Assembly: GCA_030867685.1 (NCBI GenBank)
Contig: JAQOWU010000007.1
Span: 1,116,001-1,180,000 of the forward strand
From: Wickerhamiella versatilis
Lineage: Eukaryota
DNA: 64,000 bases
Direction: 5' to 3'
Shown: positions 1 through 64,000 of the stretch, piece after piece
Layout: each line of letters opens with the position of its first letter
How positions within the stretch are numbered: position 1 is the first letter of the stretch
Notes under the pieces: model-generated
What the model was told of the DNA's origin: nothing
The model's database searches: none
What the model saw: the letters and a program-made list of their open reading frames with translations, nothing else
Made by a program: the position numbers and the translations under genes

Positions 1-363
1 CCTTTGTGAACCAGTTAAAGAATCTTTTGCTACAAACACACCATCGCCAGCATCCGCACCATCAAGACCTAGATCAATGGGCTTGAGGTGCTGCATATAG
101 TCATATTGGCTATCGTCAAACGTAATTCCATACAATGCAGCCTCTCCTTCATTATTTCGTCCATCAAACTCATTTTCAAGCTCCTGCCTCCCAATCCACC
201 TCTGTTTCCGAGCCTCTTTTTCACTTTTAGTATTCAAATCTTTTCTCGGTACAAGCACCCCTGAAGATGCAGATTCATCGTAGAAGCGGCTATCATCATG
301 AGACCTATTCACGACTTGAAATGTCTCTGCCTTCTTTTTGTCAATCCACTTTTTTGGACCCAT
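1..363 (-). CDS. LTV1: Ltv1 40S ribosome biogenesis/export factor, 5' part (runs off window edge; absent from ORF track)
   Basis: Manual translation from ATG at 363: MGPKKWIDKKKAETFQVVNRSHDDSRFYDESASSGVLVP...NEGEAALYGITFDDSQYDYMQHLKPI, matching the characteristic Ltv1 N-terminal motifs (H-D-D-x-x-F-Y-D; GEAALYGI-x-FDDS-x-YDY-x-QHLKPI). Confidence 0.9.
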   Translation of the reverse strand, partial: MGPKKWIDKKKAETFQVVNRSHDDSRFYDESASSGVLVPRKDLNTKSEKEARKQRWIGRQELENEFDGRNNEGEAALYGITFDDSQYDYMQHLKPIDLGLDGADAGDGVFVAKDSLTGSQR

Positions 364-483
364 GCAGAGAACAAAGAAATATATAGATTATGTAATTTTT
401 CTGGTATGTCCTATTATATATTATAACTGTCTAACGAGTTATATTGTGGTCGAATTACCTTAGATAGGGGTTAATTGCAAGGA

Positions 484-2031
484 TCATGCTATAATTGCGA
501 GAGCTGCCAGCAGCCCTGAGAGTGTGGCAATAGAACCACTATTACTAGATGAATGACTAGAATCACTCGATGATGCTGCACTAGAGTGAGCCGAAGCACT
601 TGCAGTCGCTGTTGTAGTGGCGACCTCAGAGGCAGCCTTGTTGTCACTTGTCACAGGCCCCAGGTATCTGTTCTGAATAAGGGGGGTCGCAACACCACTC
701 TCTGCCGAAGTTGATGTAGAATCGACCTGTGAAGTAGTCGATTCTATATCACCATTTACTGCCGGTATATCATTCACGTCCACAATTTTCGAGCTGTTTG
801 TATGGCGGCGGGGGCTGATATAAACTGAAGAACTACTCGAGTCAAACACTGTATACACGTGACGAAAGAACGAGTCACCCAACAAGAAATTAGGAGATGG
901 GACAAGGCTCAGGGCACTAACATTTTGAGGTCCATTGTTGAGCCATATATATGAGGCAGGAACAAATAATTTCGAGATAGGAATATCCACCGCGAGATGA
1001 CCCAAGTTAAACGTAACAGTTCCATTCAGTTTTGACGGATCAGAATCAGTATAATAGGCTTCATATTTCTCATTCTTAGAAAGGTTGAACTTTTCTGCAA
1101 CTCTACGCACAAAACCCTGCGGTAAGAGTGTTATGGGCGAACCTGTGTCAAGAGTGACAGGGCTTCTCCACGTGTAGTTGTCACCATGGTCCAATTGCAG
1201 TGTGTTGGAATGTACTATCCAGGTTCCTGCGTAGTTGGTATTGTTGACCTCTCCTTGAAAACGGTGGAACGGCAGCTGTGCCTGAGCAAGGTCGACGCCG
1301 CCGAATATGAATTTACCGGCAGAACCATCAAGAAGCACACTGAAAGCGGAAGAATTGGTCACGTTCTGCGCAAATAGCGCCTCGGGAAAAGTCTTGTAAC
1401 TTGAGGGGCCTGATCCCTCAATATGTGGGCTCAATCCTAGAAGGCCTGGTGCGCCTGCAGCAGCAGCAAAGCTAGATACAACTCCTAGTTCAAAATCGAC
1501 ACGTGGGGAGCTTCCATTGTAGATGCCTGCTGTACCGTTCAAAGTGCTTGAAGTTCCATTTGACGTGGTAGTACCGTTCACCCCCTTGGGCAGGACGCTG
1601 ATATCAGTATATACATAGTCATGCGCCCAATGGCCGAGGTACTGACCAGAGCCATACCTAGCACTGAAGCTTTCATTTTCCCAGCTGAATGTAGAAGATT
1701 CATTGTAATAAAACATTGGAGCATCATTGGAACTTCCATTGGGACCGAATACCCAAGACACTGGGGAACCTGTGTCTAACAATACTTCAGCCCGTTGAGA
1801 AGGAGTACCAATGTAAATATCGCCATAGTAAAAGTTGTAACTTGGAGTCAATGTTACATCTTGGCCGACTGCCACTTTCATCGAGGGCTTTTCACCCATA
1901 AACTTTGCTCCAGATGATAGAGACCCTTTAGAGGAAGCCAAATCCTCAGCATTATTTTTTACCCGAAAATCAAATGAAACACTGGCTAAGGCACCCGAGA
2001 GTAGTACACAGATGGATTTCATTGCTACCAT
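484..2031 (-). CDS. Yapsin-like GPI-anchored aspartic protease (pepsin family A1)
   Basis: Two catalytic DTGS motifs (LLDTGS, TLDTGS), YYGDIYIGTPSQ, LLGDSFFR; N-terminal signal peptide; Ser/Thr/Ala-rich stalk and hydrophobic C-terminus (GPI signal). Start could be 2031 or 2022. Confidence 0.88.
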   Translation of the reverse strand: MVAMKSICVLLSGALASVSFDFRVKNNAEDLASSKGSLSSGAKFMGEKPSMKVAVGQDVTLTPSYNFYYGDIYIGTPSQRAEVLLDTGSPVSWVFGPNGSSNDAPMFYYNESSTFSWENESFSARYGSGQYLGHWAHDYVYTDISVLPKGVNGTTTSNGTSSTLNGTAGIYNGSSPRVDFELGVVSSFAAAAGAPGLLGLSPHIEGSGPSSYKTFPEALFAQNVTNSSAFSVLLDGSAGKFIFGGVDLAQAQLPFHRFQGEVNNTNYAGTWIVHSNTLQLDHGDNYTWRSPVTLDTGSPITLLPQGFVRRVAEKFNLSKNEKYEAYYTDSDPSKLNGTVTFNLGHLAVDIPISKLFVPASYIWLNNGPQNVSALSLVPSPNFLLGDSFFRHVYTVFDSSSSSVYISPRRHTNSSKIVDVNDIPAVNGDIESTTSQVDSTSTSAESGVATPLIQNRYLGPVTSDNKAASEVATTTATASASAHSSAASSSDSSHSSSNSGSIATLSGLLAALAIIA

Positions 2032-2712
2032 CAAAATATTCTACGAGGGTAGGCCGGAAGTTTGTCGTTATAATTGGATTGATGGGCAAGGGTACAAGAA
2101 AAGGGGGTGGAGATCATATGCTTTTACCTATTTAAGGAAAGTTCGAAGTAGAGTGTCTGAAAGCAAACTTTCACCTACTATAAGTGCTTTTCATGATTCG
2201 AAGGTTAGATTTTTTTTTGATTAAAGGTGGATAATATTTATGAAAAATTGAGAGCTTCAGGGTAAGGCCAGTAAACAAGAAGATGACGTCAAATACACGA
2301 GCAATAGGTTGGCTTGAAATTCCGGTGCACTGCCCAGTTGGGGTGGGTCTAAAATATCCTCTAGGGTAACCCTTCTAACAGATTACTCTATTGTTTATCC
2401 TTTTTTGAGTTTCAATATTTTCACAATGTTCCATATTTTATAAGAATTTGACTTAGCAATCATGAGAAATTTCTGTTCTTCGAAATAGCACAAATAATTT
2501 ATTGTGGAGGTTATTATCCTAGGCATTGGTAGGAAAGATATACTCTATCCAATTCCTGTTTTAAGTGAAGCATAACAAGCTTAAGTACATGAAGAAAAAA
2601 TTAAACGAAGCCTCTTATTACAAATGCCTGGATTCTCTATTTTTCAGAGTTCCATTAAAAAAGGACCAATTTTATATAGTTGCCTGGCAGTGCACATTCT
2701 CGTATATGAATT

Positions 2713-4728
2713 CTAAGCTTGTTTGGCCCTTCCCCTGGCCATGAGATGGGGTGCCATTTCCACTAGCCACTCTTTTTCAATAGGTGAAACAAGTCTCGCA
2801 TAGCCCTTGGTAGTGAAAACATACTCTAAGTACATAATAGCTTCCGGCTGAGGTCGTCGTCCAAATAGTGCTGAACCAGGGTGTATTGCAATAGGCTGCT
2901 GGGTCATTATAGTATGATAACGGTTGTCTGAGAGTAGTAGACCTGTATTCGTAACGAAGCCACGTAAGAAAGTGCGAATTAAGGAGGCCCAGAAATCAGG
3001 ACCTGTTTCTTCTGGTTGCACATACTCAGAAGATATATGCAAATAACCTGCGAGTTGCTGCCGGACCTGGCTTACGCCCCTAAGACTACGGAGTGAGACG
3101 CCAATGCTATTGCACCAGTCCTTCAGCTCACTGTTTTTTGCCCCGCTAGACTTCAGCAACTGATATGAATCCCACAATTGCTTCACAAGCACAATATCCC
3201 CCAAATGTGCAGCGGCCGGGAAGAGTTCCAGGCGTTTCGCACCCACCGCCTCTCGTCGCTCAGCTGGGGGAACCATCAGCAAATCCTGTACTGAAAAACA
3301 AGCTGCCACATCAAGTACAGCATTCATGACTGCAGTCTCCTCCTCCAGGGCACCCAGGAGTACGCGGGCCATGCTTGGGTCGACAGGTAAAGTTGCCATC
3401 ATACGACCTCTTTTTGTTGGTTGACCATGGTCATCCAATGCTCCCAATGAGTATAAGTGCAATAGTGCTTGACGTACGTTTTGTTTCGGTGGGGGATCAA
3501 TCCAGTCGAACTCCAAAGGATTCGTAATTCCTGCACATGCTAGAGTTAATATAGGGCCATCAATAGAAACCCGAGAAATCTCTGGCTCTGTGTGCTCCTG
3601 GAAAGTCAAGTATTGGCTTTCTGTGAAAAGCCTCCAGCATTTCCCTGGCGCCTCCCGACCAGCACGACCCAAACGCTGTGCAGCACTTGCTTGACTCACA
3701 GCTGCCGGCAGCAGAGAATCTAGGCCTAGCGCAGAACGATGTACACGGACTTTTCTCAAACCACTGTCAATAACATAACGTACACCACTAATCGTAACAG
3801 ATGTCTCCGCAATGTTTGTCGCCAGCACAACTTTTCTATGCCGTTTGGGTGGTGGTTGGAATGCTTTACGTTGCTCTTTTTCCGAAAGTGCAGCATATAG
3901 TGGGGTAACAATAATTTTAGGCTCACTTGCAGGTAGCTGAAGTTCTCTGACTTTTTCAGCGGTTGTCTCGATCTCTTCCTGCCCTGGTAGAAAAACAAGT
4001 ATATCGCCAGGAAGTGGCTCTGAACGGTTAACCTGGCGTATACACTGTGCAGCAGCACTATTTATATTTGCAACAGGCTCCTCAAGAACAAAGCGCTGTA
4101 CGGGATGCTGTCGACCCGGAACCCAAAGGACAGGCGTTTCAGGACCAAAAAAGTCTGCGAAACGAGCTGCATCTATTGTTGCACTCATAACAACTATACG
4201 AAGATCGATTCTTTGACGTGTGAGCCGCTTCAAAAGCCCAAGGAGCAGATCAGTGACTACCGTGCGCTCATGAGCTTCATCCACGATCACCGTGGTATAC
4301 CTGTCCAGATTAGGATGTATCATAATTTCACGGAGCAACATACCATCGGTAACGTATCGGATTTTAGTTTCAGGGCTGACCTTCGCTGCAAAGCGTACTT
4401 GGTAGCCTACAAGCTTCCCGACAGGCTTTCCACTTTCCTGGGCAACCCGCTCTGCTAGAGCCATTGCTGCGACACGCCGTGGTTGGGTTATCACTATGCG
4501 TTGACGTGGGTCATGTTCCAACAAGGCTTGAGGTAATTGAGTTGATTTGCCGGAACCAGTGGTGCCGACCAATATAGTTACTGGTCGTCCAAGTATCCAT
4601 TCGGCACTTTCAGCCCTAACTTGATACATAGGCAGCTCGGATCGCTGTTTCTTAAGGTCATCTTGACAAGATACCTCTCTCCCCCTCTCCTCTGATTCCG
4701 AGTCGTCGTCATACTTGACGACTTTCAT
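2713..4728 (-). CDS. DHR2: DEAH-box RNA helicase Dhr2/DHX33-like (18S rRNA processing)
   Basis: GTTGSGKSTQ, TQPRRVAA, DEAHER, SAT, ATNIAETSVT, QRLGRAGR motifs; short N-terminus and LDSLL...GREAPGKC pattern fit Dhr2 rather than the splicing helicases. Confidence 0.8.
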   Translation of the reverse strand: MKVVKYDDDSESEERGREVSCQDDLKKQRSELPMYQVRAESAEWILGRPVTILVGTTGSGKSTQLPQALLEHDPRQRIVITQPRRVAAMALAERVAQESGKPVGKLVGYQVRFAAKVSPETKIRYVTDGMLLREIMIHPNLDRYTTVIVDEAHERTVVTDLLLGLLKRLTRQRIDLRIVVMSATIDAARFADFFGPETPVLWVPGRQHPVQRFVLEEPVANINSAAAQCIRQVNRSEPLPGDILVFLPGQEEIETTAEKVRELQLPASEPKIIVTPLYAALSEKEQRKAFQPPPKRHRKVVLATNIAETSVTISGVRYVIDSGLRKVRVHRSALGLDSLLPAAVSQASAAQRLGRAGREAPGKCWRLFTESQYLTFQEHTEPEISRVSIDGPILTLACAGITNPLEFDWIDPPPKQNVRQALLHLYSLGALDDHGQPTKRGRMMATLPVDPSMARVLLGALEEETAVMNAVLDVAACFSVQDLLMVPPAERREAVGAKRLELFPAAAHLGDIVLVKQLWDSYQLLKSSGAKNSELKDWCNSIGVSLRSLRGVSQVRQQLAGYLHISSEYVQPEETGPDFWASLIRTFLRGFVTNTGLLLSDNRYHTIMTQQPIAIHPGSALFGRRPQPEAIMYLEYVFTTKGYARLVSPIEKEWLVEMAPHLMARGRAKQA

Positions 4729-4817
4729 TTTACACACCCTAACCCAACACCTTTCGAGACTGTCAAGTAGATAGAAACTTCATTTCACTAATTTCAGTAA
4801 AGTATGCATGATATATT

Positions 4818-5234
4818 CTACTTAATGTCTGGTGGCGGTAAAACCGGCAACTCACCTGCAGGTTCAGGAGGCGTTCGAGCAAACTCCACAGCATAACTAA
4901 TTGCATTAGAGCCCACAAGCAGCCATAGCGTGGAGGGATAGATTCCTCGGGCAAATGTCTTCTTGGAGGCCATAAGGTAAAGTGTGGACCATACAGCGGT
5001 AAATCCGGCCCCATTACGATAATCTCCATCATACATCATCCATGTGCCCAATCCAAAAGCTGAGCCGAATCCTAAACACGTAAATTTCGAAGGACGTAGC
5101 GGTAAACCGTTAACCAACTGCTGGCGGAGCAATCCAGCGAGAGCAAGCCCTGATGACGCTGCTGCGGGATAACCCGCTTGTAGTGCAGAACGATACCACT
5201 CCATATACACTTCTGGCGGCTGTGATTTTTCCAT
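4818..5234 (-). CDS. AIM19: Aim19-family mitochondrial membrane protein
   Basis: G-x-WMMYDGDYRNGAGFTAVWSTLYL resembles the Aim19 core (GAYMIYDNDLENGAGFIATWSALYL); similar size. Confidence 0.8.
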   Translation of the reverse strand: MEKSQPPEVYMEWYRSALQAGYPAAASSGLALAGLLRQQLVNGLPLRPSKFTCLGFGSAFGLGTWMMYDGDYRNGAGFTAVWSTLYLMASKKTFARGIYPSTLWLLVGSNAISYAVEFARTPPEPAGELPVLPPPDIK

Positions 5235-5540
5235 TCTAGACAGCCTGTTGCTATGTGTGGGGTTGTGAGTGAGTGGGATTGGGAGTGATTTGATTTGCTT
5301 ATAACCCCCACCTTCCTGTCAGACTTGCTGTGTCTTGCTCCTCACTGTTCAGGTTTACACCGCTGGATTGACAAGCAAATCGAATGATTCCTGAAATTGA
5401 ATATATCTGAGTGTACTCGCTGTTTTATGAGACATGATGGCATATCACTGTTGTTGACAGGATCAAGAGCCACATGATCAAAAGGACCATTCGCTGCTTA
5501 CAAGGCTCCAACTTTCAGGTGATCCTGTCGAGGCCAAGGA

Positions 5541-6782
5541 ATGGCGCGAAAACCCCGGGTAGAGCCCGAGTTGAGCGTCCATTCTGATTCTGAAGGGTCT
5601 GAGGAGGAAACAACAAGGTGTATTTGTGGTAATGAGGAGTTGAAGCAGAATGCACGCACGAGAGGGGCAAACCCTGGACTCTTCGTTCAGTGCGAGAACT
5701 GTCACGTCTGGCAACATGGATTCTGCGTAGGGTTCACTCGCGAAAAGAATGTACCGGATACTTATTTTTGTGAAAAGTGCCGCCCAGACTTCCATGAGAT
5801 TGTCGAAACTGATGATGGTTTCACCAAGTCACGCTATCAGCCACATATAGAGACTCAAGATGAGGAGACTCAGTTCGATGGTTCAAAAAGCACTGAGAAT
5901 ATAGAAGCAGAACAAGAAGCCGAAGAGATAAAGGAGCCGGAATCAGGAGAGCATGAAGAAGAAGAAGAAGAGGAAGAAGAAGAAGATAAGCAATTAGAAG
6001 GAGTGGAAGAAGACAGAGGCCGAGATTCTGAAGCAACACAAGGTAAAGTGAAATACCATAAACGCCGGAGCGTCCCAACCCCACTGGAGGATCTTCCTGA
6101 GAGAACTTCACGTGCCGGTCGCAAGAGGCGGTCACGCGAAGAGGAGATACTACAGCGAGTTCTTGAGGAGTCTGCACGTGAAGCACGAGAACTCGAGGCT
6201 GCCAATATTCCGGAAGAGGATGGAATTAATGATTATGAAGATCCGGAAGGAAAAGCTAATAATGACAACGACAAGATGAACGACAAGACGGATGAGAGTT
6301 GGCGTGGGAGTTCTGCCAAGGTTCGTGGATCGAAGAACAACCAAAATCACAGAAAGGATACAGAGTATGACGACGAGTCAATTGATAAGCTTGCATCTCT
6401 TCCGGAAAAGCCAAGACGTGGAAGGCGAGGACGTAAACGCGCTAATGCCGATCAAAACGCCAAGACTCATAATGGACACACTGCTACCCAAAATGGTGGC
6501 GGGGCAGTTAAAAAAAGTAAACCAAAGTTTCCTTCAACCCGCAGCTCACTACCGGAGATGCGGCGACGTGTAGCCTCGATAATCGAGTTCTCCACCAGAG
6601 TACAGGCAGATATCTCAACGGGTATCAATTCGCGTGAGGCAGCTGTTGCCAACATCAATTCTGATTCGCCAGAACTTGTCGGAAAAGTAGAAACTCTAGC
6701 CTCGCAGAGCGAAGCTAACCTGGCCACCCTCGAAGCTTTGACTCGAAAGCTCTTATCATGGCAAGAAGAGTTTGGAATGTAA
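5541..6782 (+). CDS. CTI6: Cti6-like PHD-finger subunit of the Rpd3L histone deacetylase complex
   Basis: N-terminal PHD (TRCICG...QCENCHVWQHGFCVG...YFCEKC), acidic/basic low-complexity middle, C-terminal EMRRRVASIIEFSTRVQ motif typical of Cti6. Confidence 0.8.
   Translation: MARKPRVEPELSVHSDSEGSEEETTRCICGNEELKQNARTRGANPGLFVQCENCHVWQHGFCVGFTREKNVPDTYFCEKCRPDFHEIVETDDGFTKSRYQPHIETQDEETQFDGSKSTENIEAEQEAEEIKEPESGEHEEEEEEEEEEDKQLEGVEEDRGRDSEATQGKVKYHKRRSVPTPLEDLPERTSRAGRKRRSREEEILQRVLEESAREARELEAANIPEEDGINDYEDPEGKANNDNDKMNDKTDESWRGSSAKVRGSKNNQNHRKDTEYDDESIDKLASLPEKPRRGRRGRKRANADQNAKTHNGHTATQNGGGAVKKSKPKFPSTRSSLPEMRRRVASIIEFSTRVQADISTGINSREAAVANINSDSPELVGKVETLASQSEANLATLEALTRKLLSWQEEFGM
5955..5986 (+). 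repeat. Imperfect (GAA)n trinucleotide repeat encoding poly-Glu in CTI6
   Basis: gaagaagaagaagaagaggaagaagaagaaga read directly. Confidence 0.8.
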
Positions 6783-6891
6783 ATTTATTTAGCATTGAGT
6801 AAATGCCTCTTAATTAGTTAGATTAATGTTCTCTGCATAGGTAGTCTGGAACCGGCTCAACATTATTCCCTTCTGTGTAAGCAAATCACAT

Positions 6892-8106
6892 ATGCTTGAT
6901 GCGATAGTTATTGGAGCGGGCTCAGCCGGGCTTGCTGCTGCTGAGGAACTTTACAAGTCGCAAAAGAAATTCGTTGTGATTGAGGCTCGTGAAAGAATTG
7001 GGGGGCGAGTCTTGACTACGCCGGAGGGTATTGAGCTTGGTGCCGCGTGGTTTCATGAATGTCCTCAGAATCCGCTTGCGGAACTCTCAGAGTCTGCAGG
7101 GATCGACTCAATTTTCGATGATGATAAAGTCAAGATAATTAGTGGAACAAATGGATCGGATATTGATCCAAATGATAGTGTCCTATCAGACTTTGATAAG
7201 TGGCGTTTGTCCCAGGACGAAACTTCTTTAAAGGAGGCATTCGACAAATTTTCGGCGGATCTACCGTCTGATAAAGCATTGAAGTTGAAAGAAATGACAG
7301 AAATTGCACAAGTACCGAATGGACTGACCTGGGAAGCATTGTCTTCTCATATGCAAGGTGGTGGCGGTGGAAGAGATCGCGCAGTACAAGGATATATTAA
7401 TGTGCTTAAAACTGTGATCGGTCCAGATGTTGCTGATAAGATTCACTTAGGTGAGCCGGCCACTAGTATTAACTGGGGAAATGATAGTGTGGAAGTCTTA
7501 ACTTCTAAATCCACGTATCAATCTCGCACTGCAATCATAACCATTCCACTAGGTGTTTTAAAGAAGGAAAAAACCCTTTTCAAACCCGAATTGCCGTCAG
7601 GACTTGTGAATGCGATCAATAGTGCCTCAGTAGCCAAGCTTGCGAAGGTATATGCGACATTCCAGAACCAGTGGTGGAATTCAGATACTCTAAAGTGGCT
7701 GATAGCTGGAACTAAGCCAGGTCTGGTGTGGAACTTCAGTGCAGTTCATCCCAAGGGACCCGCAAACACGTTATGTGTTATTGTGGGCAATACAGAGGCA
7801 GAAGCCGTGGAGTCTGCCTCTAACGGTGGCGAAGCATATAATGTTGTGCGTCCATTGCTTAACCTCATCGGACAGTCTAGTGAGCCCGTGAAGGTCTCTA
7901 CGTCTAATTGGATCACAGACCCATACTCGGCGGGTGCATACTCTTCATTTGGAAAAGGTGCAACTAGAAAAGATGCTGTGGCTGCGTTCAAGCAGGGAGC
8001 GCCACCTCTCTATTTTGCTGGTGAACACACAACACTCGAGGGTGCTACATTTGTACATGGCGCAGTAGAGAGCGGAAAGCTTGCCGCTGAACAGGCCATA
8101 AGTTAG
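6892..8106 (+). CDS. Flavin-containing amine/polyamine oxidase (Fms1/Cbp1-like)
   Basis: IVIGAGSAGLAAA dinucleotide fold, EARERIGGRV, ELGAAWFH, WITDPYSAGAYS, LYFAGEHT...HGAVESG. Confidence 0.85.
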   Translation: MLDAIVIGAGSAGLAAAEELYKSQKKFVVIEARERIGGRVLTTPEGIELGAAWFHECPQNPLAELSESAGIDSIFDDDKVKIISGTNGSDIDPNDSVLSDFDKWRLSQDETSLKEAFDKFSADLPSDKALKLKEMTEIAQVPNGLTWEALSSHMQGGGGGRDRAVQGYINVLKTVIGPDVADKIHLGEPATSINWGNDSVEVLTSKSTYQSRTAIITIPLGVLKKEKTLFKPELPSGLVNAINSASVAKLAKVYATFQNQWWNSDTLKWLIAGTKPGLVWNFSAVHPKGPANTLCVIVGNTEAEAVESASNGGEAYNVVRPLLNLIGQSSEPVKVSTSNWITDPYSAGAYSSFGKGATRKDAVAAFKQGAPPLYFAGEHTTLEGATFVHGAVESGKLAAEQAIS

Positions 8107-8259
8107 AGACTTTATTTCCATAGACGTTTAGTGATAGTTTTTAGACTCTTTTTTTCGATTTAGTAGCTAACGGGTGTTATCATTCCATCGCTGCAATTAT
8201 TTTGCAGACGTAAAGAATTCGAATAATATATTGATAGTTAATTAGAATGCTATTATCAC

Positions 8260-8278
8260 TATATATATATATATATAT
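8260..8278. repeat. (TA)n microsatellite between convergent 3' ends; probable 3'-end efficiency element
   Basis: Run of TA dinucleotides read directly; TATATA is a known yeast 3'-processing element. Confidence 0.7.
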
Positions 8279-8307
8279 TAACCTATGTAAACACGCAATA
8301 GAACAAT

Positions 8308-10431
8308 TTATTGAACACCCTTGGAAAATGCAAGGGCCCAAGTGTGCGAGAGCCCATCATCTAGCCAAGATGACTTGAAAGAAGGGCTGCTGAAGAAAGA
8401 ATAAGATGAACTAGCATCAAATAAAGCGCGATTCAACTGAAGTATGCCTTTCCAGCCAGAATCGACATTATCGACAATACCACTAATAATTGCATCCCAC
8501 TCTTCCTTCACAAATGTTGGTGAGCGGATATATGAGGAGATTGGAGTAATTGGGATCATGTGAATGCCTTGGATGTATTCTTTGTTTGTGCCAAAGTATG
8601 TTGTATGATCAACCTTGTTCTCAAACTTGATACCGCTAACCTTGTTACCAATAAATTGGCTCGGCACAGTAGTGTTCGACGATTCATACAACATATATTT
8701 GTTCATTGCTCTTCGACTTATGGCAAGCGTAAGATTAGCACGTGCCTCCATGTTCTTATCTCCGATAACTGATGCCCATAGCTTTATGCCATAATTGGCA
8801 TGATAGTCCTCAGAAGAGGATTCCTCATCTTTTCCATCTGCACTAGAAAATAGGCCTTTGGCAAGGGAATGACCCTGATACCAATCGAAATTACGAGATA
8901 CAGGAAAAGTTGTGTCACTTCCGTATGTTGCAATGTCTCGAACAAGTGCGTTGACCCAATCCTTATTATCATTAGCCCACGAACCACCAAAGTCATTATC
9001 AACCTTTCCCACTATAGCCGCTGCGTGGATAAAGTAGCCATAGTGAAAATGGTGGTCATTGTAATAAGTATTACCGAAGTCTGCCATTGGATCGTTAACT
9101 CCTGCTTGGCTCACAAGCCCCTTCCAGCTCTGGTCGTAGAAGAGGGGCGTATGTTGCTTATTCTGTGTGAATGTACTAAAGGCTTTTTTCATATCACTCA
9201 GAATTTTCTTCGCAAGACTATCATTCCGGACAATATACTTTGTAACCAGGAGGATAAGTGCGTATTTATCCATCACCTTTCCGCTAAAATACATGGACGT
9301 GAGATTGGTCGCATTTGGGAGATCTACGTACGATATTTCATCATGCACTGCTGATTCCAGTGTATCAATATCAGAAGAGGAAAACTTCGACGTAGAAAAG
9401 TTTGAATCACCTGCTGCTTGGTTTACTGTCCAGGGGAGAAAACCAACATCCTTAGGTAGTCGCTCGTACATTTCGAGTATATTTGTGACGCAAAGGGTCA
9501 ATTTACCTAAAACAGGACTTTGAAGCTGGTAGTTTGTGACTTTTCCATTCATTGTAGACGTGAAGGCATCATAATGATGGGGAGCGGCATAAACAAGCGT
9601 TCCACCACCAGTGGAAGAACCAGCAAGTGAATATTTCAGCGAATATGCAGCAGTACCATAGTCACTGGTGATACCGCCATCCAACACAACACTTGTAGGG
9701 TATGCGCCAGCCGCTGAGTCGATCACATCTTCCCAGCTTGTGTCCCCTAATTTAGCAACTTGCACCACAAGCCCACTTTCACTTGAATTCACCTGGATGT
9801 GCTGGTGATCTTTCTGAGTTACTCGTACAGAGTGGCCTTCATTCGATGAAATATATAGATTCCAACGACACTTGTTTTCAAGGGTCAATTGAATTTTCGT
9901 AACGCCAGTACGAATTGTGGATGCCGATCCAACATTAGAAAAGCCAACTTGAGAGCTTATTTCGGGGATCAATCCATTGTATACAGCAGTAATAAAACCC
10001 ATGCCATTGCAAATAGGATAATCAACGTAGCCATTGTTCAACGACAGCCGAGCTACTAAAGAAAGAGGTCCCCAGAGCCTTGTAGAAAAAGAAGGTGCGC
10101 TAGTGAACTGTGCAGCACCCAGGCATAGTGAAATTACACCCGATGGCATATAAAAGTATTCGACGGTGCTAGCAGATGCATCTGGACCGAGGCATCGGTC
10201 AGACTCATCACTGTGCGAAATACCAAGGCCATAGAAATTTTGCGTATTTGTCCACCAAACTACGTAAGGCTGCGGGTATGCAAAGCCAGTCCGGTCATCG
10301 AGAAGCATGTTCGTATAGAACTTGTTGGTTTGTACCGGTTGGTTATTAGAGTCATCTGGTGGGCTCAGAGGATGCGCTTTTTGTGGGAATATCGACGGAA
10401 CGCCTGTTGATATTGCCTTGAAAAGAGACAT
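8308..10431 (-). CDS. ACF2: GH81 endo-1,3-beta-glucanase, Acf2/Eng2 type (no signal peptide)
   Basis: PVQTNKFYTN, DFGNTYYNDHHFHYGY, DGKDEESSSEDY, FENKVDHTTYFG, YIQGIHMIPITP; no signal peptide or Ser/Thr stalk. Confidence 0.88.
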   Translation of the reverse strand: MSLFKAISTGVPSIFPQKAHPLSPPDDSNNQPVQTNKFYTNMLLDDRTGFAYPQPYVVWWTNTQNFYGLGISHSDESDRCLGPDASASTVEYFYMPSGVISLCLGAAQFTSAPSFSTRLWGPLSLVARLSLNNGYVDYPICNGMGFITAVYNGLIPEISSQVGFSNVGSASTIRTGVTKIQLTLENKCRWNLYISSNEGHSVRVTQKDHQHIQVNSSESGLVVQVAKLGDTSWEDVIDSAAGAYPTSVVLDGGITSDYGTAAYSLKYSLAGSSTGGGTLVYAAPHHYDAFTSTMNGKVTNYQLQSPVLGKLTLCVTNILEMYERLPKDVGFLPWTVNQAAGDSNFSTSKFSSSDIDTLESAVHDEISYVDLPNATNLTSMYFSGKVMDKYALILLVTKYIVRNDSLAKKILSDMKKAFSTFTQNKQHTPLFYDQSWKGLVSQAGVNDPMADFGNTYYNDHHFHYGYFIHAAAIVGKVDNDFGGSWANDNKDWVNALVRDIATYGSDTTFPVSRNFDWYQGHSLAKGLFSSADGKDEESSSEDYHANYGIKLWASVIGDKNMEARANLTLAISRRAMNKYMLYESSNTTVPSQFIGNKVSGIKFENKVDHTTYFGTNKEYIQGIHMIPITPISSYIRSPTFVKEEWDAIISGIVDNVDSGWKGILQLNRALFDASSSYSFFSSPSFKSSWLDDGLSHTWALAFSKGVQ

Positions 10432-11351
10432 TTCAAGTATAAATTGAGAGATTCAAGTCCAAAGGTATTGTGTGTCTTATAGCAGTAGAACCTAACCCAG
10501 TACAGAGCCAGGACGTTACTCAATTTGTGCGGATGAATTACCGTTACAGGAAATTCACTTTTCATATGTTTTTCATACTTACTTGAAGAGCCCTGTAAGA
10601 TGTACCTTTTCTGATAGCATGCTAAGCGCCTAGGTTAATGAAAGACCTTTTGAATATAGCCATCAATGTCACGAAATGTATCAAAATAAGCAGATTTCTA
10701 TTCCCCGGGGATTTCTTTCACTTCCACGTAGAACAGAAATAGGATTGGGCGTACTCTAAGCGAGAGCTGCTTCCGGAAAGTGAAGGGACATATCTAAAAT
10801 TCGCTGGCATTAATATATAGCGAGGCATATAGCAAGATATAATGAATGAAGTTTACATGAGTCGACAGTTTCACTACTTTAACTTTAAAACATCTCTTCA
10901 TTGCTGGCCAACTGTGTGAATATAAATTAACGTGTATATGGAGCGCGATTAAGTACCTACTGGGATTCGATGGAGATAAACCATCACATGGTAAAGAAAT
11001 TTCATTTGAAATGTATATCCTGTAACATTGAGATGAAATGATTCATTGCGACAGGTACAACATGCTTTAATGGTGTATTATTACCTTTTAATACCCTTTA
11101 GATAAATTTCATAATTAATAATATAATATAACGGATGAATGAAATGCCAAACAATTCTCATATTGTTTCTAGGAAAAGTGGCGATCGTTACCGTGGATCA
11201 TTGCTGAAAGCGAAAATATAGTTGAATGAATTCCAGGAGTCTTAATCTTTAGATATATCTTATTATTTTGTACTTTCTTTTTTTATCGGAGAAGGCTATT
11301 ACAAGCAAGTTAAGCCACAGCGGAACTTTGCCTATTCAAAGCCGAATAATT

Positions 11352-11729
11352 TCATCGTTCACGAATGATGTGATCACTTTTTTCAGCTGCTACTTTGACA
11401 GACCCTTCTTGCCGCCGCCATTCATGATATGCCTTACGTCTACCGATGTAGTCTTGAAAATGTGGCCTGTTATCTAGGTATCCGTAGGGATTATAACCTT
11501 CTAATTCATATTGCGCATGTTGTTCGGCAAGACCAGATGGTTTCAATCCTGAGATGCCCGAGTACGTGATGTCCAATACGGCTAAGAGCAGACCAATAAG
11601 TATTTCCAGCACTATGTCTTGTGGAACGCTGGGCGGATGAAGCCCACGAAGCTTATAATACTGCACGAATTCTTTTGTGGAATATCCACCGTGTAGGATG
11701 GCTAGTGTGCCGAGTAGTCCAAGGTACAT
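11352..11729 (-). CDS. EMC5: ER membrane protein complex subunit 5 (EMC5/MMgT family)
   Basis: Two TM segments, LHGGYS motif, VPQDIVLE motif, and LDNRPHFQD tail typical of Emc5. Confidence 0.8.
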   Translation of the reverse strand: MYLGLLGTLAILHGGYSTKEFVQYYKLRGLHPPSVPQDIVLEILIGLLLAVLDITYSGISGLKPSGLAEQHAQYELEGYNPYGYLDNRPHFQDYIGRRKAYHEWRRQEGSVKVAAEKSDHIIRER

Positions 11730-12690
11730 GCTTCCACAGCAGTTGCTGACAGCAAGCTTTTAATCGCGGATATCGTGACGGCAAGATATGAGTATGCCTC
11801 AGTCTGTATGGGTGCATCAACCCTTGCAACAATAACATTAAAGTAGCCACTACAGAGAATTATCATCACATTTATTCTCGATACCTTGATGCTTTTAGGA
11901 TGTACGGAATTTGATCATCCGATTCGAGTCTGGGTGATGTCAGAATGATGACGTTGAGGCGGTATTTCTGATTGAATTTATTTGAAGCAAATAGTCACTA
12001 TTATTAGAGCTATAAGACTTAAAATATTCAGAATTTCTACCGCTAAAGTCTAAATTAACGGAACTCTTAGGGGTATACGAAATCGGGAAACACCATATAA
12101 TGAGTAATCATGATATTTGTCTTCCTTATACCAGCAGCCTCGATTTTATTTTCTAATCCAATATAAGTTTAAATAATTTGTGGAGGATTTGAAACACCTG
12201 TTAATCTTTCGCGTATTTTTACCTCTTATCCTGGTCAACAAAAATTATGCTTGATTTTTTTGGTTCGTTCATATCTCACAATATAGTTACAGTGGTTAGG
12301 GTTGGGATAAAACAGTATCATGGGGGGCCACGCGGCCTTTTTTTTTGAATAACCTATTGTTGCTGATTTTATGTGAATAAAACGATCTCTTGAAATTTGA
12401 ACACAATTGTTGGCATTCGCAAAGAGATACTGTATTCATGTCAAGAGCTCGGTGGGTCACCCAATATAATTTAAGAGAAGCCCATTCAGTTCACGCTTCC
12501 TTAGAAGCAGGATAATTTGCATGAAATTGACTCCAGAATGTACTAGCAAACAGAGTAGCATATTTGATCATAGATTTTTTTTATTAGCCTTGCTTATAAC
12601 GACGAGCGGATGTTGGGCTAGGGCAGTGGCAGGGAAGGGGCTGCGTCATAAAGGCAAGTGTTTGCAATCCTTAAGTTATCCCTCACAAAC

Positions 12691-15600
12691 ATGCCACGTT
12701 TACTGCGTGAGACCAGTCACAGACGAAGATCGCCTAGGCAGCTGAGACGGCCACGTGTGGAGGATTTGACAAAAAAGGATGGACGTGATCGAAAATACGG
12801 GGCAAGAGCCGTGTCTGAATCCGAGTCCGAGTCAAGTTCTGATTCCGCAGAGGATTCTGATGACATTGAGGAGTCTGATGAGACCGAGGAATCCAGTAGT
12901 GAGGAAAGAAATTCTAGTTCAGAATCATTGTCATCGTCGCGCGGCCGTGGGCGGTCCAAAAAACCCAAGCCTGAATATCTTTTAAGCAATGTTAACAAAA
13001 AGCAGTGGAAGCATGAAGAGGCAGTTCAGCGATTTCGATATTTATTGGGTCTTAGTGATTTATTTCGCCATTTTGTGGATCTCCGGGCAAAGCGTAACCC
13101 TGCATTCCAGCAAATTCTGGACGAGGCAGATAGCGCTAATAAGCGTGGACGAGGTAGATCTGGACGGAGACGTCGAGGTAAAGACAATGCAGATGAAGAA
13201 CGAGAAATGATGGAGGATGGGCCTATTACAGTATTTAGCGAGAGCCCTAGCTTTGTGAACGGCACATTGAGGCTGTATCAAATCGATGGTTTGAACTGGC
13301 TAATTTCGCTTTATGAAAACTGCATCTCAGGTATTCTGGCCGACGAAATGGGTCTGGGAAAAACCCTGCAATGCATTTCTTTCTTGTCTTACCTCAGGTA
13401 CGTCCGCGGTGTTTCAGGCCCCCATCTCGTAGTTGTTCCGAAGTCGACATTGCAAAATTGGGCCCGGGAATTCGCAAAATGGGCACCTGAATTTAGCGCC
13501 CTTGTTCTCACAGGTGATAAGGATGAGCGTGCAGAGCTAATCGAGAGAAGACTCCTACCTTGTGATTTTGATGTAGTGATCACGAGCTTTGAGCTGGTAA
13601 TAAGAGAGAAAAATGCATTGCAGCGCTTTGCTTGGCATCACGTCATTGTGGATGAGGCTCATAGAATTAAAAATGAGGAGTCTATGCTGGCGAAAATAAT
13701 GAGAATACTTTTTAGTAGGTATCGTCTTCTGATTACCGGAACACCATTGCAAAACAATCTTCACGAACTATGGGCATTGCTCAATTTCTTATTGCCTGAT
13801 GTATTTGCTGATCATGAAGTTTTCGACGAATGGTTCCAGAACAGTGGAGGAAATGGGGATGAAGAGCGTGATCAAGACCGCGTCGTGGAACAATTGCGTA
13901 AATTACTGAGACCATTTCTATTGCGTCGTGTCAAATCGGAGGTTGAAAGATCTTTACTGCCAAAACGTGAGATCAATCTATATGTTGGCATGACGGATAT
14001 GCAGGTACGATGGTATCAACGACTGTTAGAAAAGGATTTGGATGCTGTAAATGGTGGTACGAGCGATCAAGGTAAAACGCGTCTGTTGAATGTTGTTATG
14101 CAACTTCGAAAGTGCTGCAATCATCCCTATCTATTTGAGGGAGCAGAACCGGGACCTCCTTTCACCACCGACGAGCACCTGGTTCAAAACAGTGGAAAGC
14201 TCATTCTTCTGGACAAACTTCTCAATAGACTTAAGGCTCAGGGCTCTCGAGTCTTAATATTCAGTCAAATGGGTCGTATGCTTGACATCCTTGAAGACTA
14301 TTGCGCATTGCGTGACTATGAGTACTGTAGGATTGACGGATCAACCGTTCATGAGGACCGTGTTGCTGCTATTGATGATTATAGTAGACCAGATTCGGAT
14401 AAATTCCTATTTCTGCTAACGACTCGAGCAGGTGGCCTTGGTATCAACCTTACTGCAGCTGATCAAGTCATTCTATATGATTCAGATTGGAATCCACAGG
14501 CCGATTTACAGGCAATGGATCGGGCACATCGTATTGGTCAAACTAAACAAGTGACAGTCTGGAGATTCGTAGCCGAGAACACGATTGAAGACAAGGTATT
14601 AGAGCGTGCCGCTCATAAATTGCGGCTTGATCAACTTGTAATTCAGCAGCAGGGTAAGTCCAGCGCACAAGAGAAAGCCAAAGCTGCAGCTTCCAAAGAA
14701 GAGCTAGTTAAAATGATACGACATGGCGCGCAGTCTATGTTTGATCAAACTAAGGGCACTTTGCTTGATGAATCAATCGAGGATATTATCCAACATGGGG
14801 AGCAGAGAACAAAGGAGCTCAACTCCAAATACTCTGAGATGGGATTGGATGAGCTTCAGAACTTTACGTTTGATGCACCAACTTCCGAAAGGATTGTCAA
14901 TACGCATAAGAAAGAAGAAGAGCCCGATATCATGCTATTGCACAGCCAACGTCGGGCTCGCCAGGCCCAGCAAGTTTTCAATGAGAGCGATTCGTCTGAT
15001 GACGAAGATAAACCATTAAAACCACCAAAGCAGGTGACTATACATGACTATCAGTTTTTCCCGCCAGAACTCCGCGACCTGCAGCATAAGGAGCTGATGT
15101 GGTATCGCAAGCAAGCTGGTTTACGCTTGTCCTCTGAAGATTATTCGGAGTCAGAGGATGATGATAGCGAACAGGTTAACAAGGAGATAGAAGCTGCTAC
15201 AGAATTTACTGAAGAAGATGCAAAGAAAAAAGCTGAATATATTGAGGAGGGATTTCCCTCATTCACGAAGCGTGATTTTCACCACTTTATCAATCTGTTG
15301 GTGAGATTTGGTAGAAACGACCCAGAGGCTATCACGACCACTGGATGGAGAGACTCACACAGCCCAAATGAAGTTCGCCGTTATTATGACGTATTCTTCC
15401 AGCGCTACCAAGAGCTAAATGATTCCGAGAGATATATGAATCAATTGGAGGCGGGAGAGGTCCGTGCGCGGAAACAGAACTACCAATTTGATCTGCTAAA
15501 GCGCAAGATAGAATCCTGTCGCGCTCCATTGTCTGATATGATCATTAATTACCCGGCATTTACGACGCGCAGATCGTATACTGAGCTCGAGGATCGATTT

Positions 15601-15855
15601 CTCATATTGACCATGTACGAACTAGGACTTGATACACCTCATCTTCACTCAAAGATAAGAGACCGTATCAGATCCTGTGGGATTTTTGATTATGACTTCT
15701 ATTTCCAGTCTCGCACACCGGTTGAAATTGGACGCCGATGCGGTACTTTACTACTTATTATTTCAAAAGAATATGGTCAGGGAGGAAGAAAGAGAAAGCA
15801 TGCTCATGATAGTGATGATGTTGAGGAAGACAGTAAACGGCCAGCTACTGCGTAA
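12691..15855 (+). CDS. ISWI-family chromatin remodelling ATPase (Isw1/Isw2)
   Basis: GILADEMGLGKTLQ, DEAHRIKN, QLRKCCNHPYLFEGAEPGPP, DLQAMDRAHRIGQ, C-terminal HAND/SANT/SLIDE-like region (YTELEDRFL, FQSRTPVEIGRRC). First ATG at 12691. Confidence 0.93.
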   Translation: MPRLLRETSHRRRSPRQLRRPRVEDLTKKDGRDRKYGARAVSESESESSSDSAEDSDDIEESDETEESSSEERNSSSESLSSSRGRGRSKKPKPEYLLSNVNKKQWKHEEAVQRFRYLLGLSDLFRHFVDLRAKRNPAFQQILDEADSANKRGRGRSGRRRRGKDNADEEREMMEDGPITVFSESPSFVNGTLRLYQIDGLNWLISLYENCISGILADEMGLGKTLQCISFLSYLRYVRGVSGPHLVVVPKSTLQNWAREFAKWAPEFSALVLTGDKDERAELIERRLLPCDFDVVITSFELVIREKNALQRFAWHHVIVDEAHRIKNEESMLAKIMRILFSRYRLLITGTPLQNNLHELWALLNFLLPDVFADHEVFDEWFQNSGGNGDEERDQDRVVEQLRKLLRPFLLRRVKSEVERSLLPKREINLYVGMTDMQVRWYQRLLEKDLDAVNGGTSDQGKTRLLNVVMQLRKCCNHPYLFEGAEPGPPFTTDEHLVQNSGKLILLDKLLNRLKAQGSRVLIFSQMGRMLDILEDYCALRDYEYCRIDGSTVHEDRVAAIDDYSRPDSDKFLFLLTTRAGGLGINLTAADQVILYDSDWNPQADLQAMDRAHRIGQTKQVTVWRFVAENTIEDKVLERAAHKLRLDQLVIQQQGKSSAQEKAKAAASKEELVKMIRHGAQSMFDQTKGTLLDESIEDIIQHGEQRTKELNSKYSEMGLDELQNFTFDAPTSERIVNTHKKEEEPDIMLLHSQRRARQAQQVFNESDSSDDEDKPLKPPKQVTIHDYQFFPPELRDLQHKELMWYRKQAGLRLSSEDYSESEDDDSEQVNKEIEAATEFTEEDAKKKAEYIEEGFPSFTKRDFHHFINLLVRFGRNDPEAITTTGWRDSHSPNEVRRYYDVFFQRYQELNDSERYMNQLEAGEVRARKQNYQFDLLKRKIESCRAPLSDMIINYPAFTTRRSYTELEDRFLILTMYELGLDTPHLHSKIRDRIRSCGIFDYDFYFQSRTPVEIGRRCGTLLLIISKEYGQGGRKRKHAHDSDDVEEDSKRPATA

Positions 15856-15923
15856 ATAGATGTCTTACTAGTTACAAGTGTCTGCATGATAGACGTCTTA
15901 TTATATAATATACCCAGACACTG

Positions 15924-16751
15924 ATGTGGAGGTTTGCGTTGAGAGGTTTCGCAACTGGTAGAGCTAGTCATAGTGCCAGATCGCAAATTTTGTTAAAAAG
16001 AGCTCTAGTAGGATGCGGAATCGGTGCAGTGACAGGGTTTTCTTGGCAGTATTGGATTAATACTTATGGCTCTAATCGGAAGATAGTAACAGAATCACCC
16101 CAAAGCCGGCTGAAGCCCCCGACCAATGTATCTGAATACCCCGCAGAATTGAAGTTAGACTCGGGTGATTTTGTGTGCTTAGGTACAGGTGTCAGAAAGG
16201 TTACGTTTCTCAGCTTTCACGTGTACGCCATTGGTATCTATATTGGGAAAGAAGATATACCTGTAATGCAAAAGATTTTAGCTTCGCAGCAAGATCCGCA
16301 TGCATTGCTTTACGATTCTACAGAAAAAGGCGCAGAACTCATGGATGAGCTGCTGCGGAAATGCCGGTTTGCTCTTCTTATAACACCTACTCGCAAGGTG
16401 GATCTTGGGCATCTGCGAGATGGATTTGTGCGCACCGTAACACAGCATCCATTGTTCCGTGAGTTAAGCAAAAATGAGTCGGTCAATGAAGGTCTAGGTC
16501 AACTGCGCCATGCCTTCTCTCGAAAACTATGGGTCAACTCCGATAGTCAGTTTTTCTTTGACAGAGATACTACAGGAGACATGAAAATCACTTTCCGCAA
16601 AGATAGTGCAAGCGATATTGCACCGTTGGGTGAAGTGACCGACCTTCAAGTGACTCGATTGTTCTTGTTGCGATATCTCAGTGGAAAAAAGCCTAATAGC
16701 CCTACAGCATTGGAAAGTGCTAGATCAGGCATTCTTTCGCTGATAGAATAG
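15924..16751 (+). CDS. Mitochondrial chalcone-isomerase-fold protein (Aim18/Aim46 family)
   Basis: Arg-rich presequence, TM helix, LGTGVRKVTFLSFHVYAIGIY and DLGHLRDGFVR motifs. Confidence 0.82.
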   Translation: MWRFALRGFATGRASHSARSQILLKRALVGCGIGAVTGFSWQYWINTYGSNRKIVTESPQSRLKPPTNVSEYPAELKLDSGDFVCLGTGVRKVTFLSFHVYAIGIYIGKEDIPVMQKILASQQDPHALLYDSTEKGAELMDELLRKCRFALLITPTRKVDLGHLRDGFVRTVTQHPLFRELSKNESVNEGLGQLRHAFSRKLWVNSDSQFFFDRDTTGDMKITFRKDSASDIAPLGEVTDLQVTRLFLLRYLSGKKPNSPTALESARSGILSLIE

Positions 16752-16871
16752 ATAAAAACCCATGTATATAGAAATTTAGTGTCGTACATAACTCATTCGC
16801 AATTAATGATTTTATTTTCTCATAATATTAGTGAGTTAGATATTCAAAACGACTCCATGCTCATTATCACT

Positions 16872-19037
16872 TTAGATATCGTTAATACCGCTACTCACAG
16901 CATCATAGGTCTGAAGACTGAGAGTTGCTGCTCGTTGAGCCCTAGTGATTGCATTTCGTTTTGACGTGCCGTCGTCACGGAGCCAATTGGATGTCTGGGC
17001 GAGCTGCGCACATATCATCCCACAGAATGTATCACCAGCACCATTCACACTCTTCACTTGATCATTAGAAATATCTTCAGACTTAAAGTGTTGAATTAGG
17101 AGACCAAACTGACGATTCTTCGCTATAATATACACCGAAGGAACGCCATCTCGATTTCCTCCTGTTCTGTCTTTCAAGCCCTCAATCAGTTGAAAACTGA
17201 TAACTCCTTTGGACCCCATAGTGACAAACAAGTTTGGTATATAGGGAAGAAGATGAATAGCCGCCTGAACAAGCCCACTTTGAATGATATTCTCAAGTCC
17301 TGGACAACGGTTAACAAAAAGATCCAATTTCATTTCTGCTACTGCATCCATTGGCAGTGCGTCAACGATTGGGAACCAATTCTGAACGTCAAACTTTTCC
17401 AAAAAACTGAACTCTTCAAACATGCTCATAAGCTCCAAGCTGTTGGGGAATGCAATGTCAACGGATGGCGATGGCCATACCTTCAAAGATTGATGTGCCA
17501 GGCGAGCGGCTTTAACTACACTAGTAGGCTCGAACAACTTGAGCCCAGAACTTTTGAAATCCAAGATTGCCTGTGTCTGTTTTTTACCTATATTGCCATC
17601 AAAGACTATGATACCATCGCCACCCAAACTGAGCTGTGTACTTAGATGCTTCAGGTCAAGTTGAGATGAAATAGTTTCCATATCCGCACATGCAACGATC
17701 AACTCACCTTTACTATCATTCATGGAGATATAACGTGCTGTACGACTCTCAGTAACTAATACACCGCTAGCATCAATAGCTGGACTGAGACTGCGAGAAA
17801 TTTCTCCGGATTCTTTTTCTCCAATGACAGACACTAGGCGAGTATGGACCCCACCGTATGCCGAAGAGAGAGCAACATTGTGAGCTGCACCTCCTAAAGT
17901 TGTCGAAATCTTGCCTGGATATGAGGAAACAGATATATTCTCTGCCTCTAGTGTACATGTCATGTCTTGAGCCAGAGCACCCACCGCTAAAACTTTCGGA
18001 GCCTCAGAAGATCTCTGCAGAGTTCTCACAGGAGGTTTGGCGCGTGGTTCTAGCCGTGTTGGAATTTGAATGGAAATCGAACCTTCAAGAGCAGCTAAAG
18101 ACCTTGCAATCTGTGCCGCTACCCTCGCATTGTTCTTAACGAATTCAATATTAGTGCTCACCGAATTTCCTCCAGTTGCCTGCCATATTTTTTCTAGTAG
18201 ATATGGTGTAGTAGCCTTCCCAGTAATTCCTTCTAGAGCGGCTTGTTCAAGAGCAGACTCAATAGCCCTATCAACCAGAGGGGCTGGCATCGAAAGGTGG
18301 GATGGACAAGGAACGCAAAACACGTATCCATTTTGCATTCCAAAATCAAGACCCGCTTTTATCACGCTTGCAGCATCCTCAGGACTGTCAAATACGTAAG
18401 GAGATGATACTCCCGAGTCTCTGGTAAAAAATCCAGGCACTGACTTCTGACCATAAGTCGAAACAGGAACGCCTTTGGTCTCTAGATATTCGAGAGTCTT
18501 TGGAACATCTAGAATTGATTTAGGGCCAGAGCAAACCACGGCGATCGGTGTTTTGCTGAGCTCTTCAAGATCAGCACTAATATCCCAAGTTTCTGCCACT
18601 CCACGATGTACACCTCCAAGTCCGCCAGTGGCAAAAACCTTAATCCCAGCCTTTTTCGCAAGTATCATTGTGGCGGCAACAGTAGTACCTCCATTGAAAG
18701 CATGAGCAAATGCCGACGGAATATCGCGACGCGAGATTTTGTGAGTTCCACGAGAACTGGCCAATCTTTCCAGTTCCTTCTCATTGAGACCTACTCTAGC
18801 CTGACCAGCAAGAAAGGCTGTTGTCGCAGGGACGCAGCCCTCGGCACGAATCATCTTCTCCACCGCTCGGCCCATCTCCAGGTTCTTAGGGAACGGCAGA
18901 CCATGTGTCAATATAGTGCTTTCTAGCGCAACTACAGGTGATCCGGATGCTAGTGCAGATGCAACTTCGTGACTTGGCTGCACATGTAGCCTACGCACCA
19001 ATTGGAAGCCGAGCCTGAACAGGCCGCTTCGACTCAT
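16872..19037 (-). CDS. Bifunctional pseudouridine-5'-phosphate glycosidase (PsuG/IndA) + PfkB-family pseudouridine kinase
   Basis: PVVALESTILTHGLPFP, GTTVAATM, FATGGLGGVHRG, DISADLEEL, KSILDVPKTLEYLET (PsuG); C-terminal GGAAHNVA and SVNGAGDTF (PfkB). Confidence 0.92.
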   Translation of the reverse strand: MSRSGLFRLGFQLVRRLHVQPSHEVASALASGSPVVALESTILTHGLPFPKNLEMGRAVEKMIRAEGCVPATTAFLAGQARVGLNEKELERLASSRGTHKISRRDIPSAFAHAFNGGTTVAATMILAKKAGIKVFATGGLGGVHRGVAETWDISADLEELSKTPIAVVCSGPKSILDVPKTLEYLETKGVPVSTYGQKSVPGFFTRDSGVSSPYVFDSPEDAASVIKAGLDFGMQNGYVFCVPCPSHLSMPAPLVDRAIESALEQAALEGITGKATTPYLLEKIWQATGGNSVSTNIEFVKNNARVAAQIARSLAALEGSISIQIPTRLEPRAKPPVRTLQRSSEAPKVLAVGALAQDMTCTLEAENISVSSYPGKISTTLGGAAHNVALSSAYGGVHTRLVSVIGEKESGEISRSLSPAIDASGVLVTESRTARYISMNDSKGELIVACADMETISSQLDLKHLSTQLSLGGDGIIVFDGNIGKKQTQAILDFKSSGLKLFEPTSVVKAARLAHQSLKVWPSPSVDIAFPNSLELMSMFEEFSFLEKFDVQNWFPIVDALPMDAVAEMKLDLFVNRCPGLENIIQSGLVQAAIHLLPYIPNLFVTMGSKGVISFQLIEGLKDRTGGNRDGVPSVYIIAKNRQFGLLIQHFKSEDISNDQVKSVNGAGDTFCGMICAQLAQTSNWLRDDGTSKRNAITRAQRAATLSLQTYDAVSSGINDI

Positions 19038-19281
19038 TACTTATTCAAGTTGGGAGGGATCAACTTACCTATCGGAGATAGACTTATACACCGGTTTCCC
19101 CCCAGTCACTGCACAAACAAATTGTATTATAGGGATATATGAACGATATGCAGCCAAATTCAATTGGACTATTTTGCTTTAGGGACTATGTAACATAATC
19201 CTGGATTGGCGCGTGGATACCGTGAGTACTACTACCTTATTTTCACTAGCTCAAAACTATTTACACAAGCTTGATCTACTT

Positions 19282-20907
19282 TTAGCTATGTCTCTCGGAA
19301 TATCCATCGGTTTCCTTCGATTTTTCACCGAGTGCTGGCGAGGTAACAATGCCCATCTCTAATGGATCGATTCCCTCTACTTCATCCTCCACCGTATGCT
19401 TAGGCCCAGTGTACCATTTTCGAGCATCGACAAAGTAATAGATAAGGGCACCAAACCACACAACGCCATTGATAAGCGGCGTGTAATTGGCCGTTTCAGC
19501 ACTAACAGGCATACTTGTTGGAACCATAGTGAGTGCGAATGCGACAAAGCATAACCACAATGTAGCTAAAACCCCATTAGCACGAGATAAAGCATCTCCA
19601 AGATAAAATGGTCCAGGAACAAATCCATCTCGTTTTCCAAAAGCCAAAGCGGCGATTGGTATGACCCATGCCACTGAATTTGAGGACGCAGCTAGGGAAA
19701 ATACGGCCTGTCCAGCTGCTTCATCGATCATTACCAGACAAGTTATAGCGGATGCAACGAGAGCGGAAAAAAGAATAGCATATCGAGGAATACCAGTGGG
19801 CTTGTGAACTCGTCGAACAAAACGTGAAAACGGTAATGCGCCATCCCTAGCAAAAGCCCAAGTTTGACGTGACGTTGCTACCATGATAGACACCAGCATC
19901 AATAATTGTGCCACAGACATTAAAACTACGATAGCAATAGTCCATTTCTTTCCAAGGGCATTATAGATAATTTGGGCCATTGGCTGGCCTATTGGTGAAT
20001 CCAAAATGGAAGTGAAGTCATCAGGCATTGTTGCGGCTAAGCAACATAGCACAGCGAAGCCCAAGACCCAGCATGCACCTATAGATGTGATAATCCCGAA
20101 CGGTACAGCAACCTGGGCGTTATGTGCGCTATCGCCGCCAACATGAATGCTAGAGTCAAAAGCTCCGATTGTCCATACTGCACTTTGAAAGCACAGTAGA
20201 AAAGACCATCCATCTTGCCAACCAGATATATTTGCTTTGCTCGTGAAGATAAATTTACCATCACGGAGAATTCCTTTATTCGAACCGCCAATAGGAACCG
20301 CAATGCAAACAAGGAAAACAAGCATCACGTTTAGGAAGATTGCAAAAGTCTGTAAATGTGCCATAATATCATCAGTTAGTAGACATAACACACTAACTAT
20401 TAAAATGAATGCAACAAAGACTCCATATTCTTCAAACTTTGTAGGCAAGAAGCTTGGTTCATCTTGATCATTCATTGTAGCCACGGCCGGGATACTCAAC
20501 ACTAAACCGGCTAAACCATATCCAATAGAGCAGATTCCACCAATAAGACCCAGAGTATTCGCATATCCACATAGAAAACTGATAGGCCGGCGTATCTTTG
20601 GACTTGTATAACGAAATGCTGTAAAGTAAAGCCCGCCACTTGTGGGTTCTGCAGAACCAAACTCAGACATCGCCATACCAACCGACATAATAAATATACA
20701 AGGGACGAACCACCCCCATACCATGCCAATGCCACCGAAATTTAATGAATAAGACATCACACTGGCAATGGAAGGCACAAGAGACATGATACTGAAAGCC
20801 ACGCCAAAAACCTGGAAAGGCGAGAATGACCTCTTGAGTTCAGGCTTATAGCCCAACTTCATTAGAAGAGCATCGTCCTTGGCTACCTGATCAGACTGAT
20901 TTCCCAT
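19282..20907 (-). CDS. APC-superfamily amino acid/GABA/polyamine permease (Uga4/Gpt1-like)
   Basis: LGYKPELKRSFS, PTSGGLY, WTIGAFDSSIH, SRQTWAFARDGALPFS, PGPFYLG, ARKWYTGP; about 12 hydrophobic segments. Confidence 0.88.
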   Translation of the reverse strand: MGNQSDQVAKDDALLMKLGYKPELKRSFSPFQVFGVAFSIMSLVPSIASVMSYSLNFGGIGMVWGWFVPCIFIMSVGMAMSEFGSAEPTSGGLYFTAFRYTSPKIRRPISFLCGYANTLGLIGGICSIGYGLAGLVLSIPAVATMNDQDEPSFLPTKFEEYGVFVAFILIVSVLCLLTDDIMAHLQTFAIFLNVMLVFLVCIAVPIGGSNKGILRDGKFIFTSKANISGWQDGWSFLLCFQSAVWTIGAFDSSIHVGGDSAHNAQVAVPFGIITSIGACWVLGFAVLCCLAATMPDDFTSILDSPIGQPMAQIIYNALGKKWTIAIVVLMSVAQLLMLVSIMVATSRQTWAFARDGALPFSRFVRRVHKPTGIPRYAILFSALVASAITCLVMIDEAAGQAVFSLAASSNSVAWVIPIAALAFGKRDGFVPGPFYLGDALSRANGVLATLWLCFVAFALTMVPTSMPVSAETANYTPLINGVVWFGALIYYFVDARKWYTGPKHTVEDEVEGIDPLEMGIVTSPALGEKSKETDGYSERHS

Positions 20908-20912
20908 GACGA

Positions 20913-21056
20913 CGCTTCAAAACCTAAATCAGCAGTTGTGAATTATATATGATACAGATAACCCTAATATCTAGAAATTATAGCGGCGCTTTCAAATCGA
21001 AATCAGCAGTCGTGAATTCTTCAAGATATAGATAACCCTAACATCTCGGATTTTAT
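20913..21056. repeat. Diverged 74-bp direct tandem duplication immediately upstream of the permease ATG
   Basis: Copy 1 CGCTTCAAAACCTAAATCAGCAGTTGTGAATTATATATGATACAGATAACCCTAATATCTAG; copy 2 CGCTTTCAAATCGAAATCAGCAGTCGTGAATTCTTCAAGATATAGATAACCCTAACATCTCG; AAATCAGCAGT at 20926 and 21000. Confidence 0.9.
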
Positions 21057-21205
21057 GCAGACCTATCTACTTGCCGTGCAAATTTCAACGCTGTTAGTGT
21101 GCCGTGGTAATCAAGCTAAGAACATTTCGGAAATTTATATGATAAGTGTTACTATCTGCATTCTTCTCCTTAGAAAGAATTTTTTCGCCGTCAAAGCTAT
21201 ATCTA

Positions 21206-21241
21206 CTAAAGGACTATCTAAAGAACTATCTAAAGTACTAA
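21206..21241. repeat. Three-copy 12-bp tandem repeat CTAAAGnACTA(T/A)
   Basis: CTAAAGGACTAT CTAAAGAACTAT CTAAAGTACTAA read directly. Confidence 0.85.
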
Positions 21242-21928
21242 GCCACTATTACATAATATCAGGTTAGATTAACCAGAAACATGCATAAACGGATATCTTA
21301 ATTCTTTTTTGGTTGTCTTGTCACGAATGTAGTATGACGGTAAAAGTAAAAGGTCCTCGACTCTTGATATAGTGAGGTTGTTTACTCAGAACATTCAGCT
21401 TGCTTTCCCTCAAGGACATACTCCTTGCTACTTTGCAGTGTGTTTTATAACCGAGTACATTGGCATGCCATTTAAAGCGCATGGTGCCTCACGCGGCGTA
21501 ATAAATTATATTCTTCATCTATTGCTAAGGGTTCAAGTGCATATGCAACTTTTACCGAAAGAGCTGTTTAGGTAATGATATCGTAATGACTACTAGGCTA
21601 TCCTCGGTCAATGCGCTGGAGTACATGCTAACTGGTATTTACATCATGAAGTGACGTATAACAGTTGATTTTCACGCATAGTATTGGTGAATCAAAAAAT
21701 AGACAGAAAAAACCCGACAATACCTAATCAGAGGGTCCAATTTGAGGAATCTAGGGAACAAGAGCATTTGGAATATATCCTATACATTACTGCATTTTTA
21801 AAATCTTATGAAGTGATCTATCCAGTCCAAAGACCACACAGTTGGCTCTATTTCCATTAAGATACCGACCGCTGCCGTGAATGATCATATAACGTAATCA
21901 CTCTCACCTTAGAGACGGCTTGGAAGCG

Positions 21929-22444
21929 ATGTTCTTTCTAAAGGACCTTTCGCTGGAGCTAACTCTCCATCCGTCATATTTTGGGCCACATATGCATCAG
22001 TTTCTTCGGACGAAACTATTGCAAGAAGTTGAGGGGACATGCACAGGCCAATATGGGTACGTTGTCTGTGTGATGGATGGCATGAAAATAGATGTTGGGA
22101 AGGGGGCTGTTCCAAGCGGTGTTGGTTCAGCCATTTTTAATGTTGTTTACAGTGCCGTGGTATGGCGTCCATTTAAAGGCGAAGTAGTCGATGCAATAGT
22201 CACAAACGTCAATAAGATGGGAGTCTTTTGCGATGTTGGTCCCATGTCTGTATTCATCTCTGCTCACTTAATTCCCAGTAGTATGACTTACAATCCAACT
22301 GCTAACCCGCCTGCATTCTCCAGTGAGGACCAAAGTATTGAAAAAGGATCAAACGTTCGTGTAAAAATAGTGGGTGTTCGTGCCGATGTTGGCAAGATTT
22401 TTGCCATCGGCAGCATAAAAGAAGACTTTTTAGGTGTCATATAG
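21929..22444 (+). CDS. RPB7: RNA polymerase II subunit Rpb7
   Basis: [20 protein letters not shown]...[11 protein letters not shown]...[11 protein letters not shown]...[11 protein letters not shown]. Confidence 0.97.
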
Positions 22445-22456
22445 CCTCATTTATTA

Positions 22457-23587
22457 TTATATTCGCGATTCAGAAGCTATTTTGTCAGATCGACGGACCA
22501 GGTCGTCGATCTCTCCTTGGTCGATTTGGCAAACATCTCTCAGGACTTCAAGAACAGGGCTACCTCTCATTATTCCTCCTTTGACAAGCCCAAATAAAAT
22601 ATCATACTTGTATTGGTCCACGCGTGGCCAAGCTACTTTAATAACTTCACACATAAACTTTTCAGAACTTTGCAGTAATTCTGGCAATGTACTAGCGAAT
22701 GGGTCAGCCATGATAGCCATCCAGATCCTAATAATTTCATCGAGATGGATGGGAACAAGCCCATTAAGCCTTGGAAGAAATTCAGTAGTTATTTTAACCA
22801 GATATAGTGTGAACTCGAAGTTTCCTTGTGTGAAACCAAAAGGTCTGATATAGCCCTCACGCATGAGTTCATTCAGCTCAGTTGGTGACTTTGATAAATA
22901 CTCCAGAGCCTTCAAAGCACGATGATGTATCTTCATGGTTACGGATGCTTCTGAGGAGGGAGGTAGAAAATGAATACAGGGTGTGATGGCCTGCTTGAAA
23001 ACGGGAATCAACCCAGATCTCTCTAGACGAGAGTGGGGTAAGAGAACAACAAGATCGCATCCACGCGCACGGTCTGCAATTTCCGGAGAATCGAGGAGGT
23101 TAAGAATACCGGGTACCAATCTTGACCACCAACGGATGGCGTCAAGACGGACTCCTAACTCGAGCAACCAAGACTTGACGCTTGGATTATCTTTCTTGGT
23201 GGCAGAATTTGACAGTCCCAACCGTTTATTTCCAGCAGATGATACCTGGTTGTGTATTTGGGGGAATAATAGATCGTCCATTATTTCTTTAGGGAATTCC
23301 GGCATATCGCCCAATTTTTTCTCATAAACATAGTATGAATGTAAATCAATAGACTCTGGAGCGGTATCTAGATGCCTTAATGATAACAGGGCCACCTGGG
23401 GCTCAACATTTTCCTTGCTCAAGAGCCCGCGAAGCTTCTCAAAATCCTGACGTGAGGAATACACTACTGCGGCTTCCAGAGGGGTCATGGGGTCCTCTAG
23501 TTTCACATTGGAAGCAGCTTGACGAATCTCATCAGTTATTTCCAGGTCTGGAGTCCACCCTTGGAGTGACTGCCTTAAGACTTCCAT
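22457..23587 (-). CDS. TTI2: Tti2 (TEL2-interacting protein 2, TTT complex)
   Basis: W..LVPGILNLLD.....RARGC.L...LERSGL..VF..AI.PC..FLP HEAT-like segment and AWPRV near the C-terminus fit the Tti2 family. Confidence 0.72.
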   Translation of the reverse strand: MEVLRQSLQGWTPDLEITDEIRQAASNVKLEDPMTPLEAAVVYSSRQDFEKLRGLLSKENVEPQVALLSLRHLDTAPESIDLHSYYVYEKKLGDMPEFPKEIMDDLLFPQIHNQVSSAGNKRLGLSNSATKKDNPSVKSWLLELGVRLDAIRWWSRLVPGILNLLDSPEIADRARGCDLVVLLPHSRLERSGLIPVFKQAITPCIHFLPPSSEASVTMKIHHRALKALEYLSKSPTELNELMREGYIRPFGFTQGNFEFTLYLVKITTEFLPRLNGLVPIHLDEIIRIWMAIMADPFASTLPELLQSSEKFMCEVIKVAWPRVDQYKYDILFGLVKGGIMRGSPVLEVLRDVCQIDQGEIDDLVRRSDKIASESRI

Positions 23588-23771
23588 AAGCAAGATTTAG
23601 TGGACATTCTGCGACTTCTATACATTGTCCTCTCGAAGACTAATGTCGGATAATGATTTAGTTTGAAAAGAATATTTGTTATATAGCATCGTGTGAAGTG
23701 CTAATAGTAATCGCAATCATTGCTTCTATAATTTGAAAAAAAGTTCTGGACTATGTACAATATATTCCTCC

Positions 23772-24041
23772 TTAAGAGCTTTGCTCCTGAATCATTTTGA
23801 CAACACTTACATTTGTATCCAAAAACCGACCTAAACAGTTTTGTAAACAGGAGCTTTCACTCGTGCTAAGTCCAGGGCTGGAAACAGACGAAACACATTT
23901 AGGAAAACAAAAGTCTGTGAACGTATGAACAGAGGAGCGAACTTTGGCTTTAGAAACTTCTTGTTCCATCCACTGCGCCATTTCTTTACGCTGATTGTCG
24001 TCTAGTTGCGAAAGTGCCGATACATCTACTTTCGATGCCAT
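23772..24041 (-). CDS. TIM8: Small Tim chaperone Tim8
   Basis: Twin CX3C (CFPKC, CLQNC), VHTFTD and RFLDTN motifs. Confidence 0.93.
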   Translation of the reverse strand: MASKVDVSALSQLDDNQRKEMAQWMEQEVSKAKVRSSVHTFTDFCFPKCVSSVSSPGLSTSESSCLQNCLGRFLDTNVSVVKMIQEQSS

Positions 24042-24201
24042 TTATGTGTATTAATAAGGGGCTTTTCTCCGTCGAACCAAACAGATCAGGGCTATCTTGA
24101 TTTTTAGAGGCTCCAGCATCCGAAATATTTTTATTATTACCATAAATTAAGAATAGACTACGAGCAAACGAACACCTAGTTTTATTTCTATTATACAATC
24201 T

Positions 24202-27200
24202 CTACTGCATTACGCTCTGGGGACTTCTTTTGGTCAGAAATTCACCCACATCACGTTCTAGTCGCTTTCGACGATTGTAATCAGCAGATATGTCAATAAT
24301 TTCTGCGGGATCATTGAGTGAAAGTTGAGCTAGAGCATCCGCATTCTCCTGATTTTGAGGCAGTCTGTTCACACGCCGCGAGATTTCGGTGATACGCGTA
24401 TCTACCTTTTTGATAGCCACGGATAGATCAGCAATGTTGAAAGTCCTTCCAGAAACAACCCAGCTGATGAAGAGCTCTGATTCCGCTTTTCCAAGTCTAG
24501 CGCTAAGTTGCGCTAGTTTGCGTCTCAATTTATCACGAATCTCGCTTTGATCCAATGTTAAAGGACGAAGTAAGTAAGCCTCTTTGGAAAGCTCTGCTTC
24601 AAAGGAGGCTACTTGGGCACCTAAACTCACAGTTTCATCTAAGATGGAAGTTGTGACGGACCGAAGCTGCTCCGTCTTTGAGAGAGTATTTGCGAACTGA
24701 TCGTTTGACTTAACTTCCAAATCAAGGCTTCTTGTTTCATTATTCAACTTCTCAAAGCTTTCAACTCCACTGCCATTCGTTTTCAGAATGTTACCCAAAA
24801 CGCTCAGGTTGTGATCCAGTACCTGGAACATAGAATTTGTCTCAGCATAAAACCGATCAATATCACTTAAAGCAGGTGATGAACATGGGATGACGTCTAA
24901 CATATATCCCCGTAGACTACCATCCCACTCTGTAGCTTCCACAGGATCGTAAGCACGACCACTACTGCCACTATTAGATGAATTTTCTCCCCCAGCGTTA
25001 CTAGCATCTAGGCCTTTCACAGTAGTTTCTCTCCCGTTATCAAAAGGAACAGCCTCTTTTGGCTTCTCAGTTTCGTGCATTTTGCTGTAGGTTTCTGGAC
25101 CTTTGGACTCAATAGGAGCATTTGATAAATCATTTGACTTAGGTTCATTAGACAGCATATTCGACCTGGAACCAAAGCCACCAAGCACGCTTGGTTCTTC
25201 TGACAGCTCTAGTTTAGGCATATCAATTTTCTGTTCAGTGTTTTGAGGAGCTCCAGACGTGGCCGATGACCCATTCAAATTGAGTCCACCAAAAGTCGGT
25301 ATACCTCCACCCTCTGCATCCGAATCACTCTTACTATCTTCCGTAGTATCTGATTCATCGATGTCAGAGCTCATTGATTCATTAGCTGGCGGCAATTTAG
25401 TATTTTTTGGGCTGGGTTCTGCAGATTCTCCCAAATGTGAGCTCGACATAAGCTTGGATATATCTGCCGCTGGCGTTTTCCCAATTTCATTTGAAGAAGT
25501 CTGCTCGTCTTTCTGAGATAAGCCAGCGTCTATTTTTCCAGAGTTAAATATTGTTGATTTCTTGCTAGCAAAAGAAGGAAAAATGGACGGTTTAGAATCA
25601 TTTGCTTTTACAGCAAAAGGAGAAGCATGTTGAGTCTTTTCGTCATTCCTTGAAAAAAGGGATCCTTGTTCTTTGGGCTGAGGCTTGGCAAAAGATGCAG
25701 ATGGAGAATCTCTTGACGCGGAGCCTAGTGTGTTATTTGGCGCAGTTCCGAAAGGAGAACTTTTAGTGTTTGCAAAATTTGCAAATCCTCCACCTAAGGG
25801 AGGTGCACTGAAGGTGAATGAAGTCTTTGGCTTCAAGGACGTGTTTTCAGCGAATTGAATATTTGTAGTCTTTCCGAATGCGCCTGTACTACCGAAGGCT
25901 CTAGGCTTTTGATCACCCAAAGCAGTGAACGTATTAGAACTGCTGGCCTCTTTCTGGTCTTCTGTGGAAACTGAATCTGCATTTGTATCAACCTTCTCCA
26001 ATTCGCCGTCTCCTACCTCAAGCGAAGTAGAATCCTCTACAGGTGCTTTACTTGATACAATTTCACTTTCACTTTCACTTTCATTTTGATTAGTATCCTC
26101 GCCGGCCTTTGTATCGTTACTATCGTTAATCTTTTCAAAGACCGAATTTTCCGGTTTGATCACAGAACCCGGAGCGGCGGTACTGACAGGTAAGGGTGTA
26201 TTGTTTCTTATAGCTTCCTTTGATACAACGTGCCAGCCTAATATGCGTCCTTCATTGGTTAAAATCCACCAGACTGGTGATGCCACACCATCATCAATGC
26301 CTGGAAACGGCCCATTAGCAGGCAGAGGTATACTGGAATCTAGAGAACCTCCAACGGGCGATATTTCACTCTCCCCCAAAGGCAAAATAGCTCGGTCTGC
26401 ATCTTCGTAAGGCGCAAGAATGGCTGATGTGTTAGCTAGAGTCATGTCTGTAGAAGCAGCTGCAGTGGCTACCCATAGCTGGTCAACCCAGTCGATTGAA
26501 CCCGAGTACAGGGTAAATGCACGTGTATTATCACCAAAAGGCTCAGCAACATCATTAACGGCTCTTACACCGTTCTCTTTTGTCCAGATATGCAAGTCAT
26601 AATCTTCGTTGTTTCCGGTGACCAGCAACAATTCGTCATTTGCAACAAAAGCGATCCCACAGACTTCTGACTGCAAGTCTATCACCTCTGAGTTGTAAGT
26701 AACTTTGTTTCCCACGGAAGTGGCGCAGCAGCCGGACCTATCGTAGGCTGCCAAGGATGCATCACAAACCTCGCGCAACTCATCATCCAATTCCCATAGC
26801 TTTCCCGACGCCACAAAGGCCAGCTTTGATTTAGATGAAACTTTCACAAGACTGGTTAATGTTGGGATTTGTTGTTTCCAGTCTAACGTCCCGTTAGCAA
26901 GATTATACATGCTGAGATTATTAGAGCTATCATAGGTAGCTGCTTGGACACCATTGGCTAGTATTTGAAGTTGAAGAATCCCAGGATGGCTAATAGTTTT
27001 CAAGTTAGGATCGCCATTGGTTTTTAGGGCATTGAAAAGGTCAACTGTTGATCCATACACCAAATTATTTGGCCCGGCTGCAAGATATCTACCTGTCGAC
27101 GGCGATGTATCAAACAGTCGTAAAGGCTTGAAAGGTACACTTGTCCATCCTTCTGTAATTTTTAGGCCAAACTCACCTCCAACAGAGCGGAAAGCCCAGT

Positions 27201-27222
27201 CTTCTGTATCTTGGACCTCCAT
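24202..27222 (-). CDS. NUP159: Nucleoporin Nup159/Nup214-like
   Basis: N-terminal beta-propeller-like region, central low-complexity region with FG/PF/SF motifs (AFGSTGAFG, SSPFG, GGFG), C-terminal coiled coil with LRPLTLDQSEIRDKLR motif. Confidence 0.75.
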   Translation of the reverse strand: MEVQDTEDWAFRSVGGEFGLKITEGWTSVPFKPLRLFDTSPSTGRYLAAGPNNLVYGSTVDLFNALKTNGDPNLKTISHPGILQLQILANGVQAATYDSSNNLSMYNLANGTLDWKQQIPTLTSLVKVSSKSKLAFVASGKLWELDDELREVCDASLAAYDRSGCCATSVGNKVTYNSEVIDLQSEVCGIAFVANDELLLVTGNNEDYDLHIWTKENGVRAVNDVAEPFGDNTRAFTLYSGSIDWVDQLWVATAAASTDMTLANTSAILAPYEDADRAILPLGESEISPVGGSLDSSIPLPANGPFPGIDDGVASPVWWILTNEGRILGWHVVSKEAIRNNTPLPVSTAAPGSVIKPENSVFEKINDSNDTKAGEDTNQNESESESEIVSSKAPVEDSTSLEVGDGELEKVDTNADSVSTEDQKEASSSNTFTALGDQKPRAFGSTGAFGKTTNIQFAENTSLKPKTSFTFSAPPLGGGFANFANTKSSPFGTAPNNTLGSASRDSPSASFAKPQPKEQGSLFSRNDEKTQHASPFAVKANDSKPSIFPSFASKKSTIFNSGKIDAGLSQKDEQTSSNEIGKTPAADISKLMSSSHLGESAEPSPKNTKLPPANESMSSDIDESDTTEDSKSDSDAEGGGIPTFGGLNLNGSSATSGAPQNTEQKIDMPKLELSEEPSVLGGFGSRSNMLSNEPKSNDLSNAPIESKGPETYSKMHETEKPKEAVPFDNGRETTVKGLDASNAGGENSSNSGSSGRAYDPVEATEWDGSLRGYMLDVIPCSSPALSDIDRFYAETNSMFQVLDHNLSVLGNILKTNGSGVESFEKLNNETRSLDLEVKSNDQFANTLSKTEQLRSVTTSILDETVSLGAQVASFEAELSKEAYLLRPLTLDQSEIRDKLRRKLAQLSARLGKAESELFISWVVSGRTFNIADLSVAIKKVDTRITEISRRVNRLPQNQENADALAQLSLNDPAEIIDISADYNRRKRLERDVGEFLTKRSPQSVMQ

Positions 27223-27234
27223 AGGTAAGAATGA

Positions 27235-27241
27235 TGACTCA
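27235..27241. promoter_or_regulatory. Gcn4/AP-1 consensus site TGACTCA in the NUP159-HIS5 divergent region
   Basis: Perfect TGASTCA; HIS genes are established Gcn4 targets. Confidence 0.4.
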
Positions 27242-27682
27242 GATTCGCCGAATATTCTCTGGACGTGTGGAGATTTTATATCTTATCTATTTTTTGTTTC
27301 TTTCTTAATGAATTGGTATTAGCCCATCAGATTACTCGTTTTTAATTGTCGCTGGTTGTTGTCATTGGAGCGGTGCAAGGGTCACGACTGTCCTTCCATA
27401 TCGTGGCAAAATACAATAACTTCTCACTAACCAGTCTAAAATTTAAATGTGTAGAACGAAATTCTGCACCTTTAATATTGATGAGTGGCTTTAAAAACAA
27501 GTGTGATATAAAACTAGACGAAGTTTAAATTTCGAATACTCGGCGTAAAAAAAACACACCATATAGAGGTTAGTCCTATAAGATAATAAATAAAATAACT
27601 GCTTAAATTTTTTGTCGGGACCTGAGCATCCCCGGCTTATTATGAGTTTGGGAACAACATTTTTCCACACGTACGCTGTGTA

Positions 27683-27689
27683 TGAGTCA
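27683..27689. promoter_or_regulatory. Gcn4/AP-1 consensus site TGAGTCA just upstream of the HIS5 ATG
   Basis: ATGAGTCA ending 3 nt before the ATG at 27693. Confidence 0.4.
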
Positions 27690-27692
27690 CCA

Positions 27693-28817
27693 ATGTCAAT
27701 TCGGGATCTTGTGAGACCAAATATACGGAAGCTCACACCGTATCGGTGTGCACGAGACGATTTCCAAGAAGGTATACTGCTAGATGCAAATGAGAACACG
27801 CATAGCCCTAGCGTACATGATCTCACCAATGCCGAGGCAGACCTTGATCTGAATCGATATCCTGACCCTCACCAGATTGATGTGAAGAAACAGATATGTA
27901 GTATGCGTGGCGGCAACCTCAAACCAGAGAATCTCTATTTAGGGGTTGGGTCTGATGAAACAATTGACAGTCTAATTCGTGCCCTTTGCCAGCCAGCTCG
28001 CGAAAAAATGTTGATTTGCCCTCCAACATATGGAATGTATTCAGTAAGTGCAAACATCAACGATGTTGAGATTGTTAAAGTACCTCTTGATCCAAAATCC
28101 TTCCAGGTCCGTGTCGACGATGTTCTAGATGTACTTCACATGGATCCGTCGATCAAACTTGTCTACATATGCTCACCTGGTAACCCCACTGGCATACAGG
28201 TAAAGAAGGAAGATATAGTCAGGATCACTGAAGAGTGGAAAGGAGGAGTTGTCGCTGTCGATGAGGCTTACATTGACTTCGCTCGGAAACCATCTATGGC
28301 TCCCTTAGTAACTTCTCATGAGCGTCTTGTCGTTATACAGACATTGTCAAAGAGCTTTGGTCTTGCTGGACTGCGATTGGGAATTTGCTATGCTCATGAG
28401 CCCCTCGCGACTTTGCTTAATTCAATGAAAGCGCCTTATAACATCTCTACAACAACGTCAATGTTGGCACAACGTGCGCTACTACCTCAGTCTATTGAAT
28501 ACATGCAAAAAACTGTTGGGGAGATTTTGCGAGAACGTGCAAGACTCGAGAAAGAGCTTCCTAACATTTCTGGTATCGGAAATATCATAGGTGGATGGGA
28601 TGCCAATTTCCTTCTTGTTCAAATCCTAGATAAGCAGCATCAAAAGCCATCAAACGAGAGGGCACTTGAAGTTTATGAGACTATGGCAGTCAAATATCGT
28701 GTTGTTGTAAGGTTTAGAGGGAAGGAGCAAAATTGCTTGGGATGTCTACGAATCTCTGTTGGAACTCATGACGAAAATACCGTATTGTTGAATTGTTTGA
28801 GGACAATTCTTGACTAG
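27693..28817 (+). CDS. HIS5: Histidinol-phosphate aminotransferase
   Basis: PYRCARDDF..GILLDANEN, NRYPDPHQ, LGVGSDE, CSPGNPTG, DEAYIDF, QTLSKSFGLAGLRLG (PLP lysine). Confidence 0.96.
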   Translation: MSIRDLVRPNIRKLTPYRCARDDFQEGILLDANENTHSPSVHDLTNAEADLDLNRYPDPHQIDVKKQICSMRGGNLKPENLYLGVGSDETIDSLIRALCQPAREKMLICPPTYGMYSVSANINDVEIVKVPLDPKSFQVRVDDVLDVLHMDPSIKLVYICSPGNPTGIQVKKEDIVRITEEWKGGVVAVDEAYIDFARKPSMAPLVTSHERLVVIQTLSKSFGLAGLRLGICYAHEPLATLLNSMKAPYNISTTTSMLAQRALLPQSIEYMQKTVGEILRERARLEKELPNISGIGNIIGGWDANFLLVQILDKQHQKPSNERALEVYETMAVKYRVVVRFRGKEQNCLGCLRISVGTHDENTVLLNCLRTILD

Positions 28818-28914
28818 GTAATAATGGCTACGTCGTAATAAGAATTTTTCATGGAAAGAACCTTCTAGTTCTAGTTTCGAAACTAAAATAGTCACACCTT
28901 ACACTTCCATATGC

Positions 28915-30423
28915 CTAAATTAATGCGGAAACATTCCATATTCCCAGTCCCAGATGGAAATTAGACAAATCCCCCCAATCAATGTGTTCAAGTGAAACGT
29001 GATAAGGCGTTGACCACACTAAGTCACCGAGGAAGGGTATTTCATTAGCCAACGGGGCTACGAAGTAAAGCGGTCTCGATGCATCCTTTAGAGTCTGAAG
29101 AACAGTATCCTGAGATGCGCCTAAGAAATCTACAACAGTAAGATTTGATGGCGGACTTTCCAAGAGTTGTACTATTTCAGGTAAGGAATTTCCTCTTGGA
29201 CTCAATTCGGCATAATGTACGCTTTGTTGCGGTAGACCTGTAATCCACAAAGGAGGGGTGTAAGTTTTCCACCAAGCGACAGTACAAGGGCGAGGTAGAC
29301 TGCGTATGAAAACCTGGGCAGGAATTACTCCTCCCTGATGAAAGACACCCATGAGGACTGCCGCGAGTCCATTAAAAAGAAACCACAATACTAGGATGAT
29401 CTGCCTCACGCGCTGCGATCGGAACTGCGTTACATCCATCTGTGTACATAGTAGTGGAACAAGAGGTAATAGAAACCTTGCTTCCTGATGAGGTGCGCAC
29501 GATAGGACAACAAGTGCGCTTATAACACTCTGCATGGCCAAGGAATTCCTTCGCGGGCGGATCAGGAGAAGTCCAGGACCAAGAAGTTGGGGTAAGTTAA
29601 CCAATAGATGGGTTATTCGTGGATGTAGTCCATGTTCTTTTAAATTTTCTGCGACAGAATTGAAACGAAAATTATTGAGGGGTGAAATCACCCACGAAGT
29701 GCTACCGTAAATGGTTGTATCAACTGCAACGAATAAAAAGGATGCAAGTACTACAGTAAGCCCAAAAATGACCCCATTGAGTTTGTGGTTCCAGTAAAAA
29801 CGAATTAAACTTAAACTTGGCAATAATAGAAAAGCAACAAACGTAGGCCGGTTAAAAATTCCAAGAACAACGATAATCCCTAGAAGCACAGAATCATAAA
29901 TCCGATCAAATTCAGTCTGCGACCTTCGTCGTTTTTCGAATTCATGAAGTATAACCATGTACCAGAGCAGAAGAATTGTTTCCAAAGAGTTAGAGAAAGT
30001 ATGCGACTGCCAAGTCAAAGTAACGTAGGATGTACTAAGAAACAGGAGACTACGCAGTTTGTCGGATTTCCTAATTGCCAGCCGATCTACAGCCATGTCC
30101 TCCAGGATCCACGTAATAGCTGCACAAACCAGTCTTAACACAAGAAATACCTTCATAGGATCGACAGAACTAGCCCACATGGACATAGAAATGCCATAAT
30201 GTAACCAAATGGGTATAAAGCTTCGTATAGGATGTGAGTCTTGAAATTCCCATGGGATTTGGGCAGCCCAACCATAAAGCCCATTTGCCATAATCTGAGG
30301 ACCCTGAAGATGTTCATCCGGATGCAAATAGCTCCATTTTACTGCCAAAAAAGCTCTGGCGCAAAATGTAACTGCGAAGACGCCCCTCCATAATCGCCGA
30401 TCTTCGAACTGCGTGGGGGGCAT
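28915..30423 (-). CDS. SMP3: GPI mannosyltransferase 4 (Smp3/PIG-Z, GT22)
   Basis: YLHPDEHLQ, IPWEF...PIRS, QSHTFSNSLET, FNRPTF, HGLHPR, PHQEARFLLP, HQGGVIP, WWKTYTPP. Confidence 0.9.
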   Translation of the reverse strand: MPPTQFEDRRLWRGVFAVTFCARAFLAVKWSYLHPDEHLQGPQIMANGLYGWAAQIPWEFQDSHPIRSFIPIWLHYGISMSMWASSVDPMKVFLVLRLVCAAITWILEDMAVDRLAIRKSDKLRSLLFLSTSYVTLTWQSHTFSNSLETILLLWYMVILHEFEKRRRSQTEFDRIYDSVLLGIIVVLGIFNRPTFVAFLLLPSLSLIRFYWNHKLNGVIFGLTVVLASFLFVAVDTTIYGSTSWVISPLNNFRFNSVAENLKEHGLHPRITHLLVNLPQLLGPGLLLIRPRRNSLAMQSVISALVVLSCAPHQEARFLLPLVPLLCTQMDVTQFRSQRVRQIILVLWFLFNGLAAVLMGVFHQGGVIPAQVFIRSLPRPCTVAWWKTYTPPLWITGLPQQSVHYAELSPRGNSLPEIVQLLESPPSNLTVVDFLGASQDTVLQTLKDASRPLYFVAPLANEIPFLGDLVWSTPYHVSLEHIDWGDLSNFHLGLGIWNVSALI

Positions 30424-30628
30424 GCGTAAGCGATAAATTCTGGGATGAGAGGTCCTGCATTCGTAGATAAAGATTATACAATCATCATAATAAAATGCGT
30501 GAAAAGCGCTCTAATTTATAACATTATAGTGTCAAACCTTATATTGCCGAACTTAACCGCCATGTAGATGATTAATAGTCACACATCAGAAAAAATTAAG
30601 TAATTCGATACAATTTTGATTTGTCGTT

Positions 30629-31390
30629 ATGCCAGCACCTACTGCGATTAAAGCTGCTCCTAATTCGTCAGTTAGTGAGCCATCAGTTCCGGCAGATAGC
30701 CCTGGAGAGGATGAGATTATGATCGATGTTTCTACTACAGTCCCTGTTGATGCTGGTGGAGAGGATAACAAAACAGGGAATGTTGTTTTGGATACAGAAG
30801 GCCGTCCACAATTCTCCTCGGTTTCGAATAAACATGAGGCTGTGAAAAGAGAGAGGCGTGCAGTACCAGTGCCCCCTAACCGATTTGGCCCTTTGAAAAA
30901 TAGCTGGTCGAAAATCTATTTTCCGTTAGTAGATCACTTGAAGCTTCAGGTCAAAATGGATATTCGGCGCAAGCGCGTGCTACTACGAACATCGCAACAA
31001 ACTACTGACAGTGGTGCAATTCAGAAGGCAGATGACTTTCTTAGGGCATTTATGCTTGGGTTTGATGTTGACGATGCCACAGCCCTATTACGTCTTGATG
31101 ACCTCTATATAGAGTCCTTTGAAATTAAGGATGTCAAAGCATTACATGGGGATCATTTGAGTAGAGCTATCGGGCGTATTGCTGGTAAGGATGGTAAGAC
31201 GAAATATGCCATTGAAAATGCCTCTCGTACTCGAGTCGTATTAGCTGATTCCAAGATTCATATAATGGGTGGCTATACGAATATCAAGATAGCTCGTGAA
31301 GCAGTTGTGAAATTGATTTTGGGTAAGCCTCCTGGCAAAATATATGGCAATTTGCGAATCGTCTCGTCACGAATGAAAGAGCGCTACTAA
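30629..31390 (+). CDS. PNO1: Pre-rRNA processing KH-domain protein Pno1/Dim2
   Basis: LLRLDDLYIESFEIKDVK.LHGDHLSRAIGRIAGKDGKTK, PGKIYGNLR..SSRMKERY. Confidence 0.96.
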   Translation: MPAPTAIKAAPNSSVSEPSVPADSPGEDEIMIDVSTTVPVDAGGEDNKTGNVVLDTEGRPQFSSVSNKHEAVKRERRAVPVPPNRFGPLKNSWSKIYFPLVDHLKLQVKMDIRRKRVLLRTSQQTTDSGAIQKADDFLRAFMLGFDVDDATALLRLDDLYIESFEIKDVKALHGDHLSRAIGRIAGKDGKTKYAIENASRTRVVLADSKIHIMGGYTNIKIAREAVVKLILGKPPGKIYGNLRIVSSRMKERY

Positions 31391-31447
31391 TTTATTATCG
31401 ACTTAGTCTATCACTCCAGAATATGTCCATAACTCTATTCACCACTA

Positions 31448-34400
31448 TTAAGATTCATATCTGTTCCTAGTTGTTAAATCCAGGCTTGGCCACTTTTCAC
31501 TTAGTATGGCCGTTAAATGGTGGCTGAAATGTGAGGGCAATATGAAGGGTAGAGATATCAGACAGGCCAAAATAGCTATCGTAGTGACAAATAATATACC
31601 ATATTTCAGTGCAGTATATCTCCGCTGCCGAGCATACCTTAGCGGAAGTGGAGCAATGGTAAACTCTGGTCGTAACCACAGCAATAGCATTGAATGCGCC
31701 TGATCAACATATGGCATAAGGAGTAATGGGGCTTGTACAGATAGGATAAAGTGAATAGAAATGTAATCAGTGGAGAATTGAGTAGTTTCCAGAGTTTTCG
31801 TAATGAGTTCGATTATGGGGACTACAATAATGTGCCAGCTGATATGAGCACCATGCCACTTTCCTGACCACCATACATCATTGCTTTGACTTGAAGGACG
31901 TTGTCTGGGAAGTATTAGCGTGATTATGACCGTCGAAATGAATCGCTGGAATGCATGTGCTGCCATCATGCCGAGTATTGCATGTCTGATATTCGATCTT
32001 TCAAGAAGCAACATAAGCCACCAGCTTGATATATAACAAAGTACACCAAATATGTGAACAGTTGTTGCCAGTAGATCCTGTACCAGTTTACCTTGAGCTT
32101 CGGGTATATTGCAGAGTGACATTATGAGTGAAATAGGCCAAATTGCTATTAGAGCGCACAAGTTCGTGCAAAAGGGCCACAATGAGACTACTGCCATTCG
32201 TAGACAAGGATTTTGCTGGGGTGATTTCTGATATCGGTATTCTCTTTGTGAGCTAACAAAGCAGTACGGTATAGTCAACGTGGTCATAAGTATGCCAGAA
32301 GTACAAACTTGGCTAATAAAAAGCTTCAATCGAGAAGGGCGAACAAAATCACCTCGATTTCTCTGCTTTAGTCCAACAAACTTTGCATAGCGATGTCTGA
32401 TAAATTTTGACCAAGAGGGCTTGGAAGCATCTGCACGACCAAACCAGTGAACAAGACTTCGGTAATCTGAAAGAAAACTGACCCATGCAAACTGGTGAGG
32501 ATTGTAGATGAATGGGCTCATGCATAATGCGAATGTGGTTACCCAGAACCAGAGATATGCAGGGTGCCACCATGCCATACTAGCAAATAAAAGTATCCCA
32601 AAGCTTTTTAGACCAAAGTAAATACTATCGTCAGCATATGCCTCCCACAATGTGTATGCATGAGATCTTGAAGTAGCAAAGCCACGTCCTGTCGCTACAT
32701 ATTTTGCGCCGCCTACCCCAAGGTCGTTGAGGAAAGAACGAGAGTAAATCCGGGTCACGAAGATTTCAAAAAGCATACTCAATGAGACAAAATGTTTGAC
32801 AATTCTTGTTAAAGAGCGTATTAAGCCTTTCTCAGTGAGTTCTTGAAAAAAAAGAGGTACTATAGAAATGAAGAAAACCACAAATATGGAGAGAACACAG
32901 CGACGTACCCAATCTATAAGCGGTAAGACATTCTTACATCCAGGAGGAAGATGTGGATCTGTGGATAACTGCCCTTTGCGGTACCTGCATAATAATGATA
33001 CGGACGCAATGGAAGAGAGCCAGAGAATTATGACAAGAAAAAAATCGAGAGATATCATGATAAATACGTTGTTCAGGTGAAAACCTGGGTGTGCGTAATA
33101 GAAACTGAAAAAGCGGTCAAATGGCAATTGTGTACCAAGCCAAAAATATTCACGGCTCAACATCTGCTCTCCCATTCCTGCACCGATCTTATATGTAAAA
33201 TTTAGGATTGAGATGAACCCTAAATCTCGACCTTTACCACATTGGTAGTACTCACAATGACGAATTTGACCTCCTCTTACTAGGGCGGTTATGCCAGCAT
33301 AAATGTCCTCATTGAGATGGAGACCTTTTTGAGCCTTAGAAACACCACCTCTTGTTGTCATAAAAACACCATTGAGGAAGTCAGGGTGACCGTAATGTAA
33401 TTTGGCACCTATTTTAGCCAAAGTTCGCGCACTTAAAGTTCCGAAAGTTTGCTCTTTTCCTGCCGCGACATCGCCAAGCACCCCTATCTTTTCGCTGAAA
33501 ATATATTCCCTAGCACCGACAATAGCTACTGTATTTCCGGTAGCAGCTGGGTGATAAGGCTCTCGTGGAAGATGCACTTCTCCGAATTCACTAAGGACAT
33601 TACGGATCTTCAAGCATTCTTCCAAATAATTGTCTTGATTGGCATCTACCAGTTGAATATATTCTCCTCGATAAAAAGGTAGGGCATGATTCTGATTATC
33701 AGATTTTCCGTCTCCTAATATAGGATTTCCGCTTATCTTCATTCTTATACGAGGTTTTCGTCGACCATTTTCGAGAAGAGGGCACCCAGAATCAATTAAG
33801 CTTGAATACCACCCAGTGTTATCTCTGTCGACATATACAATAACAATACCAGGAAAGTTATTGAACAAAAGTTCTACCTGCGACAACTCGTCTTGATCAA
33901 AAGACATGTATTGCTGCATGGCTATTATGATTCTGAACTTTCGGTTAACCAGTTGAGAAACCTCCTTCATATCAGGGTTGGATTCGGCAAATTGAAGAGT
34001 CCTTAGGGCACTTGCATAGTTCATAAATCCTAAAACAGTACGGTAGAGGGTCTGTGCTCGACTAGACACCCAAAGACGTACTCGGTTCGTATCGGACGGG
34101 GATGAACGTGAAAACCCAAGTCGCTGAACAGCTTCTGATACATTTTCATCAATTTCCTGCGAGTAGTATTTTTTCTGTTCTTGTACAAAGCAGTCCCAAT
34201 CTATGGGATTGAGCCGCTGAAGATATTCCAGGATACTAACCCGTGACTGATCATTGTCGATACGTATTGTTTCGCGAAGGTTAAGATATATCTGTTCTTT
34301 ATAATGCGGAATAAGCACGGTGAAAGCTGGCATACTCTTGACTTGCATCGGTTCTGGCATTGGTGTTGACATGGACTGGGCAAAAAAAGATATTCTTCGT

Positions 34401-36505
34401 TCAGCTTCGCAATGAGAATGAAAAATACCCTCTTCTCGTGATCCATCTTCTTGAGCCGTGAAGAAAAGAGGCTCTGGAGCTTTTATAGTATATGCTAGCT
34501 TCTCAGCTTGATCACGAGTCAAGAGGTAACTCTTGTACATGCTTTCAATAATTGTATTCCACAAGATTCTGAGAGAATTGTCACTTGGTGAAGATAGGAG
34601 TTTGGACAACATGCGCTGAGGTAGTCGGGAATATACATTTCGCCAGGGAGTCCATACGGATGCTCCACCAAAAAAAGATATTGTCACAGAAGCTGCTGTA
34701 TTGAATATTACATACCAAAGGTATGTATCAAGGAAGAAGAGTACCATATCTGTAATTATCATCATAGCAAGAATGAGATGCGGAAGGTAGTGGCAAATCA
34801 CGCTCCCCAGGAGCTTATCACCTATACATCTATCCTCAAAGCGCAAGATCGACACCTCGCGGATAGGATCACGTATACTTAAAGTCAAGAAGGAGTAGGA
34901 CTCAGTTAATTTTGCAACAAGGACGAGCAAGGCCATCATCCACGATGCTAATTGGTCATTCCGCGATAGAACTGAGAAATTGGCCGTGAAATAATTATTC
35001 GCCAATAATTTCCGTTCATTCAAGCGATACGTAGAACCAAGTAATTTGTGAGGAGGTTGGAAGCTGAAATATAGGGCATATATTACGGCAATGGAAAAGA
35101 GAACTCCTGACAGAATATTTGGAAATAGCCCTCCAGCACTATTTCCAATAAGATTATACACAGCAGGTCCACCCAAAACGGCAGTCATACCGAATATCAC
35201 GATAAGACGATCTAAAATTGTCCTGCCTCCAGGAAAATTACGTGGAACGAAAATTGCCTCCCCCAATAATGCTATGAGTGAGACAATAGGACCAATAAGC
35301 CCACCGAAACTCATTACTGTCCATCGCACAAAAGCCCTAGGGGCTGTGTCCTCAAGGTAGCTGTAATCGCTAGTATACAGAGTTGGCGAGTTGAAAGCTG
35401 TGTAAAACCAGAACACAGATCCATGAAGTATCCAAATTCGTGAGAAATTTGTTATCAGATGAAGGAAAGTACGGGTCTCCCTAAAACTCTTTTTGAATAC
35501 AGGAGACCAGTTTACATCCCCTAGTTTCAGGAACCATTCGCTTTGAGGGTGATTAACCAACATATTACCGTCATTGGTATGGATTTTTTCTATGCCCTCA
35601 ATATACCAGAAAAGTTGATTCATGTCATCGTAGCCAACGCAGTTCTTATGGTCACGCTCGCGTCGCAGCCACTCTTTATCCGTTTTCTCAAAATTATGCA
35701 TCCGATAACATTCGTAAAGTGGGGTTATCACTCGATCGAGGTAGAAGTGGGTCGGTAAAGTGGGTCGATCATTCGAGATCCAGAAACTACGAGCACATTT
35801 GAATATGAAACATAAACATTCGGGCATGAAACGCATCTGATTTGCCTCTGTCCATATGAATAGCCATATTATGAGATCATCAAGGCGCTGGATATCCGGA
35901 AGTGTGACCATTTCATCATCGAATTTCTGTTGAGATTCCTTCAACGTTAGTGGCTCACTTACCTTTTCACCAATTTCTACAAATTCACAGTTATCCAGCC
36001 TGTCCATCTGTGAAGCAAAATACCATTTTCGATAATTTGCACGGGGACCACCAATATAGTCTGCATGAAGGGTTCTTAGAGCAGTCGCGGCCTCACTACG
36101 ACTAGCCCGCGAGTCCAATTGACTCATCAAAAGCTCAAATACATTAATTGAGGCAGCAAATTGGAAATTAAATGTTTTGCATATGTCATTGACCCGGGCA
36201 GCAATCTCATCAACTGTGAATGGCACACTTTCTTTCTGGGTAGGCTGATGAAGGAACTTAGAAAAGGATTCCCTTTCCTTGTTCAAGCATTCTTTGCGTG
36301 TGGAGCCACCATCACTCCATCCTGGGTAACTCTCTTCGTTCCAATGTATGTTTTTTGTGAGCCTGGATGGAATTGGCTGCCCGGATTCATCAACCTCGCA
36401 CGCATCTGCGAAGAGGCCAGGTGTTACGACCGGTGTTGTTTCGTTATTCGACTCCACATCCCATCGCAAAGACTCGAACTCATAATATTCACCACTGTAA
36501 GGCAT
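31448..36505 (-). CDS. 1,3-beta-glucan synthase (FKS family, GT48), divergent paralogue with short N-terminus
   Basis: ADYIGGPRANYRKWYFA, GYDDMNQLFWY, EAERRISFFAQS, GNPILGDGKSDNQNH, QLVDANQDNYLEECLKIR, KLHYGHPDF, GLHLNEDIYAG, QCGKGRDLGF; hot-spot 1 FLTLSIRDP. First ATG at 36505. Confidence 0.95.
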   Translation of the reverse strand: MPYSGEYYEFESLRWDVESNNETTPVVTPGLFADACEVDESGQPIPSRLTKNIHWNEESYPGWSDGGSTRKECLNKERESFSKFLHQPTQKESVPFTVDEIAARVNDICKTFNFQFAASINVFELLMSQLDSRASRSEAATALRTLHADYIGGPRANYRKWYFASQMDRLDNCEFVEIGEKVSEPLTLKESQQKFDDEMVTLPDIQRLDDLIIWLFIWTEANQMRFMPECLCFIFKCARSFWISNDRPTLPTHFYLDRVITPLYECYRMHNFEKTDKEWLRRERDHKNCVGYDDMNQLFWYIEGIEKIHTNDGNMLVNHPQSEWFLKLGDVNWSPVFKKSFRETRTFLHLITNFSRIWILHGSVFWFYTAFNSPTLYTSDYSYLEDTAPRAFVRWTVMSFGGLIGPIVSLIALLGEAIFVPRNFPGGRTILDRLIVIFGMTAVLGGPAVYNLIGNSAGGLFPNILSGVLFSIAVIYALYFSFQPPHKLLGSTYRLNERKLLANNYFTANFSVLSRNDQLASWMMALLVLVAKLTESYSFLTLSIRDPIREVSILRFEDRCIGDKLLGSVICHYLPHLILAMMIITDMVLFFLDTYLWYVIFNTAASVTISFFGGASVWTPWRNVYSRLPQRMLSKLLSSPSDNSLRILWNTIIESMYKSYLLTRDQAEKLAYTIKAPEPLFFTAQEDGSREEGIFHSHCEAERRISFFAQSMSTPMPEPMQVKSMPAFTVLIPHYKEQIYLNLRETIRIDNDQSRVSILEYLQRLNPIDWDCFVQEQKKYYSQEIDENVSEAVQRLGFSRSSPSDTNRVRLWVSSRAQTLYRTVLGFMNYASALRTLQFAESNPDMKEVSQLVNRKFRIIIAMQQYMSFDQDELSQVELLFNNFPGIVIVYVDRDNTGWYSSLIDSGCPLLENGRRKPRIRMKISGNPILGDGKSDNQNHALPFYRGEYIQLVDANQDNYLEECLKIRNVLSEFGEVHLPREPYHPAATGNTVAIVGAREYIFSEKIGVLGDVAAGKEQTFGTLSARTLAKIGAKLHYGHPDFLNGVFMTTRGGVSKAQKGLHLNEDIYAGITALVRGGQIRHCEYYQCGKGRDLGFISILNFTYKIGAGMGEQMLSREYFWLGTQLPFDRFFSFYYAHPGFHLNNVFIMISLDFFLVIILWLSSIASVSLLCRYRKGQLSTDPHLPPGCKNVLPLIDWVRRCVLSIFVVFFISIVPLFFQELTEKGLIRSLTRIVKHFVSLSMLFEIFVTRIYSRSFLNDLGVGGAKYVATGRGFATSRSHAYTLWEAYADDSIYFGLKSFGILLFASMAWWHPAYLWFWVTTFALCMSPFIYNPHQFAWVSFLSDYRSLVHWFGRADASKPSWSKFIRHRYAKFVGLKQRNRGDFVRPSRLKLFISQVCTSGILMTTLTIPYCFVSSQREYRYQKSPQQNPCLRMAVVSLWPFCTNLCALIAIWPISLIMSLCNIPEAQGKLVQDLLATTVHIFGVLCYISSWWLMLLLERSNIRHAILGMMAAHAFQRFISTVIITLILPRQRPSSQSNDVWWSGKWHGAHISWHIIVVPIIELITKTLETTQFSTDYISIHFILSVQAPLLLMPYVDQAHSMLLLWLRPEFTIAPLPLRYARQRRYTALKYGILFVTTIAILACLISLPFILPSHFSHHLTAILSEKWPSLDLTTRNRYES

Positions 36506-36802
36506 ATTTTGCAACACTGCGCGCGCACAAAATCTGCAATTAGTATATCAAGGTTAGGGCAACAAGTGGCACCGTTGCGTCGGGTACATGCTTCACTATG
36601 TGACATTTGTTAAAGTCGAAAATAAGTGTTAGAATAAGAACAACTTTATCATCAGCTCACAAAACAGAATTAAGTCTATCTATTCCTCGGTTTTAGTGCA
36701 ATGAATGATATAGCCTGGCAGGTCGCATTAAATAACGAGCTGGTTCCACTATATGTATGCATAAATAACTACTGTACAGGGTTTTATTTTCCTTATTATT
36801 CA

Positions 36803-36918
36803 TTATTTTTAGTTCGTCATGTGAAATCTTGAAGAGTGCAAGAACCAAAAACTTCTTGTCACTTGTTGATGTACCTACGTCACAGTCAGCCCAGCCCGTA
36901 CCCATAAATTATTTTTAG
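36803..36918. promoter_or_regulatory. Two Rlm1/MEF2-type boxes (TTATTTTTAG at 36803-36812 and 36909-36918) in the FKS / chitin synthase bidirectional promoter
   Basis: Both match YTA(W)4TAG; AT-rich motif, so chance occurrence is possible. Confidence 0.4.
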
Positions 36919-37089
36919 ACATGGACATATCAACAGAACTGTAGTGTTTTTCTTGTAGACAAAAGTTTTGACGTACTATCTAGTTCTAAAAACAGAAAAT
37001 TTTTCCTAAAATTCGAGCTGAAACATGCGGAAGTATCTGCATGCCTAGCTGAATTTGTATTTGTAAACAACGCGTGAGGGTGTATCTAC

Positions 37090-40000
37090 ATGGTGCTGGC
37101 TGCCGACCTTAGCACCTTGCCGTCGAGTGCAATCAACCCCCATGGGATAACAACTCATCTCGCTAGTCGATACCATCAGGGCCTGCCCTTCAGCACTCTA
37201 TCAACTCGATCCCTGGTTGCCATTAATACTTTTGTCGAAGTGGATGTAAATCAAGAACAGGTTTTCAAGGATCTTGCGGCACGAGTGGAAAATAGAATGC
37301 GGGTCCGGCATGAAAGTCAGTCAGTTGTTTATCTTGGGGAATCAGGCTCAGGGAAATCAGAGTTTGCCGCCGTACTCTATCGCAATCTCCTAATTCTATC
37401 TGGAAATCCATTGGCATGCAGATTACGTTCTGTTCAACCAGTTATAGATAGTTTTGCATGTGCCAAAACCTCCCTGAGTTTGAACTCCTCGCGCTGTGGA
37501 TTTATTCGTGAGCTTCAGTATGATGATCAAGGCACCTTAATTGGTGGCGCTCTATTTGATTTTAAACTTGAGTCACGTCGCGTGACAAAGGTTGGCACAA
37601 ATGAGCGAAACTTTCATATCTTTTATTACATGGTTAATGGCCTCAGCGATGCAGAAAGATATCATCTTCAGCTCGGTGGTTCCTCATTCCGATACTTAGG
37701 ACACCCGTCCCAACATAGACTTTCAGGTGTGGATGATCGTATGAGATTCAAGGAACTCAAGCTAGCTCTTTATAACCTGGGATTTTCTCGACAAGACGTG
37801 GCCAACATTTTCCAGGTTTTGGCAGCGGTACTCCATTTAGGTGAAATACAGTTCAAGCCTGCCTCAGCTGAGTCTAGTACTGGGATCGTGGAAATTGCCA
37901 ATCCAGACATAGTCGAACTAGTTGCGCAGTTTTTGGGGGTTGATACCGATGAACTAGTTTCAACTTTAGTAGCACGCACAACCGTTATTAAAAACGATCG
38001 AGTAACTGTCGTCTCTGACCAACGTGGTGCGCGTGCAAATGCAGACGCATTAGCTCGTACGCTTTATACCCTTCTTTTTTCATTTATAATGTCAAGAGTC
38101 AACAACTCCTTGGCCGGGGAAGCAGATGATCCTTCCATTCAAAGTACAATCTCTGTTGTCGACTTTCCAGGATTCGTGGCTCCTCAAAATAGTAATTTTG
38201 ATCGTCTTTTATGGAATACCGCTAACGAATTTCTGTATAATTTTATGTTGCATGCATACTTTACTGATGTTGACGATGCGCTGGGTGCTGAAGATGTAAA
38301 ATTGCCCACAACGGAATATTTTGACAATAAGGATGCAATCAAGGATCTGGGTCGTCCTCAATCAGGATTGCTTAGCGTTATTCAGGATTACGCCATGAAT
38401 GAAAGAGATGAAGCTCAACTGTCCACATCTCTTCAGCGACGATTTGCTAAAAGCCCTATAGTGGTGCCAGGACCACATAATTTCACTATTTCTCATTATG
38501 GCGGCGAGGCTTCTTACAGGATACCAGGATTACTGGAGGATGCTAAAGAGCACTTGAGCAGCGATATAATAGGTCTGCTGGCCGGAAGCTTATCGTCGCC
38601 TTTTCTCAGGGAAGTGTTTCAAGCGTCAGCAGTAGTAGATGATACATTCGAGGAAACACCGGTAGCTGCACATGTGCCCTCACAGCCACGGCGTCAGCTT
38701 ACCGTCAGGCGAAATGGTTCTATACGGAGACATGACTCCCAAAGGTACCGGGTTGCCAAAGAGATTCAGGGCAATTCAAAACTTCGTCCAAAAGTGAATA
38801 ACTTTGTTTTTAGTCTTGACCGTGCCATATGTGCTTTAGAAGAGGCAAATTCTTATTTTGTGCTTTGTCTCAAACCGAATGATAGCCGATTGGTATCATC
38901 TTTGGATGCCCGTACGGTGCGGCAACAGGTGAGCGCCTTGGGTATTCCTGAGCTGGCCAAACGTACAAAAACTTGCGATCTCACTATTTTCATGACATTC
39001 CATGAGTATTTGAGCCATGTTGAGGTAGAAACAGACACAAATGAGTTAGAGCGTGACCAGGTATTAGCGATTGCGCATCGACAAGGCTGGCCTGAGCGCG
39101 ACCTGAGAGTCGGAACTACCGGGGTTTTTTTGAGTGAGAATGCATGGCTTCAGCTTGTTGACCCACAATTAAGCTTCGCTGATGATGCTGCACATCGATA
39201 TGCCAGAGGAAGTAACACTTTGAACTCTGATGTTGACACCAAGAGCCTTGCTGGCGGATTTGGCAATATGTTCTATACTCAGTTGCAGGGTACTGAGAAT
39301 GAAAAGCCGAAAGACATACTTGATACCTCAGACTATACCACACCCCAGCAAGAATCTCCTGAACGTAAGCGCTGGTTATGGATTGTGTGGGCATACACTT
39401 GGTGGTTCCCAAGTTTTCTTCTCAAAACTCTGGGAAAAATGCGTTTTAAGTCTGTAAGGCTCGCATGGCGTGAGAAATTTGCAATAAACCTGATTATATG
39501 GGGAATATGTGCCGGATCATGTCTGCTTCTGATTGCGCTACCATACCTTATATGTCCCTTGCAGGATGTAATGTCGAGTGGGCAATTAGCGGAGTATTCC
39601 TCCAAAAATGATAAGGTCTACACGTCAATTCGAGGAATAGTCTATGACATTACGGAGTTCGCTAATACCCACTATCCCTCAATCATCCCAAACGATGATA
39701 TTTTAGACTATGGTGGGAAGGATTCTAGCGATCTTTTTCCCGTTCAGATCAGCGCAGTATGTTCGGGTGTAAATGGCTCAATGAGTCCTCAAATCGTACT
39801 GGGTGATCCGAACAATTATACCGATTCAAATGCGAAGTATCATGACTTTCGCTATTTCACCAATGACTTTCGACCAGACTGGTATCTGCAGCATATGGAG
39901 TTTTTCAACCGAAACTACCGCAAGAGCTATATTGGATACACCCCGAAAGAGGTCTACAACCTAGTCGACAAACATCAGCGTGCAGTAGTATCTTTAGATG

Positions 40001-42123
40001 GCTATGTCTATGATCTTACGGATTATGTGAATGGAAATGTATATGCGAAAGCGCCGCAAGGAGAGGATACTTCTAGCGATGCAGATACGTCTTTCATGGA
40101 CTCCTCTTTAGTGCAGCTATTTCAAGAACATTTGGGAAAGGACGTTACAAACAAGTATAAGCAGCTCAGTTTGGATGATCAGATGCGCTCAAGGATGAAC
40201 AGGTGTCTACGTAACGTATTTATGATTGGCAAGCTGGATACGCAGGGATCTGCGCGCTGTATGTTTGCAAGGTACTTCTTGCTGGGAATGACATGTATTG
40301 TTGTGCTGATTATCTGTATTAAGTTTTTAGCTGCATTACAGTTTGGGTCTTTTCAGTATCCTGACGACATTGACCGGTTTGTGATTTGCCAGGTTCCAGC
40401 ATATACTGAGGATGAGAATGCATTGCGCCGAGCAATTGATTCTCTTGCGCGGACCAAATATGATGACAAGCGTAAGCTTCTTGTCGTTATATGTGATGGT
40501 ATGATTGTTGGAGCTGGAAATGAAAGGTCAACACCTCGCATCGTTCTTGATATACTGGGATCGCCTCCAGATGTAGATCCACCTGCATATAGTTTTGAGT
40601 CTTTGGGCGAAGGTGATAAGCAACATAATATGGCAAAGGTCTACACAGGACTCTATGAAGTAGGGGGCCATATTGTTCCTTACATGGTGATTGTGAAGGT
40701 TGGTAAGCCTACAGAAGGATTCAGACCAGGAAACAGAGGTAAAAGAGATTCTCAAATGCTACTGATGCGGTTTTTTAACCGTGTACACTATGGCGCACCC
40801 ATGTCTCCTCTAGAGTTGGAGCTATATCATCAGATTCAAAATGTCATCGGGATAAATCCTTCTCATTACGAGTTCTTAATGCAGGTTGATGCTGATACTA
40901 TGGTTTCACCCGAATCAATTTCCCAATTAGCTGGTAAGTTGATCCAAGACCAACGCATTCAGGCAGTTTGTGGAGAGACAGAACTTTCGAATGCTCGTCA
41001 CTCGATAACTACAATGATCCAAGTCTACGAGTATTTTATCAGCCACAATTTGGCCAAGGCGTTCGAATCCCTATTTGGAACTGTTACTTGTTTGCCTGGA
41101 TGCTTCACCCTTTATAGGCTTTATGATCGGTCTTCAGGAAGACCAATTCTAGTCTCTCACCCTATTATTGAAAAATACTCTGAGAATGAGGTGAACACAC
41201 TTCATATGAAGAATTTACTGCATTTGGGTGAGGATCGGTATCTTACCACTCTACTATTGAAGCATAATCCCAAATACTCCACAAAGTACCTCAGGCATGC
41301 ACATGCGTATACAATCGCGCCAGATTCTTGGGCCGTTCTTTTAAGTCAACGTCGTCGTTGGATTAATTCGACTGTCCATAACTTGGTAGAACTTGTGCCG
41401 ATGAGTGAGATGTGTGGATTTTGCTGCTTCAGTATGCGTTTCATTGTGCTCATTGATCTCTTATCAACTTTCGTACAGCCAGTAACTTTGGCTTATATTG
41501 CATATTTGATATACCTTTGCGTAAGTCGTCCTGGTACAATACCTTACACGTCAATAGCACTCATCGGAGCTATATACGGCTTGCAAGCTCTCATATTTAT
41601 TTTCAGGCTGAAATGGGAGATGATAGGCTGGATGCTTGTGTATATTCTAGCTTTGCCAATCCACTCATTGGCTCTGCCTCTTTATTCTTTCTGGCACATG
41701 GATGATGTTTCTTGGGGTAATACACGAGTTGTCACAGGGGAAAGCGGTCAACAAATTCTAGTAAGCGATGAGGGACAGTACGACCCGACAGAAATTCCGT
41801 TGAAACAATGGGTAGACCATGAAGCAGAAACCTGGGCAACAGGTGAAGACTCCTCTATGACTTTTGAGGAAGAAAATACGTCCCGACGTCAATCCTTTGA
41901 TTCATCTACTCAAGCATCGGAAAAGGTTCTTATTGAGAAATACGCCCCTACTGATGAAGAGATATCTTCAGTAGTTCGCAAAATACTTTCCTCAGGCGAC
42001 CTTACTCGAATCACTAAACGCAGTGTTAGGGCGGAGCTTGAGCAACACTTTGACTGTAGTTTAAGGGATCGTAAGGAGTATATTTCTTCCGTTATTGAGG
42101 CAATTCTATCAGGAAATCTCTGA
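37090..42123 (+). CDS. Class V chitin synthase with N-terminal myosin motor-like domain (CsmA/Mcs1 type)
   Basis: P-loop GESGSGKS, NSSRCG, ERNFHIFYY, DFPGF; cytochrome-b5-like segments; catalytic PGNRGKRDSQ, QVYEYFISH, TCLPGCF, LGEDRYLT, SQRRRWINS; C-terminal DEK_C-like domain. Confidence 0.95.
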   Translation: MVLAADLSTLPSSAINPHGITTHLASRYHQGLPFSTLSTRSLVAINTFVEVDVNQEQVFKDLAARVENRMRVRHESQSVVYLGESGSGKSEFAAVLYRNLLILSGNPLACRLRSVQPVIDSFACAKTSLSLNSSRCGFIRELQYDDQGTLIGGALFDFKLESRRVTKVGTNERNFHIFYYMVNGLSDAERYHLQLGGSSFRYLGHPSQHRLSGVDDRMRFKELKLALYNLGFSRQDVANIFQVLAAVLHLGEIQFKPASAESSTGIVEIANPDIVELVAQFLGVDTDELVSTLVARTTVIKNDRVTVVSDQRGARANADALARTLYTLLFSFIMSRVNNSLAGEADDPSIQSTISVVDFPGFVAPQNSNFDRLLWNTANEFLYNFMLHAYFTDVDDALGAEDVKLPTTEYFDNKDAIKDLGRPQSGLLSVIQDYAMNERDEAQLSTSLQRRFAKSPIVVPGPHNFTISHYGGEASYRIPGLLEDAKEHLSSDIIGLLAGSLSSPFLREVFQASAVVDDTFEETPVAAHVPSQPRRQLTVRRNGSIRRHDSQRYRVAKEIQGNSKLRPKVNNFVFSLDRAICALEEANSYFVLCLKPNDSRLVSSLDARTVRQQVSALGIPELAKRTKTCDLTIFMTFHEYLSHVEVETDTNELERDQVLAIAHRQGWPERDLRVGTTGVFLSENAWLQLVDPQLSFADDAAHRYARGSNTLNSDVDTKSLAGGFGNMFYTQLQGTENEKPKDILDTSDYTTPQQESPERKRWLWIVWAYTWWFPSFLLKTLGKMRFKSVRLAWREKFAINLIIWGICAGSCLLLIALPYLICPLQDVMSSGQLAEYSSKNDKVYTSIRGIVYDITEFANTHYPSIIPNDDILDYGGKDSSDLFPVQISAVCSGVNGSMSPQIVLGDPNNYTDSNAKYHDFRYFTNDFRPDWYLQHMEFFNRNYRKSYIGYTPKEVYNLVDKHQRAVVSLDGYVYDLTDYVNGNVYAKAPQGEDTSSDADTSFMDSSLVQLFQEHLGKDVTNKYKQLSLDDQMRSRMNRCLRNVFMIGKLDTQGSARCMFARYFLLGMTCIVVLIICIKFLAALQFGSFQYPDDIDRFVICQVPAYTEDENALRRAIDSLARTKYDDKRKLLVVICDGMIVGAGNERSTPRIVLDILGSPPDVDPPAYSFESLGEGDKQHNMAKVYTGLYEVGGHIVPYMVIVKVGKPTEGFRPGNRGKRDSQMLLMRFFNRVHYGAPMSPLELELYHQIQNVIGINPSHYEFLMQVDADTMVSPESISQLAGKLIQDQRIQAVCGETELSNARHSITTMIQVYEYFISHNLAKAFESLFGTVTCLPGCFTLYRLYDRSSGRPILVSHPIIEKYSENEVNTLHMKNLLHLGEDRYLTTLLLKHNPKYSTKYLRHAHAYTIAPDSWAVLLSQRRRWINSTVHNLVELVPMSEMCGFCCFSMRFIVLIDLLSTFVQPVTLAYIAYLIYLCVSRPGTIPYTSIALIGAIYGLQALIFIFRLKWEMIGWMLVYILALPIHSLALPLYSFWHMDDVSWGNTRVVTGESGQQILVSDEGQYDPTEIPLKQWVDHEAETWATGEDSSMTFEEENTSRRQSFDSSTQASEKVLIEKYAPTDEEISSVVRKILSSGDLTRITKRSVRAELEQHFDCSLRDRKEYISSVIEAILSGNL

Positions 42124-42325
42124 TTAGCACGGCATCGCTAAGCTAATTAAAGATGAGGACTTTATTCTGTACTTACCTGGTATTCAAGATACGATTTTCT
42201 TAGAAAAAAAGTAACAAATATTTAGGCATCTTAAACACTCTATCAGATAGTATCAATCAGAGATTATTAGCATTGAGTGCATGCTAGAAAGCTAGACACA
42301 GTATGTTTTATTCGTTATTTATTAT

Positions 42326-42463
42326 GAGTCCACAATAAGACGGGCCTCGCCAAAATAGTTTGGGATTCCTATATGAAATACTGTGGGTTTAGACGAATAT
42401 CCAAAATCACGTGGGCATTTAATCGTGTTATTTCCCTCATCAAACACCCAGTGCTTAATATAT
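42326..42463 (+). ncRNA. Possible H/ACA-like structured RNA inside an intron-like segment (42301-42503)
   Basis: Stem GAGTCCACAATA(42326-37)/TACTGTGGGTTT(42379-90) followed directly by AGACGA (ANANNA); second hairpin GGGCATT/AGTGCTT with GTGTT/AACAC; flanked by GTATGT and GCTAAC...CAG. Confidence 0.3.
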
Positions 42464-42563
42464 AGGTCCGAACGTAGCTGGCTAACTAATATTGAGTTCA
42501 CAGAACATATCATCTAGGTTAGATTATAGTGGGCAATCAATTAGCCTACATAAAAGCCTAAAT

Positions 42564-45296
42564 CTAAGAATCAGCGGCTTCAGGCGCCTTGCGCAAGATG
42601 ACCAGCCCCTCTAAGGCTGCTGAAGACAATGGCACATATTCTTCATCCTCGAGCTCTGCACGTTCTCCTACAGATAAAAGCACAGGCGTGGTTTGTGTGA
42701 CCCAACCAGTAATCGTCTTAGGTCGCCCTGCTTGCCCAACAACATCTACCGCCTGACCCACACGAACATTCACTTTTATTGGTTCAAGATCCTCACTAAG
42801 TGTGACCAGCATTCTAGGTTGAATGCCCAGTGTCAAGAAAAATAGCAAGGATGGATTTTGGTTGATCAAAAATGTTTTGGGGTTGAGAAGGGCCAGACTT
42901 ACTGTAAGCAAACCTCCGAGCGCGACAGGTGAAAGGATTTGGCGCTCAGTGTTGAATGGATGCAGGGTAAGAGTTCCCTTGCCAAGCTGCACGAGACCTT
43001 GTGCGATCCGGACCATGAATAGAGCATCAGGTTGACGTGAGTAGTACTGCGCCAATTGCCGAAGAAGCTGAGCTACTCTGGCATTTAGAGTACCAGCAGC
43101 AACAACACCCATTGCAAAAATGGCATTGATAGCTACATCAAGGTCGGCATCATGTGTGTAGCGACTGAGCGTTTCATAAACCTTCATTTGTGGGTCGCTT
43201 GCACTGATGAGTGCCATTGCAAGTGGAACGGCCTGGCGAATGTAAGAATCACCATAGTGCATAAGATGTTCAAAATGTCGCAAACACATTTCATGACCTA
43301 TTTCTTCACCCATTGCCACAACGGCAATTCCAACAGTACAGAGTCCCTTGATACGCGCAGATTCATAGCGAGCTTCTGTTTTGTCCTTGTTACCATCCTC
43401 TGTCGACTCAGAGCGGTCATCAGAGACTGGGCGCTCACTTGCACTACCATTGGTATCCGCATTGCCGTTTATGGGACCATTCTCTTCAACCTCATCCTCC
43501 TCGTCTGACTCGTCTTCATAAGGCCTTGTTGCTGCCTCCTGCAAAAGACGCTGAATTTGGAGCACGTTCCCGGACCCGCAGTACGCGCACATTGATAGCA
43601 AGATATCGACCACCTCAGAAATAGGATGTTCAATTGCCCGAGCAGCTTCAGCGGCCTCTTCCATGTCATCAGGCTTACCTGTGTACAGAAGCGCTAGCCC
43701 TAGTGCCATGAATACTGCCCATTGATCACCCATTTCAGAGGCTCGCTCGTGAAGGGCATCCATTATCGCAGTTGTAATACCACCATTCGCTGAGCCAACG
43801 TATATAAGACCCAGGGCCAGCGCTGCTGTTGCAGCAACCTGAAGCGGCACATTGGGATTGGTAATAAGTGGCTCTAACAAGTCATTTAACTCGCTTCGAG
43901 ACGTTCCGGCATAGGCAAACCCCAGCCCAATGATCGATGACGACCGTAAGGGAATTGAGGGATTTTCGGTATACTCAGCTAGCAGACCTAGTGCCGCATC
44001 AGTTTCATCATGGACACCACTTGAAACAACACCTACGCCGAGTAGAGCACCTGCTTTGATGTGTTCCTCAGATGAGTACATGTACTTGTCGAGTTCCTGT
44101 AGCCCATCCTGGTAGTTCCATAGATGCAACATTCCAAGCGTTGTCGTTGCAGCTGCCATATTTACTGGCTTACTGCTAGCCTTTACCCAGGTTTCCTCGC
44201 TCAACGCCTTATCATTTGAAAATGCACAATTGACCAGTCCTCTGACAAAAATGGAGGCTAGATCACCTCGCATCATTGAATCTATACGGAACACATCCTC
44301 AGGTGAACGAGGTGGGTCAAGATTAAGCTCTTTTGCCAGATAGCGGAAATACTCTGACAGTTTTGTATTGGTGAGGCATTGGCCAACCTCTTCATCGACA
44401 TCCAAGGGTAACCACAACCGCTGTCGGCCAATCATGAGCGCGAGCTGCTTTTTCATCGAGATGTCAGAGGTGGAATCTACAACATTGCGAACAAGCTCCT
44501 CGTCGTCAAGGCGAATGGCGGCAACCAATGCCTGGGGGAGCTCCCCAAACGAGGTATACACATTATATGCAGTCTGCAAGCATGCTTGGGCATCATCGCT
44601 CTCAAGATAAGGGACACAACTAACAAGATACCGGCAAACCCTTTGATAAGTTTGGGCGTCGACGAAGTCACCAAGACGTTCGACAAGTTCCACCTCAAGT
44701 AGCAAATCTACGGCGTCTGCTTCGGCGTTGTGATCTAAAAAGAACGGTACAATCTGTAGAGCAAGATCTAGGAGATCATCAACATTTTCGTCCTTATCGA
44801 CACGCTCATGATACTCCTCGCCTATTTCCAGTGCAAGATGTCGCACATATTCATGGCCCCACGCGGCAAACTCCGTACCACCTGAAAGCAAGCGGTATTT
44901 TACAGTTTCCCTAGTGCCTCTGGCTGTTGCCAATACACTTAGAATATCAGCCAACAAATGTTTATTTTCCGATTCAGGCCATTGATCATACACACCAACT
45001 AGCGTCTCGTAGTGAGGACGCAGGAACTTTAGAGGCTTCGGAACAGCTGTCATACTCGAGGTAGATGTTCTAATGGCCGTTCGAAGGTTTTCCAGAGCTG
45101 CTTGATGCAGTTCAACCTGAGACTCAGTCAAACGTTCCACAAGCATCTCCAGTTCCTCCTTCAACTTCTGGTCTTCCTCGCTCAGCTCTTCGACTGACTC
45201 CTCTCCCTTCTTGGTATTCGATGGTTTTTCCTCTTCCGGTTTCACCGCCTTGTTATGCGTGCTAGCATCCGGCGGCGCATCCTTGCCTGCGGTCAT
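42564..45296 (-). CDS. RPN1: 26S proteasome regulatory subunit Rpn1
   Basis: TSTSSMTAVPKPLKFLRPHY, WGHEYVRHLALEIG, HNAEADAVDLL, YCGSGNVLQIQ, VRVGQAVDVVGQAGRPKTITG. Confidence 0.97.
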   Translation of the reverse strand: MTAGKDAPPDASTHNKAVKPEEEKPSNTKKGEESVEELSEEDQKLKEELEMLVERLTESQVELHQAALENLRTAIRTSTSSMTAVPKPLKFLRPHYETLVGVYDQWPESENKHLLADILSVLATARGTRETVKYRLLSGGTEFAAWGHEYVRHLALEIGEEYHERVDKDENVDDLLDLALQIVPFFLDHNAEADAVDLLLEVELVERLGDFVDAQTYQRVCRYLVSCVPYLESDDAQACLQTAYNVYTSFGELPQALVAAIRLDDEELVRNVVDSTSDISMKKQLALMIGRQRLWLPLDVDEEVGQCLTNTKLSEYFRYLAKELNLDPPRSPEDVFRIDSMMRGDLASIFVRGLVNCAFSNDKALSEETWVKASSKPVNMAAATTTLGMLHLWNYQDGLQELDKYMYSSEEHIKAGALLGVGVVSSGVHDETDAALGLLAEYTENPSIPLRSSSIIGLGFAYAGTSRSELNDLLEPLITNPNVPLQVAATAALALGLIYVGSANGGITTAIMDALHERASEMGDQWAVFMALGLALLYTGKPDDMEEAAEAARAIEHPISEVVDILLSMCAYCGSGNVLQIQRLLQEAATRPYEDESDEEDEVEENGPINGNADTNGSASERPVSDDRSESTEDGNKDKTEARYESARIKGLCTVGIAVVAMGEEIGHEMCLRHFEHLMHYGDSYIRQAVPLAMALISASDPQMKVYETLSRYTHDADLDVAINAIFAMGVVAAGTLNARVAQLLRQLAQYYSRQPDALFMVRIAQGLVQLGKGTLTLHPFNTERQILSPVALGGLLTVSLALLNPKTFLINQNPSLLFFLTLGIQPRMLVTLSEDLEPIKVNVRVGQAVDVVGQAGRPKTITGWVTQTTPVLLSVGERAELEDEEYVPLSSAALEGLVILRKAPEAADS

Positions 45297-45322
45297 GATG
45301 AGTAACGTGGTAGTGCGTGACG

Positions 45323-45330
45323 GGTGGCGA
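45323..45330. promoter_or_regulatory. Rpn4/PACE-like element GGTGGCGA upstream of RPN1
   Basis: GGTGGC core of PACE (GGTGGCAAA) 27 bp upstream of a proteasome gene ATG. Confidence 0.55.
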
Positions 45331-45627
45331 TAAATGCTGTGTGCGGTGTTCAGGATGTCAAAACCAATAGAGGTTCTTCATATATATATAAATATCTGTG
45401 TTATTTATTTCTTGTTTTCTCAAGAACGGACATTCTTAATTTTAGATATAGGCTTATTCTCTGGTGCCACCTTGAATCAGACCAATATCCGAAAAGTAAC
45501 ACCTGCACTCACTATCAAAGACTGCAAAAATACAATTCAAGAAGCATTATTAACAAAAAAAGAATTCTAGAGTTTTTGATAGACCCTGGTTGTATCTATA
45601 TATTCCTTGTTACGTAAATATAATAAT

Positions 45628-46134
45628 ATGCTGGCGAGTGCGATAAATCTGAAGAAGTGGCTTGAGGAGAATGAGCATCTTTTAAAGCCTCCGGTAGCTA
45701 ACTATTGTATTCAGCGTGGTGGATATACTATAATGATCGTTGGGGGACCTAATGAGCGGACAGATTATCACGTAAATCAGACGCCGGAATGGTTTTACCA
45801 GTATAAGGGTAAAATGGATTTACGTGTAGTGGATGAAGGGAATTTTCGGACGATTGAAATTGGTGAAGGTAGCATTTTCTTGCTTCCACCAAATATCCCT
45901 CACAGCCCTGTGCGTTATGCCAATACCGTGGGAATCGTTGTCGAACAAGATAGACCCAGTGGGCTCAACGATATGATGCGTTGGTATTGCGATAAATGCT
46001 CTTCAATAGTGAGGGAGGTCGAATTTTACATGAGCGACCTCGGCACGCAGGTGAAAGAAGCTATTGATGACTTTGATAAAGAGCCTCGTTATTGTGATCA
46101 CTGTGGCACTCGAAAATACAGCAGACCTTTGTAG
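45628..46134 (+). CDS. BNA1: 3-hydroxyanthranilate 3,4-dioxygenase (de novo NAD synthesis)
   Basis: [43 protein letters not shown] and C..CG rubredoxin-like pairs. Confidence 0.96.
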
Positions 46135-46509
46135 ATAGTGCGATATTTGTAACATTTTGAATCGGATCTTTTCACATTTGCTAGATTTATATATATTTAT
46201 ATTAATTAAAGCATAGTGACAGAAACCATATGCTTGATTACTCTTGATGAACAAAGGTAGGTTGAATTCTTAAAAATAATTTCTGAACGATATTATCGAG
46301 ACTAGAATGAAAAAAAAAGTCCTGAGCAAACACCACTCAAAGCAAGAGACAAGCAAAATGTAATATAAATTCAAATGCAAATGTAGTGCAAGATGTTATA
46401 GTTAGTTCTGTTCGGACCACAAGAAATATTTACTTACAATGTTAGCAGATAGGCATCACAAGAAAGGCAGTTTAGCAAACAGTTGAGCTGTATCAACACA
46501 CTATACTAA

Positions 46510-46906
46510 GATAATGTGTTGGCTAAACCTTCAACCACAAAAATTCGCCTTGCAGAGGGCATGTTCCGTCGTTAGTTGCCACAGTGGACTCCTAGTCACT
46601 CGATTCTTTAAATGTGAAATTAAATAAATCACGGGGAACGAGTGTACAAAGCAAACCCCTCTGGCATTGTAGGGTGACCGGAAACCTCTGCTACATAAGT
46701 GGCAGGGTCTCAAACCTACTTCCAGTTTTTTATATGAAGCTGAAATCCACTTCACTACCTGAGACTGGTTGGACCAGTTTGGAGTCCCTGTTGATTAAAA
46801 TAGTCGAAACAGTAACTACACTTCTGCGAAAACACGAACCTTCTTATGACGCGTGGTTTGTTCCCGCGAAGCAAATTGGTAATATAGCCGGTTTCTATTG
46901 ATAATA
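46510..46906 (+). ncRNA. Unassigned highly structured candidate ncRNA (multi-branched ~280-nt core, 46550-46829)
   Basis: At least eight nested or adjacent helices found by eye in a gap with no credible ORF; G-U pairs favour the + strand for the core (details under findings). Confidence 0.5.
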
Positions 46907-46928
46907 CGTTACTTCATATATGATAGGT

Positions 46929-47840
46929 TTACATTTTCACCAGATTGGAAGTATTTATAGAACGTAGAAAAATAACCACAATCTCCATAATTGGACTATA
47001 ATCGGCATACTTTGCCAATGAATCGTGACCGCCTTTCGCCTCCATATACACAGAATCATTGTCCAGTTTAGACAATTTTATCCACTGCTCAATAGCAGGT
47101 CGCAACTCCTCTTCCTCTCCTAAAGTCACCAGCGTGGTTGGAGGAAGTATCTTGTTCCAATTAATATAATCTTTATATGGGTTCAGTTCCGGTGCACTTC
47201 TTTTTACTGGATCAGGTTCAAACATCTCACCGAACGGATTTACAGTGTTGAGATCCACCCATGGACTCACGAAAACGCCTGAAATCGACTTTTCGATACC
47301 TTTCAAGGGCTCGACTGAGTCGAATGGCTCTATTGCCCCATGCCGTAGCATGATGCAAAAGAGATGTGCCCCCGCTGAGTCGCCAAGTAGTATGATTCTC
47401 GAGCATGTCTCTTGCAACTTATTGTAGGTGCCTACCATATACTTTAGTTGTTGTGGAAACCTTCCCTCGTATACCAAAGGGTAGTCGACCCACAATATGG
47501 AAAGGCGTCTATTACCCACCTTTTTCCAGATTGAAAGCAACATTCGAGCCATGGGCGGGAATACACCTAAAGAATAGCCCCCACCATGGGCATATAGAAG
47601 AACTGGATCTTCAGGTTGACGATCCTCTGCCTCTATGAACCACTTGACTCTGCCAGCTTCTATTCCATCAATTTTACTGAATGGCGTGTCAAAGTTCGGT
47701 GCCCCCACAAACCAGGCTTGAAGCCTTACCGTGAGAGCATTAAAGCTCAAGGAGAGATGTGGTAAAAAACTAGTTTGGCGTAATATCAGCCGTAGCGCCC
47801 GGTCCGAAATACTCAGCAGAATCGACAGATATGTGGACAT
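46929..47840 (-). CDS. Alpha/beta hydrolase, HSL-like (Say1/Mug180 steryl acetyl hydrolase-like)
   Basis: DPVLLYAHGGGY oxyanion motif, LLGDSAGAH nucleophile, VSPWVD, GEEEELR, GGHD. Confidence 0.82.
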   Translation of the reverse strand: MSTYLSILLSISDRALRLILRQTSFLPHLSLSFNALTVRLQAWFVGAPNFDTPFSKIDGIEAGRVKWFIEAEDRQPEDPVLLYAHGGGYSLGVFPPMARMLLSIWKKVGNRRLSILWVDYPLVYEGRFPQQLKYMVGTYNKLQETCSRIILLGDSAGAHLFCIMLRHGAIEPFDSVEPLKGIEKSISGVFVSPWVDLNTVNPFGEMFEPDPVKRSAPELNPYKDYINWNKILPPTTLVTLGEEEELRPAIEQWIKLSKLDNDSVYMEAKGGHDSLAKYADYSPIMEIVVIFLRSINTSNLVKM

Positions 47841-48055
47841 GTGAGTGGTACGTACTTCAAAGTGTTTCAAACAAGCAGGAAAATCAATTCTACAGTAGTA
47901 CTAATATCAATTGAAGATCAACAAATACCTATCTTCCCCAAGCACTGAGGGGTTGACCAGGATGACTCAGGTACTTAACGGCGGGGTGTACAGAAAAAGT
48001 CTATATAGAAGAATTTAATAACGATAAACAATTGTTTACAGAAATTTATATAAAA

Positions 48056-50371
48056 TTAAAGGTGCTTGGAATTTTTCGACTGCTGTTCTGATAGCCAGAG
48101 GTCCAATTTGTCGAAAACTATTTGGTTAGCATTGTGGAAATAGATTCCGTGGTTGCTATCCGGGAAAACGTGAACATCGTAGTTCTCGACACCAGCCAAG
48201 TCCAAATCATCAAGAAGCCAGAGGGTATTCTGAACGTGTACATTATCATCTCCCGTACCATGCATTATGAAGAATCTTTCGTGCCTTCCAATGTTGGTCA
48301 CGTTCTTGATACCGCTGGTCATGTACCCCTTAGGATTCTGGTCCGGTGTATGCATATATCGCTCTGTGTAAATTGAATCGTATAAATGCCAATTGGTGAC
48401 AGGAGCGACTGCCACACCGTATTTGAATTCAAGGTTTTCATCCCGCTCCAATGTCTTCAAGGTTAAATAACCACCATAGCTCCAACCCCAAATAGTGGTT
48501 GTCGAAGGATTTATATATGATCTCTTGTTGTAGTCTGCGGCAACAGCAATGACATCCTCAGCCTCGTAATCGCCGAGATGGTCCCGCACACAAGAACGGA
48601 ACTCACGCCCTCTGAAGCCTGTACCCCTCGGATCCACAGTAACTACCACGGCATTATGTGTCTCTGCGTAGACCATCTGATAGTCAATACTTTGCTGTTT
48701 TGTGACTAGCTGTGATCCAGGACCACCGTAGTTAAAAAACAAAAGGGGATACTTCCGGCGTGAGACAAACCCACTAGGACGTATCTCACGCACATTTACT
48801 GAGACACCGTTCACCTCTATCTGGTCATATATGACTGTTGGTAAAGTGCGATTCCCAAACAAGTAACGCAGACGATCATTGGTGGTGATAGGAGACGCAC
48901 TATCAAAATTTCTATTTTCCACAGTATTAATTACCCGCTGGTTAGGGGGAGAGTCCGGCTTACGTTCCGTAATTAAACCAAAGGAGCCATCAGGACTCCA
49001 CGAGGCGCTATAAACACCTTCCCCAACGAGTGGCTCTACCAGTTGGGATCCATTCAATGACGTACGCAAAATAGTCTGAGAGATTGGGGACAAAAACGTA
49101 CCCGTGAAATAAACTTCCGAGTCATGAACAGTATAAGGCACGTCGCTAACTTCCCATTCACCAGAGGTCAGTAGTTTTGGCGTGCTGTTCCAAGCGGGCT
49201 CAAAAAGAGCAAGGTGGTTATAGCCATTGTGAGTCAATGTATCTATGTATCCATCCCCAAACGCCTTGACATTATGTGTGATTTCGAACCAGCCACCATC
49301 AGTAGCCTTTTCGCTACGAACATTTTTGGCTTTCCCAGAATCTGGCTTATAGAGATAGACATGCTGCTCATCTCCAGTCCGATCCATAACCTTAAAAAGG
49401 AGTTGGTTCTGAATCCATATGCATTCTGTCACAAGTTTTCCAGCTAACGGAATAGGAACGGCCTGGGTCGCGGTTCCATTCCAGACCCAAAGTTCAACCT
49501 CAGGGTTAACATATCCGGGCTTGGGGTACTTCAAATTGGTGATGCGGGGGTACTCATCCCCAGTAACAAACATTTCCAGTGGATACTCGGGAACCAAGGT
49601 ATCATTCGTTCTCAAATAGGCAAGATACTCACCTTCGGAAGACCACCACATGGCACTGTCTCCGCTGAAGACCTCTTCCTCATAAACCCAGTCGGGGATA
49701 CCGTTGAAAACACCCGGGCCTCCATCAAATGTCACCCGGGTGGACAGACCATCAACGTCGTAAACGTAAACGTCGCTATCACGAACAATTGCTACCTCCT
49801 CTCCAGACGGACTCCATTCAGCAATGCTGGCACGGCCCAGGCTTTTCTTTTTGTCCTCCCCTTTACCGCTGAGGTCAAAAAGCCAAAAGTTGCCAAAAGT
49901 CGAATGTCGCCAATGCTGCTCGACATCAGTGGCCACAACGGCATGGGTGCGGGCCTTATTCAAAATCACACTCTGAACATCTTTATGCTCTCCATGAAAG
50001 TCCTCCCTAATACCACAGACTTTCCGCGGGTTCCTTTCTGGCCATTGGGCGAGCACATAGCTGTCAACAGTTCGCTCCAAGTACTCCCCATCCAAACCAT
50101 CAGGAAGCCATGCTATTTGACGGCTATCAGGAACATACGTACCATTGCGCCATTCAGCATACGTTAATTGTGCTTCATGATGATGAGGCCATGGCCAAGG
50201 CCACGATATCAACCAGGATATCACCAACAGCCCTGCCAGCAGGCTAGCGAAGGCTAGGAATACCAAACTCACAGCATAAGCTAGCTTGTTCCTCGTCCAC
50301 ACCTTACGTCTTCTTTCATGCAGTTCAGGCTTCTCTGACGTCGGCAGAGCTGCGTATTTGCCCCGTGCCAT
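48056..50371 (-). CDS. DAP2: Dipeptidyl aminopeptidase (S9B; Dap2/Ste13 type), type II membrane protein
   Basis: N-terminal TM helix, FNGIPDWVYEEEV, YPKPG, YGGPGSQ, WGWSYGG, YDSIYTERYM, HGTGDDNVH, FPDSNH. Confidence 0.88.
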   Translation of the reverse strand: MARGKYAALPTSEKPELHERRRKVWTRNKLAYAVSLVFLAFASLLAGLLVISWLISWPWPWPHHHEAQLTYAEWRNGTYVPDSRQIAWLPDGLDGEYLERTVDSYVLAQWPERNPRKVCGIREDFHGEHKDVQSVILNKARTHAVVATDVEQHWRHSTFGNFWLFDLSGKGEDKKKSLGRASIAEWSPSGEEVAIVRDSDVYVYDVDGLSTRVTFDGGPGVFNGIPDWVYEEEVFSGDSAMWWSSEGEYLAYLRTNDTLVPEYPLEMFVTGDEYPRITNLKYPKPGYVNPEVELWVWNGTATQAVPIPLAGKLVTECIWIQNQLLFKVMDRTGDEQHVYLYKPDSGKAKNVRSEKATDGGWFEITHNVKAFGDGYIDTLTHNGYNHLALFEPAWNSTPKLLTSGEWEVSDVPYTVHDSEVYFTGTFLSPISQTILRTSLNGSQLVEPLVGEGVYSASWSPDGSFGLITERKPDSPPNQRVINTVENRNFDSASPITTNDRLRYLFGNRTLPTVIYDQIEVNGVSVNVREIRPSGFVSRRKYPLLFFNYGGPGSQLVTKQQSIDYQMVYAETHNAVVVTVDPRGTGFRGREFRSCVRDHLGDYEAEDVIAVAADYNKRSYINPSTTTIWGWSYGGYLTLKTLERDENLEFKYGVAVAPVTNWHLYDSIYTERYMHTPDQNPKGYMTSGIKNVTNIGRHERFFIMHGTGDDNVHVQNTLWLLDDLDLAGVENYDVHVFPDSNHGIYFHNANQIVFDKLDLWLSEQQSKNSKHL

Positions 50372-50602
50372 GAAAGTAAATTATGGGTAAGGGGATGGTG
50401 CGATAAATCCCATGTCAAACCTGTTTGGAAACTGGACCAGCCACATGAAGGGGGTTCCCAACGGTTTCCAAGGGCTCTAAATATCCCGTACAGCGACCTT
50501 GAAATAAGCAATAGTCTTTTTGAAAGAAAATGAGTTTTGCTATATCATTTATTTTGTCATATATACATACACAAAGTGTCAAAAGTCACGTCGCAACAGC
50601 AT

Positions 50603-50995
50603 ATGTTAGGGTGGCGCTGTCCAGCGCAATTGTCAATTTTCATCATATATGTGTTTATCCTGGCCTTAAATTTGATTGCTCAGATTTTACTAGTACTTAT
50701 TGTCGAGGCGGCAGCTACGGGGACACAGCGCTTTTCAACAACGCCTCACTTTGCGCCAATTGCAGGTACTCTGTATGTTCTAAACGGGTTGCTGGGGACT
50801 ATTTACATCCCATACCTCTTCAAAAAGTACCATGAAATCCCGGCGAATCCACTTCAATGGATGATTCTATCCACCAGCATAGGGCTCGGACTTGGCGTCT
50901 GCATCACGATACTTCATTTTTGCACATCTTTGTCGATGCAGCACGCGAACACCTACTCCCGTATCTTGGCGATAGTAACCCTGCCAGATAATTAA
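50603..50995 (+). CDS. Hypothetical small multi-pass membrane protein (130 aa)
   Basis: ATG-initiated ORF filling the gap between DAP2 and SLT2 without overlap; three long hydrophobic segments; no family recognised. Confidence 0.45.
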   Translation: MLGWRCPAQLSIFIIYVFILALNLIAQILLVLIVEAAATGTQRFSTTPHFAPIAGTLYVLNGLLGTIYIPYLFKKYHEIPANPLQWMILSTSIGLGLGVCITILHFCTSLSMQHANTYSRILAIVTLPDN

Positions 50996-51081
50996 GATTC
51001 AAAATGCATATGATACTACGATACGTACGCGAAGTTGAGATCAAGCTATCTATACCATTCAACTTCGCAGAGTCATTAAAA

Positions 51082-52245
51082 CTAGGCCGGGGCGATTGGC
51101 GTTTTTTCGCTCTCACTGAAATAGTATTCCTGCGGAGCAATGGGGGTCCCTGTCGGGAAAAGTGAACCCTCGGACCTCACTTGGTGACGGAATGCCTCCA
51201 CATCGAGTGCGATCTGCTCTCGCATTGATGCCAAGTCAGGTAAGGATTCAAAGGAAAAGTCAAACTTGGTTGGGCAGACGGGTTCGTCCGCTGGGTCGTG
51301 CCAGACCCTCAGGTATGGGTGCTCCAGGGCCTCTTCCACGGTTATGCGTCGCGCCGGATCAAAAACCAACATTTTTGACAGAAGGTCCAGGGCTTCCGGG
51401 CTGGCGTGAGGGAAGAAGTAGTCGAAGGGAATCGGGGGCGCATAGGGTAGGGACTGCAAGTACTCCTTTGCCCGCTCGCTGCCTACATGTTCCAGCGCTT
51501 CCTCCGACGGACTGCCAAGGACACGTAGTATGCGGTTGAGCTGGTCAAAGGGAGTCTCTCCTTTGAAAAACGGCTTCCCACCAAGTAATTCGGCAAGAAT
51601 ACAGCCCACCGACCACACGTCAATGGCCTTGGTGTACTGATAATAAGAAAGCATGATTTCTGGTGCCCGATACCACCGGGTCGCCACATACTCTGTCATA
51701 GCATTGGCGGCTTGGCTTGTATCGTCGAACCCACGGGCCAGCCCAAAATCGCAAATCTTCACGTCGCAATCAGCATTCACCAGCAAATTCCCTGGCTTTA
51801 GATCCCGATGCAAAACACCCGCACTGTGTATATATTTTAGTCCATTGAGGATCTGGTAAACAAAACTTTGATAATGCAAATCAGTCAAAGGCTGACGAGA
51901 AACAATGATCTGGTGGAGATCGCACTCCATCAGTTCTTCATAAAGATAGACCTCATTAAATGTCATCGGATTCACGATATCCATGTCATAGAGACACGTG
52001 ATGTTCTTGTGTCCCCGTAAGTGCATGAGCAGCTTGATTTCCCGCAAAGCACGCCTACACAGGATCTCTTTGCTGAAAATATTTGTGATCTTCTTGATGG
52101 CAACCCCTGGGCTGTTTTCACACTTCGCTGCACATACAATACCATATGCACCACGACCAACTTGTCGAGTAAGCTGTAGCCGCTTGTCTATTGTGAAGTT
52201 CTGGTGGTACACGTTGTAGGTATGCCTACTATTGTCCTCCTCCAT
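51082..52245 (-). CDS. SLT2: Cell-wall-integrity MAP kinase Slt2/Mkc1
   Basis: [18 protein letters not shown] (TEY); [50 protein letters not shown] are diagnostic of the Slt2 subfamily. Confidence 0.92.
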
Positions 52246-52338
52246 CTTTCGGATTGACGTTCCCGGCTTGCGTGGTGAGCTTACGTGGTTCAGATTGGGA
52301 GCGATTACACCCTAGTTAAAAGGTATCCTCATCAGTTG

Positions 52339-52348
52339 TTATTTTTAG
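52339..52348. promoter_or_regulatory. Rlm1-type box TTATTTTTAG about 95 bp upstream of SLT2
   Basis: Matches YTA(W)4TAG; SLT2 is Rlm1-induced in S. cerevisiae. Confidence 0.4.
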
Positions 52349-52674
52349 CCTGATATGTGTAAACATCTCGAGCGAAAATGCGTGCATGCGGCGAGCTTCT
52401 CATGGGTTCAGCTTTCTTTTACGTGCATTTTATCCAAGACCATAATCAAACCATCTGATAAATATCCTTCCTAGTGCTTACGAGCAGTATTCCCTAATGT
52501 ATTGTATTTTATTGTCATCCTGTAAAAAAAATTGTACGAATCCGAATCTGCGTCTACGCCTTCTTATCCTCCGTGCCCACCATACGTAATGTATTAGTCT
52601 CGAATCTGGAGTTCGAGAAAGGCAGCTGCGGATGAGATTTTGTGAAAACTCTTATATAAGCAAAGGTACTGGAG

Positions 52675-53103
52675 ATGTCGACCACGCTTTTCTCGGACCT
52701 TTTTCGCATAGAGTCGCTGGATCCTGGTAAGTATGACCATGTTGCACGTATCCAGGCCCAGTGTACCACGAATCCTGAGATCACCATGCTCCTTGATATC
52801 AACACAGACCTTTATCCCGTGCAGGTAGGCGAGACCCTTACGGTTGCGCTGGCAAATACCCTCAATGCTGAAGGTGAGGGCTCTGGAACGAGATCTTGGC
52901 GCCCGTCCAAACCAGGTGAGACATCTCTTGCTGATGAATACCAGTATGTCATGCACGGCACCGTCTATAAGTTTAGCGAGGCGGGGGGTGATAAGCTCAG
53001 TCTGCACGCATCTTTTGGAGGCCTTTTACTCGCCCTTGAGGGAAATCACAGAAGTCTAGCTTCACTAAAACAAGAATATATCTATTTGCTCATCCGACGA
53101 TAG
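52675..53103 (+). CDS. RPB8: RNA polymerases I/II/III shared subunit Rpb8
   Basis: LDINTDLYP, SLADEYQYVMHGTVYKF, SFGGLLL, IYLLIRR. Confidence 0.96.
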   Translation: MSTTLFSDLFRIESLDPGKYDHVARIQAQCTTNPEITMLLDINTDLYPVQVGETLTVALANTLNAEGEGSGTRSWRPSKPGETSLADEYQYVMHGTVYKFSEAGGDKLSLHASFGGLLLALEGNHRSLASLKQEYIYLLIRR

Positions 53104-53167
53104 CATTTAATCCGATAGTTTTCATAGCCAGCCCAAAACAAATTTACGAGAGAAGTTTTATCTTAAT

Positions 53168-53764
53168 TTACGAGAATTCACCCGCCTTACCCGCCATTAA
53201 GAGACCCACAATCAACCCAAATAACCCAATAACAGACCCAAAGATTTCTATCACGAGAATTTTCACAAATAACGATGGATCGGCCGCATCACTGATGGCC
53301 GCGGTTGACCCCGTGACGCCTACCGCGGCACCACAGACCAGGTTTCCAACCCCGACGGCAATACCTGCCCAAAACAATGCATATCCCGTGTATAAATTCT
53401 TTTTCGACATTAGGGCCTCGGGTTCAGCGTACGTTAGTTTGGCCGAAAATACAATGGCTATGATCAGCCCATAGATAGCGACGACTTCGCAGAAAATGAT
53501 GGAAATCAAATTTTTTGTCGTGATCCTTGGAACCTTTACACCGGCACCAAGAATGCTGGTGCCACTAATGAATATACCCCAAGCCGCGCCAACGATGGAG
53601 AGACCGGTGCACAAGCCGATACCCAAAACGCTCCAGGCATATGGAGAGACGCTTGTAAGAAAGTATCCAACGTCAAATGTTTCTCCCTGACCCGTGAATA
53701 GAAGGTAGCAACCTACAGTTGCCGCCGCAAGGCCACTGAGAGACCAAGCAGCCACTGCGGACAT
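53168..53764 (-). CDS. VMA16: V-ATPase proteolipid subunit c''
   Basis: [48 protein letters not shown]. Confidence 0.95.
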
Positions 53765-54424
53765 TTGATGAGGTAAGCGCAATGCGAACGACACATAATC
53801 TGGTTACATGTGCTTAATCCATTACCAGGCCCGGAAACGTTCCTGATGTGCCATTTCCAAAAAAAAGACCAAGAAGATCGTATCTAAATTAAATTCGTCT
53901 ATCTGAGGATATTACGAGTCGAAAAGCTTATTTTGATCAAGCTTTTGTCGTAAAACACTATCCAGATACTCACGGGAGGGTGCATGAAATCAGTGCCAGG
54001 GGTAAAACCCAATAACGACATTTCAATAGCTGGGACATAATGCTGCGTCCATACATCTAACAAATTTCTGTGTATCGAAATGTGGGAACTCGAACAAACT
54101 TTATCGAAGTATCATCTCTAGAAGTTTGAGCATTGTGAGACCTGGGGAATTCACCACCGATAAGCAAGAACATTGACAATAAGGAAGGAAGAAGCGATCC
54201 GTCACAATCAATTTGAACCTTCCGAATATGGCAGGCGCTGCATCAATGTTACAACAGGAATTGCATTCCAAGAGATATTTTTTCATCTTGAAACCACATC
54301 AAACGAATCTCATTCATCAAACTAAGATTGAGATTATATTTTCAATTGCATAAAGCTTGAGTACTGGGTCTGCCGAGTTGCATTTCAAGAGGTTGCCGCA
54401 TTCGTCCGATCCGTAATAAGATTC

Positions 54425-55696
54425 ATGCAGGTATTTCCCAATCGAAATTTCCATCCTGATCCTGCATTAGTGTGTCCACCTTATCCTCTCCCTCGCTCTA
54501 CAGGCCTTAAGATGGCAAATAAACAAATTGCGCCCGTTGTCGTCCCTCTTAAGAGCAGCCAGTTGCAAACCCCCGAGACATCGCCCGAGCCACATAGGAG
54601 CCCAGATACACCTACATCATCAACAAGACTAAACCTGCCTGTAAGTACCACTGAGAAATCTGGTGAATCAAATCTAGAGCCCAAATCCGACGAATACCTT
54701 CTCTCGGCCAAGACCAATGGTGCCAAAAAGGATGAGGAACCGGCCACGGGCGATAATCCGGTTGCCAAGAGGTCACCATCCCCAGAAGACTCTGTGGTGA
54801 GCGTATTGCAGACCATGCGTAGCAAATCTCCTTCTGAAAAGACTGCGCCAATTCAGGATTGGCATCAGGAGGTGAAGGATCTACTAGAATCTACATTGAA
54901 ATTATTGCAATCTCCTGCCCCACAACAAAAGGTTTTGGTGGAAGCCATTGCTGGCAAGCTGAGAGGATTAGCTGCTGAGATTGAAGGGGCAACAAGTGGT
55001 GTGGATAAAAAGTCAACAGAAGCTGTGTCGTGCCCCGTGGCCCCCAGGCAAGCCAGTCCATCAAATTCAAATTCAAATTCAAATTCAACCACCATAATGC
55101 ATCATTCTCCTCAATATCACCACAGTCAGCCACATCAGCCACAGCAGCCGTCAGCCATGCAGCCAGTTCCTGCCCCAGGTCACCAATGTGCCCAGATGCC
55201 AATGGCACCCACATATTTCCTTCCACCCCACCCCCAAGCTCAATTTCAGCTGCCAATGCCCTTTGCAATGCCTTATGGCCTTTCACATGGTGCCCATATG
55301 CCACAAGGACAGCTTTCAAACCAAATGCCGCCAAACAACCTAGGCTATCTACCACCGTTTCAGCGTCCCCACGTTTCAGCGACACCACTGGCTCCACTAC
55401 CAGTAGAGCCAAGACACAGCAGAGAGAACTCAATTGAGATAACACCGTCTGTTGTACCAGCCGTGAGCTCACTACACCGCAGGACGCGGAAACGTACCAT
55501 GTTGCATGAAGATGTTGTTATGCATTGTCGAGAGTGCGGCACATCTGAAACACCAGAGTGGCGACGAGGCCCAGATGGCGCAAGAACGCTGTGCAATGCA
55601 TGTGGCCTCTACCATGCCAAAGTTTCCAAGAAACGTGGTGAAATTGAAGCTACTAAACTCCTCAAAGAACGCCGGGTCTCTAAAAGTTCTGGATAA
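54425..55696 (+). CDS. GATA zinc-finger transcription factor (CX2CX18CX2C; Gat2/Brg1/NsdD-like)
   Basis: C-terminal CRECGTSETPEWRRGPDGARTLCNACGL; P/Q/H-rich low-complexity region. Start may be 54425 or a downstream ATG. Confidence 0.85.
   Translation: MQVFPNRNFHPDPALVCPPYPLPRSTGLKMANKQIAPVVVPLKSSQLQTPETSPEPHRSPDTPTSSTRLNLPVSTTEKSGESNLEPKSDEYLLSAKTNGAKKDEEPATGDNPVAKRSPSPEDSVVSVLQTMRSKSPSEKTAPIQDWHQEVKDLLESTLKLLQSPAPQQKVLVEAIAGKLRGLAAEIEGATSGVDKKSTEAVSCPVAPRQASPSNSNSNSNSTTIMHHSPQYHHSQPHQPQQPSAMQPVPAPGHQCAQMPMAPTYFLPPHPQAQFQLPMPFAMPYGLSHGAHMPQGQLSNQMPPNNLGYLPPFQRPHVSATPLAPLPVEPRHSRENSIEITPSVVPAVSSLHRRTRKRTMLHEDVVMHCRECGTSETPEWRRGPDGARTLCNACGLYHAKVSKKRGEIEATKLLKERRVSKSSG
55061..55088 (+). repeat. 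(TCAAAT)4+ hexamer repeat encoding SNSNSNSNS in the GATA factor
   Basis: tcaaattcaaattcaaattcaaattcaa read directly. Confidence 0.85.
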
Positions 55697-56014
55697 GTAC
55701 CCGAGTCCCCTAGTCCATGAAGCCGCATAATATAGTGAAGTCTAAATAGATATATTCGAAACTCTACTGTATGTTTTAATGAAACAAAGACGACATCTTT
55801 CGTGACTAGCACTAAAGTATTGGTTGGCGAGATCAGATCAGATCAGTATACTTGGAATACAAGTTCACAAAACGCACCAGGTATGCCAGCCGTGACTACA
55901 AGTGGTGCTTTTTCTTTGCTTTTCCCTCTTGCGCAGGTACCTGTGCATTTGGCGCTCTAGACCCTGAACTTCTAACAGCCTGCGGTGGAGCGCGTAAAAT
56001 GATTTCAGCCCTTT

Positions 56015-56245
56015 TTAAGCCTTTCGAACTTCATATTCCTGTACTCTTCGCTGGAAATCAATGTACTGACATTCCTCGTAGTCATGTCTCAGTTGCGTGC
56101 ATTTCCAGGGAGCAAATCCCGTCTCCCGACGACATTTATTTAAAGGGACTAGAATTGCAGCACAACGATCCCGCCATTGTAGAGGGATTTTCGCTGCTTT
56201 CATTTCCTCTTCGGACAATAGCGGCGGAAGCTCTTTGAGCGCCAT
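56015..56245 (-). CDS. NADH:ubiquinone oxidoreductase accessory subunit NDUFB7/B18 (NB8M)
   Basis: EEMKAAKIPLQWRDRCAAILVPLNKCRR...PWKC...RHDYEECQY twin CX9C signature; ATG at 56245. Confidence 0.92.
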   Translation of the reverse strand: MALKELPPLLSEEEMKAAKIPLQWRDRCAAILVPLNKCRRETGFAPWKCTQLRHDYEECQYIDFQRRVQEYEVRKA

Positions 56246-56758
56246 TGCAATTGGACAAGCTGAGTCAGTTAGTTGGCCGATTCCTGAATTTTCAAGCACG
56301 GTAATAAGTAGATCAATGAAATGCTTCTGTTACAAAGAAAAAACAACTAGAGAATAATCGAAGTATTAGGAATAGCTTCAAAGCTATTTTCTAGGGGCAT
56401 CACCCAGCTTGCGACCGAGTGTGTCTACATGTTGCGTCTTAAAGCCCATCAAGATCAGCGAAAATGGCTTAACGCGTAGAAATTATATGATGCTCTCTAT
56501 TTTTTATTCAAGTTCAATTTTGCATATGACGCTACTATTGTAAGAAATCTACGGTTGGTTACAATGACAAATAGAATAGTAAGATATGCATGTTTATGTT
56601 TACGTTCATATGAGGGGCATGTTGATTGGACTTCCTCGAGGATAATTTGGTAAATTTGTCCTCCTGTTCCTGATAAATAACAATATATAAAGATTAGGAT
56701 TCTATTTATGCTTCACATGAGGATCTATCTGCTTAGACAAAGTCAAGTTGGAATTTTG

Positions 56759-56768
56759 CTAAATATAG
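56759..56768. promoter_or_regulatory. Canonical Rlm1 box CTAAATATAG upstream of the class VII chitin synthase
   Basis: Perfect CTA(W)4TAG about 170 bp before the ATG at 56934. Confidence 0.45.
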
Positions 56769-56933
56769 TACTTTTTTATTCCTTCGTTTCTTGTGTATAC
56801 CTTTGGCTTCCATCCTAATTTATTCGAGATCTGTGCATAAATTTTATATTCCGCGGGTTTAAATCCATTAGCCCTTGTTCTTGACCTGGGAGTAACATAT
56901 AGACATTTAGTATTCGTCAGACTGCATCACAAC

Positions 56934-59900
56934 ATGGAGCCAAGAAATGCTCCCCCGCCACAACGGCAGCTTCCGTTGTGCCGGGCAGACCAAATTATCA
57001 GTGCAAGTGCTCTGATAAATGTCCTTTTACAGTTGCATGTTCATGAATTTCCAAAAGGGTTGTTTGTGGACTCTACATCGGCCATCTGTTTAGATGGCCG
57101 ATGCCCACCAGGTCTCATTGAGTCGGTCTGGCAGCATTCTTACCGGCAGGCGGAGGATGAACTTCTATTGATTGAACCAGCGAATAACAGTTCACGTTCT
57201 GCGTTCTTTGGATCGGTATCACAATTTCCAGGAGTAGACTCACATGTTTTAAATGCATTACAGGTATTGCAACCCTTTTTATACGCACAATCACCCGAGA
57301 ACTTGCAGCAATGCTGGCATAATGGTCTTTCATTAGCTCTAAATTTGGACAAAGAGGGCTCTGTCGTCTCCACACGCGTAGCTTTGGGCGAACAACCCAT
57401 CTCCTCATTTAAAGAACCGTTGCTTGAATTGCCTCATATTGAAAACTTCCGTGTATTTGATGTTTTTTACTACCTGCTTTATTCTCAACAAGATCGGGCG
57501 GACATTCTTCAACTCAAGAATAGTCCAGAAAGATATGATCTACTGAAGAAATCTGGAACTTATTCACTGCCAAGCTGGGTAGCATTCGCGGACGATTACG
57601 CACTCGCAAAAGACTGGGCAGACTCCTTGAGTCAATGTCTGTCTAAGAAATTTCGACGGACCTTATTAGCCACCCTTAGTGGGTTACTTCTCATGGGTCA
57701 AGATGACCCGTCAGATGTCGCTGAGGGCGCTGCTCTTATAGGTCTTTTGCCATCATCAGCACAATATAAACCATACGATATCATAAGTGCTGTATACACA
57801 GATCTGCTAAGATCGCTAGTGGTCGAGCTAAACCACTATCTTGCTCGCTATGATGTGCAGCAGCCTGAGATCTCCTCTGTCATTACAGTGGTTGAACTGC
57901 CACGTAACGACAAGGCCCGTCGTTTGTTATTGCGCGCAGTTTTTGATAACGATTATGCTATGAACGTCGAAATGGCTCAGAATGGGCTGCAGCTGCCCAG
58001 AGTACCTCAACAAATCCAAAAAGAGCTAAAAAGGCTTTCCAATAACGACAACACGGATCCTTTAGTTATCCAAAATATCCAAGATTACCTGGAGGACTCG
58101 ATTGGTTGGCCTGCTAAAAATGATCCACCACAAAGTTTAGACCTCGAGCAACTAGTTCCTGCTAATAGGATTTGGTGCTTACTTGTTTTATCTACAGCTG
58201 CATCTGCAATTGATACAGAGGAAGCAAAATGGTCTAGCAACATCGTTTCTCGCCAAATCAGGGACTTTTTCCTGGTTGAGTGGGCTCAAAGACGGGCATC
58301 ATTAGACTATGCGGCAGACTATGGCATTGGGGAGTTCGTAGATTGGTTCAGAATCCTCCTACCTAGCGGGGCAGCAGGATCGGCATTGAGTGAATGGGCA
58401 GCACAAAGATTTGGACCCGCGGATTTCTTTTATGGTCACCATCGAATATACCTAAGCGAAAACGCATGGGCTGAGCTCGAGAGCGAAAGAGTTGCCGCTG
58501 TAAGAGGACGTTCGACGCCTTCTGAAGCACCTCGAGCCTTAGGGCTTCCCCTTCCTATTAATCCTTTTGCAGAGGAAAATGATTATAATCGATATAATGC
58601 GCCATCCACCAAAGATCTAGAGCAGGGTAATGGCTTGCATATGAAGTTGGAGCCGCTCAGTGCATATGAGGCAAGCGACCGCTCACCGCCGCGGCCGCCT
58701 CATCTTCAACCGTCTGAGACAGATGAAAGCCTGTATGAAAGTGACTATGGTGAGACGGATATGTTGAATGACGTTAAACTACGTGAAGAAGGGCGTAATG
58801 TACGGTTTCAGAGTCAAACGTTTGAGCGAAGGATATGGGTTTCTTTCGTCTGGTTTTGCACTTGGTGGATACCAAACTCATTACTGCAGTGGGCAGGTCG
58901 AATGAAAAGACGAGACGTTCGTCAGGCATGGCGGGAGAAAGTTGTTATATTCGCACTTATAGCATTATTGAATGGGGCGATCATCTTCTACATGATCTTC
59001 CTGGGTCGCCTTATATGCCCCGATTACGACAAGGTTTGGAATCACAAGGAACTTGGAACCCACCAGGGAGGCAATGACTTTTACGTAGGAATACATGGCA
59101 ACGTTTACGACATTTCAAAGTTTTACAAAAAGCAGCATGCGGACAACGGAATCAAAACTTCTTCAAGCCTTATGATGCCTTTTGCAGGCAAGGATTTGTC
59201 CGATTATTTTCCTCCACCATTAACTGTAGCATGTCCGCGTCTTGTTAGTGACAGTTCTGTAAGTTTGCAATACAACCAAACGCTCAGCCCAAATAGTGAA
59301 TGCTCGCATGCTAGTGGCCCAGACGCGGTTCCAAATACTAATACTGCACTTCACAATAGCACATGGTATGATAAGAAATTCAAACCATCCATTCGCCATT
59401 ATTACAAGGGGAGTATTGTAGAAACACCCAAGCGTGTTTCCAAAATCTGTGACGAAGAATCCAAAACGCTTGTCATCATCAATAAGAAGATTTATGACTT
59501 GTCAAATTACTTCATAACACAAGACAAATTCCCATCGTCATCCTCTGACTACTATAAGAAATACTCTTTCTTCCCTTCAAAGGTTGAGGACATGTTCCAA
59601 GACTATTCCGGGCAAGATATAACCGATCGCTTTAAAGCATTAGATCGCGACACGCAGGAAGATGTTATGCAGTGTCTTGATAACGCCTTTAAATACGGCG
59701 ACTTGGATTTTCGGCATACAGCTAAATGTCAAGCAGCGAACGTAATTCTGCTCGCTATGGCCGGAATTCTCACGTCGGTGACTCTTATCAAGTTTTTAAC
59801 CTCAATCAGATTTGGCCGTAAATCGTTACCATCCCCTCAGGATAGATTTGTGGTATGCCAAGTTCCGGTATATACAGAGGGTGAAGACGAGATTCGCCTT

Positions 59901-61655
59901 GCATTGGATTCTCTCACCAATCTGAACTATGACAACCGTCGTAAGCTTCTAGTACTGCTCTGTGATGGTATGGTCACGGGTGGCGGCAATGAGCGTCCAA
60001 CACCGGAAATACTTTTAGACATGTTGGGTGTTGATCCACAGCATGTTGACCCAGAACCCAAGGCCTACCACGCAATAGGCGAAGGATCAAAGGAATTGAA
60101 TTATGCGAAGGTATACAGTGGCTTATATGAAAACGATGGTAATATTGTGCCTTACTTGGTAATTGTGAAGGTGGGTACTCCGAGCGAGGAGTATCGTCCA
60201 GGTAATCGCGGAAAACGTGATAGTCAGTTGATCCTGATGAGCTTTTTCAACCATGTTCAAAGGCAGGCACCGATGTCTCCTCTCGAACTCGAGATTTTTT
60301 ACTGCATCAATAATGTTATTGGGGTAGATCCGGAACGCTATGATTTCCTATTTACAATTGATGCTGATACAATGGTTTTACCTGATTCACTTACTCGGCT
60401 TGTTGCTAAATGCACAACTGACAATGACGTGGCAGCTGTATGCGGTGAGACAGGAATTCAGAATGAGCAGCAGTCATTGAGCACCATGATACAGGTATAT
60501 GAATATTTCATCAGCCACTATCTCACCAAAGCGTTTGAGTCTCTGTTTGGATCTGTTACATGCCTTCCCGGATGCTTTTCTCTTTATCGTTTGCGTACAG
60601 CTCAGCGTGGAAAACCACTGTTTATACATGACGATATCATCAAAGAATATTCACTACGGCATATCGATACCCTACATAAGAAGAATCTTTTCAGTCTCGG
60701 TGAAGACCGTTACTTGACCACTTTGCTGAGCAAGACCTTTCCTCGCATGAAATTTAAATTCATTGCGGACGCGAAATGTGAAACTCGAGTTCCTTCTGAT
60801 GTCAAGGTCCTTCTCAGTCAACGTCGGCGCTGGATCAACTCTACGGTTCATAACCTTGTGGAGCTGTTGCGGATAAAGACTATGTGTGGCTTCTTTGTTT
60901 TTTCTATGAGAAGCATTGTCTTCATTGATCTACTTGGTACGCTTATGTTGCCCTCTGTTGTCGTATATCTTACTTACCTGATATATACGGTCGCTTCCCA
61001 CTCCGCACCGCTTCCTCTCATATCAATAGTACTGATTGCTGCGGTTTATGGTCTGCAAGCTCTAGTGTTTATACTCCATCGTCGATGGCAGCATATATTT
61101 TGGATGATCGTTTATCTCCTAGCGTATCCATTCCATTCATTCCTGCTTCCTATTTATTCATTTTGGTATATGGATGACTTCTCGTGGGGTAATACACGTC
61201 TCGTAATTAATGAATCTATGGGGAAGAAAGTGGTTGTCAATGATGAGAGTGACGTCTTTGACCCCAATAGCATCCCCATGGAGCCTTGGAGCCACTACGC
61301 AACTCGACATGGGCTGGATGGTGTTGAGCGATCTATTGTGTTTGACAACCGTAGAGGTCGAATCGTACACAATGTATTCGCTGATGAGCAGAGCTTTGCT
61401 AAGAAACTACCAGATCAAGATATCCCACTATCCGTAATGAGTTCACATACCCAACCTCCTGAGTTTGATGCTGGCACTTCAGCACAAATTAAGACCACAG
61501 TTCAACAAGTTCTGGCTACTTCAGACTTAGATGCAATGACACCAGCTCAATTGCGTGAAAAGGTAGCTGATTTACTTGGTGTCACTTTCAGCGGCTCGAA
61601 AGCGGCTGCTGTCGATGCCGTCATTGATGAGGAATTGGAACTTATGGACGATTAA
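56934..61655 (+). CDS. Class VII chitin synthase with degenerate myosin-like N-terminus (CsmB type)
   Basis: N-terminus keeps myosin relics (FDVFYYLL, IYLSENAW) but has no P-loop; b5-like segments; PGNRGKRDSQ, QVYEYFISH, LGEDRYLT, SQRRRWINS; DEK_C-like tail. Confidence 0.92.
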   Translation: MEPRNAPPPQRQLPLCRADQIISASALINVLLQLHVHEFPKGLFVDSTSAICLDGRCPPGLIESVWQHSYRQAEDELLLIEPANNSSRSAFFGSVSQFPGVDSHVLNALQVLQPFLYAQSPENLQQCWHNGLSLALNLDKEGSVVSTRVALGEQPISSFKEPLLELPHIENFRVFDVFYYLLYSQQDRADILQLKNSPERYDLLKKSGTYSLPSWVAFADDYALAKDWADSLSQCLSKKFRRTLLATLSGLLLMGQDDPSDVAEGAALIGLLPSSAQYKPYDIISAVYTDLLRSLVVELNHYLARYDVQQPEISSVITVVELPRNDKARRLLLRAVFDNDYAMNVEMAQNGLQLPRVPQQIQKELKRLSNNDNTDPLVIQNIQDYLEDSIGWPAKNDPPQSLDLEQLVPANRIWCLLVLSTAASAIDTEEAKWSSNIVSRQIRDFFLVEWAQRRASLDYAADYGIGEFVDWFRILLPSGAAGSALSEWAAQRFGPADFFYGHHRIYLSENAWAELESERVAAVRGRSTPSEAPRALGLPLPINPFAEENDYNRYNAPSTKDLEQGNGLHMKLEPLSAYEASDRSPPRPPHLQPSETDESLYESDYGETDMLNDVKLREEGRNVRFQSQTFERRIWVSFVWFCTWWIPNSLLQWAGRMKRRDVRQAWREKVVIFALIALLNGAIIFYMIFLGRLICPDYDKVWNHKELGTHQGGNDFYVGIHGNVYDISKFYKKQHADNGIKTSSSLMMPFAGKDLSDYFPPPLTVACPRLVSDSSVSLQYNQTLSPNSECSHASGPDAVPNTNTALHNSTWYDKKFKPSIRHYYKGSIVETPKRVSKICDEESKTLVIINKKIYDLSNYFITQDKFPSSSSDYYKKYSFFPSKVEDMFQDYSGQDITDRFKALDRDTQEDVMQCLDNAFKYGDLDFRHTAKCQAANVILLAMAGILTSVTLIKFLTSIRFGRKSLPSPQDRFVVCQVPVYTEGEDEIRLALDSLTNLNYDNRRKLLVLLCDGMVTGGGNERPTPEILLDMLGVDPQHVDPEPKAYHAIGEGSKELNYAKVYSGLYENDGNIVPYLVIVKVGTPSEEYRPGNRGKRDSQLILMSFFNHVQRQAPMSPLELEIFYCINNVIGVDPERYDFLFTIDADTMVLPDSLTRLVAKCTTDNDVAAVCGETGIQNEQQSLSTMIQVYEYFISHYLTKAFESLFGSVTCLPGCFSLYRLRTAQRGKPLFIHDDIIKEYSLRHIDTLHKKNLFSLGEDRYLTTLLSKTFPRMKFKFIADAKCETRVPSDVKVLLSQRRRWINSTVHNLVELLRIKTMCGFFVFSMRSIVFIDLLGTLMLPSVVVYLTYLIYTVASHSAPLPLISIVLIAAVYGLQALVFILHRRWQHIFWMIVYLLAYPFHSFLLPIYSFWYMDDFSWGNTRLVINESMGKKVVVNDESDVFDPNSIPMEPWSHYATRHGLDGVERSIVFDNRRGRIVHNVFADEQSFAKKLPDQDIPLSVMSSHTQPPEFDAGTSAQIKTTVQQVLATSDLDAMTPAQLREKVADLLGVTFSGSKAAAVDAVIDEELELMDD

Positions 61656-61852
61656 ATCCCTGTTACCAAGCAACTGATTGCAAACAATTGCTTGCGAACC
61701 GATCCTTTGTAGATCTTATGGATACTTTTTTTTCAGCAATTATTTATATAACTATGTATATACATATATATATTACTTTTAAATTTAAAACGCTAATAAC
61801 GATTTTTTTGCAAGAAATACTATACTTCAAGAACCCAGGGTTCGTCGGAAGC

Positions 61853-61868
61853 AATCACACGTGTGATT
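61853..61868. promoter_or_regulatory. Perfect 16-bp palindrome AATCACACGTGTGATT centred on an E-box (CACGTG) upstream of PRX1
   Basis: Read directly; followed by a further TACGTGA. Confidence 0.55.
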
Positions 61869-61950
61869 ACGTGATCGAAGCACACCCCGTTGGCTCTTAG
61901 GCAATTAGCTCCCCTTGCCCTCTGGTCGATAGATCACAACCTATCTCTCG

Positions 61951-62703
61951 ATGTTGTTGTCAAACATACTACTTAGATCCAGTCGCTTGACAGCTGCTTC
62001 TCGCTCGAGACTATCAGTGCTTGCTCGTGCTTATTCGAGTTTTAAGCCTGAGAACCAGCCGCGTATCCGTATTGGTTCTACGGCTCCGAACTTCAAGGCT
62101 TTGACTACGAACGGTGAAATAGATTTCCACGATTTCGTTGGTGATAAGTGGACTATTCTTTTTTCACACCCTGCTGATTTCACGCCTGTATGCACAACTG
62201 AGCTCGGTGCCTTTTCAGCCCTAAAAGATGAATTCGCTAAGCGTGGTGCTCAGCTCATTGGTTTGAGTGCTGATCCCATTGAAAGCCATGAGAAGTGGCT
62301 GAAGGATATTGAGGAAACCTCTAAACTTGGTAAATCCTTTGACTTTCCTATTATTGCGGATGTCGACCGTGAAGTGGCTTTCCTCTATGATATGGTCGAT
62401 GAGGAGGGTTTCAAGAACCTAAGTAAAATGGCAAGTACAATCCGCAATGTCTTCATCATTGATCCTTCCAAGAAGGTACGTTTGTTTTTGGTTTATCCCG
62501 CATCGACCGGCCGTAACACTGCGGAAGTTCTACGTGTTCTGGATGCGTTGCAGCTCACTGACTCCAAGGGACTTGTGACTCCGGTCAACTGGACTGAAGG
62601 ATCTGATGTCATTGTACCACCATCGGTTCCTCTGGAGCAAGCCAAGGAGAAGTATGGAGATGTTCGCGTTGAGAAACCGTACTTGCGCTATGTCAAGGCT
62701 TAA
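61951..62703 (+). CDS. PRX1: Mitochondrial 1-Cys peroxiredoxin
   Basis: Arg/Ser-rich presequence; FSHPADFTPVCTTE, YPASTGRNTAEVLRVLDALQ, TPVNW, KPYLR. Confidence 0.95.
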   Translation: MLLSNILLRSSRLTAASRSRLSVLARAYSSFKPENQPRIRIGSTAPNFKALTTNGEIDFHDFVGDKWTILFSHPADFTPVCTTELGAFSALKDEFAKRGAQLIGLSADPIESHEKWLKDIEETSKLGKSFDFPIIADVDREVAFLYDMVDEEGFKNLSKMASTIRNVFIIDPSKKVRLFLVYPASTGRNTAEVLRVLDALQLTDSKGLVTPVNWTEGSDVIVPPSVPLEQAKEKYGDVRVEKPYLRYVKA

Positions 62704-62769
62704 CGAAATCTAACTAGAATATACTAAGTAGCACACATAAATGGCTATGCAATGATTCTTTTTTTCGGA

Positions 62770-63999
62770 TTAGGATCCATTAAGTGCACCTAAGTATTCG
62801 ACGACCAGCGTCTGAACACTTCGGTAATTTCGAGCTACTTCGATCATTTCGGCGAGTAGAGGACGATTATTTGCCAGCAATGCCCGGAAAACTTCATCAA
62901 GGCGGCTACGTTGGCCGAACTCGCTCAAGCGACGGATATAAAGCTCCAGATTGCGTTTTAGTTCGCTGCCTGATACATCAAGAAGAGAAGAAGAAGCAAC
63001 ACGGTTAGCCAAATGTGAGAGACTTACAATTTCATCGTATCTTTGGAATCCCTCCTGAAGCATACGGTTAACTGCTTGACGTTGCATTGCACGGCCCCTT
63101 GCACCAGCCTTCAGAAGAGCTTCCTCATTTGTACGTCTTTCCGCAGCAGCCACAGGACCTTCACGTACTGCAAACCCTGTGGAATCCCAAAATTGAGAGC
63201 CATATGCCCAAAATGGTTCTGAGACACGAGACCACGCCTGCATTTCTGCATAGTAGGCGTAAACATTACCATTGGTCAGGCTAACCACAACTGAACTACC
63301 GGTTACTTGAACTGAAGTCACACCAGGTCCCTTCGTTAGTTCTTGAGCCTTTGATCCTGTGTCTAGGATAGGAGCAAGCGATACTGGTGGGAATAGCGCC
63401 TTGTGCTCTTGTACATTCCAAGCGTAAACCATTCCAGTAGACGTCACCGCCACCAGCCACCGTTCTCGGCTTTCCAAGAAACTTAGAGCCGCACCTAAGG
63501 CAAATGGAGGCGTCCATCGTTGGCCTTGCGGGGTCCAGATATATACGACACCATCGTCTGAGCTTACAGACCAGAACCAGTCTGGAGCACCAGTGGCCAG
63601 GTGCGCATGCTCAGCAATGAAATCTGTGAATACGAGTTTACCATCCCGCACCACCGTTACTTTTGTTGGATCGCCCTGGCGGCCATTTCGAGCTTCTAAT
63701 ACTGCTTTCGCATCGACATCCGTGGATAACTGACTTATTACTTTCGGAGTAGCTAGGCGTAATGCAGATGCGGTGACAGCTGGACTTACAACTGCAGGTT
63801 TTGTCCACTCAGGACGTTTTGGAGGCTTCGGTGCATCTTCCGCTCGACGCTTATGTCCAATTACGAGGGAGGGAACACCCCCCTTCGGCAAACCGTTTGA
63901 TGGACGGTCAAATTCAGCACTGCTGTGCTGTATTGCAGGAGCAGGCGTAGTGCTCACTGATGGTGTTGCTGGGGTATCAGCACCAACAAGAACCGGAGT
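62770..63999 (-). CDS. HIR1: HIRA/Hir1 histone chaperone, C-terminal part (ORF open to window edge)
   Basis: Frame stays open to the edge (TPVLV..., end of the HIRA B motif); RLATPKV, LEARNG, VTSTGMVYAWNV, PPVSLAPILD, SLSHLANRV, YIRRL of the Hira C-terminal domain. Confidence 0.85.
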   Translation of the reverse strand, partial: TPVLVGADTPATPSVSTTPAPAIQHSSAEFDRPSNGLPKGGVPSLVIGHKRRAEDAPKPPKRPEWTKPAVVSPAVTASALRLATPKVISQLSTDVDAKAVLEARNGRQGDPTKVTVVRDGKLVFTDFIAEHAHLATGAPDWFWSVSSDDGVVYIWTPQGQRWTPPFALGAALSFLESRERWLVAVTSTGMVYAWNVQEHKALFPPVSLAPILDTGSKAQELTKGPGVTSVQVTGSSVVVSLTNGNVYAYYAEMQAWSRVSEPFWAYGSQFWDSTGFAVREGPVAAAERRTNEEALLKAGARGRAMQRQAVNRMLQEGFQRYDEIVSLSHLANRVASSSLLDVSGSELKRNLELYIRRLSEFGQRSRLDEVFRALLANNRPLLAEMIEVARNYRSVQTLVVEYLGALNGS

Positions 64000-64000
64000 A

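Follow-up and report, generated by a model that had tools for sequence, protein, structure and literature searches.

Telomerase by its textbook definition reuses one self-aligning template. Proposals of dimeric telomerases in yeast and human reportedly involve two co-operating templates and a primer that passes between RNA templates; these templates are said to be identical, and switching between them is said not to have been shown to be required. The Wickerhamiella versatilis locus described here encodes a telomerase-like RNA (RNA A) that has a diverged paralogue (RNA B), and in this pair the sequences themselves would make switching obligatory.

Closest in plan is the telomerase RNA (TER) of the Yarrowia clade. 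The available sections of PMC6746865 likewise describe a template, a core-enclosing helix, a triple-helix-type pseudoknot and a three-way junction (a candidate one here), an intergenic single-copy gene, and a 5′ splice site and branch point beyond the 3′ end. The Y. lipolytica TER has ~950 nt; RNA A is predicted to have ~435 nt. This is outside the range given for fungal telomerase RNAs (900-2400 nt, in the accessible part of PMC9564094), and RNAs A and B would be less than half the reported fungal minimum. Compared with the budding-yeast TERs in the excerpts available, the template here is shorter than one repeat, does not self-align, and needs a second gene.

Telomerase RNA paralogues are described in plants, Andrena bees, Tribolium, and Zygosaccharomyces sapae (excerpts of PMC12133305, 10.1101/2025.04.29.651168, PMC13023368, and PMC8211666). 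As far as these excerpts go, the systems share with W. versatilis at least two duplicated RNA genes, different templates, and apparently one TERT; in them each working copy makes its own whole repeat, whereas neither RNA A nor RNA B is self-sufficient. Both Tribolium RNAs are active alone and the two bee repeats alternate at random in the sections available. Copies without an annealing site are treated there as defective. The product here is one uniform compound unit.

Long telomere units occur in K. lactis (25 nt), Tetrapisispora (25-29 nt), and, putatively, Pichia norvegensis (43 nt; accessible parts of PMC8211666 and PMC7857110). The 41-mer of W. versatilis is likewise long, complex, uniform, and located at chromosome ends; unlike the units in those excerpts, it lacks a G-rich end-running strand and is not spelled by any one template. 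Given the putative P. norvegensis unit, 41 nt is near the longest putative length and not a record. Two 9-nt pieces of the 41-mer are absent from part 2 of 3 of the supplementary table that lists the P. norvegensis unit.

The locus and its transcript

The locus lies within positions 1,116,001-1,180,000 of contig JAQOWU010000007.1 (assembly GCA_030867685.1). We call this 64,000-nt stretch the window, and coordinates refer to it unless a contig (C1 to C8) or locus (L) is named (Table 1). A gap between BNA1 and an alpha/beta hydrolase gene holds a structured segment; a first-pass annotation, made from the letters alone, had put the gap at ~800 bp, and it measures 794 bp. The best named matches of BNA1 are ~70% identical and come from budding yeasts. 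The GC enrichment reported in that annotation is also there (0.42-0.44 in the segment vs 0.30-0.36 in the flanks), and all nine helices it listed can be found at their coordinates.

The annotation had proposed a comparison of folding energy with shuffled controls. The fold of 46510-46906 does better than the controls, modestly and alike on both strands (z -2.54 on plus, -2.58 on minus; 1/100 shuffles as good on each), and prefers no strand. For the predicted mature minus-strand RNA (46872-46438), z is -3.43 and 0/100 shuffles are as good. No Rfam model reaches its gathering score anywhere in the window, none matches credibly in 46100-47100 at E ≤ 10, and the telomerase, snRNA, snoRNA, SRP, and RNase P/MRP models give nothing credible for RNA A or RNA B. 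Likenesses to U2, RNase P/MRP, SRP, and hammerhead RNAs, seen by eye, were dropped as they had no model support.

Table 1. Coordinates of the RNA genes, their predicted parts, and neighboring features
Feature	Position	Strand	Remarks
BNA1 (3-hydroxyanthranilate dioxygenase; neighbor only)	45628-46134	+	Pfam 3-HAO
Alpha/beta hydrolase (neighbor only), directly upstream of RNA A, same strand	46929-47840	-	
RNA A, predicted mature telomerase-like RNA, ~435 nt	46438-46872	-	5′ end read-supported; 3′ end predicted
Long-range domain-closing helices	46547-46832	-	46832-46823 with 46556-46547; 46818-46814 with 46577-46573
Conserved small hairpin upstream of core	46788-46812	-	conserved C-A mismatch, one compensatory change
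Core-enclosing helix, 5′ strand, 6 nt upstream of template	46781-46791	-	pairs with 46592-46581
Half template A, complement of repeat positions 2-29	46747-46774	-	28/28 identical to C4 array unit
5′ part of template A (positions 21-29); product would be a primer fitting template B	46766-46774	-	overlap 9 nt
Alignment region of template A (positions 2-6); would pair with end of B product	46747-46751	-	overlap 5 nt
3′ flank of template A, copied into two dispersed insertions	46737-46746	-	C4:67373, C4:81959
Stem-loop arm between template and pseudoknot	46669-46719	-	sequence not conserved in B
Predicted telomerase-type pseudoknot	46595-46659	-	same pairing in A and B
Pseudoknot stem 1	46659-46656 with 46636-46633	-	
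Pseudoknot U-rich loop	46655-46648	-	
Pseudoknot stem 2	46647-46637 with 46605-46595	-	ends in two U-A pairs beside A-rich strand
Core-enclosing helix, 3′ strand	46581-46592	-	variant 46590: U-A to U-G on minus; variant 46582: pair broken on both strands
Sm-site-like run, then hairpin	46538-46545	-	no counterpart at same place in B
5′-splice-site-like hexamer, predicted spliceosomal cleavage site	46432-46437	-	B: L068 1324-1329
Branch-point-like hexamer without close 3′ splice site	46401-46406	-	B: L068 1363-1368
RNA B, diverged paralogue	L068 897-1323 = G000:C7 ~1992042-1992468	+	830 kb from A, same contig
Inverted near-duplicate segments	L021 start, L024 end; L016, L017 near 1.1-1.4 kb; L030, L034 ends		

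Four sequencing runs were mapped to 45500-48000: X11 (DNA), X21 (random-primed RNA), X24 (poly(A)), and X19, which is RNA only by our guess. RNA A forms a separate coverage peak in X21, with a depth of 39-55 across 46508-46843 compared with 0.8 at 46172-46255 and 11 at 46844-46927, and two RNA runs contain it as a discrete non-coding transcript. In X24 the 5′ ends of the two flanking mRNAs, BNA1 and the minus-strand hydrolase, are marked on opposite sides by the template-switch adapter; behind 46872 there is a further loose end, of the kind seen at the hydrolase (8 noisy reads, agreement 0.51). This puts the start of a minus-strand RNA at ~46872. The reads leave the 3′ end ambiguous, with starts at 46503 (22/84 in X24) and 46302 (5/7 in X21), and a stand-alone X19 contig spans 46433-46859. 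The RNA is predicted to be ~435 nt long, or at most ~570 nt if it ends at 46302. The segment 46510-46906 first singled out holds a transcribed, structured non-coding RNA, whose predicted 3′ end lies beyond that segment at ~46438.

The locus is a real transcribed RNA, on the strand opposite to the one first proposed: the plus-strand reading is contradicted by the RNA reads, by strain variants, by the orientation of the template, and by the paralogue. Five strain variants were mapped to helices. Those at 46557, 46590, 46627, and 46689 keep or improve minus-strand pairing, and two of these four would break plus-strand pairs; the fifth, at 46582, breaks a pair on both strands. The six plus-strand G-U pairs on which the original strand assignment was based are real and correspond to C-A mismatches on the minus strand, which counts against the minus strand, but the strand drawn from them was wrong. 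With the RNA on the opposite strand, the ANANNA box and the plus-strand fold of that annotation are mirror images. Its H/ACA snoRNA reading likewise loses its footing, as the H box is on the non-transcribed strand. The fold, too, gives no support to an H/ACA snoRNA: its long-range helices nest into one domain that includes a pseudoknot, unlike the order hairpin-H box-hairpin-ACA. An ACA occurs 2 nt before the predicted 3′ end of RNA A and is absent in RNA B.

RNA A starts 57 nt past the stop codon of the same-strand hydrolase gene, and at this spacing its promoter must overlap the hydrolase gene or the RNA must be cut from read-through. Read depth drops to 13-18 at 46891, not to zero.

A 41-bp terminal repeat

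A genome search with the BNA1-hydrolase gap gave two short extra matches, both to 46739-46776, and these led to a 41-bp repeat. Arrays of the 41-mer reach the very end of C1 on the right with 5.5 copies and that of C4 with 11.4. Near the left ends of C7 and C8 the arrays have the opposite orientation and are separated from the ends by other DNA, 1.8 kb on C7 and 3.1 kb on C8. The remaining contig ends have no arrays, and only two contig ends terminate in one. Words of the repeat have a depth of 12000 in the independent DNA run X11, compared with 132 for the locus. We read the 41-mer as the telomere repeat; the composition of its end-running strand (9 G and 11 C, not G-rich) speaks against this. 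We number the repeat from the C4 terminal array unit, so that position p is window position 46745+p.

Inverted near-duplicates are shared between contig ends (C7 right and C8 left, C3 left and C4 left, C8 right and C5 right); in the pair of C7 and C8, a 12-unit array in one copy corresponds in place to a 50-nt piece of the repeat in the other. The C1 left and C3 right ends (L014, L029) carry a longer repeated element with a 13-nt piece of the 41-mer and no array. C2 (33.9 kb; L015, L031-L033) is very AT-rich and looks mitochondrial, and C6 (2.2 kb; L019) is a Thr-rich coding fragment with internal repeats.

RNA A contains a proposed half template

The exact 28-nt match to the repeat in RNA A stands alone in the window, where the longest match elsewhere is 11 nt. 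Since 46747-46774 reads as the end-running strand, the RNA that uses it as a template must be on the minus strand, and RNA A is indeed the complement of the end-running strand. The match covers 28 of the 41 nt; the missing 13 nt (positions 30-41 and 1) were not found near the locus. Template A overlaps its own product by 1 nt on realignment. As this template is shorter than one repeat and does not self-align, RNA A is not classed here with the canonical TERs, which are self-sufficient; only A and B together provide a template that exceeds one repeat and can self-align. The earlier suggestion of part of a telomerase RNA was apt in so far as RNA A is telomerase-like, and it appears to be the whole of an unusually small RNA and not a part of a larger one. 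The first-pass description contained neither the match to the terminal repeat nor the second gene that completes the half template.

Two trivial causes of a truncated template were rejected. Misassembly or deletion does not agree with run X11, which holds the stretch in one piece (five other letters and one gap lie outside the RNA). An intron in the template was dismissed given that the RNA reads have no splice joint across the locus, that the template is intact and unspliced in X21 and X24, and that the missing 13 nt are not nearby. None of the strain variants listed falls inside template A.

A perfect 6-bp hairpin (46764-46778) overlaps the 5′ third of template A and can form on either strand; B has none. 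It could hide the hand-off region. Just past each template (46774-46779 in A, L068 996-1000 in B) the sequence resembles the RNA's own template start, over 5/6 nt in A and 3 nt in B. These likenesses may be remnants of former templates, 27 and 26 nt long, that were self-sufficient; no 27- or 26-nt repeats matching such templates occur in the retrieved DNA.

A paralogue with the complementary half, and one TERT

Twenty stretches around single copies of the repeat were compared with the window, and L068 alone had similar flanks. The local alignment of RNAs A and B scores 114, compared with a mean of 23 and a maximum of 43 for shuffles (n=500); among 168 tiles of the window the highest score is 44. 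BLAST misses the relation, as outside the templates the two RNAs have diverged beyond its detection. Template B corresponds to positions 21-41 and 1-6 of the repeat (27/27 match). Placed on the 41-nt repeat, templates A and B cover it exactly. The overlap is 9 nt from A to B and 5 nt from B to A, compared with 1 nt from A to A and from B to B.

The presumed 5′ end of RNA B is ~43 nt from the ATG of a divergent gene for an LsmAD (PBP1-like) protein, and a VMA21-like gene lies downstream. A structured RNA of ~850 nt at C7 1222000-1227000 (L146) has a longest repeat match of 9 nt and matches neither the pseudoknot profile nor Rfam.

We found one TERT gene, which encodes 766 amino acids with RNA-binding and reverse transcriptase domains and no stops. 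The protein (L081 274-2574, minus strand) is short and highly diverged; among 7999 candidates scored, one relative is 73% identical and the next 24%.

It is very unlikely that a third, unassembled or very divergent telomerase RNA has the full template and that A and B are partly deleted, redundant paralogues. The assembly of 8 contigs misses several chromosome ends and may be incomplete, chromosome interiors contain single copies of the repeat at full length (e.g., C8:309261), and bee paralogues without annealing sites have been called defective (excerpts of 10.1101/2025.04.29.651168). Against a third RNA, a genome-wide search for the pseudoknot motif gives two occurrences and no more, and a profile of the pseudoknot region matches nothing else in 139 kb and 727 kb (27 and 99 sources; less than one tenth of the genome), full-length copies of the repeat included. 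Nor would perfect halves that complement each other be expected to survive in both of two defective copies. As described below, A's flank is copied into genomic insertions, and B's boundary is where many dispersed fragments end. In metagenomes the pseudoknot motif had two chance matches in unrelated GC-rich coding DNA and no homologue in another species.

Structural parts shared by the two RNAs

Both RNAs have the same order of parts. The 5′ part has a 5′ hairpin, two long-range helices, and a small hairpin with a C-A mismatch; in the core, an enclosing helix 5-7 nt before the template is followed by the template, a variable arm, and the pseudoknot. The core-enclosing helix has 11 Watson-Crick pairs and one bulge in A and ten pairs (nine Watson-Crick, one G-U) of different letters in B; its outer part competes with the base of the small hairpin. 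The pseudoknot block is the most conserved part of the A-B alignment. By inspection stems 1 and 2 pair in both paralogues, with a hairpin inserted in loop 2, and a triple helix is predicted.

The arm between template and pseudoknot contains the variant at 46689 (partner 46704), which changes U-A to U-G on the minus strand. The arm sits where yeasts carry the Est1-binding helix. Both domain-closing helices also form in B, with G-U pairs on the template strand. Together with 46572-46557 they make a candidate three-way junction, in which the variant at 46557 changes A-C to A-U on the minus strand. In the two sequences compared, no common P6.1-type hairpin could be fitted at the conserved 46572-46557. 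A two-sequence consensus fold recovers the outer helix only and is too thin for covariation.

Beyond the predicted 3′ ends, splice-site-like and branch-point-like hexamers lie 31-39 nt apart in both RNAs. The pattern occurs once in the window, at this place, and five times in 1.31 million strand-bases of other loci. Cleavage at the splice-like site would give RNAs of 435 nt (A) and ~427 nt (B), and we infer that both 3′ ends are made by spliceosomal cleavage. This is the 3′-end route of Candida, fission-yeast, and filamentous-fungal telomerase RNAs (available parts of PMC4993307 and PMC6746865).

The shared architecture bears on whether A and B could be another pair of non-coding RNAs, for example snoRNA-like, each with a fragment of the repeat picked up by chance. 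Such fragments are very common (184 in 669 kb of mostly subtelomeric DNA) and no Rfam telomerase model matches. We consider this highly improbable all the same: within the structure the two matches occupy equivalent places, with the enclosing helix 5-7 nt before them and the telomerase-type pseudoknot after them, both are in template orientation without a mismatch, the two halves complement each other exactly, and A's flank is present in dispersed copies.

Dispersed repeat fragments

We took a census of repeat fragments in 669 kb from 69 mostly subtelomeric loci, with four array regions removed. The fragments are 14-59 nt long, and 181 of the 184 are unique. They occur about once per 3.7 kb in subtelomeric loci of C1, C3, C4, C5, C7, and C8 (e.g., L024, L040-L044), a density far above that suggested by ordinary interstitial telomeric sequence, and they are also found deep inside chromosomes. 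On five of the six arms sampled they are directed to the nearer end (toward:away counts of 46:14 on C7 right, 29:10 on C7 left, 10:2 on C8 left, 13:1 on C8 right, and 5:1 on C1 right); on C3 left they are unbiased (9:7).

The ends of the 181 unique fragments cluster at position 6 (39 fragments), the end of template B, and at position 7 (19), close to the one in four that would extend to 7 by chance. Other frequent ends are positions 4 (14), 2 (11), 40 (10), and 39 (9), and none is at 29, the end of template A. Of the fragments that cross the last part of template A, 99/104 continue past its end, and of those that cross the last part of template B, 34/91 do (Fisher p 2e-19), which fits an easy 9-bp and a limiting 5-bp hand-off. 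The fragment ends have a sharp boundary for B only. As for a boundary helix, there is no conserved hairpin adjacent to the template, and the enclosing helix is 5-7 nt away. An apparent G bias after position 6 was discarded, being absent in the census (C 15, G 13, A 11).

A's flank has been copied along with the repeat. Of nine fragments that start at position 2, seven have A's flanking base, and the 3′ flank is copied over 10 nt in the insertion at C4:67373 and over 8 nt at C4:81959. The latter begins with A's flank and continues through positions 30-40, a part of the repeat present in template B alone. The copied flank supports, indirectly, the predicted TERT binding of RNA A and its templating of telomeres. 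B's flank has no clear copy in the fragments (one chance-like 5-nt match and two weak 3-nt read-throughs). In genome-wide read-through patterns A is at background (13 vs 22 in the control) and B has weak 3-nt cases only. The retrieved DNA contains 0 repeat junctions of the A-only or B-only kind.

A-only plus B-only sequence is contained in 90/181 fragments, and single insertions of 46-56 nt cross both junctions. If A and B were joined as RNA, by trans-splicing or ligation, into a full template, the enzyme would be conventional; these 90 fragments, with both junctions crossed without error, and the splice-type signals in both genes would agree with that. We regard such joining as very unlikely, as the RNA reads contain no joints and the loose ends listed include none at the edges of A's template, as the splice signals are at the 3′ ends and not at the templates, and as the core of each RNA is complete before and after the template.

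Alternatively, each RNA might add isolated half units at breaks, with recombination building and keeping the regular arrays. The B-to-A priming is weak (5 bp), the majority of the dispersed fragments fall short of a full unit, and arrays are found internally as well, all of which would suit this explanation. It does not account for the 46-56-nt insertions with both junctions, nor for arrays that abut unique DNA abruptly, two of them starting at position 21, the start of template B, and we hold it to be most improbable.

A probable relay between two half templates

We therefore favor the reading, at a probability of roughly 80%, that the template is divided between two telomerase RNAs, one of them encoded at this locus, and that telomerase relays between the half templates. 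RNA A would template positions 2-29 and RNA B positions 21-41 and 1-6. A chromosome end at position 6 would pair with A over 5 nt, and A would add 23 nt; the new end would pair with B over 9 nt, and B would add 18 nt and restore the end at position 6. One cycle would thus give 23 + 18 = 41 nt. Since neither RNA realigns on its own product, strict alternation would be forced and a uniform 41-bp repeat would result. The hand-off could take place between separate enzymes or within one complex that holds both RNAs. The binding of TERT by both RNAs, the hand-off itself, and the expression of RNA B are predicted here from sequence.

The enzyme is probably an obligate two-template telomerase, with one TERT and two miniature RNAs, neither of them self-repeating, possibly in one dimeric complex. 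In the open-access literature, we found neither complementary half templates nor a telomerase RNA in this group, and we found no precedent there for the relay mechanism.

If true, two obligately alternating RNAs would break the textbook rule and be a new way to build chromosome ends. Each added base would reveal its source RNA, and the relay would thus be a natural read-out on a long-standing question, the passage of a primer between templates and the work of the enzyme as a dimer. It would show that a telomere unit can grow by addition after duplication of the RNA gene, and explain why RNAs of this kind would escape standard searches, which look for a template of 1.5 repeats, or be taken for defective copies. 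With ~430 nt, RNAs A and B would represent a naturally minimal form of the fungal telomerase RNA that lends itself to reconstitution and structural studies. The same ability to hand off may explain the many fragments written into breaks across the gene-rich subtelomeres of W. versatilis, and other very long yeast repeats without a findable template may be built likewise.
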